A stretch of 35,643 bases of DNA from an uncultured Planctomycetales bacterium (GCA_964499235.1 CAZCKC010000009.1:1-35643); one strand, 5' to 3'. Shown: positions 1 to 35,643, numbered from the stretch's first letter. Notes: generated by a model from the letters alone, not told the origin. Numbers and translations: made by a program.

Positions 1-257
1 GTGGGCGTCGGCGTCGGCGCGGCCGGCGCCGGCCCGCGGCCCATGGCGGCGAGGGCGCCTTCGAGCGCGTTGATCTGCTCGTCGAGGCGGTCGCGCTCGG
101 CCCGTAGCTTTTGCAGCGCCTGCTCGAGGTTGGTCATTGCCCCGCTCATGGGATCGGCGGGCGTCGGCGTCCGGCGTCCCGGCGGACGGCCACGGCGGCG
201 CGTGACCTTCTTGGCCGTTGTCGACGTGGCTTTCTTCTTGCGGCGCTTTTTCGCCAT
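1..257 (-). CDS. Partial small basic protein; the 5' end (ATG at 257..255) is in the window and the 3' end runs past position 1. The Lys/Arg-rich N-terminus carries an AT-hook-like RGRPPGRR motif, followed by a predicted coiled-coil (LEQALQKLRAERDRLDEQINALEGAL); possibly a nucleoid-associated protein
   Basis: Manual translation of the minus strand from the ATG at 257 gives MAKKRRKKKATSTTAKKVTRRRGRPPGRRTPTPADPMSGAMTNLEQALQKLRAERDRLDEQINALEGALAAMGRGPAPAAPTPTP with no stop before the window edge. A good SD (AGGGAG) sits 6 nt upstream of the ATG. The ORF is absent from the supplied track, presumably because it is edge-truncated. Confidence 0.4.
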   Translation of the reverse strand, partial: MAKKRRKKKATSTTAKKVTRRRGRPPGRRTPTPADPMSGAMTNLEQALQKLRAERDRLDEQINALEGALAAMGRGPAPAAPTPTP

Positions 258-360
258 GCTCAGCTCCCTGGTTCGGTGGAGGATTGTGGATTGCAAACTA
301 GCAATCGCAGGGGAGATTTGTAGCCACAGAAAGGAAAGGAGTCAAATCGGCGGGCGGCCA
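258..360 (-). promoter_or_regulatory. AT-richer island (about 270..350) upstream of the small basic protein gene. It contains a GGATTG direct repeat (281..286 and 288..293) and an inverted repeat ATTGC-N6-GCAAT (290..305); candidate promoter/operator
   Basis: A local drop in GC within an otherwise 70% GC window, lying directly upstream of a gene with a good SD; the repeats were read directly from the sequence. Confidence 0.25.
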
Positions 361-503
361 GTCAATTCCAACCGCTCCCCCTCGGGATCCAGCGACAGGC
401 GGCCGGGGAGATCCCGCGGCGCCGATCGACGACCGGGCGAACCGCGCGCGCGGCGGGGCCGGCGGCGTTGAAGCGGCAAAATCGGAGGCTCGTTGGAACC
501 GGC

Positions 504-938
504 TTAGAAGCTGTCGTCCGAGTCGTCTTCGACCGCGAGGGCGTTTTCCGGCGCGAGGCCGAGGATCGGCTCGAGCACGGCCCGCAGCGCTTCCGGCTGA
601 AACGGCTTGCGGACGAAGCCGAGCGCGCCGGCCGCCGCCAGCTCTTGAATTCGGGTTTGACTTCCCTCGGTCGACGCAATGACCACGGGAATGTGCGCCA
701 ACCGCTTGTCATCCCGCATCCGGGAAATCAACTTCACCCCGTTCATGACGGGCATGTTGATGTCCAGAATGACCGCGCTGATCGCGCCAGTCGCCATTTG
801 CGCGAGGGCCTCGATGCCGTTGCCCGCCTCGCGGGTTTCGGCGACCGCCAGCCCGCTCATGCCGAGCGTCCGCTTGATCATCCGCCGCATGGTCGCCGAG
901 TCGTCGACAATCAACACCGTACCGGCCATGGTCGTCAC
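504..938 (-). CDS. cheY: CheY-like single-domain response regulator (receiver domain)
   Basis: LIVDDSATMRRMI...ILDINMPVMNGV...K motif set, which is the typical D-D-K receiver signature. The stop overlaps or abuts the HDOD gene: GTG at 938 overlaps the HDOD TGA, and an alternative ATG lies at 929. Confidence 0.9.
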   Translation of the reverse strand: MTTMAGTVLIVDDSATMRRMIKRTLGMSGLAVAETREAGNGIEALAQMATGAISAVILDINMPVMNGVKLISRMRDDKRLAHIPVVIASTEGSQTRIQELAAAGALGFVRKPFQPEALRAVLEPILGLAPENALAVEDDSDDSF

Positions 939-1792
939 TCACTTCCTGCGAATAGTTTCTGGACGGATTTCAGCTCCGCCACGGTTTCCGCACCGACTAC
1001 CTCGAGGTCCGCGGCCGTGAGTCCGTGCCGCTCCATGGCGGCCGGCGCGCCGCGGTAGAGCAGCGCGTCGACGCCCGTGCCAACGCCCACCAGCTGGCAG
1101 ATCGAGTCCGCGAGGTGAATCGTGTCCACCAGCGGATCGGGTTCCGCCAGCGCCTCCGGCTCGTGGTGATAGCGGATCGCGAGCGCGATCTGCTGCGGCA
1201 GGTTCCACGTTTCGGCCACCAGCCCGCCGATCTCGGGATGGGTGAAGCCCAGCACGTGCCGCTCCGCCTCCAGGAACGAGAACGCCCCCTGATCGACCAG
1301 CGTCACGATCTCGCTGAACTCGTTGGCGACGTACTCGTTGAGCACGACCTTGCCGACATCGTGCAGCAGCCCGGTGGTGAAAACCACGCCGCTGGGCGCG
1401 GGGTCGATCCGCCGGGCCAGGCTCTGGGCGGTCAGCGCCACCCCGACGCCGTGCATCCACAACGCGCCGGGCGGCAGCCCGTAGCCGGCCTGCGACCGGC
1501 TCAGCAGGCCCTGCGTATGGGCGGCCATCACGAGCTGGAGCACCTTCGTCGTGCCGAGGTAGCGGATCGCGTCGTCGACCGAGGAGATCATTCGGGCCAG
1601 CCCGAAATAGGCGCTGTTGCACAGCCGCAGCACCTGCGTCGTGACCATCTGGTCGTAGCGGATCGTCCCGACGATGTCGTCGAGCGTGCTGGTCGGGTCG
1701 TTGACCACGTCGATCAGGCGGAGGGCCGTGTCGCGCAGCCGGGGCAACGCCTCGATCTGGGCGACGATGTCCTGCATGGATTTCGTCGTCAT
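935..1792 (-). CDS. HDOD (HD-related output domain) protein embedded in the chemotaxis operon
   Basis: 285 aa. The domain layout resembles the HDOD family (conserved H..HD..HH.E and LLHDVGK-like segments: LLHDVGKVVL, IRYHHEPE). Its ATG at 1792 overlaps the cheD stop (ATGA). Confidence 0.8.
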   Translation of the reverse strand: MTTKSMQDIVAQIEALPRLRDTALRLIDVVNDPTSTLDDIVGTIRYDQMVTTQVLRLCNSAYFGLARMISSVDDAIRYLGTTKVLQLVMAAHTQGLLSRSQAGYGLPPGALWMHGVGVALTAQSLARRIDPAPSGVVFTTGLLHDVGKVVLNEYVANEFSEIVTLVDQGAFSFLEAERHVLGFTHPEIGGLVAETWNLPQQIALAIRYHHEPEALAEPDPLVDTIHLADSICQLVGVGTGVDALLYRGAPAAMERHGLTAADLEVVGAETVAELKSVQKLFAGSE

Positions 1793-2265
1793 AGCGGCAC
1801 CTCGCCAGTCCGGGTTTTCAACGTGACCACGCCGGTGCTCACGTCGACCTTCATCGTGCGGCTGGTCGAACCGCCCACGTCTTCCGCGTCGATCATGACA
1901 CCGTTTTTCCAGAAGATCTTCCGCAGCGCCACGTAGTTGCGCTTGCCGATGTTGAAGGTCCCCTTGTCGTCCAGCAGCTGCGAGCCGCCCGCGATCTTCA
2001 CCACGAGCCGCTTCTTCACCGCGCCCAGCTCGTACGCCGCCCGGAAGAGCTTCGGCACGCCGGTATCACAGAACATCGCCGGGTTAGTCTTGGCCTTCTC
2101 GGGCGAGACCGCCCCCTCGGGCAGCATGTAGTGCAGCAGGCCACCCACCTTGGCCACCGGGTCGTAAATCGCCACCCCGATGCAGCTGCCCAGCGAGTAG
2201 GTGATCAGCTGGGCCCCCGGATCCTGACTCACCGCCAGATCCGCGATATCCACGACCACGTTCAT
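1789..2265 (-). CDS. cheD: CheD chemoreceptor glutamine deamidase / CheC-stimulating protein
   Basis: 158 aa. The conserved segment YSLGSCIGVAIYDP, containing the catalytic Cys, and the overall size are typical of CheD. Confidence 0.85.
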   Translation of the reverse strand: MNVVVDIADLAVSQDPGAQLITYSLGSCIGVAIYDPVAKVGGLLHYMLPEGAVSPEKAKTNPAMFCDTGVPKLFRAAYELGAVKKRLVVKIAGGSQLLDDKGTFNIGKRNYVALRKIFWKNGVMIDAEDVGGSTSRTMKVDVSTGVVTLKTRTGEVPL

Positions 2266-2288
2266 CTGACCTGCACGCTACCTTTCGC

Positions 2289-2302
2289 GCTGAAGCTTCA
2301 GC
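2289..2302. promoter_or_regulatory. Perfect 14-bp palindrome GCTGAAGCTTCAGC (flanked by CGCGC/CCGCGC) 24-37 bp upstream of the cheD ATG, inside the 243-bp cheW-cheD gap; candidate operator or internal promoter element
   Basis: Seen directly in the sequence. It sits in an unusually long intercistronic gap of an otherwise tightly coupled operon. Confidence 0.3.
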
Positions 2303-2508
2303 CCGCGCTCATTATCTCTACCCGCGGCCGCCATCCGAGCGGCCCCGCACCAGAACCGCCAGGTCGTCCGTCACCCCGATGGCCGCCGGCGCCTGCAGCA
2401 CTCCGGGCATGACGATCTTGGTAGGTGAATCCATGCTGGTTCCTCGTCGCCACCCCCAGCCCGCGGCGTGGCTCCTGGTATTCCTGGCTGCCCGGCATGC
2501 GGCCGGGT

Positions 2509-3000
2509 CTAACCGTCGGCGAACGCTGCCAGTTCCGGACAGTCCAGCGCCTTGCGGATGTCCAGCAGGATCTTGACGCTGTCCTTGACCTTGCCCATGC
2601 CCAGGACGAACGACGTGTCGACGCCGGCCCCCATCGGCGGCGCCGGGTCGACCTGGTCGCTGGCGACGTTGAGGACCTCGCAGACGGTGTCGACGATGAT
2701 GCCCATCAGCTGCCCGACGTCGACGACGACCACACAGGTTTGCTCGTCGTACTCCGCCGGCTCCATCCCGAACTTCAGCCGCAGGTCGACGACGGGGATC
2801 ACCTTGCCGCGCAGGTTGATCACGCCCTTCATGAAGTAGGGCATCTGCGGGACCGCGGTGATATCCATCAGCCCGATGATCTCCCGCACCCGGAGGATCT
2901 CGACGCCGTACTCCTCGTTCGCGAGGCTGAACGTGAGGTACTTGTTGCTCTCGACCTCCGCGACACTCTCAGCCCGCACCGATCCGCTCGTGATCGTCAT
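2509..3000 (-). CDS. cheW: CheW coupling protein
   Basis: 163 aa with a single CheW-like domain (FSLANEEYGVEILRVREI...VINLRG...VVDLR). A strong SD (AGGAGGAG) lies 8 nt upstream of the ATG at 3000. Confidence 0.9.
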   Translation of the reverse strand: MTITSGSVRAESVAEVESNKYLTFSLANEEYGVEILRVREIIGLMDITAVPQMPYFMKGVINLRGKVIPVVDLRLKFGMEPAEYDEQTCVVVVDVGQLMGIIVDTVCEVLNVASDQVDPAPPMGAGVDTSFVLGMGKVKDSVKILLDIRKALDCPELAAFADG

Positions 3001-3023
3001 CGGTTCAACTCCTCCTGGCAGGA

Positions 3024-6000
3024 CTACGCCACCGGCACCGCCGCGGACGCTTCCGTCGCCGCAGCCGCCGCTTCGTCTTCGTTGCGTTCCCGTTCGTCTG
3101 CCGGCGTCCCGTCCGGTTCCGCCGTCGCGGCGGGCGGGAACTCCGCCGCATCCGGCCCCGTCGGTCGACCGCTGGTAGGTGATCCCACGCCGCTCAGGGC
3201 CTGGCGCTTGTGGAGCGCCAACAAGCCGGCCGGCTCGAGGATCAGGCCGACGCGGCCGTCCCCGAGGATCGCGGCGCCCGAGACGCCCTCGACGCGCTTG
3301 AACTCCTGGCCGAGCGACTTGATCACGATCTGCTGCTGTCCGATCAGCTCGCTGACCACGATGCCGATCTTCTGGGCGCCGCTGCTGGCGACCACGACCA
3401 GTGCGTCGGTTGGGTCGATCCGCCCGCAGTAGCCGAAGTGCTCGCCCAGCTGGACCAGCGGGCAGAGCTCGCCGCGCACGCGCAGCATCTCGCCCCGCCG
3501 CTGGACCGTGGTGATCATGCTCGGGTCGGGGCGTAGCGACTGCTCGATCATGATCGTCGGCATCACGACGCGTTCCTGGCCGATGCGGATCAGCATCCCG
3601 TCGATGATCGCCAGCGTGAGGGGCAGCTTGATGCGGAAGGTGCTGCCGCGCCCCAGGGCCGACTCGATCTCGATCTTGCCGCGCAGCTCTTCCTCCACGT
3701 TCCGCCGGACGACGTCCATCCCGACGCCGCGGCCGGAGATGTCCGTCACCTGCTCGGCGGTCGAGAAGCCGGCGGCCATGATCAGCGCGAACGCCTGCTG
3801 GTCGCTGAGCTGGTCATCGGGGCCGATCACGCCCCGCTCGATGCCCTTCTTGATCAGCTTTTGGGGGTCGAGTCCACGGCCGTCATCGCGGATCTCGATG
3901 ATCACGCTGTCGCCCTCGTGGAAGGCGTCGAGGTGGACGTAGCCGATGTCGGACTTGCCGGCGGACCGGCGCTGGTCCGGCGGCTCGATCCCGTGGTCGA
4001 CGGAATTGCGCACCATGTGCACGAGCGGGTCGGCGATCTGCTGGATGACGTTCTTGTCGAGTTCGGTCTCTTCGCCGCTGATCACCAGCTCGACCTGCTT
4101 GCCGGCTTTGCGGGCGACGTCGCGAACGACACGCTTCATCTTCTGGAAGGTCATGCCGACAGGCAACATCCGCATGCCCATCGCGGTTTCCTGCACGTCG
4201 CGGACGATCTTCGTGACCTGCGTCACCCCGCGCCGCAGCCCCTCGTCGCCGTCGACCACCGAGTTCATGTTGACCATCGTCTGGGCGATCACCAGCTCAC
4301 CCACGGTGTCGACCAGCGCGTCGAGCTTGGCCGTGTCGACGCGGATCGACAGCTCGTTCGCCGCCGCGTTGCCCTTGCTTTCGCGGGCGCCAACTGGTGG
4401 CTGGTCCGCAGCGGTCTCGGCGTCGGGCTCGCGCGCCGCCGGCATCGGCGTCGCAGACGGCACGGCCGGACCGTCGACCGGCATGCCGGCCGCGACTTGG
4501 CGCAGGTGCGTGACCATCTCTTCGCACGGCGGCTGCGGCACGACGCCGCCGGTCGGCTCGATCAGGTAGCCTGCCAAGCAGTCGATCTGCGCCTTGAGCA
4601 CGTCGATGGCCGAGAAGATCACGTCGATGATCCCCGGCGTGATTTGCATCGTGCCCTTGCGACCCATGTCGAGGATCGTTTCCGCCTCATGGGTCAGGCA
4701 GTTGATGTCGCGCAGGTTCAAGAAGCCCGCGATGCCCTTGACGGTGTGGAACGGCCGAAAGAGCTCGTCGATCTTGGCCGAGTCGCCGGGCGCCTGCTCG
4801 ACGTCGAGCAGCGCGGCCTCGATCGCGTCGATGTGCTCGCGGGCCTCGTCCACGAAGCCCTGCAGGTTCTCGCTGTCTTCCAGGTCCACGGTCAGCGGCG
4901 TGCTCTGGTAGGGCGCGAGCTCGACCGTGGCGGGGCTGGTTGCCGGCGGGCGCGGCGCGGCAACGGGTTCGGTAGCCGGTGGCGGAGCGGGAGCTGGCGC
5001 GGCCGAGTCGGGTTCCGTCGCCGCTTTCGGCTCGGGCGACTCGCTCGCGGCGTCGCCGGCCACCAAATCGCGCAGCCGGGCGATGACCGCCTCCGCCTGC
5101 GGGGCGTTTCCGTCCGCCAGCGCCGCCAGGCACGCGACCCCCGCCGGCAGCGCTGCGAGCGCGCCGGGAACGTCCTTGACGTCGTCGAGGATCATCCCGC
5201 CGAGGACGCCGGCCAGCGCTCCCGCCAAGTTGCTGGTTTGCTCGCCGTTGGGTCCGCCCTGCGCCGCCGCGTCGGCGGCGATCTGCTCGCAGTGCGAGTG
5301 CGCCTGCGCCAGACTGGTGAGGTTCGCCGGATCAATGCCGGTCTCGACGGCTGCCCGCAACGCGGTCAGCGCCGGCGAGACGACCGTTGTTTCCTGCCCG
5401 GGACCGGCAGACGGAAGAGAAGCTTCGCCCGCCGTGCGGCCTTCCGCTGCGCTGTCGGATGGCTCGTTCTCGACGCGGTCGGTTACGATCGGCTCGTCGG
5501 CCGTCGGCCACAGCGCGCTCGGCGTCAACGCACAGCCGGCCGCAATTTCTTCTGCGCGCGCATTGAGGTCGTTGTCGTCGTCCACGGGAGCAGTCGCGTC
5601 ACCTGGCGTCACCGGCTCGACCGCCAGGGTCGCGGGGAGGCTCGTTGGTTCATTCGGCGTCGGGAGGTCTTGCGGAGGCGCCGTCCGCTCGGGCTGGCTG
5701 GGCTCCGTCGCGAATGGGGCCTGGTTCGCCGTGTCGCTCGTCGCGGCCAAGACCTGCGGCTGAACCGCGGCTAAGGGATCACCGTCGCCCGCGACAGCCG
5801 CGCCGAGCGCGTCGACCATCGGGCCGATCAACGCGTGGCCAGCCTCCGGCTGGACGGCCTCGCCGATAATCAGAGCCTCGAGCAGGCGTTGGAAATCGGT
5901 CGCAGCCGCCACGGTGTCCGCGTCGGCCGCCGCGTCGCGTTTCAGCGTGGCGACAAGGGCCTTGATCGCCTGGTGGAGTTGGGCGAGCCGCCCGAGGTCG

Positions 6001-6092
6001 TCGGCCTCAATTGGCGTGACCAGTTGTTGGCGGATGGTGTCGAGAATAGCCGAGATGCCGGCGTTGCCCGATCCAGAGTGGTGATCGCCCAT
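3024..6092 (-). CDS. cheA: CheA histidine kinase (1022 aa). An unusual ~400-aa Ala/Pro/Asp-rich N-terminal extension precedes the HPt domain, and an acidic Pro/Ala/Glu-rich tail lies at the C-terminus
   Basis: Features seen in the translation: HPt phospho-His context (ELFRPFHTVKGIAGFLN), a dimerisation region, HATPase_c motifs (NSVDHGIE...DDGRGLD...GRGVGMDVV...GRGSTF) and a C-terminal CheW-like domain. An SD (AGGAAG) lies 5 nt upstream of the ATG at 6092. Confidence 0.92.
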   Translation of the reverse strand: MGDHHSGSGNAGISAILDTIRQQLVTPIEADDLGRLAQLHQAIKALVATLKRDAAADADTVAAATDFQRLLEALIIGEAVQPEAGHALIGPMVDALGAAVAGDGDPLAAVQPQVLAATSDTANQAPFATEPSQPERTAPPQDLPTPNEPTSLPATLAVEPVTPGDATAPVDDDNDLNARAEEIAAGCALTPSALWPTADEPIVTDRVENEPSDSAAEGRTAGEASLPSAGPGQETTVVSPALTALRAAVETGIDPANLTSLAQAHSHCEQIAADAAAQGGPNGEQTSNLAGALAGVLGGMILDDVKDVPGALAALPAGVACLAALADGNAPQAEAVIARLRDLVAGDAASESPEPKAATEPDSAAPAPAPPPATEPVAAPRPPATSPATVELAPYQSTPLTVDLEDSENLQGFVDEAREHIDAIEAALLDVEQAPGDSAKIDELFRPFHTVKGIAGFLNLRDINCLTHEAETILDMGRKGTMQITPGIIDVIFSAIDVLKAQIDCLAGYLIEPTGGVVPQPPCEEMVTHLRQVAAGMPVDGPAVPSATPMPAAREPDAETAADQPPVGARESKGNAAANELSIRVDTAKLDALVDTVGELVIAQTMVNMNSVVDGDEGLRRGVTQVTKIVRDVQETAMGMRMLPVGMTFQKMKRVVRDVARKAGKQVELVISGEETELDKNVIQQIADPLVHMVRNSVDHGIEPPDQRRSAGKSDIGYVHLDAFHEGDSVIIEIRDDGRGLDPQKLIKKGIERGVIGPDDQLSDQQAFALIMAAGFSTAEQVTDISGRGVGMDVVRRNVEEELRGKIEIESALGRGSTFRIKLPLTLAIIDGMLIRIGQERVVMPTIMIEQSLRPDPSMITTVQRRGEMLRVRGELCPLVQLGEHFGYCGRIDPTDALVVVASSGAQKIGIVVSELIGQQQIVIKSLGQEFKRVEGVSGAAILGDGRVGLILEPAGLLALHKRQALSGVGSPTSGRPTGPDAAEFPPAATAEPDGTPADERERNEDEAAAAATEASAAVPVA

Positions 6093-6502
6093 CGCAACTT
6101 CCTGCGAGCATCGAGATTGTCGAGCAGCGTGAGCCCGTTACCCGGATCAACGCCGCCCAAGGCCAGTTGGAGCCTTGCCCAGTCTCGATATCGTGTCGCG
6201 ACCCGCTCGCCATGAGCGGTGATCTGTTGCCCGCGACAACCGCTTTATCATTGACCCTGGCAACCCCTGGGGCGTTTACCCGAGTACCCTCGGGCGTTCA
6301 CCCCTACGCGTGACATCGTTGGGTGTGTCGGGTGCGTGTGAGCCATGTGGTGGCGGCCTGGCGCCCCCATATCCGCCCCGGCCGGTTGGGGCCCTTTCAG
6401 CGTGTGACAGCTGTCGAGAAAAACCGCGCAGAAGTAACCACCCGCAGGCAGGGCCCAGAAATGCTCTGGATGGGACGGGTTCACGTCTGATAAGCAGCCG
6501 TT

Positions 6503-7639
6503 TCAGCCGTCGAACAGCGCGAACTCGCCGACCAATCCAGGCCCGAAAGCGAGCATGAGCGCCGGGCCGCTGCCGCCGGCCGCCCGCCAGCGCTCCAGCA
6601 CGAACAGCACGGTGGCGGAGGACATGTTCCCATGCTCGGCCAGGACGGCGCGGGAGGGTGCCAGCGCCTCTTTTGGGAGTCCGAAAGTCTGTCCAACGGC
6701 GTCGAGGATCCGCGGGCCGCCGGGATGGACCAGCCAGCCGTGGATGTCGGCGAGGCGGCGGCCGCGCTGTTGGAGCCAGGCGGCCAGCGGCGGCTTCAGG
6801 TGCTCGTGGAGCAGATCAGGGACGGCGTCGTCGAGGCCCATCACGAAGCCGTGGTCGCCGATCCGCCAGCTCATCGCGTCGGCGGTGTGCTCGAACTGCC
6901 AGCTGCCGGTGTCGACGAGCCGGAGCGGCGGCGCAGCGGTTGCGCCGGCGATTGGGGCGATGACGGCGGCGGCGGCGCCGTCGGCGAAGAGTGCATTCCC
7001 GACGAGGCGTTCCGGGTCGTCGCCCTTGGCGTAGTGCAGGCTGCACAGCTCGACGGCGACGATCAGGGCACGGGCATCGGGGTTGGCCTGCACGAGGCCG
7101 CGGGCCACGCGGAGGGCATTGATGGTCCCGTGGCAGCCCATGAAGCCCACCTGCACGCGCTCGATGTCCCGTCGCAGGCCGAGCTGTTCGATCAGCGCCG
7201 CATCAATGCCGGGTGACACGAATCCGGTGCAGGTGACGGTGACCAGGTGGGTGATGGAGCCCGGTGGCGTACCGGCATCCGTTAGCGCGGCCGCGGCCGC
7301 GGCGGTCGCCAACGGCGGCGCGTGCTGGGCGAAGGCTGCCATCCGCTCGGCGGTCGTGGGGCTGTGAGCTTCACCATGGTTTGCAGCACGGTAAAAGCGA
7401 GGCAGCTCGGTTTGCTCCGTGCTGTCGAGGATGACCGAGCCGCGGCGCCGCACGCCGCTGGCGCGGAAGAGGATCTTGAGGCGGCGCTGGCTTTCCGGCC
7501 CGCCGGTGCAGAATGCCTGCGCGAGTTCGGCCGCCTGGCGCTGCTCGATCGACAGCGCGGGCGGCGCCGTGCCCACGCCGCTGATCGTTACGACAGCCGT
7601 GCTGGACGTTTCTCTCTTCACCTGCTCAGCCATAGACAT
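6503..7639 (-). CDS. Type III polyketide synthase (chalcone/stilbene synthase superfamily)
   Basis: The Cys-His-Asn triad contexts are all present: FMGCHGTINALR (Cys), WLVHPGGPRILD (His) and EHGNMSSATVLFVLE (Asn). The start was trimmed to the internal ATG at 7639 (MSMAEQVKRE); the longer track ORF to 7732 overlaps the upstream gene with an Arg-rich, junk-like N-terminus. Confidence 0.85.
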   Translation of the reverse strand: MSMAEQVKRETSSTAVVTISGVGTAPPALSIEQRQAAELAQAFCTGGPESQRRLKILFRASGVRRRGSVILDSTEQTELPRFYRAANHGEAHSPTTAERMAAFAQHAPPLATAAAAAALTDAGTPPGSITHLVTVTCTGFVSPGIDAALIEQLGLRRDIERVQVGFMGCHGTINALRVARGLVQANPDARALIVAVELCSLHYAKGDDPERLVGNALFADGAAAAVIAPIAGATAAPPLRLVDTGSWQFEHTADAMSWRIGDHGFVMGLDDAVPDLLHEHLKPPLAAWLQQRGRRLADIHGWLVHPGGPRILDAVGQTFGLPKEALAPSRAVLAEHGNMSSATVLFVLERWRAAGGSGPALMLAFGPGLVGEFALFDG

Positions 7640-8759
7640 ACGTGACGTAAGGCCGCGCGACCCGCGGCATCCATTGCAAGCTGCGGACGACGCCCCCGAC
7701 GAGCGCGGGCGAGCGCAAGGCCTGCGCGACAAGCCGGCACCAGCGCTGATGGCCGCCGACGAGGCGGCGCTGGGCGCGGATCCAGTCCTCGGCGAGCCGC
7801 GGTTGCCACGCGCTGACCGCCGCCTGAAGCATCGGCTGCACGCACAGTGCCGAGCGAAGCGCCCAGGTCATGCCTTCGCCCGTGAACGGTTCGACGTAGC
7901 CGGCCGCGTCGCCCACGACGAAGAGCCGGTCGGCCGCCGCGTTTCGCGAGCGCGTCAGCCGCGGTGTGCCAGTCCAGCGAACCGAGGCGAGATTGGCGAA
8001 AGGCGGAAAGCCAGCTTCGTCCAGGATCGCAGCGACCGCGCCGGCGGGACTGCCGGCGGCACGCACCGCGCCTGGATCGACGGCCGCAGCGATGTCGATC
8101 TCGCCGTCGCCGAGGTCAACCATGCCAGCGTAGCCGCGGCGCGTTACGGCCATTTGGATCGTGCCGGGCTCGACGTGTTGGGGGGCGGCTCGTACGTGAG
8201 CACCCACTCCGATCCGCGCAGACCGCGCGATCTTCGGATCTGAAGCGTCGCCTGACGCAATGGCCGTCCCGCCGAGCCCGTCCGCGACCACGACGGCAGC
8301 TGCTCGCACGTGGCGCGTGTCGCCCTGGCCGCGCAGCGTGACGAGCCTGCCGTCCTCGTCGCACGCACCGATTTGGGCGGCGGTCGCCGGCTCGAACGTT
8401 GCGCCAGCCGCGATCGCGGCCGCTACGAGCCCTCCGTCCAGAACGGTTCGCCGCACGGCGACGCCTGCCGCTAGCGGGACCCGCGCTGACTGGCCGCGAT
8501 AGTGCAGACAGAACCCGTCGAGCGGCGCTGCGCTGCGCGGACCGACCAAGTGGCCGCAGTTGACTTCTTCGAGCAGCCGCACGCCCCGGGCACTCAGGCA
8601 GCAGCCGCACACCTTGTCGCGCGGCCAGGCTTTCTTCTCGACGAGCAGCACCCGCGTGCCGGCCTCCGCCGCGAGCAATGCGGTCAGCGCGCCGGCCGGC
8701 CCGGCGCCGACGACGATCAGTGGCCACTGTTCCTTGACGCTGGTCGGCCGCGCGACCAT
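7626..8759 (-). CDS. FAD-dependent oxidoreductase of the geranylgeranyl-reductase type
   Basis: Rossmann FAD motif IVVGAGPAGALTALLAAEAG plus RDKVCGCCLS, matching the GGR-family CGG motif. The start was trimmed to the ATG at 8759 (MVARPTS...), which overlaps the methyltransferase TGA (ATGA). Confidence 0.8.
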   Translation of the reverse strand: MVARPTSVKEQWPLIVVGAGPAGALTALLAAEAGTRVLLVEKKAWPRDKVCGCCLSARGVRLLEEVNCGHLVGPRSAAPLDGFCLHYRGQSARVPLAAGVAVRRTVLDGGLVAAAIAAGATFEPATAAQIGACDEDGRLVTLRGQGDTRHVRAAAVVVADGLGGTAIASGDASDPKIARSARIGVGAHVRAAPQHVEPGTIQMAVTRRGYAGMVDLGDGEIDIAAAVDPGAVRAAGSPAGAVAAILDEAGFPPFANLASVRWTGTPRLTRSRNAAADRLFVVGDAAGYVEPFTGEGMTWALRSALCVQPMLQAAVSAWQPRLAEDWIRAQRRLVGGHQRWCRLVAQALRSPALVGGVVRSLQWMPRVARPYVTYVYG

Positions 8760-9469
8760 CAGCCAGCCTCCCAGGTGGCGACGAAGCGGAAGGGCCACGC
8801 CGGACGGACGGCCGCGCCCCGCACACCGCTGGTCGCCAGCAGATCGTAGACCTCGCCGCGGGTCAGGGCGGCTCGCACCGACAGCAGCGCATCGGTGTGC
8901 ACCACTGGGCTGCGGGAGAGGACGCGGCTGCCCAGGAGTGCGGCGAGGTAGCCGAGGCGACTCCGCTCGAGGTCTGCGAGGACGCAGGCGCGCCGGGCGC
9001 TCGCGGTCATATTCTCAATCAGCTGCCGGGCCTGGTCGTCGAGGCAGTGGTGCAAAAATAGCGTTGAAAGGGTTACGTCTGCGGACCCCGGTTCGAACGC
9101 CTGGGGATCGAGGAAGTCGGCCGCGTGGCCGGTGAAGGTGACGCCCGTGGCCGTCAGACGCTGGTCCGCCAAGGCGAGGGCGTGCGAGCTGATGTCACAA
9201 CCGTGCAACTCCAGGGCAACGCCGGCGCGGCGGGCGTGCCGCGCGATCGCCGCGAGCACGTCGCCCCCGCCGCAGGCGACGTCGAGCAGGACCAGTGGCC
9301 GCGAGCGGTCGACGAAGCGCCGCAGGGCCCGCCAGACAACGTAGCCGCTGAGGCTGATCGCGTTGATCCGCCGCAGGCCGGCGAGGGCCCGCGTGTGCTC
9401 TGCGGGGGGCAGGCGGGGATCATCCATCCGCTCGGGGCGGACGTCACGCTCCGTGAGGCTCGCGAGCAT
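8759..9469 (-). CDS. Class I SAM-dependent methyltransferase
   Basis: Motif I LVLLDVACGGGDVLAAI. The start was trimmed to the ATG at 9469 (MLASLTERDV...), which overlaps the nitroreductase TGA (ATGA). The 129-aa upstream extension in the track ORF is Arg/Pro-rich, out-of-frame junk over the nitroreductase gene. Confidence 0.8.
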   Translation of the reverse strand: MLASLTERDVRPERMDDPRLPPAEHTRALAGLRRINAISLSGYVVWRALRRFVDRSRPLVLLDVACGGGDVLAAIARHARRAGVALELHGCDISSHALALADQRLTATGVTFTGHAADFLDPQAFEPGSADVTLSTLFLHHCLDDQARQLIENMTASARRACVLADLERSRLGYLAALLGSRVLSRSPVVHTDALLSVRAALTRGEVYDLLATSGVRGAAVRPAWPFRFVATWEAG

Positions 9470-10065
9470 CAGGTCGGGAAGCCGCCCTCGAAGGCGAACT
9501 CGCTCACGGGCTTGCGGCCGCTGGGCTGTTCCATCGAGCGAAGCTGGTCGGGGAGGTCTTCGGGCTTGCCGGGCAGGCCGACCGCGAACATGGCGCAGAT
9601 CGTGAAGTCTTCGGGGATGCCGAGGGCCTGGGGGGCGTCGTCGTGGTCGAAGCCGGCCATTCCATGGACGACGAGTCCCATCTGGGCGCCCTGCAGCGCG
9701 AGGTTCTCCCAGGCGGAGCCGGCGTCGAAGACGTGGACGGGGTTGGGCTTGCCGTTCTTGCTGAAGGTCTGCTTCGAGATGATCAGCCCGAGGGCGGCGG
9801 CGTGCTGGGCCCAGGACTGGTTGGCGTCGACGAGGAGGTCGAAGAAGGTCGGCCACGCGGGCGTGTCGCGGCGGGCGTAGAGGATGCGCCAGGGCTGCTC
9901 GTTAAAGGACGACGGGGCCCAGCGGGCGGCCTCGAAGAGGCGCTCGAGCGCGCCGTCGTCGAGCGGTTGGCCGGTCATCGCCCGCGGCGACCATCGCTGG
10001 ACGAAGAGCGGCTCGACAGCGTGGTCGGGCTGGCGGTACTGCTTGACATCGAGATGCATGGACAT
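9469..10065 (-). CDS. Nitroreductase-family flavoprotein (NAD(P)H-dependent FMN oxidoreductase fold)
   Basis: RWSPRAM...SSFNEQPW N-terminal signature of the nitroreductase family, 198 aa. An SD (GAGGA) lies 9 nt upstream. Confidence 0.85.
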   Translation of the reverse strand: MSMHLDVKQYRQPDHAVEPLFVQRWSPRAMTGQPLDDGALERLFEAARWAPSSFNEQPWRILYARRDTPAWPTFFDLLVDANQSWAQHAAALGLIISKQTFSKNGKPNPVHVFDAGSAWENLALQGAQMGLVVHGMAGFDHDDAPQALGIPEDFTICAMFAVGLPGKPEDLPDQLRSMEQPSGRKPVSEFAFEGGFPT

Positions 10066-10111
10066 GTGGCTGCGTCCTCGAGTTGGTTGGGTTCCTGGCG
10101 GGCGACGGCGC

Positions 10112-10561
10112 TCAGCCGGTCGCGTTGGCCGCCGGCTGGGCCTGGGGCTTGGTCTTGCGGCGGCGCTTGAGGGCCCATGGCCCGGCCCCGTGGGCGAAGA
10201 CCATCAACAACCCGCCGAAGATGGCGAGGTTCTTCATGAACTGGATCTGCTGTTGTCGCTGCTCAGCGCCTTCAAAGGTCCAGAAGTCATGGAACGAGAG
10301 GGTGGCCGCCGCGAGGAAGATCATGAGGAGGATGGCGCCGATGCGGGCATAGAAGCCGAGGATCAGGGACAGCCCGCCGGCGATCAAAAAGACGACGGCC
10401 CCGAAGAGCAGGAACGAGCCGAGGGCCCCGCCGGGCAACCCGCCTTGGTCCTGCATGTAGTTCAGCGTCGCGTTCCAGTTGGGGATCTTGTTCATGATGG
10501 CTGAGCTGAGGAAGATCACGGCCAGCGCCAGCCGGCCCAGCAAGCTCACCAGTCCCTGCAT
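10112..10561 (-). CDS. DoxX-family small integral membrane protein
   Basis: Four hydrophobic helices, the typical DoxX size and layout, and SFHDFW/MKNLAIFGG-like segments. The start was trimmed to the ATG at 10561 (MQGLVSLLGRLALAVIFL) with SD GGAGA. It lies 46 bp upstream of the nitroreductase gene. Confidence 0.7.
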   Translation of the reverse strand: MQGLVSLLGRLALAVIFLSSAIMNKIPNWNATLNYMQDQGGLPGGALGSFLLFGAVVFLIAGGLSLILGFYARIGAILLMIFLAAATLSFHDFWTFEGAEQRQQQIQFMKNLAIFGGLLMVFAHGAGPWALKRRRKTKPQAQPAANATG

Positions 10562-10779
10562 CGCTGTCTCCTCGTTGCCGCGGCGCGGCCCCGGTTTGCC
10601 ATCGTTCGCGCTGATCAACTTGGATATTGTAGCCCGCCCGCCGCCGTGGGGCATTTGGCCGGGCGCTCGTTTGCTGGCGCGTAGCGGGAGGGATAAACTG
10701 AAGGCTGGACAAGTATGTTGCGCGCCGGGCGCTGTTTCGCTGCTGCCCGGCGGTGCCGTGAGGTAGGCGAACCGGGAGA
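10562..10779. promoter_or_regulatory. Divergent intergenic region, presumed to hold promoters for the DoxX-PKS operon (minus) and the 10780 gene (plus)
   Basis: A 218-bp non-coding gap between divergently oriented genes; no specific -35/-10 is claimed. Confidence 0.3.
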
Positions 10780-11640
10780 ATGACCGTGGTGCACGTCAGC
10801 AGCGGCCCCGCCAAGGCCGACCCCCTCTACTGGGTCTTGATCGTCGCGCTTTGCCTCGGATTGTTCGCTTATTTTATCTACGACTGGCAGGTCGGCTATC
10901 TCAGCCGGAACATCAGCGAGGCCCGTGCCGAGCTTGGGCAACTGCTGAATGCTGATCCCGAAGCGGTCGAGATTCCGGAACCCGAGCGGCCCACGCGGGC
11001 CGAGTTCGACGCACTCTTCGTCGACCGGCCGGGCACGACACGGATCACACGGGAAGAGATCCGCGCTGCCTTCGGGGAGCCGATCACCACCCGAGAAACG
11101 GCCGACGGCAACCAGGTCGAGTACTACGCGAGCCACTACGGCATGGCGACGGTGACCTACCGCGGCGGGCAGCCGATGCCCGAGTGGCGCAAGTGGTTCA
11201 AGTCGAAGGACCAGATCGAGGCGCAGCTCTACTGGGGCCTGATCCCGCTGGCCTTCGGGATCTTTGCGGCTTACAAGCTCGTGCGGGCGTTGACGCTCCG
11301 CGTCACCGTCGACGATGCGGGGCTGCGGTATCGCAGCGACCTGATCGCCTTCGACCGCATGAGCGGCCTGCGCGACTTCAACCCGAAGGGCTGGATCGAC
11401 CTCTACTACCGGAACGGGAAAGAACAGAAGCTGCGGCTGGACAACCAGAAGATCGCCCAGTTCGACGCCGTCGTCGACGCGATCTGCCAGCAGACCGGCT
11501 TTACCAATCCGGTCGCGGAGTACCGCGCCAGACGCGCGGCCGAAGAGGCCGAGGCCGGCATCGGGCCCGAACCGACCGACGAAGCGCCGGCGGCGCCCGA
11601 GGCCGGCGACACGGACGAGAACGAGAAGACGACGACCTGA
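10780..11640 (+). CDS. Hypothetical 2-TM membrane protein with an acidic C-terminal tail
   Basis: 286 aa. Hydrophobic helices at about aa 16-36 and 150-170 and a Glu/Ala-rich C-terminus; no recognisable catalytic motif. GC3-rich codon usage supports coding. The start is ambiguous: GGGAGA abuts the ATG at 10780, and a GTG at 10786 has better spacing. Confidence 0.55.
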   Translation: MTVVHVSSGPAKADPLYWVLIVALCLGLFAYFIYDWQVGYLSRNISEARAELGQLLNADPEAVEIPEPERPTRAEFDALFVDRPGTTRITREEIRAAFGEPITTRETADGNQVEYYASHYGMATVTYRGGQPMPEWRKWFKSKDQIEAQLYWGLIPLAFGIFAAYKLVRALTLRVTVDDAGLRYRSDLIAFDRMSGLRDFNPKGWIDLYYRNGKEQKLRLDNQKIAQFDAVVDAICQQTGFTNPVAEYRARRAAEEAEAGIGPEPTDEAPAAPEAGDTDENEKTTT

Positions 11641-11660
11641 GCGCGACCGCGGCGTGCCCC

Positions 11661-11867
11661 ATGTCTGCGCCTGCGGTGGAATCACCTCACGTCCGGCGCG
11701 ATCTGCCGTGCATCTACTGTCCGAATAACCTCCGCGGCCAGTACGTCAGCGGGTTTTGCTCAGCGTGCGGCAAGCCGGTGTTCGTGTCGCTGCGGCCGCT
11801 GGATGCGCGGCGGCCGTTGCTTTTTCTAGGCCCTGCGTGGTCCTGCTGGTGGGGTGACATAGGCTGA
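11661..11867 (+). CDS. Small (68 aa) zinc-ribbon protein; C-x2-C ... C-x2-C-G-K-P motif
   Basis: Lies in frame within track ORF 11184..11867, starting at the ATG at 11661 (MSAPAVESPHVRRDLPCIYCPNNLRGQYVSGFCSACGKPVF...). Its four-Cys ribbon resembles the N-termini of the two downstream membrane proteins. Confidence 0.35.
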   Translation: MSAPAVESPHVRRDLPCIYCPNNLRGQYVSGFCSACGKPVFVSLRPLDARRPLLFLGPAWSCWWGDIG

Positions 11868-11957
11868 ACCGCTTCCTGACCCAGCGGATGATCCTGCGGA
11901 AGGAGCCGTCGCCCGCGCCGTGACCGTGTTGTGATCGCGGCGCGGGCGAAGCGCGGG

Positions 11958-13532
11958 TCAGTTGCTGGCGGCCGGCTGCGGGTCGCGGGTCATCATCGAG
12001 TCGAGCATCGTGCCGATCAGGGCAGTGGTCTCCGCGTTGCCGGTCCCGCCACCGCCGTTGCCGCCGACGACCATGACGCGCGGGGTGATCTCAACGCCCT
12101 GCTCGCCGACGATCTTGAGCAACTCGACCAGGGCGGCGTTGCCCTTGCCGATCTGCTGCGCGATGAGCTGGTAGGCGTTCGCCTGAGCCTCCGCGTTGAT
12201 CAGCGTTGCCTCGGCCTGGGCCTTGGCCTCGATGATACGGCGCTCGCTCTGCTGCTCGGCGATCTTGACTTCGTAGGCGGCCGTCGCCAGCCGCTTCTCT
12301 TCCACGGCTTCCTGCTGCGTGCTAGCGAGCTCCTTCTGCTGCTCGGCCGTCCGCTGCTGCTCCTGGAAGGTCTGCTGTTCCTGGATGGCAATCTCGCGGT
12401 CGGTCTGCGTCTTCAGCAGCTGGCCGAGCGAGGCCTCGTCGCCGACGTCGCCGATGCGAACGGCCGTCACGGTGACGCCAACCGGCTGCATCGCGGTCGC
12501 GAGCATCTGCTGCGACTGGGTTTCCTGCTTGGAACGCTGCTGGACGTAGTCGAGGGCTTTCACCGATTCGGCGTTGTTGCGGAAGATCGCCCGCACGGCC
12601 GAGTTGAGACGCTTGCTCAGCTGCTCGCCGTCGTCGCCGAACTTGGCCACCACGAGCGGGGCGTCATCAGCCTTGATGCGATACTCGATCCGCACGTCGA
12701 CCGGGAAGGTGAAGCCGTCCGAGGAGCGGACGATAATCTCGCGCTCCTCGCCGGCGGCGGCACTCTTGGTGTAGCGGACCGTTCGCTCGGCCGTCGAAAT
12801 CGTCGTGACCTCAAAGGCCGTCGTGTTGAGGTAATACTCCTGCGGCCGCAGCGGCGACCGCCAGATGCCGCGCATCCCGCGGTCGACGAGCGCCTCATCA
12901 GACACGGCCGCGTCGTCCGACACCGGGCCGACGTTGGACTTCACGACGCCGACGGTGGCCTTTTGGATGTTGGTGACCGACGTCTTCTCGACGTGGTAGA
13001 GCCGCGGGTTGATGCGGTACTTGCCGGGCGTGAGGACCGACGCCTGCGGGCCCTTGTAGCCACCACCCGTCTCGGAGAGGAAGTGCTCGGCCTTCAGCAT
13101 TTGCTGGAATTCGCCCTCGGACCACTCGGGGGCGTAGATCTGGCCTTCGGGCAGCGGCTTGCCGTCGGTGGTCGTGAGAATGCCGACCTCGCCGGGGCTG
13201 ATGTCGACCACGGGATCGATCTCGATGTCGTAGATGAACGGCCACAGCCACGGATGCCAGCCCGGGCCGAGGATGGCAGCTTGGGGGCCGGTCTCGCCTT
13301 CGGTGGCAATGATCTGACCGGCGGGCATCTTGTCACCGAAGTTTTTGATCACGATGCCGACGCCGTCCTCGCCGACGTAGCGGAACGAGGCGGCGTAGAA
13401 CGCGATCACGATCAGGAGCAGGCCGGCCACGCCCGCGCCGACGCGGATCCCGGTAGCGCGGAAGTTTGTAATGGTGGTGGTCACCAGCGCGATCGCGGCG
13501 ACCACACCCAACAGCACGATGATCAGCGACAT
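11958..13532 (-). CDS. Flotillin-like SPFH/Band-7 protein (FloT/YuaG-like)
   Basis: An N-terminal membrane anchor, an SPFH domain, then a long Glu/Ala/Gln-rich coiled-coil flotillin domain (EQQTFQEQQRTAEQQKELASTQQEAVEEKR...AKAQAEATLINAEAQANAYQ). SD GGGAGA lies 7 nt upstream. Confidence 0.85.
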   Translation of the reverse strand: MSLIIVLLGVVAAIALVTTTITNFRATGIRVGAGVAGLLLIVIAFYAASFRYVGEDGVGIVIKNFGDKMPAGQIIATEGETGPQAAILGPGWHPWLWPFIYDIEIDPVVDISPGEVGILTTTDGKPLPEGQIYAPEWSEGEFQQMLKAEHFLSETGGGYKGPQASVLTPGKYRINPRLYHVEKTSVTNIQKATVGVVKSNVGPVSDDAAVSDEALVDRGMRGIWRSPLRPQEYYLNTTAFEVTTISTAERTVRYTKSAAAGEEREIIVRSSDGFTFPVDVRIEYRIKADDAPLVVAKFGDDGEQLSKRLNSAVRAIFRNNAESVKALDYVQQRSKQETQSQQMLATAMQPVGVTVTAVRIGDVGDEASLGQLLKTQTDREIAIQEQQTFQEQQRTAEQQKELASTQQEAVEEKRLATAAYEVKIAEQQSERRIIEAKAQAEATLINAEAQANAYQLIAQQIGKGNAALVELLKIVGEQGVEITPRVMVVGGNGGGGTGNAETTALIGTMLDSMMTRDPQPAASN

Positions 13533-13661
13533 GTGTTGCTCTCCCAGCTAGGGTTCGTTCTCGTCAGTTGATTGTACCAGTCAAAGCCTAACCGGTCGGA
13601 CTACGGGCGCAAACTCGAAGGACGTTACAACCTTGGCGGCTGTCTATAGCGCAGCCGGGGG

Positions 13662-14630
13662 ATGATTCCGCTGCGCCCGCGGCTGAGATCGTCTAAACTG
13701 GCGGTGAGCGAGCCTCTTTCCGCACAGGACAGGACGGCCATCGACGCTTCGTCCGCTGATCATCTGCAAAACGCCGGCGGCGAGCCGTCACTGCCGAGCG
13801 AGCACGCGGTCCCCTGCATCCAGTGCGGCTATGACCTGCGGGCGCACCCGCCGAAGAGCCGCTGTCCGGAGTGCGGACATCCGGTCGCGGAGAGCGTGGC
13901 CGCCCGCCGGCAGGCGTTGCGGCAGTGGGATGTCGCGGTCGCGCAGGGACTCGATTTGCTGGCGATCGCGGCCGGGATTGCCGGCGTGCTGATGATCGTG
14001 TTTTTTCCGTTCGTGGGGCTGGGGTGGATGATCGGGGTCGGGCCGGCGTTTCTGGATCTCGGGGGGTGCGTGAGCTGCTCCGCGCTGTTGGCCGCCGTGC
14101 CCGCGCTGGCGGGACTGTTCTTCCTGTCTGTCCGGCCGCACCTGGAGGCGGCGGCGGGGGTGTTGCTGAGCGGGTGGCCGAGGCCGCGGACTGTTCGAGG
14201 CGTGGTTTTGGCGTTGCCGTTGCTGGGGCTGCTCGTGTTTGGGGGGGTGCTCACGCCGGGGGCGGGGCGCGTGAGTGCGTTGGTGTACGGGGCGCTGGCC
14301 GTCGCGTGGGGTGGGGTGACGGTCGCGGTGACTGGGCGTTATTTGCAGCGGGTGCTGGTGGTGACGCAGGCGGCGGCGGCGGAACGGCGGCGGCTGATGC
14401 GGACGGCGGCGGCTACGTTGTTGGCGCTAGCGCTTTGTTTTGTCGCGTTGGGCGCGCCGATCGAGCGGCTTGGGCAGCCGTGGCTGACCGCGACGGTGCA
14501 TTTTGTCGCGCTGATTAGCGGGGCGGTGCTGGCGGTGATGTTGCTGTGGCTGCGGAAGGGGCTGACGGCGGCCGCCCGGCATGTCGAGGCCCACCAGCGG
14601 GCGGCGTTCCTGGCGCCACCACGCCGCTAG
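13662..14630 (+). CDS. Polytopic membrane protein with an N-terminal Cys4 zinc ribbon (CIQCGYDL...CPECGHP)
   Basis: 322 aa. The ribbon motif is followed by at least six hydrophobic segments. Codon usage is GC3-rich, whereas the alternative frames are Arg-rich junk. Confidence 0.55.
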   Translation: MIPLRPRLRSSKLAVSEPLSAQDRTAIDASSADHLQNAGGEPSLPSEHAVPCIQCGYDLRAHPPKSRCPECGHPVAESVAARRQALRQWDVAVAQGLDLLAIAAGIAGVLMIVFFPFVGLGWMIGVGPAFLDLGGCVSCSALLAAVPALAGLFFLSVRPHLEAAAGVLLSGWPRPRTVRGVVLALPLLGLLVFGGVLTPGAGRVSALVYGALAVAWGGVTVAVTGRYLQRVLVVTQAAAAERRRLMRTAAATLLALALCFVALGAPIERLGQPWLTATVHFVALISGAVLAVMLLWLRKGLTAAARHVEAHQRAAFLAPPRR

Positions 14631-14642
14631 CATTGAGGAGCG

Positions 14643-15434
14643 ATGAAACCTCCTGATCAATCGGCCCCCAGCTGCGTTACCTGCCATTACAGTCTGGAGG
14701 GCTTACCCCTAGAAAGGACGAGCTGCCCGGAGTGCGGCTGCCCACTGGCCTGGACGACGGCGCAGGGCTACCTCAACGTCGCGCCGCGCGGCTACCGGCG
14801 GCGGCTGGCGAGCGGGGCCGCCGTGCTGCTGGTGGCGGGCTACGTGCTCGCGACGGCGAGCTTTTTCTGGGGGAGTACGCCGCCGGGGACCGGATACCTC
14901 TTCGTGATCGACTTGCTGCTGCTCCTCTTCGGCGGCCTGGCGGCCATCGGCGGGCTGCTGCTCACCGCCAAGCCACCCGATCGGCAGCACCCGGCCGCGG
15001 ACGCGGTTGAGCGGCAGGTCGCCCGCGTCGCGCTGATCACGCTGGCGGCACCGATCGTGCCGCTGCTGGCCGCGGCGGGCGAGGCGCCCCTCCCCTGGCT
15101 GACCACGCAGGTCTTCCGCAGCCTGCCGATCTTCGGCGTTCCGATCCCGCTGACGCTGCTGGTCAGCGTGCTGCTGGCCGCGGAGCCCCGCCGACTGCGC
15201 CTGCTGACCCGGGGAGCAGCAGCTCTGTGGCTGGTGCTCTACGGGCTGCTGATCGTCTACACGATCCTGGCGAACGCCGCGATCCTGACGGGCGTGCTCG
15301 TCGCGTTCCGCGTCGTGGCCGGCGTGCTGTACCTGCTGCTGCTGCTAATCTGGACGATCCAGTTCCTGGTCCTCTTTGCCCAGGCCGTCCCGGTCGCGCC
15401 CCGCGCCCGGCACGAATCGCCGCCCGCACCTTGA
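14643..15434 (+). CDS. Paralogous polytopic membrane protein with an N-terminal Cys4 zinc ribbon (CVTCHYSL...CPECGCP)
   Basis: 263 aa with the same architecture as the upstream gene and a 12-bp intergenic spacer; a tandem duplication. Confidence 0.55.
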   Translation: MKPPDQSAPSCVTCHYSLEGLPLERTSCPECGCPLAWTTAQGYLNVAPRGYRRRLASGAAVLLVAGYVLATASFFWGSTPPGTGYLFVIDLLLLLFGGLAAIGGLLLTAKPPDRQHPAADAVERQVARVALITLAAPIVPLLAAAGEAPLPWLTTQVFRSLPIFGVPIPLTLLVSVLLAAEPRRLRLLTRGAAALWLVLYGLLIVYTILANAAILTGVLVAFRVVAGVLYLLLLLIWTIQFLVLFAQAVPVAPRARHESPPAP

Positions 15435-15504
15435 TCGCCGCCCCGCCGCGCCCGACACTCTCGCCTCAACGACGAACCGCCCGCAACCGCGACCGGAGCC
15501 CTGC

Positions 15505-16527
15505 ATGATCCGCAAGCCCGTCACCCTGATCACCGGCGCCAACGGCGAGATCGGCCACGGCCTGATCGAGCACCTCTCGCAGCAGACCGACCGCGAGGTC
15601 ATCGCTCTCGACCTCAAGCCGATTGACGAGCAGCTCGCGCCGTTGTGTGCGGGCTCCCTTGTCGGCGACATCCTCGATGACAAGCTGCTGAAGCGGCTGG
15701 TGTCGGAGTTCGAGATCACGGAGATCTACCACCTGGCCGCCCTGCTGAGCACGCGGGCCGAGTTCGTGCCCGACGCCGCCCACGCGGTCAACGTCAACGG
15801 CACGCTCAACCTGCTGCAGCTCGCGACGGAGCAGGCCCGCTGGCACGGCCAGACGGTCAAGTTTCTCTTCCCGAGCTCGATCGCCGCCTACGGGCTGCCG
15901 AATGTCTCGACGAAGACGAAGGCCGCCCCGGTGAAGGAGACGGAGTGGGCGACGCCGACGACGATGTACGGCTGCAACAAGCTCTACTGCGAGCAGCTGG
16001 GGCGCTACTATACGCTGCACTACCGGCAGCTCTCGAAGGACCGCGTCGGCTCGGGGGTCGACTTCCGCGCGATCCGCTTCCCCGGGATCATCAGCGCGTT
16101 CACGATGCCCTCGGGCGGCACCAGTGACTTCGCGCCGGAGATGGTCCACGCGGCTGCCCAGGGTGAGCCCTACGCCTGCTTCGTCGCCGAGTACGCCCGG
16201 ATTCCGTTCATGGTGATGCCGGACGCGATCAAGGCGCTGCTGTTGCTGGCGGCGGCGCCGGCCGAGGAGCTGACGCAGCGGGTCTACAACGTGGCCGCCT
16301 TCAGCCCGACGGCCGGCCAGATCCGGGAGACGGTGTTGCAAGCGTTCCCGGCGGCCGAGATCACGTTCGACCCCGACGTCCCGCGCTCGGCGATCGTGGA
16401 CTCTTGGCCGGCGGAGGTCGACGACGAGCCGGCCCGCGCTGACTGGCGGTGGCAGCCGGACTACGACTTCGGCCGGGCGTTCAACGAGTACCTCGTGCCG
16501 AACATCCGCGCGCACTACGAGCGGTAG
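15505..16527 (+). CDS. NAD-dependent epimerase/dehydratase family protein (L-threonine 3-dehydrogenase / UDP-sugar epimerase-like extended SDR)
   Basis: N-terminal Rossmann motif TLITGANGEIGHGL, an SDR catalytic YxxxK (YGCNK) and about 340 aa. The start was trimmed to the ATG at 15505; the upstream track extension is Arg/Pro-rich. Confidence 0.8.
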   Translation: MIRKPVTLITGANGEIGHGLIEHLSQQTDREVIALDLKPIDEQLAPLCAGSLVGDILDDKLLKRLVSEFEITEIYHLAALLSTRAEFVPDAAHAVNVNGTLNLLQLATEQARWHGQTVKFLFPSSIAAYGLPNVSTKTKAAPVKETEWATPTTMYGCNKLYCEQLGRYYTLHYRQLSKDRVGSGVDFRAIRFPGIISAFTMPSGGTSDFAPEMVHAAAQGEPYACFVAEYARIPFMVMPDAIKALLLLAAAPAEELTQRVYNVAAFSPTAGQIRETVLQAFPAAEITFDPDVPRSAIVDSWPAEVDDEPARADWRWQPDYDFGRAFNEYLVPNIRAHYER

Positions 16528-16789
16528 CGGTCGCGCGGGGCTTGCGGTGCCGCCCCCTTCTCAGTGTGCGTACCCGGACGCGGAGCTGCCGCGATTGATC
16601 AGTTTCAGCCGGTGGCGACATTCGGTCGCGGGTGCGACCCCGGGGTCCCGGGTTTCCGCTGTTGCGGAAGCGGCAGCGTGGCTGACGTCAGGCGGTGGGT
16701 GGTGTGAACGCATGCCGGGTGCCAGCGGATGCACCGCACCGGTCACCGCCGGCGCGCGTCCTCGGGATCGAAGCTTCGCCGCGTTGGCG

Positions 16790-17032
16790 TCAGCCGCCAA
16801 GATTTTCGGGGAGGTTGGCGCAGTCGATTTCGACGCCGTTCTGGAAGCACGTGGTGGTGGTTTGGGTTGGGGCGTTGAGGCCGCCGACGATCCAGCCGGC
16901 GCCGAACCCGAGTCCGACGCCGAGGGCGGCGTGCCAACGATCGCAGCCGGCGGCGAAGGTAACGGCGACGGTCATGGCGAGGATCACCAGGTAACGGGCT
17001 TTTGTTGGGTGGTACACAGGAATTCTCCTCAT
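16790..17032 (-). CDS. Small glycine-zipper protein (SlyB/PCP-like), possibly a lipoprotein
   Basis: MRRIPVYHPTKARYLVILAMTVAVTFAAGC has a signal-like h-region ending in Cys, followed by the GVGLGFGAGWIVGG glycine zipper. An AGGAGA SD is embedded, suggesting an alternative GTG start at 17017. Co-oriented and 56 bp downstream of the BNR gene. Confidence 0.4.
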   Translation of the reverse strand: MRRIPVYHPTKARYLVILAMTVAVTFAAGCDRWHAALGVGLGFGAGWIVGGLNAPTQTTTTCFQNGVEIDCANLPENLGG

Positions 17033-17087
17033 TTGTTGGCTTTTCGCCGGACGGTCGCCGGTTGATTCGTTCACATTGTGCCGGGCG

Positions 17088-19025
17088 TCAGGAAGCACGC
17101 GGGAGACGGCGGTATTTGAAGGCGATGAGTCCGAACATGCCGACGAGGGGCATGAAACCCAAGGGGCCGCAGAGCGGGTAGACGTTGCGGACGATTTCGA
17201 AGTACTCGTCGTCGACGGAGGTTTGGGCGGTCACGGTCGCTGACACAGGGGTGGTGACTTCGTCGCTGGTGGCGGCCGCGTTGACTTCGATGGCGCCGGC
17301 GACCAACGCCCGAATGACGAGATCGATCAAGCGCGAGGCGTTGATGTCAACGTTGCCGAGATCGAGGACGACCGCGTCGTTGACGAGTTGGGCGTCGAGA
17401 GGAGTGGTTTGGGCGGCGTCGCCGGCGACGAGCCAAGCGCCGACGAATTCGGTGCCGGCGGGAAGCGGGATGGTGAGTTTCACGTCGGTGGCCGAGGCGG
17501 TGCCCATGTTGCTGACGTTGATGCGGGTGCGGACGTCGTCGCCGACGCGGGCGGTGGTTGTTTCGGCTTCGACGGCGACACGGAGGTCGGGGGCGGTTGC
17601 GGGTGCTGGATCTGCGACGGCGGTCGTGAAGGCGATTGCCTGACCGTAAGCCGTGCCGGCCGAGTTGGTGGCGAAGGCGCGGACATAGTAGGTGGTTTCC
17701 GGCGTCAGGTCGGCGATGGTGGTGGCGAAGGTTCCAGAGCCGACGCCGATGGCTTTCACGTTGTCGTCGATGGTCGGGGGGCTGATGAGCGCCCAGCAGA
17801 CCCCAACCGTGAGATCGGGCTCACCGCCATCGTACGTGACGTCGCCGCCGAGGGTGACGTTGCTCTCGTCGACGTCGGTCGCCGCCGCGGTGGTCACCTC
17901 CGGGAGTTGCGTGGGTTGCTCGATTTCGCTGCCGTAGACCGTGCAGAAGACGTCGCCGGCGGTTTCGTAGACGGCGACGATGTCGCCGTAGCGAGTATTG
18001 ATTGCGAGGCTGAGATAATCAGCGGTCGCGATCGTGACCGCCGGCGCGAACGATTCGCCGTTGTCGGTACTGACCGCGTACTTGACCTCGCTGCCATCCA
18101 CATAGCCGTCGATCACGTTTTGATAGGCGTCAACGGCGAGCGTGCGGCCCTGGTTCAAGGTCGTCGTGCCGAAGGTCAGATTGGTTGCCGAATAATCGCT
18201 GGTGTCGATGCGGAGCGCGGTGTCGCCATTGCCACACGTGTAGAGAAATACGCCGTCGTCAGTCGACGCCAGCACGGTCGTGGAGTAGTAGATGTTTTGG
18301 CCGATGGCGTTCGCGCCGCTGAAACTCGTGCCGTTGTCGGTGCTCTTCAGGACGTAGACGCTGGGATCATCTGTTTGGACATAGACGTCGCCCGTCTTCG
18401 GATCGACGTGCACATCGGCGTACGCCCGATGCGAATCAACCGCTGTGGCGACAAACGCCCCCAGGCCATGATCGTCGTTGACGTATAAGGTGGTTCCGCT
18501 GCGGTTCATGAGGTAGACGTACGGATCATCCGTGGCGATATGCACGGTGCCGCTTTCAGCCGCGAGCTCGACCGGTGTGCTGAACGAAGCGCCGCTGTTT
18601 GTGCTGCGGGCGTACTTTAGCTGGCTCGAGTTGGGATCAACCCACGCAACGTGCACAACGCCGCTGGCGTCCACAGCGATTTCGGGCTCCGGTGGGGGAG
18701 ACGGAGCACCCTCGGCCGCTACGAGCGATTCACTCGATCCGGCAAACGCGGGCGGACCGAGAGGCACGCTCACCCGCACAGGCGCGTCGAATGTTGCGCC
18801 GCGATCGGTGCTGCGACCGACCCAAATGTCAGGACCGCTGACATAAAGCACATAGAACGTCCCGTCGGGACTGATCGCGATATTGCGACTCGTGTTTGGA
18901 TACCGAATCGTGTTGTTCGTACCGCTGGTGGAAACAAGGACATCCGCATGCAGAATCTCCGCGTGACAAACGGCGGCACCGAATGAGGCCAAGAAACTCA
19001 TGAGCACGCGTGCGCGAACATTCAT
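17088..19025 (-). CDS. Secreted BNR/Asp-box repeat beta-propeller protein with a DUF11-like repeat domain and a C-terminal hydrophobic anchor plus basic tail
   Basis: Signal peptide MNVRARVLMSFLASFGAAVCHA. Four Asp-box motifs (STDRGATF, STNSGASF, STDNGTSF, STDNGESF) at roughly 78-aa spacing. The C-terminus is PLCGPLGFMPLVGMFGLIAFKYRRLPRAS. SD AAGGGG lies 5 nt upstream. Confidence 0.8.
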   Translation of the reverse strand: MNVRARVLMSFLASFGAAVCHAEILHADVLVSTSGTNNTIRYPNTSRNIAISPDGTFYVLYVSGPDIWVGRSTDRGATFDAPVRVSVPLGPPAFAGSSESLVAAEGAPSPPPEPEIAVDASGVVHVAWVDPNSSQLKYARSTNSGASFSTPVELAAESGTVHIATDDPYVYLMNRSGTTLYVNDDHGLGAFVATAVDSHRAYADVHVDPKTGDVYVQTDDPSVYVLKSTDNGTSFSGANAIGQNIYYSTTVLASTDDGVFLYTCGNGDTALRIDTSDYSATNLTFGTTTLNQGRTLAVDAYQNVIDGYVDGSEVKYAVSTDNGESFAPAVTIATADYLSLAINTRYGDIVAVYETAGDVFCTVYGSEIEQPTQLPEVTTAAATDVDESNVTLGGDVTYDGGEPDLTVGVCWALISPPTIDDNVKAIGVGSGTFATTIADLTPETTYYVRAFATNSAGTAYGQAIAFTTAVADPAPATAPDLRVAVEAETTTARVGDDVRTRINVSNMGTASATDVKLTIPLPAGTEFVGAWLVAGDAAQTTPLDAQLVNDAVVLDLGNVDINASRLIDLVIRALVAGAIEVNAAATSDEVTTPVSATVTAQTSVDDEYFEIVRNVYPLCGPLGFMPLVGMFGLIAFKYRRLPRAS

Positions 19026-19295
19026 CGTGATTGCCCCTTGGCGGCCGAGATTTCATGCTGGACGCAGTGCGCCCGCGTCCTGGGAACGCGTTGCACCGTT
19101 GGTGAATACGCTTTTATCTAGCGCGGCCGTCACGGCTGCGGAAGATACGGCACGTCATTAGGGATATCGGCATGTCGCGTAACGCGGCTAAACCAGCGGG
19201 CGGTAGCGGTGCGTTTTGGTGGCGTGCTGGTCGTCGAGACGCGCAACCCGGAATCGGGTGGCAGGCGGCAGGCGCCGCTGCGGCGCTGGAGCTGC

Positions 19296-20480
19296 TTACT
19301 TCACCTCGGTCAGCTTGACGGCCGCGCGGTTCTTCGCTGCCAGCAGCGCCGCCTCAAGCACCCGCTGCGTCTCGTAGGCGTCGGCGAAGTCCGGCAGCGG
19401 CAGGATCGGCTCCTCGCCGCCCAGCGTGGCCATCATATCGGCCACCATGTTCACGAAGGTGTGCTCGTAGCCGATGATGTGCGCGTCAGGCCACCACGCG
19501 CCCGCGTAGGGGTGCTCGCCGGCCTTCGTGCACATGATCCGCCGCCACCCGGCCGTGGCGTCGTCGTCCTCGGCGTTGTAATAGTAGAGCAGGTTCATGT
19601 TCTCGAAGTCGAACTTCAGTGAGCCCTTCGAGCCGTTCAGTTCGATGCCGTTGTTATTCTGGTTGCCGGGCGCAACGCGGGTGGCCTCGAAGCTCGCCAC
19701 CGCCCCGCCGTTGAGCCGGGCGAGGAACAGCACCGCGTCATCGACGTCGACCTTGCCCTTCTGTGGGCGGCGCCGGCGGGTGGTTCCGCCGGTGGCCTTG
19801 TTGGACGGCGGCAGCGGGCGCTCCTGGATAAAGGTCTCGGCGATCGCGCCACTGACCTCGACGAACTCCTGGCCGGTGATGAAGCGGGCCATGTCGACGA
19901 TGTGGGCGTTCAGGTCGCCGTGCGCGCCCGAGCCGGCGTATTTCTTCTGGAAGCGCCAGGCGAGCTGGACGTCCGGCGTGGCCCAGTCCTGGAGGTAGTG
20001 CGCGCGGATGTGCCGGATCTCGCCGATCACGCCCTTCTGGACGAGCTGTCGGGCGAACGCGACGGCCGGGCAGCGGCGGTAATTAAACCAGACAAAAGTC
20101 GTCGCCTTGCGGGAACGGGCGGCAGCGTTTTTCATCTGGCGAGCTTCTTTGAGGGTGTTCGCCAGCGGCTTCTCACAGGCGACGTGCTTACCGGCGGAAA
20201 GGGCCGCGAGCGCGATTTCGCCATGAGAGTTATTCGGAGTCGAAATGTCGACGAGGTCGATCTCGGGGTCCTTGACGACCTCTTTCCAGTTGGTGTTGTA
20301 GTTTTCCCAACCCCACCGGTCGGCAAAGGGTGCGAGCGCGATCAGATCGCGGCCGACAATTGTGTGCATCACCGGCTCGCGGGGCACGTTGAAGAAGCGG
20401 GCGGCCTTCAGGTAAGCGTTGCTGTGGGCGCGGCCCATGAATTTCTGACCGATGAGCGCGATATTGCATTTATCGGACAT
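19296..20480 (-). CDS. Gfo/Idh/MocA-family NAD(P)-dependent oxidoreductase
   Basis: N-terminal Rossmann CNIALIGQKFMGRAHSNAY and a conserved EKPLA motif. The start was trimmed to the ATG at 20480 (MSDKCNIALIG). An Arg-rich insert (TRRRRPQKGK) lies mid-protein. Confidence 0.85.
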   Translation of the reverse strand: MSDKCNIALIGQKFMGRAHSNAYLKAARFFNVPREPVMHTIVGRDLIALAPFADRWGWENYNTNWKEVVKDPEIDLVDISTPNNSHGEIALAALSAGKHVACEKPLANTLKEARQMKNAAARSRKATTFVWFNYRRCPAVAFARQLVQKGVIGEIRHIRAHYLQDWATPDVQLAWRFQKKYAGSGAHGDLNAHIVDMARFITGQEFVEVSGAIAETFIQERPLPPSNKATGGTTRRRRPQKGKVDVDDAVLFLARLNGGAVASFEATRVAPGNQNNNGIELNGSKGSLKFDFENMNLLYYYNAEDDDATAGWRRIMCTKAGEHPYAGAWWPDAHIIGYEHTFVNMVADMMATLGGEEPILPLPDFADAYETQRVLEAALLAAKNRAAVKLTEVK

Positions 20481-20684
20481 TACACAATCCCTTGTGACTG
20501 GCGGATCGAGGCGCAAAGGTGCCGCAGGTATACAAGAGCGTCGTGCCGATCGCAAGGCCTTGGCAGAGCGACGCTTAGAATTACGGGCCGCCGGTGGAAA
20601 CCGGCGTGCGGCCGACGGGCGGGCGGCCCTTACCGGAAGCGATTACGGCCCGCCGAGGCAGATGGGGTCAGGGCGGGTGGTGGG

Positions 20685-21191
20685 TCAGCCTTGGAAGTTG
20701 ATGGAGGATTCGGCCTCGGCGTCGGGAGCGAGGCGGAGGCTATTGGATTTGCTGGGGCGTGGCGCGGTCGCTATCGGGGCGCCTTCCATGGCCTCGGCGG
20801 GCGAGTCGCCGGCGGCGATGCGGTCGGCGATGAGCTGCCAAGTTTCCCGTTGGTGGCGGAGGATGCGGACGGCGTCGTCGACCGCTTTCATCTCGTGGCG
20901 GAGGTTGGCATCGACGAGCTTTGTAAAGCAGAAGTTGTAGAGCCCGCGCATCATGTCGACCAGATCTGGGTTGATGTCGCGGTTGAGGCCGTCGCCGAGC
21001 TGAGCACAGATCCGCTGGGCGCGGTCGAGGTTGTTGAAGCTTTCCTCGTAGTTCTTCGCCTCCAGCGCATCACGCCCCTTGGCGCTGAAGCGGATCGCCC
21101 CGTCGAGGAGCATGATCTGGAGCTGCTCCGGCCGGGCGGTCAGCACGGCGTTCTTGAGGTATTCGCGTGAGGCGGCGGCTGTCTGGCTCAT
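20685..21191 (-). CDS. fliS: Flagellar export chaperone FliS
   Basis: QLQIMLLDGAIRF...NLDRAQRI...L..L aligns with the FliS helix pattern (compare B. subtilis ELTLMLYNGCLKF). Start chosen at the ATG at 21191; an alternative ATG lies at 21227. Confidence 0.8.
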   Translation of the reverse strand: MSQTAAASREYLKNAVLTARPEQLQIMLLDGAIRFSAKGRDALEAKNYEESFNNLDRAQRICAQLGDGLNRDINPDLVDMMRGLYNFCFTKLVDANLRHEMKAVDDAVRILRHQRETWQLIADRIAAGDSPAEAMEGAPIATAPRPSKSNSLRLAPDAEAESSINFQG

Positions 21192-21263
21192 GCCGGTAAT
21201 ATCGTCCTCGCGGCGGTCGGCTTTCATTAAGCGGCCGCCGATCGGCGGATCGCGAAAAGTGCG

Positions 21264-24200
21264 TTAGAGGGCTGCCGTGCTGGGGGTCGCCCCGCTGAAG
21301 CCGGCGAGCGCGTCCTGCTGGGCGGAGAGCTGGCCGAGGATGTCTTCCATGCGGTAGAACTCCTCGAGGAGCCGCTGGCGGCGGATCTCCAGGATGGCGT
21401 CCATTCGGTCGACGCGGTCGTCGAGGAGGTCGCGCTGGTCGTCGAGGGCGTTGTTGCGGTTGGAAATCAGGCCGCCGGCGCTGACGATGCTGGTAATGGT
21501 TTCACTGAGCTCGACGGCCCGGCCGCCGTCGGGGTCGGTGAAGAAGTCACGGACGGCCTCAGGATCGCGCTCGAGCTCGGCCTGGAGCTCGGTTTCGTCG
21601 AGCTCGAGCTTGCCGTTGGCGCCGAACCCGATGCCGAGCTGCGAGAAGCGGTTGAGCCCGCCGAACCCGGTTGACACGCGGCTGAGCTCACGGAAGAGCC
21701 GGTCCTCGATGGAACGGACGGTGCTCTCGCCGTAGAGGATGCCGCGCTGCTCGGTCTCGACGTCGTAGTCGCTCAGCGTCTCCAGGCGGTCGATCGCGCT
21801 GTTGAAGTCCTTGACGAAGCCGCGGGCGGCCTCGAGCACCTTGTCGAAGCTGCGTTGGACGTTGACGGTGACGGGGGCGTCACTGACGGCTTGGGCGGTG
21901 AGGGTCAGCCCGCCGATGACGTTTTCGAAGGTGTTGGTGCTGCTGGTCATCAGGACGCCGGAGTCGAGCGAGTCGCCGAGGACGATGCTGGCGTCGCGGG
22001 CTTCGGAGAGGGTGTTGAACCGCAGGCCGGTGGTGCCGCCGTCGATGATCAACTCGCCGCGCAGCCCGGTCGACGCCGAGCTGATCGCGAGCCGGTACGG
22101 CGCGACCGGCGAGCCGTCGTTGAAGATTGTCGCGGTGGCGAGCGTGCTCTCGCGGCCGATCTGCTCGGCGAGTTGCTCGAGCGTCGTGTTGCCGTCGGCT
22201 TCGAAATGGAACTCGAACGAGCCGTCGATCGTTCCGTCGGTCGCGGTGCCGAGGAGATTGAGATCGCGGGCGGCGGTGCCCTGCTCGTCGGTCACGGTGA
22301 GCGTTCCCGGGCCGCCGGCCTCGTCGATCAGCACGAGGCCGTCGCCGGTGTCGTTGATCCGCGCCTGGACGTCGACGCTGCTCGTGTTGATCAGGTTCAT
22401 GATCGTCTGGAGGTTGTCGTCGGCCAGGTCGCGGATTTCGATGGTGGCGTGCTTACCGGACGAGTCCTGGACCCGAATCGTGCCGGCGGAGATGCCCTGC
22501 CCGTTGTTAAGATCGTCGAGCAGTGTTTGCTCGGTGAGGTACTGCTTTTGCAGGTTATCGGAAGTCAGCGTGACGCCGCTGCCCGCCAGGCCGGTGTCGG
22601 CCGCGAAGGTGCCGTTGACGTCCTGGATCGTGAGCGGGTTGGCGCCATCTTCCGACTGAATCGTGAGCTTCGTGCCGGTCCGGTCGAAGCCGACGGTGAG
22701 CGCGAAGTCGGCGGCGGCGGCAGCTTGTTCGATCTTCCGCGTCACGTCGGCCAGCGTTTCGGCGTCGGTGAGGTCGACCTCGACGACGACATCATCCTGA
22801 GCGAGCGAGATGACGCCGCCAGCAAAGCCGCGGCCGCCGTTCAGCGTGCTCAGCATCGTGGTGTTCACGCCACCGATGAGACGCGTTCCCGTGACGCCGG
22901 CGGCGGCAGCGTAGGTCCCTTCGCGGATGCCGAGCGTGGCGAGCGATTGGGAATCGTTCTCGGCCGCGACCACGAGCGCGCCGGTCACGCCGTCCGCGCC
23001 GGTGATGGTGATCGCCTTGCCATCCGCGCTGATGGCTCCCTGGATGAGCGGCTCACGCGGCGCGGCGCCATCGCGCCCGTTGCTGGCTGAAAAATTGATC
23101 GCGGCCAGCACGTCGGCGATCGAGTCCATGTGGAGAATGTCGCGGCCCTCGAGGCGGTCGGAGTCTTCCGTCGCGGCGATGCCGAGGTCACGGGCCGCGT
23201 GGCCGGTGACGTCCTCGATGACCAGCGGGCCGGCGGGCGCTTCGTCGTTTTGCTCGTCGACACTGACGTCGTTGATGACGAGGTGGCCCGTGGTCATGAC
23301 GACGTTCAAGCGGTTGCTGCCGTCGCTCGCCTGGGTCTGTTCCTGGAGCGCGACGCGGACGTCGTCGACGGTCTCGGCGCCGGCGAGGTCGACCTCGTGA
23401 ACACTCCCGTCGCGCGTGGTGATCTTCATCACGCCGAGCTCGACGCCCGTCCCGTGATTCAGCCGGTCGAGCCGCGTATCGGGCTTGATGGTTTCCGAGA
23501 GCTCGACATTTACCGTCTGGCCGCCGACCGCGACCGAGAAGTCGGTGCTGGCGATCAGGTGCTGGATCCCGCGGCCGTCGTTTAAGACCGATAGCGGCGT
23601 GGTGGCGGCCAGCGTCGCCAGACTTGCACCACGCAGGACGCCGTCGGTCGCGACGTGCTGGCCGAAGGCGAAGCCGAGCGACTCAGCCGTCGACCCGCCG
23701 GCGACCTCGTTAATCTCGAGGCGGCCGCCGGTCGTCTCGGTCAGCACCAGGGCGTCGTCTTCGACGGCCGCGCGGACGTCGAGGCCGGCCGCGTTGATCC
23801 GGTCGACGACGTCATTGAGGGTTCGGGCGTCAACAATGTTGACGGTCGCGCTCTGGCCGCCGGCGTCGGTCAGAGCAAGGGCGCCGCGGGCGACGCCGTG
23901 ATAGCCGTTGAGAGCCTCGAGCCGGGTGGCGGTCTGGACGCGGGCGGCGGCGGACTCGACCGTGAGCGTGCCCTGGGCGAGCGGGCTCGACAGGGACTGG
24001 AAGCCGCCGGAGACGACCTGCTGGGTGGCGGCCAGCGACCGGACGACGAACTGGTGACTGCCGGGCGTCGAACGGGTCGTGGCGGTTGCGGTCAGGGCAC
24101 TGGGGTTGGAGGAGGTCGCGTTGCGGGTGTCGAAAAAACTGGGCTGGCGGAGCGAATTCAGCCGACCCTGCATGGCGGTAATTCGCGCAGAAACGTCCAG

Positions 24201-24344
24201 GAAGGCCGTCTTTTGCGCGTCGAGCGTGTCCATCCGTCTTTCGAGCTGCTGCTTCGGCTGGGCTTCGATGGCCATCAGCTGATCGACGAGATCGTTGATG
24301 TTGAGGCCGGAGAAAAGGCCGATGCCGGACGAAATCGTTCCCAC
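21264..24344 (-). CDS. fliD: Flagellar filament cap protein FliD (hook-associated protein 2), unusually long at 1026 aa with internal degenerate repeats
   Basis: The N-terminus GIGLFSGLNINDLVDQLMAIEAQPKQQL and the C-terminal coiled-coil (LLEEFYRMEDILGQLSAQQDAL) are typical FliD termini. GTG start at 24344 with SD AGGAG 7 nt upstream. Confidence 0.88.
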   Translation of the reverse strand: MGTISSGIGLFSGLNINDLVDQLMAIEAQPKQQLERRMDTLDAQKTAFLDVSARITAMQGRLNSLRQPSFFDTRNATSSNPSALTATATTRSTPGSHQFVVRSLAATQQVVSGGFQSLSSPLAQGTLTVESAAARVQTATRLEALNGYHGVARGALALTDAGGQSATVNIVDARTLNDVVDRINAAGLDVRAAVEDDALVLTETTGGRLEINEVAGGSTAESLGFAFGQHVATDGVLRGASLATLAATTPLSVLNDGRGIQHLIASTDFSVAVGGQTVNVELSETIKPDTRLDRLNHGTGVELGVMKITTRDGSVHEVDLAGAETVDDVRVALQEQTQASDGSNRLNVVMTTGHLVINDVSVDEQNDEAPAGPLVIEDVTGHAARDLGIAATEDSDRLEGRDILHMDSIADVLAAINFSASNGRDGAAPREPLIQGAISADGKAITITGADGVTGALVVAAENDSQSLATLGIREGTYAAAAGVTGTRLIGGVNTTMLSTLNGGRGFAGGVISLAQDDVVVEVDLTDAETLADVTRKIEQAAAAADFALTVGFDRTGTKLTIQSEDGANPLTIQDVNGTFAADTGLAGSGVTLTSDNLQKQYLTEQTLLDDLNNGQGISAGTIRVQDSSGKHATIEIRDLADDNLQTIMNLINTSSVDVQARINDTGDGLVLIDEAGGPGTLTVTDEQGTAARDLNLLGTATDGTIDGSFEFHFEADGNTTLEQLAEQIGRESTLATATIFNDGSPVAPYRLAISSASTGLRGELIIDGGTTGLRFNTLSEARDASIVLGDSLDSGVLMTSSTNTFENVIGGLTLTAQAVSDAPVTVNVQRSFDKVLEAARGFVKDFNSAIDRLETLSDYDVETEQRGILYGESTVRSIEDRLFRELSRVSTGFGGLNRFSQLGIGFGANGKLELDETELQAELERDPEAVRDFFTDPDGGRAVELSETITSIVSAGGLISNRNNALDDQRDLLDDRVDRMDAILEIRRQRLLEEFYRMEDILGQLSAQQDALAGFSGATPSTAAL

Positions 24345-24672
24345 GGCAGCACTCCTGGTGGCGGATTATCAGGCCCACCGCAGCCGATGTCGGCCGCGGT
24401 GCACTCTCGAGTAGGCACGCGGCATTCCGAACCGTGCCGGGCGGGCGCGTCGCACAGCGGGGGCTACGGGGCGCATCGGCTCAGGCGGCCGCCGGCTTAG
24501 GTTGGGGCCGGGAAAACCAGCAGTTCCGAGGCGGCGGCCCACAATTTGGCTGCCGCAATGCCAGCTGGCGGCCAGTCGATTACGATGTGGCAGGTCGAAA
24601 CCATCTCCAGGCTGTTGAGCCAGACAAATTCCGTTTCAATCTGAAACGCCGACGTGAAAGAAAGGTACGTTG
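24345..24672. promoter_or_regulatory. Divergent intergenic region between fliD (minus) and the TAT-AKR gene (plus)
   Basis: A 328-bp gap. No convincing sigma-28 (TAAA-N15-GCCGATAA) or sigma-54 (GG-N10-GC) match was found by eye. Confidence 0.3.
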
Positions 24673-25710
24673 ATGAGCAGGGCTGATCGGCCGACGCGGC
24701 GGGATTTTCTCCAGTGGGGAACGGCGGCTTCGGGCGCGTTTCTGACGGGCGGGTTGCCGGTCTGGGCGGCCGCGGCGGAGGAGCCCGCGAAGCCGCAACC
24801 GCAGCCGCTGCCGACGCAGAAATGGGGGAAGCTGGATCACCGGGTGGGGATGCTGTGGCTGGGGACGGCCCACATCCACCGCGGCAAGTCGCTGGACGAG
24901 GCGGCCGCCCTCGTGCAGGACGCACTGGATAAGGGGATCACCCAGATCGACACGGCCCGCAGCTATGGCAGCGAGGACGCGATCGGGCGGGCGATCCGGG
25001 GCCGACGGGATCAGCTCACACTGCTGACGAAAACGACCGACCGCAGCTATGACGGGGCGATGCGCGAGCTCGAGCAGTCGCTGAAGGCGCTCGGCACTGA
25101 CCACGTCGACGTGTGGAAGGTGCATTCAATCGGCTATCGGCACGATGGTGAGCAGGAGATCGAGAACCTCCGCAACCGCAACGGCGTGATGAAGGCGATG
25201 CGGAAGGCGAAGGCCGAGGGACTGACGAAGTATATCGGCTTCACCGGCCACACCGACCCCGCGTACATGGTGAAGGTGATGGAGTGGGATACGGACGGCG
25301 AGTTCGACACCTTGCTGTACGCGATCTCGGCTGCGACGTGGCGGAACCAGCCCGGCTGGGAGGAGCAGGTCACGCCGCTGGCCCGCGAGAAGAACTATGG
25401 CCTGATGGGCATGAAGGTACTCAACGCGGGCAGTGCGGTCGGTGTTGGCGGTCGGCGGGCCTCCGTGCAGGAGCTGGCGGCGTACGTTTACGACCTCAAT
25501 CTGCCGACGATCACGCTGGGCCTGTACAAGCGGGCGGAGGTCGACACGGCGATCGCCGCGTGTCGGGCGTACGCGGCGAAGCGCGAGCAGAAATCGGAGC
25601 ACAGCGCCGCCCGCGAGCGGTCCCGGGCCGCGTTGCACGCGAAGCTGGCGGGGCTCGACCTGCCCTACCAGCGGCCGGGCTACGTTGACGGGCGCGTGGC
25701 GGTGGGATGA
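24673..25710 (+). CDS. Aldo/keto reductase with a twin-arginine (TAT) signal peptide
   Basis: TRRDFLQWGTAASGAFL matches the S/T-R-R-x-F-L-K TAT motif, followed by an AxA-like cleavage region. AKR fold motifs follow (IDTARSYG, LTLLTK). A TTG one codon upstream (24670) is an alternative start. The stop overlaps the miaE-like ATG (ATGA). Confidence 0.85.
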   Translation: MSRADRPTRRDFLQWGTAASGAFLTGGLPVWAAAAEEPAKPQPQPLPTQKWGKLDHRVGMLWLGTAHIHRGKSLDEAAALVQDALDKGITQIDTARSYGSEDAIGRAIRGRRDQLTLLTKTTDRSYDGAMRELEQSLKALGTDHVDVWKVHSIGYRHDGEQEIENLRNRNGVMKAMRKAKAEGLTKYIGFTGHTDPAYMVKVMEWDTDGEFDTLLYAISAATWRNQPGWEEQVTPLAREKNYGLMGMKVLNAGSAVGVGGRRASVQELAAYVYDLNLPTITLGLYKRAEVDTAIAACRAYAAKREQKSEHSAARERSRAALHAKLAGLDLPYQRPGYVDGRVAVG

Positions 25711-26384
25711 CGACGCCGGCGATGGCATCAGCCGAGTCGGGGCGCCCGGACGCTGAGCTGCGCGACAAGCTGCCGCTGCGCTATTGGACGCCGGCGAGCT
25801 GGGCCCGGGCCGTTCTGGCTGCGCCGCTGGCGCTGCTGAACGATCACGCGTTTCTGGAGAAGAAGGCGGCCGCCAACGCGCTGACGTTGCTGCACCGCTG
25901 GCCGGATCCGGCCCCGCCGCAGCGCTGGGTCGAGCAACTGACGGCGATTGCGCGGGACGAAGTGGAGCATCTGGCGATCGTGACGCGGCTGATCGCGCGG
26001 CGGGGCGGGCAACTCGAGAAGTTTCACCGCAACGTATACGCCGGCGATCTGCGGCAACTGGTGCGGCTGGGCTTGGGCGCGCGCGAGATCATGGACCGGC
26101 TGATGGTGTCGGCGCTGATTGAAGCGCGATCGTGCGAACGGTTTGCGCTGCTGGCGGCGGCGGCGGAAGAGGCCGAGCTCGCCCGGCTTTACGGCGGGTT
26201 GTGGCGGAGCGAGCACGGGCACTATCACGTGTTTATCGAGCTGGCGCGGCAGCTGCCCGGGCTGGCGGACGCCGAGGTCGAGACGCGGTGGGCGGAGATG
26301 CTGGCGGTCGAGGCCGAGATCATCGCCCGCCAGCCCTCGGGGCCGCGGATGCACAGCGGCCTCGCGGAAGTGACGCCGGGGTAA
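25707..26384 (+). CDS. miaE: MiaE-like ferritin-fold di-iron hydroxylase (tRNA ms2io6A37 hydroxylase family)
   Basis: LLNDHAFLEKKAAANALTLL and EHGHYHVF/ELARSE-type His/Glu ligand motifs recall the MiaE family. This is a family-level call only. Confidence 0.7.
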   Translation: MTTPAMASAESGRPDAELRDKLPLRYWTPASWARAVLAAPLALLNDHAFLEKKAAANALTLLHRWPDPAPPQRWVEQLTAIARDEVEHLAIVTRLIARRGGQLEKFHRNVYAGDLRQLVRLGLGAREIMDRLMVSALIEARSCERFALLAAAAEEAELARLYGGLWRSEHGHYHVFIELARQLPGLADAEVETRWAEMLAVEAEIIARQPSGPRMHSGLAEVTPG

Positions 26385-26742
26385 ACGTATTGTCGCCAGC
26401 GCCGTTCTTGACTGCGCAACCAAGGCGATGAGCGACCCAGACGCTTCATGACGCGCGACCGCGCCGTGCACGCTGCGTGCGCCTGTCGTCGCCCACCTCC
26501 CATCATCCTGCCGCCCGCTCCCAACCAGGCTGGCCGTTCGCAGCGGGTCGAAGTTTTCGTATGACAGGACCCGCGCAATCGTGGGCGTTTGTCCCTATTA
26601 CGCCGGTGTGCCTTGCGGTGATATCGTTGTTGACGCTTCACCGGCCGGGCGTTGACCGATCGCCAGACGGCTGACGCGCCCGCGGCGTGGTCGCGGGTGG
26701 CGTCGGCGCCCGTCGACATTGACCCAGAAAGGAGCAGTCACC

Positions 26743-29499
26743 ATGAAGGCGTCGATTGCCCGTGCGTTGCACGCGCTCGTGCTGCTTTGCGGTTTGTTGG
26801 TCGCTGGCGCCGCGCGGGCGGACGATCCGCTGCCGGTACCCGCGGGGGCGGACTGCTTCGAGGTGCCGACCGGCGCCATCGTGAGGTTCGGTCCGGCGCT
26901 GCTACCTCCGCTGCCGCAAGACTTCTTCGGGCCGGGATCGGAGCCGTTTTTCGGCCCGGTAATCCTGCAGGGCGGGAACCTCATCGGCCCGGACCTGGTG
27001 CTTGAGCGGCAGGTCGAGTTTCCGATCGTGCCGCTCGGCGCGGTGGACCCAGTGCCGATCCAACTGGTCGAGCTGCAATTGCGGAGCGTCGAGCCGATCA
27101 TCATCAATGACGGCAGCGCGTGGGATGTCCAGGTCGGCTTGAGCGGCCCGACGCCGGGGCAGTTGCACGTCCGCGCGGCGGACGCGGATGGTGGCCAGCT
27201 CGAGCTGGACTTTGCGGTCCAGCCGGTGTTCACCTTCACACGGACCGAGCCGCCGTTCGACCAGCGGGTGTTCGATACGGGCCTGGAGGGGGTTTTGCCG
27301 ATCCCGCTGCTGACGACGGTGGCGGCCCCGTGGACCACGGAAGACGCGGGCGACCCGTGCAGCGTCGACGGCTTTGCCCCGGGTGTCTTTCACGACCGCA
27401 ACCAGGACACGGTCTGCGCCGTGCCGCTGGCGCTGAGCGCCGCTGACGACCAGACCATGCAGCTGTTCGCCGTAGCGCCGGCCGTGCTGCCGTGCGCACC
27501 GCCGCCGAACGGTTTCTGTGGTGACGCGACGCCGATCGTGGGCGATACGCGGGTGCCCTTCAATACCGTGTTCGCCCCGGCCGACGGGCCGGGCCCCTTG
27601 ATCAGGGGGCCGAACGTGTGGTTTGTGTACACGGCCGACGCGGGCGGTCTGGTCCGGATCGACACGTGCGGGTCGGACTTCAACACGCGGCTCGCGGTTT
27701 ACGATGCACCGCCGTGCGGCGGCGACCAGGCGCCGATCGCGACCAGCGACAACGCGCCGGATTGCGACCGCGACGCCCGCGTGCACGTGCCGGTCAGTGC
27801 CGGACAGAGCCTGTGGATTGAGGTCGGTGGGCAGCACAACCTCCGCGGGATCGGCTGGCTGACGGTCACCCAGACGTTTGACGTCTGCGACACGTCCCAT
27901 CCGCAGCGGGGTCCCTTGCGCTTTGATGACGACAATGATGGTAGCGTGGATTTGCACGACGTGGCCGCGCTGCAACGATGCTTCACGGGCGGCGATACGC
28001 CGGGCGGCGCGCATTGTGAAACGACGTTCGATACGAACCGCGACCGCGACATCGACGCGACCGACGCCCTGCTGGCGGCCGCTAGCCAGCGTGGTCCCAA
28101 GCCGATCGCCGGCGGCGGCGGTATTATGTCAGCGGTCTGCCCCGCTCCCCGCGCCACGCTCCAGGCTCCGGCTCCCGGTTTCGCGTGGCAGCCCTGTCCC
28201 GAGCCCGACGCGCGCTACCGGCTCAGCGTCTATCGCGTGCCGCCCGGTTTTGCGCCGGCGGACATCGTCGCGCATTTCGAGCCGGAGTTCACGGTAGACG
28301 ATTTAACGCAGCCGTGGACGCCCTTCCCCGACAGTGCCGCACCGCTTTTGCCCGGACAGCGTTACGCCTGGACGGTGGACGCGTATGACGCCAACGATCC
28401 GAGCGTGCAGTACTGCGGTAACGACGAGATCAACGTGGCGGACGTGGAGGTTTCGCTCACGGACGAAAGCATCGAGGAGCTGCTCGATCACCTCGAGAAG
28501 ATCCGCAAAGAGCTCGACGACGAGATCGACGATCTGGAGGACAACGACCTCGTCAAGGAAATCCGGCTGATCGAATTGCTCGGCGCGATCCTGGGTGGCC
28601 AGCAGACGCTGCCCAACGCCGCCTGGGAAGGGCTCGAGAACTTCATCAACTGCGATGATGACGCACTCGATTCGCTTGACGCCAAGAACCTGGACACGGC
28701 GCTGAAGGCGCTGCAAGCGCTGATCAAGCTGATCATCGAAGCGAACGAGAACCTGTCGGCCGCCCAAGTCGCGGTCTTGGAAGGTCTGCACGGCCAGATC
28801 GAGAAGGTTCGCGAGGGCGTTGAGGACTTGAGCACGATCAAGGGGTTCACGAGTCCCGACTTCGACGTCTGGAAGTACATTCAAGACAAGGTCAAGGAGG
28901 GGCTGACCGAAGCGGCGAAGGCGCTCGCCGAGAAAGCGATCGCTAAGGTCGCCGGCAAGAAGGCGGCCGGGCCGATTGTCTCGATTGCCCTGGATCTCTG
29001 GAACTTCGGCGACGCATTGTTCGGGTTGTCAAACCTCGCCGACCTTCGCCGGGCGTGGAACCTGATCATGCTGGAGATCATCAAGCAAGGCGGCGGCGGC
29101 GACCTCGCGCTGCCGGCGGGCCTCGCCGAATACCCCGGCCACGTGTTCACGTTCGAGAAAGACGAAGACGCCAAAGCAACCTGGACGATCAGCCCGGTGC
29201 TGCGCTGCTGGCGGCCGGCGGAGGACGGCGCTGCCGGCGAAGGCTCGTGGGAAGACTGCACCGCGCGTTTCGACAGCGCGACCGGGCCGACGTCGAAGAC
29301 CTTCAAGACCGAGGACATGACCGCGGAGATGAAGGGTGACGAGAAGACCGGCAAGTGTCGCTTCGACTTCACGATTCACTTTGACGCCGATTGCGAAGGG
29401 CCCTGCTACTTCGGCGTGCAGGTCAAGATCGTGCGGCCGGATGACAGCGTCACCGAATTCATCGTGCTGCTCGGCGTGAAGCCGGCGCCGGCGGATTAG
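26743..29499 (+). CDS. Large secreted protein (918 aa) with two dockerin/EF-hand-like Ca-binding loops and a long acidic coiled-coil region; function unknown
   Basis: Signal peptide MKASIARALHALVLLCGLLVAGAARA after SD AAAGGAG. Ca-binding loops DDDNDGSVDLHD (about 27922..27960) and DTNRDRDIDATD (about 28027..28065). A Glu/Asp/Leu-rich helical segment (EELLDHLEKIRKELDDEIDDLEDNDLVKEIRLIELL) and a Cys-containing C-terminal module. Confidence 0.7.
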   Translation: MKASIARALHALVLLCGLLVAGAARADDPLPVPAGADCFEVPTGAIVRFGPALLPPLPQDFFGPGSEPFFGPVILQGGNLIGPDLVLERQVEFPIVPLGAVDPVPIQLVELQLRSVEPIIINDGSAWDVQVGLSGPTPGQLHVRAADADGGQLELDFAVQPVFTFTRTEPPFDQRVFDTGLEGVLPIPLLTTVAAPWTTEDAGDPCSVDGFAPGVFHDRNQDTVCAVPLALSAADDQTMQLFAVAPAVLPCAPPPNGFCGDATPIVGDTRVPFNTVFAPADGPGPLIRGPNVWFVYTADAGGLVRIDTCGSDFNTRLAVYDAPPCGGDQAPIATSDNAPDCDRDARVHVPVSAGQSLWIEVGGQHNLRGIGWLTVTQTFDVCDTSHPQRGPLRFDDDNDGSVDLHDVAALQRCFTGGDTPGGAHCETTFDTNRDRDIDATDALLAAASQRGPKPIAGGGGIMSAVCPAPRATLQAPAPGFAWQPCPEPDARYRLSVYRVPPGFAPADIVAHFEPEFTVDDLTQPWTPFPDSAAPLLPGQRYAWTVDAYDANDPSVQYCGNDEINVADVEVSLTDESIEELLDHLEKIRKELDDEIDDLEDNDLVKEIRLIELLGAILGGQQTLPNAAWEGLENFINCDDDALDSLDAKNLDTALKALQALIKLIIEANENLSAAQVAVLEGLHGQIEKVREGVEDLSTIKGFTSPDFDVWKYIQDKVKEGLTEAAKALAEKAIAKVAGKKAAGPIVSIALDLWNFGDALFGLSNLADLRRAWNLIMLEIIKQGGGGDLALPAGLAEYPGHVFTFEKDEDAKATWTISPVLRCWRPAEDGAAGEGSWEDCTARFDSATGPTSKTFKTEDMTAEMKGDEKTGKCRFDFTIHFDADCEGPCYFGVQVKIVRPDDSVTEFIVLLGVKPAPAD

Positions 29500-29671
29500 G
29501 GCAGCGCCCGCAGGCGGAGGGGCGACGGGCGGCCGTCTACCGCGGTGTGGCCGCGCTGTGGCCCGGCTGGTCGGCTCGGGAGCCTACCGGCAGGTTGTCA
29601 CCGGCGCGAAGGCGGGCGTAGGGGCGGATGGTCGGTTGCGGGGCCAGCCACATGGTACGGTCGTCACCCCA

Positions 29672-31501
<1,830 letters not shown>

Positions 31502-31591
31502 TGGAGCATACCTTAGCGGTGGCGGCCGCGGACCAGGTTCTGTCGCGGGTCCGGGGCGGCGTTCGGATTTTGCGGAATCTTCAAATCAGGG

Positions 31592-32698
31592 TCACTGCGG
31601 CGGCAAGGGCGGCGGGACGGTTGCGAAGGCGGGCCCGAGCTCGGGGACCTGGCCGGCGGGCGTCCAGTTAGGCATTCCCTGGCGCCAAACGAGGGTGTTG
31701 CGGGTGAGCTGACCGGCCTGGGCCAGCTGCTGGAGCTTGGGCAGGTCGAACGGGCCGGCCTGCTGGTTATTCAGGGCGATGAAGACCTGGAGGCCCTGGT
31801 TCTGCGGCAGCGGCGGCGGCGTGGCCGGGGCGGCCGGCTGGGGGTTGGCCATCGCGCCGGCCATCTGGTTGGCCATCGCGAAGCCCATGCCCATGCCCAT
31901 GCCGGCGCCGGCCGTTCCGCCGGGGTTGGCGGCCGCGTCGCGGAGGGCCTCGGCGGTCTGGTACTCGGTGTATTTCTTGAGGTCGCCAATGACGCCCATG
32001 CTGGTGCGTTTGTCGAGGGCCTGCTCGACCTCGGCGGGCAGCGAGATGTTCTCGACGAGGAGCTTGGTGAGCTCGAGGCCGTAGGTGTTGAATTCGGGCT
32101 GGATGCGGGTGGTGATGAAGTCACCGAGCTCGTCGTAGTTGGCGGCAAGGTCGAGGATGGGGATCTTGCTTTCGCCGAGGATGTCGGTGAAGCGGCTGAC
32201 GATCATGTTGCGGAGCTGGTCGGTGATGTCCTCGGTGGTGAAGTGGCTGTTGGTGCCGACGATCTCACGGATGAAGGCCGAGGGGTCGTTGGCGCGGGTG
32301 ACGTAGGTGCCGAAGGCCCGCAGGCGGACGGGTCCGAACTCGGCGTCGCGGAGCATGACCGGGTTCTTGGTGCCCCACTTCAGGTCGGTGAAGCGGCGGG
32401 TGCTGACGTAGTAGACCTCGGCCTTGAACGGGCTCTCGAAGCCGTACTTCCAGCCCTGGAGCGTCGAGAGCAGCGGCAGGTTCTGGGTCTCGAGCGTGTA
32501 GGTGCCGGGCTGAAAGACGTCGGCGAGCTGACCTTCGTTGACCAAGACGGCGGCCTGGCTTTCGCGGACGACGAGCTTGGCGCCGTACTTGATCTCGTTG
32601 TTGTAGCGTTCGAACCGGTACACCATGGTGTTGCCGGTTTCGTCGAGCCACTCGATGATGTCGATGAGCTCGCCGCGGAGCTTGTCCCAGATCGCCAT
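31592..32698 (-). CDS. YdjI-like SPFH-domain protein with a C-terminal Pro-rich/GYF-like (DUF4339-type) tail
   Basis: The N-terminus MAIWDKLRGELIDIIEW...VFQPGTYTLETQNLPLLSTLQGWKYGF is closely similar in pattern to B. subtilis YdjI (VFQDDGEFDIESQIIPFLSTLKGFKFGF). A Gly/Met-rich linker is followed by GPFDLPKLQQLAQAGQLTRNTLVWRQGMPNWTPAGQVPEL. Confidence 0.8.
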   Translation of the reverse strand: MAIWDKLRGELIDIIEWLDETGNTMVYRFERYNNEIKYGAKLVVRESQAAVLVNEGQLADVFQPGTYTLETQNLPLLSTLQGWKYGFESPFKAEVYYVSTRRFTDLKWGTKNPVMLRDAEFGPVRLRAFGTYVTRANDPSAFIREIVGTNSHFTTEDITDQLRNMIVSRFTDILGESKIPILDLAANYDELGDFITTRIQPEFNTYGLELTKLLVENISLPAEVEQALDKRTSMGVIGDLKKYTEYQTAEALRDAAANPGGTAGAGMGMGMGFAMANQMAGAMANPQPAAPATPPPLPQNQGLQVFIALNNQQAGPFDLPKLQQLAQAGQLTRNTLVWRQGMPNWTPAGQVPELGPAFATVPPPLPPQ

Positions 32699-32899
32699 CG
32701 GGCACCTCGGTTGCAGTCATTCCTGGGCGGCGCACGGCTCCCGTGCCGGCACCGGGGTTTGCCTGCGAGCAGTATAGCAAGCCGGCAGGCGAGAATCATC
32801 CGGTCGGCGGCGGCTGACCTGCCGGCGGGCGGCGGCTAAACTGCCGAGCGGTTCCGTCTTGCCTGAGCCCACCGCCGACCGATCAGAGGGGCAGCTTCG
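32699..32899. promoter_or_regulatory. Divergent intergenic region between the SPFH gene (minus) and ppc (plus)
   Basis: A 200-bp gap between divergent genes; specific promoter elements were not identified. Confidence 0.3.
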
Positions 32900-35643
32900 A
32901 TGGCCCGCACGCTGAGCGACGACGTCAAGTTCATCAACGACCTGCTGGGGGAGGTGATTGCGCGGACGCTCGGCCAGCCGCGGCTGGAGGCGGCCCGCGA
33001 GTTGCGGCACGCCTGCGAGGCACTCGATGCCGCGGGCGGCGACGAGCGGGCCCGCGGGGTCGCCGCCCGCGTGGCGGCGCTCAGCCTCGACGAGATTGTT
33101 GACCTGATCACGGCCTACACCATCCGGTTTCGGCTCGTGAACCAGGCGGAGCAGGTCGAGATCACGCGGATCAACCGGCTCCGCGGGCAGCAGGCGACCG
33201 CGGACCAGCCGCGGGCCGAGTCGATCGCCGAGGCGATCCAGCGGCTGCAGCAGGCCGGCTGTTCGCTGGAGGAGGTCCTGGACGTGCTGGGGTCGCTCGA
33301 CATCCAGCCAACGCTGACGGCGCACCCGACCGAGGCGAAGCGGCGGGCCGTCCTCCACAAGCAACAGCGGTTCGCCGAATGCCTCCAGGCGCTGCACCGC
33401 GAGGATCTCACCCGCGGTGAGCTAGCGCAGTGGCAGCGCGCGGTGATGCAGTTCGCGCTGCTGTCATTCGGGACCGACGAGATCCGCCGCCAGCGCCCGC
33501 GGGTCAGCGAGGAGGTCCGCAACGGGCTGCACTTCATGCAGACGTCGATCTGGCCGGCGGTGCCGCAGCTCTACCGTGACCTGGCAGACGCGCTGGAGAC
33601 GTACTACGACGCGCGGCCGCCGCTGCCGACGATCCTGCGTTACCGCACGTGGATCGGGGGGGACCGGGACGGGCACCCGGGCGTGACGGCCGACGTGACG
33701 CGCGCGGCGTTCGACGTACTGCGGGGCGCGGTGATCGAGCTGTACCGGGAGGCGTTCGAACAGCTGAAGCTGGACCTGAGCGTGTCGACGAAGCGTTACC
33801 CGGCCAGCGCGGAGCTCCGGGCGTCGGTGGCCGAAGACCACGCGGCCGGCCTGCTGAGCACCGCGGCGTTCGACCACCTGCAGAATGAGCCCTTCCGGCT
33901 GAAGGTGCACGCGCTGGACCAGCGGCTGCTGCGGGCACTGGGGGGTGAAACCGAGTTCGGTGCGGACGATCTCCGGACGGAGCTGCGGCGGTTGCAAAAG
34001 AGCCTGGCGGCGGCGGGGCTGACCGAGGTGGCCGAGCACGGTGTACTGGCGGACGTGATCGCGCAGGCGGAGACGTTCGGGTTGCATTTCGCGGCGCTGG
34101 ATGTGCGGCAGCACTCGAAGGTGCACGCGAGCGTGGTGGCAGAGCTCTTGCGGCTCGGCGAGGTCTGTGAAGACTACCTGGCGCTCGACGAGGACGAGAA
34201 GGTCGCGGTGCTGGGGCGCGAGCTGAGCAACCCGCGGCCGCTGTCGCCCCCGGGCGGGCAGCTGAGCGACGACGCCCGCGCGATGCTCGAGGTTTTCGAG
34301 CTGCTGCGGGAGCAGCGCGAGCAGGACCCGGCCGCCGTCGGCAGCTACATCATCAGCATGACGCATCACGTCAGCGACCTGCTGGCGGTGCTGCTGTTGA
34401 TGAAGGAGATGGGGCTTTGGCGGCGGGCCGACGGTGTGGTGGCGAGCGATCTCGACGTCGTGCCGCTGTTCGAGACGGTGGCGGACCTGCAGCAGGCAGG
34501 GCCGCTGATGCGGGCGCTGTTCGCGAACCCCGCCTACCGGGCGCACCTGGCGGCGCGGGGGGATTTCCAGGAGGTGATGCTCGGGTACTCGGACAGCAAC
34601 AAGGACGGCGGCTACTGGCGGTCGAACTGGTCGCTGCACCGGGTGCAGACTGAATTGGCTGAGACGTGCCAGGCGGCGGGCGTCGACTTCCGGTTCTTTC
34701 ACGGGCGCGGCGGGACGGTCGGCCGCGGTGGCGGGCGGGCCAATCGGGCGATCCTGGCGACGCCGCCGAGCAGCCGCAACGGGCGGATCCGCTGGACCGA
34801 GCAGGGCGAGGTGATCTCGTTCCGGTACTCGCTGCCGGCAATCGCGCGGCGGCACCTCGAGCAGATCGTGAACGCGATGATAGTCGGTGTCTCGGCGGCC
34901 CGCGTTCCGAAGGCGGCACCGGCGGCAGTGGCCGGCACGGCGCCGGGCGAATCCGATCCCGCGCGGGCGGCGCTGCTGGATCGGATCGGCGAGCTGTCGA
35001 TGCAGGCGTACCGGCAACTGATCGACGATCCGCGGTTCTGGCAGTGGTACACGACCGCCTCGCCGTTCGAGCACATCAGCGGGCTGCCGATCGCGTCGCG
35101 GCCGCCATCGCGGACAGCGGGCTCGATCGTCTTCGAGAACCTCCGCGCGATCCCGTGGGTCTTCTCCTGGACGCAGATGCGCTACAACGTGCCGGGGTGG
35201 TACGGGACCGGGGCGGCGTTCCAAACGCTGCTGGAAGAGGATCCCGAGAACGCGGAGCGGTTGCGTCAGCTCTATGCCGACTGGCCGTTCTTCCAGACGC
35301 TCGTGAACAACGCCCAGCAGGAGATGGCGCGGGCCCGCCTCGTGATCGGCGAACAGTACGACGCGGCGATCGACACCACGCTGCATGGCGTGATCGCGGA
35401 CGATTACGCGGCGGCCGAGGCGGCGATTCTCACGATCACCGGCCAGCAGCGGCTGCTGGACAACAACCCGGTGATCCAGCGGTCGATCGCGGCCCGGAAC
35501 CCCTGGACCGACGTGCTGAACTTCTTGCAGGTGGAGCTACTAAAGCGCTACCGGGCGACGGCGGAAGGCGCGGCCGAGCGGGAGCAGCTGCGGGCGGCAA
35601 TCTACGCGAGCATCAACGGGATCGCGGCGGCCATGCAAAGTAC
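32900..35643 (+). CDS. ppc: Phosphoenolpyruvate carboxylase; the 5' end is in the window and the 3' end runs past position 35643 (partial)
   Basis: Diagnostic PEPC motifs VLTAHPTE (as QPTLTAHPTEAKRR), RTWIGGDRDGHP and FHGRGGTVGRGGG. SD GAGGGG lies 9 nt upstream of the ATG at 32900. Not in the ORF track because no stop falls inside the window. Confidence 0.92.
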   Translation, partial: MARTLSDDVKFINDLLGEVIARTLGQPRLEAARELRHACEALDAAGGDERARGVAARVAALSLDEIVDLITAYTIRFRLVNQAEQVEITRINRLRGQQATADQPRAESIAEAIQRLQQAGCSLEEVLDVLGSLDIQPTLTAHPTEAKRRAVLHKQQRFAECLQALHREDLTRGELAQWQRAVMQFALLSFGTDEIRRQRPRVSEEVRNGLHFMQTSIWPAVPQLYRDLADALETYYDARPPLPTILRYRTWIGGDRDGHPGVTADVTRAAFDVLRGAVIELYREAFEQLKLDLSVSTKRYPASAELRASVAEDHAAGLLSTAAFDHLQNEPFRLKVHALDQRLLRALGGETEFGADDLRTELRRLQKSLAAAGLTEVAEHGVLADVIAQAETFGLHFAALDVRQHSKVHASVVAELLRLGEVCEDYLALDEDEKVAVLGRELSNPRPLSPPGGQLSDDARAMLEVFELLREQREQDPAAVGSYIISMTHHVSDLLAVLLLMKEMGLWRRADGVVASDLDVVPLFETVADLQQAGPLMRALFANPAYRAHLAARGDFQEVMLGYSDSNKDGGYWRSNWSLHRVQTELAETCQAAGVDFRFFHGRGGTVGRGGGRANRAILATPPSSRNGRIRWTEQGEVISFRYSLPAIARRHLEQIVNAMIVGVSAARVPKAAPAAVAGTAPGESDPARAALLDRIGELSMQAYRQLIDDPRFWQWYTTASPFEHISGLPIASRPPSRTAGSIVFENLRAIPWVFSWTQMRYNVPGWYGTGAAFQTLLEEDPENAERLRQLYADWPFFQTLVNNAQQEMARARLVIGEQYDAAIDTTLHGVIADDYAAAEAAILTITGQQRLLDNNPVIQRSIAARNPWTDVLNFLQVELLKRYRATAEGAAEREQLRAAIYASINGIAAAMQS

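What the first reader, a model, noticed from the sequence alone, without database searches (positions are those of the whole stretch)
6503..10561. Tightly coupled five-gene type III PKS operon: candidate undescribed polyketide pathway
Five minus-strand genes are packed with ATGA start/stop overlaps (at 9469 and 8759), an 8-14 bp overlap at 7626..7639 and a single 46-bp gap. That packing implies co-translation and a dedicated pathway. The operon encodes one scaffold enzyme, a type III PKS with an intact Cys-His-Asn triad, and three tailoring enzymes: an O/C-methyltransferase, a GGR-type flavin oxidoreductase and an FMN nitroreductase-fold enzyme. It also encodes a DoxX membrane protein; DoxX proteins are associated with quinone/thiol redox systems. 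The PKS + MT + flavoprotein logic parallels known alkylresorcinol, alkylpyrone and alkylquinone loci (Streptomyces srsABC, Bacillus bpsAB). The gene order and the nitroreductase and DoxX partners differ from those loci, so the product is likely an uncharacterised tailored phenolic lipid or quinone.
Basis: partly seen in the sequence, partly recalled or inferred. Interest (0 to 1): 0.72.

Follow-up and report, generated by a model that had tools for sequence, protein, structure and literature searches.

The report
Known-type alkylresorcinol operon, two extra neighbours
The five packed genes are real, but three of them form an already described operon for long-chain phenolic lipids (alkylresorcinols), found in planctomycetes and cyanobacteria, and the other two are neighbours seen only in this organism's close relatives.

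Summary
Five minus-strand genes (DoxX, nitroreductase, methyltransferase, FAD oxidoreductase, type III PKS) lie at 6503-10561. The PKS has an intact Cys167-His303-Asn336 triad.

The methyltransferase > FAD oxidoreductase > PKS core matches, in content and order, the cyanobacterial hidABC (hierridin) operon. It also matches the tricistronic operon reported at 58 of 96 planctomycetal type III PKS genes, whose PKSs make C15/C17 alkylresorcinols (PMC10896814). Of 80 species-representative genomes carrying a PKS relative, 39 have the same colinear trio and 51 have all three genes.

None of the 80 has a relative of this nitroreductase or DoxX nearby. The nitroreductase is a widespread gene, 60-70% identical across Planctomycetota. 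It is not next to any of the other four genes in all 69 contexts read outside this lineage. It sits beside the operon only in close relatives, where the unrelated downstream cheA is syntenic too.

The window comes from a Phycisphaerae genome found in microbial-mat metagenomes. Verdict: a new member of a known kind. A functional role for the two extra genes, for example quinone reduction, is not excluded but has no support.

The parts
6503..7633 (-). Type III polyketide synthase (376 aa from ATG 7633; alternative ATG at 7639). HidC-like, probably a long-chain alkylresorcinol synthase.
   Evidence: Pfam Chal_sti_synt_N/C. It is 43-54% identical to PKSs that sit in methyltransferase-FAD-PKS operons of Planctomycetota, Gemmatimonadota, Halomonas and a Prochlorococcaceae cyanobacterium. 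The best solved structures are long-chain-acyl type III PKSs (7cb3, PKS18). In an NJ tree it nests within that family.
7133..7135 (-). Catalytic Cys167 codon of the PKS (His303 at 6725-6727, Asn336 at 6626-6628).
   Evidence: Motifs FMGCHG, VHPGG and HGNMSS align to the catalytic residues of PKS18.
7626..8759 (-). FAD-dependent oxidoreductase (377 aa), HidB-like. A presumed ring hydroxylase whose role has not been shown experimentally.
   Evidence: FAD_binding_3. TIGR02032 GGR family 111.5 bits (cutoff 158.8) and QhpG 79 bits. A family profile scores best against geranylgeranyl reductase 3oz2 (1e-25) and the halogenase CmlS (7e-24). The motifs PRxK-CGxC and GDAxxYxEPFTGEG are invariant in 41 homologues.
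8759..9469 (-). Class I SAM-dependent methyltransferase (236 aa), HidA-like. Whether it methylates O or C is unknown.
   Evidence: Methyltransf_25/12/11. NF004851 at 204.7 bits, below its cutoff of 243. It is 36-45% identical to the methyltransferase at the same position in the operon in 39 colinear loci.
9469..10065 (-). FMN nitroreductase-fold NAD(P)H oxidoreductase (198 aa). A lineage-specific neighbour of the operon.
   Evidence: PF00881. The closest structure is 2fre, 'NAD(P)H-flavin oxidoreductase', at 1.5e-48. Homologues at 60-70% identity are widespread and not next to PKS genes. It lies next to the methyltransferase only in L001, L005, L006 and L155-L158.
10112..10561 (-). DoxX-family membrane protein (149 aa from ATG 10561; the ORF is open up to 10654).
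   Evidence: PF07681 49 bits, SURF4 46 bits. A GAGGAG Shine-Dalgarno-like sequence lies 7 nt upstream of ATG 10561. It is present upstream of the nitroreductase in same-lineage contigs L005 and L155-L159 and absent from the 80 PKS loci.
6427..6446 (-). Terminator-like hairpin followed by a T-run, about 57 nt after the PKS stop and before cheA.
   Evidence: Consensus scan. The match is weak: 4 such sites were found against 2.2 expected.
10562..10779 (.). Divergent intergenic region between DoxX (-) and the gene starting at 10780 (+). Presumed promoter region of the five-gene unit.
   Evidence: ORF layout. No sigma-70 consensus match, so this is inferred from geometry only.

Best explanation
Genes 8759-9469, 7626-8759 and 6503-7633 form a hidABC-type alkylresorcinol operon (methyltransferase > FAD oxidoreductase > type III PKS) in a Phycisphaerae (Planctomycetota) genome. 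By homology, the PKS loads a long-chain (about C16-C18) fatty-acyl thioester and extends it three times with malonyl-CoA. It then closes the ring by decarboxylative C2-C7 aldol condensation to give a 5-alkylresorcinol. The methyltransferase methylates the ring: on O in HidA, probably on C in Gimesia maris. The flavoprotein is presumed to hydroxylate the ring, giving a methoxy-alkyl-hydroquinone-type lipid as in hierridin B. The nitroreductase and DoxX genes upstream are probably co-transcribed. They are most likely general redox or housekeeping genes that this lineage happens to carry next to the cassette, not conserved members of the pathway. What is shown: gene content, order, junctions, catalytic residues, family placement and the pattern of synteny. 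What is inferred: product class, starter length, methylation site, the hydroxylase role, co-transcription and the lack of a role for the two extra genes.
For: The same trio in the same order is present in 39 of 80 species-representative loci, and all three genes are present in 51 of 80. It is also present in the nearest metagenomic relatives L001, L002, L005 and L006. The literature reports the tricistronic operon at 58 of 96 planctomycetal type III PKS genes. [quoted passage not shown] HidA methylates pentadecylresorcinol and HidB is the proposed hydroxylase (PMC6836626). Forty-seven hierridin-like clusters are known in cyanobacteria (PMC8086630). The PKS is 52% identical to a Prochlorococcaceae PKS and 47% to a Gimesia PKS, within the 48-55% range the literature gives for the family, and it nests in that family in an NJ tree. 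For the incidental-neighbour reading of the nitroreductase and DoxX: 0 of 80 PKS loci have relatives of either, even at E<=1. 0 of 69 nitroreductase-homologue contexts have the methyltransferase, FAD or PKS gene or a relative of the window's DoxX. Immediate same-strand neighbours of 40 such operons fall into 53 unrelated Pfam families, none in more than 3 loci. PMC10896814 reaches the same conclusion: adjacent genes are conserved only in close relatives. In L001 the unrelated cheA downstream is syntenic too. TypA relatives place the window in Phycisphaerae.
Against: No product was measured, and the closest experimentally tested PKSs are only about 47-52% identical. The role of the flavoprotein is unresolved even in the published systems. 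The nitroreductase/methyltransferase TGATG overlap is conserved in L005, L006 and L155-L158. The nitroreductase still directly precedes the methyltransferase, with a 4-nt gap, in L001, where the PKS is only 62% identical. That pattern would also fit a real functional recruitment. Only the best 80 of 454 PKS relatives were inspected. The metagenome scan is pattern-limited and missed known same-lineage contigs.
Confidence: 0.8

Rival explanations
1. All five genes form one dedicated pathway. The flavoprotein product is a redox-active alkyl-methoxy-hydroquinone/quinone. The nitroreductase acts as its NAD(P)H:quinone reductase, or as a flavin reductase feeding the GGR/halogenase-like flavoprotein. 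DoxX is a membrane partner for the lipid quinone, giving self-protection or a small electron-transfer module.
For: The packing points this way: a 46-bp gap, then a TGATG overlap into the methyltransferase. The nitroreductase-methyltransferase adjacency is kept in L001 at 62% PKS identity. Nitroreductases such as YodC and MhqN reduce quinones to hydroquinones in Bacillus quinone detoxification (PMC6798810). The closest solved structure of the nitroreductase is annotated as an NAD(P)H-flavin oxidoreductase. The flavoprotein family profile is close to FADH2-dependent halogenases and GGRs, which need external reductants. From memory only: B. subtilis MhqP and CatD are DoxX-family proteins in quinone/catechol resistance operons.
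Against: 0 of 80 related PKS loci carry either gene. Nitroreductase homologues at 60-70% identity are stand-alone in 69 contexts. The nitroreductase is more conserved (75% in L001) than the biosynthetic genes (49-62%), as expected for a housekeeping orthologue rather than a recruited tailoring enzyme. Synteny in L001 extends to the unrelated cheA. The hid-type cassette works in other hosts without such partners.
Confidence: 0.15
2. The PKS is an alkylpyrone synthase (lactonisation, PKS18/ArsC-like) or makes another scaffold, so the operon yields methylated pyrones rather than resorcinols.
For: The closest solved structures are mycobacterial PKS18-type alkylpyrone synthases. Two planctomycetal type III PKSs gave no product in C. 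glutamicum. Cyclisation specificity can switch with single residues (established for ArsB/ArsC; from memory).
Against: Identity to PKS18 is far lower (178-185 bits) than to operon-embedded family members (355-380 bits). Every tested PKS from a methyltransferase(-FAD)-PKS operon made alkylresorcinols, and the non-producers were outside such operons. The partner enzymes match those of the hierridin pathway.
Confidence: 0.05

Closest known systems
hidABC hierridin B cluster of Cyanobium sp. LEGE 06113 and hierridin-like clusters of picocyanobacteria (Costa et al. 2019; PMC6836626; PMC8086630)
   Same: The three enzyme types match (SAM methyltransferase, FAD oxidoreductase, type III PKS) and so does the order, methyltransferase > oxidoreductase > PKS. 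The PKS is about 52% identical to a Prochlorococcaceae homologue.
   Different: The host phylum differs. The methylation site and final product are unknown here. The window has a nitroreductase and a DoxX gene fused onto the 5' end of the operon, which are not reported for hid clusters. I had no HidA/B/C sequences for a direct comparison, and the cyanobacterial contig I fetched was cut just upstream of the PKS.
Planctomycetal methyltransferase - FAD oxidoreductase - type III PKS operon (Milke et al. 2024, PMC10896814)
   Same: Same phylum, same tricistronic architecture and order. The PKS is 43-52% identical to homologues in Gimesia, Schlesneria, Pirellulaceae and Isosphaeraceae loci. The expected products are C15/C17 alkylresorcinols.
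   Different: The window is from the class Phycisphaerae, where that study found type III PKS genes less common. The window clade (with L001, L005, L006) is a separate branch with two extra upstream genes.
srsABC of Streptomyces griseus (alkylresorcinol/alkylquinone phenolic lipids)
   Same: The logic is the same: a type III PKS makes an alkylresorcinol, a methyltransferase and a flavoprotein hydroxylase tailor it, and the product is a hydroquinone/quinone lipid.
   Different: Sequence relationship was not tested here.
Bacillus subtilis quinone-detoxification genes (MhqN/YodC nitroreductases; PMC6798810)
   Same: An FMN nitroreductase-fold enzyme is encoded alongside other redox genes in a quinone context.
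   Different: This is an analogy only. No sequence comparison to MhqN was made. The window's nitroreductase is closest to 2fre, a structural-genomics protein of unknown role. The DoxX membership of MhqP is from memory and I did not find it in the searchable library.

Membership tests
hidABC-type / planctomycetal methyltransferase-FAD oxidoreductase-type III PKS alkylresorcinol operon | Type III PKS with Chal_sti_synt_N and _C domains and a Cys-His-Asn triad | tested here: met
   PF00195 and PF02797; C167, H303, N336.
hidABC-type / planctomycetal methyltransferase-FAD oxidoreductase-type III PKS alkylresorcinol operon | SAM methyltransferase and FAD-dependent oxidoreductase genes directly upstream, in the order methyltransferase > oxidoreductase > PKS on one strand | tested here: met
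   The same order occurs in 39 of 80 related loci and is described in PMC10896814.
hidABC-type / planctomycetal methyltransferase-FAD oxidoreductase-type III PKS alkylresorcinol operon | All three proteins are homologous to those of other members (the literature gives about 48-55% between phyla) | tested here: met
   PKS 43-54%, methyltransferase 35-45%, FAD enzyme mostly 33-47% identical to the proteins at the same operon positions. In the NJ tree the PKS nests with the Prochlorococcaceae and Gimesia sequences (no bootstrap). No direct comparison with HidA/B/C or the G. maris proteins themselves was possible.
hidABC-type / planctomycetal methyltransferase-FAD oxidoreductase-type III PKS alkylresorcinol operon | Product is a 5-alkylresorcinol or a methylated/hydroxylated derivative | not testable with these tools
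   Needs expression and MS analysis.
srsABC (Streptomyces phenolic lipid operon) | Gene order PKS > methyltransferase > hydroxylase | tested here: not met
   In the window the PKS is last, not first.
DpgA (3,5-dihydroxyphenylacetyl-CoA synthase) and FabH-type enzymes | Score above the NCBIfam equivalog cutoff | tested here: not met
   DpgA 166.7 bits against a cutoff of 425; FabH models 45-60 bits against 249-292. RppA/THNS was not tested directly. No chain named as a THN synthase is among the 60 best solved structures listed.
Geranylgeranyl reductase family (TIGR02032) | Score above the family cutoff | tested here: not met
   111.5 bits against 158.8. The profile's best PDB hit is GGR 3oz2. 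Where I recall GGRs carrying YxWxFP, this family has GY(V/A)G (the GGR motif is from memory). It is a related subfamily, not a member.
Nitroreductase superfamily (PF00881) | Pfam domain above the gathering score | tested here: met
   62.6 bits against 23.5. No NCBIfam equivalog was reached (BluB 41 against 150; RutE 39.6 against 152).
DoxX family (PF07681) | Pfam domain above the gathering score | tested here: met
   49.4 bits against 23.6.

The most novel reading that the evidence does not exclude
In this Phycisphaerae lineage the hid-type cassette has been extended into a five-gene unit. The nitroreductase acts as an NAD(P)H:alkylquinone reductase, or as a flavin reductase for the HidB-like flavoprotein. 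DoxX acts as a membrane partner. Together they would turn an alkylresorcinol-derived hydroquinone/quinone lipid into a redox-cycling membrane cofactor or a self-protected toxin. That would also suggest what the unresolved flavoprotein step of these operons produces.
Probability: 0.15. Interest if true: 0.45.

Novelty: new member of a known kind. Interest (0 to 1): 0.22.

Why it matters
The main value is in correcting the record. The locus is not an undescribed pathway. It is another copy of a compact three-gene alkylresorcinol cassette that is spread across Planctomycetota, Cyanobacteria, Gemmatimonadota, Halomonas and other groups. It adds a Phycisphaerae, microbial-mat example. Some open interest remains: the final products and the flavoprotein step of these operons are still unknown, and the extra nitroreductase and DoxX genes give a cheap, testable hypothesis that the product is a quinone/hydroquinone lipid.

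Tried and rejected
- **Source contig:** an exact look-up of the window PKS (P0001) found no gene on record. I identified the source through the nitroreductase instead.
- **Cyanobacterial context:** the contig of the Prochlorococcaceae PKS (P0035) starts 160 bp upstream of the PKS, so the hidA/hidB genes could not be seen.
- **Structure prediction:** I did not try a single-sequence model, and I did not model the nitroreductase because a close solved homologue exists.
- **Literature searches:** '2FRE' with nitroreductase returned nothing. The search for MhqN/MhqP/DoxX found only a passing mention, so the MhqP = DoxX link rests on memory.
- **Promoters:** the sigma-70 scan found none. This is uninformative for a planctomycete.
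- **RppA/THN, DpgA or FabH-like primary metabolism:** considered and rejected for the PKS.
- **Flavin-dependent halogenase:** considered for the flavoprotein, because hierridin C is chlorinated by an unknown enzyme and the family profile scores CmlS at 7e-24. I rejected it tentatively, because the family has GY(V/A)G where I recall halogenases carrying WxWxIP (the halogenase motif is from memory).
- **A recurrent fourth gene across operons:** none was found.
Full report
**Observation.** The region 6503-10561 holds five minus-strand genes.

| Gene | Window coordinates | Best family evidence |
|---|---|---|
| DoxX-family membrane protein | 10112-10561 | PF07681, 49 bits |
| Nitroreductase-fold FMN protein | 9469-10065 | PF00881, 63 bits |
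| Class I SAM methyltransferase | 8759-9469 | Methyltransf_25/12/11; NF004851 at 205 bits, just below its cutoff of 243 |
| FAD_binding_3 flavoprotein | 7626-8759 | TIGR02032 GGR family at 111.5 bits, cutoff 158.8; QhpG 79 bits |
| Type III PKS | 6503-7633 (or 7639) | Chal_sti_synt_N and _C |

I read the junctions from the sequence. The flavoprotein/PKS overlap is 8 or 14 nt, as stated. The two junctions at 9469 and 8759 are TGATG, where the stop and the start share one A. They are not ATGA four-base overlaps, which is a small correction. The PKS triad is Cys167, His303 and Asn336 (window 7133-7135, 6725-6727, 6626-6628). It aligns with the catalytic residues of PKS18. The next gene upstream (10780, + strand) is divergent. 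A weak terminator-like hairpin at 6446-6427 separates the PKS from cheA. A five-gene transcription unit is therefore plausible, but it has not been shown.

**Source.** Identical nitroreductase-bearing contigs come from microbial-mat metagenomes. All named relatives of the window's TypA/BipA (74-80% identity) are Planctomycetota, Phycisphaerae or Phycisphaerales. No species representative in the genome collection has a PKS closer than 52%.

**What the core is.** Methyltransferase > FAD oxidoreductase > type III PKS is a described operon. Milke et al. 2024 (PMC10896814) found 96 type III PKS genes in 131 planctomycetal genomes. At 58 of them the PKS was the last gene of exactly this tricistronic operon. 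The order is identical to hidABC, the hierridin B cluster of Cyanobium.

- The PKSs from Gimesia maris, Rhodopirellula baltica and Stieleria maiorica made pentadecyl- and heptadecyl-resorcinols in C. glutamicum.
- Adding the G. maris methyltransferase and flavoprotein added one methyl group, probably on carbon.
- The flavoprotein's role stayed unresolved.
- HidA O-methylates pentadecylresorcinol, and HidB is the proposed ring hydroxylase (PMC6836626).
- Forty-seven hierridin-like clusters are known in cyanobacteria (PMC8086630).

**My own survey agrees.**

- The PKS has three very close or moderately close metagenomic relatives (89%, 88% and 62% identity). After these comes a plateau at about 50-54% that spans Planctomycetota, Longimicrobiales, a Prochlorococcaceae cyanobacterium and others.
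- Of 80 species-representative loci, 39 carry the colinear trio, 12 more carry all three genes in another arrangement, 9 carry two of the genes and 20 carry the PKS alone.
- An NJ tree (no bootstrap) nests the window clade within this star-like family, together with the Prochlorococcaceae and Gimesia sequences. PKS18 is a distant outgroup.
- The closest solved structures are long-chain-acyl type III PKSs: 7cb3, PKS18, Ectocarpus PKS1, Steely1 and PKS11. They score about 180 bits, against 355-380 bits for family members.
- DpgA and FabH models score far below their cutoffs.

It also shows that the pathway type is already known.

**The flavoprotein.** An alignment of 41 homologues (A1) has an invariant PRxK-CGxC motif and an invariant GDAxxYxEPFTGEG motif. 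At the position where I recall halogenases carrying WxWxIP and geranylgeranyl reductases carrying YxWxFP (both motifs from memory), this family has GY(V/A)G. The family profile scores best against Thermoplasma geranylgeranyl reductase (1e-25) and the phenolic halogenase CmlS (7e-24). It is a distinct subfamily of that group, so 'GGR-type' is acceptable only at superfamily level. Hydroxylation is inferred from the hierridin and srs logic, not shown.

- tblastn with the window's nitroreductase and DoxX found no relative in any of the 80 PKS loci, even at E<=1.
- The nitroreductase belongs to a very conserved family of about 198 aa. Members are 60-70% identical across Phycisphaerales, Lacipirellulaceae, Alienimonas and Verrucomicrobiota.
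- I read five contexts of long or close homologues, and none is near a PKS. The nearest relative outside the lineage (70%) stands alone between opposite-strand genes. One (Alienimonas) has a weak DoxX match three genes downstream.
- None of 64 metagenome loci with nitroreductase relatives carries a methyltransferase, FAD enzyme, PKS or DoxX relative.
- Same-strand immediate neighbours of 40 methyltransferase-FAD-PKS operons fall into 53 unrelated Pfam families. None occurs in more than 3 of 49 proteins, and they are mostly housekeeping. This matches the published remark that adjacent genes are conserved only among close relatives.

The nitroreductase directly precedes the methyltransferase only in three settings: the window's own population (L155-L158), the 88-89% relatives (L005, L006) and the 62% relative L001. 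In L001 and L006 the downstream gene is again cheA. The whole neighbourhood is therefore inherited, and the adjacency does not separate function from ancestry. In L001 the nitroreductase is more conserved (75%) than the PKS (62%), the methyltransferase (49%) or the flavoprotein (50%). That fits a housekeeping orthologue. Stand-alone homologues are also tightly packed with unrelated downstream genes, such as CrcB at +10 nt or a 4-nt overlap with a 134-aa ORF. Packing by itself is therefore weak evidence.

**Mechanism.** The best-supported reading (confidence about 0.8) has four steps.

1. The PKS converts a long-chain acyl thioester plus three malonyl-CoA into a 5-alkylresorcinol.
2. The methyltransferase methylates the ring.
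3. The flavoprotein probably hydroxylates the ring, giving a hierridin-like methoxy-alkyl-hydroquinone lipid.
4. The nitroreductase and DoxX are probably co-transcribed but are not conserved pathway members.

The main rival (about 0.15) is that this lineage has recruited both extra genes. The nitroreductase would act as a quinone or flavin reductase and DoxX as a membrane partner. Nitroreductases do reduce quinones to hydroquinones in Bacillus detoxification (PMC6798810). The closest solved structure (2fre) is annotated as an NAD(P)H-flavin oxidoreductase. An alkylpyrone or other scaffold is a minor rival (about 0.05).

**Limits.**

- No product data exist for this locus.
- No direct alignment to HidA/B/C, SrsA-C or the tested planctomycetal enzymes was possible, because I did not hold their sequences.
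- Only the best 80 of 454 PKS relatives were inspected.
- The metagenome scan uses peptide patterns and did not return the same-lineage contigs I already knew about, so its negative result is not exhaustive.
- The tree has no support values.

**Verdict.** This is a new member, from Phycisphaerae, of a known operon type, with two lineage-specific upstream neighbours of unproven relevance. Interest is low to moderate.

Noticed in passing
L025, L030, L051, L078, L079 (Halomonas/Vreelandella); L041, L069, L083 (Rhodanobacteraceae); L017, L024, L039, L073, L085 (Gemmatimonadota); L050 (Acidobacteriota); L076 (Hydrogenedens); L081 (Sumerlaeota): The PKS family, mostly with the full colinear methyltransferase-FAD-PKS cassette (L069 and L081 show only the FAD and PKS genes), occurs in several phyla well outside Planctomycetota and Cyanobacteria. 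PKS identities are all about 45-52% and the tree is star-like. This suggests repeated horizontal transfer of a compact cassette.
   Followed up: partly
window 7626-8759 (residues 46-54) and alignment A1: The HidB-like flavoprotein family has an invariant PRxK-CGxC motif, with two invariant cysteines three residues apart (C51 and C54; CGCC in the window). At the position where I recall halogenases having WxWxIP and GGRs having YxWxFP, it has GY(V/A)G. A possible redox-active cysteine pair in an enzyme whose reaction is still unknown.
   Followed up: partly
window 3024-6092 (-): The CheA is 1022 aa. About 400 residues before the Hpt domain are Ala/Pro/Asp-rich and match no Pfam family. The same gene follows the PKS operon in relatives L001 and L006.
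   Followed up: no
window 21264-24344 (-): The flagellar cap protein FliD is 1026 aa, with about 680 residues between its FliD_N and FliD_C domains.
   Followed up: no
L087, L088, L090 (about 5600-8500 in each): In other Phycisphaerales-type contigs the orthologous nitroreductase sits next to a conserved opposite-strand block: an ArsR/MarR-type regulator plus two AHSA1/Polyketide_cyc2 (SRPBCC) proteins. A divergent gene of about 640-650 aa with no Pfam match lies upstream. The window lineage lacks this context.
   Followed up: no
window 11958-13532 (-) and 31592-32698 (-): There are two SPFH/Band 7 genes in one 35-kb window. The second is fused to a GYF_2 domain. The first is part of the conserved neighbourhood upstream of DoxX in same-lineage contigs (L155-L157).
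   Followed up: no
L089 6351-6773 (Alienimonas californiensis): A weak DoxX-family gene lies three genes downstream of the nitroreductase orthologue, after a small unannotated ORF and a PemK-family toxin gene. It is the only other loose nitroreductase-DoxX proximity seen and may be chance.
   Followed up: no
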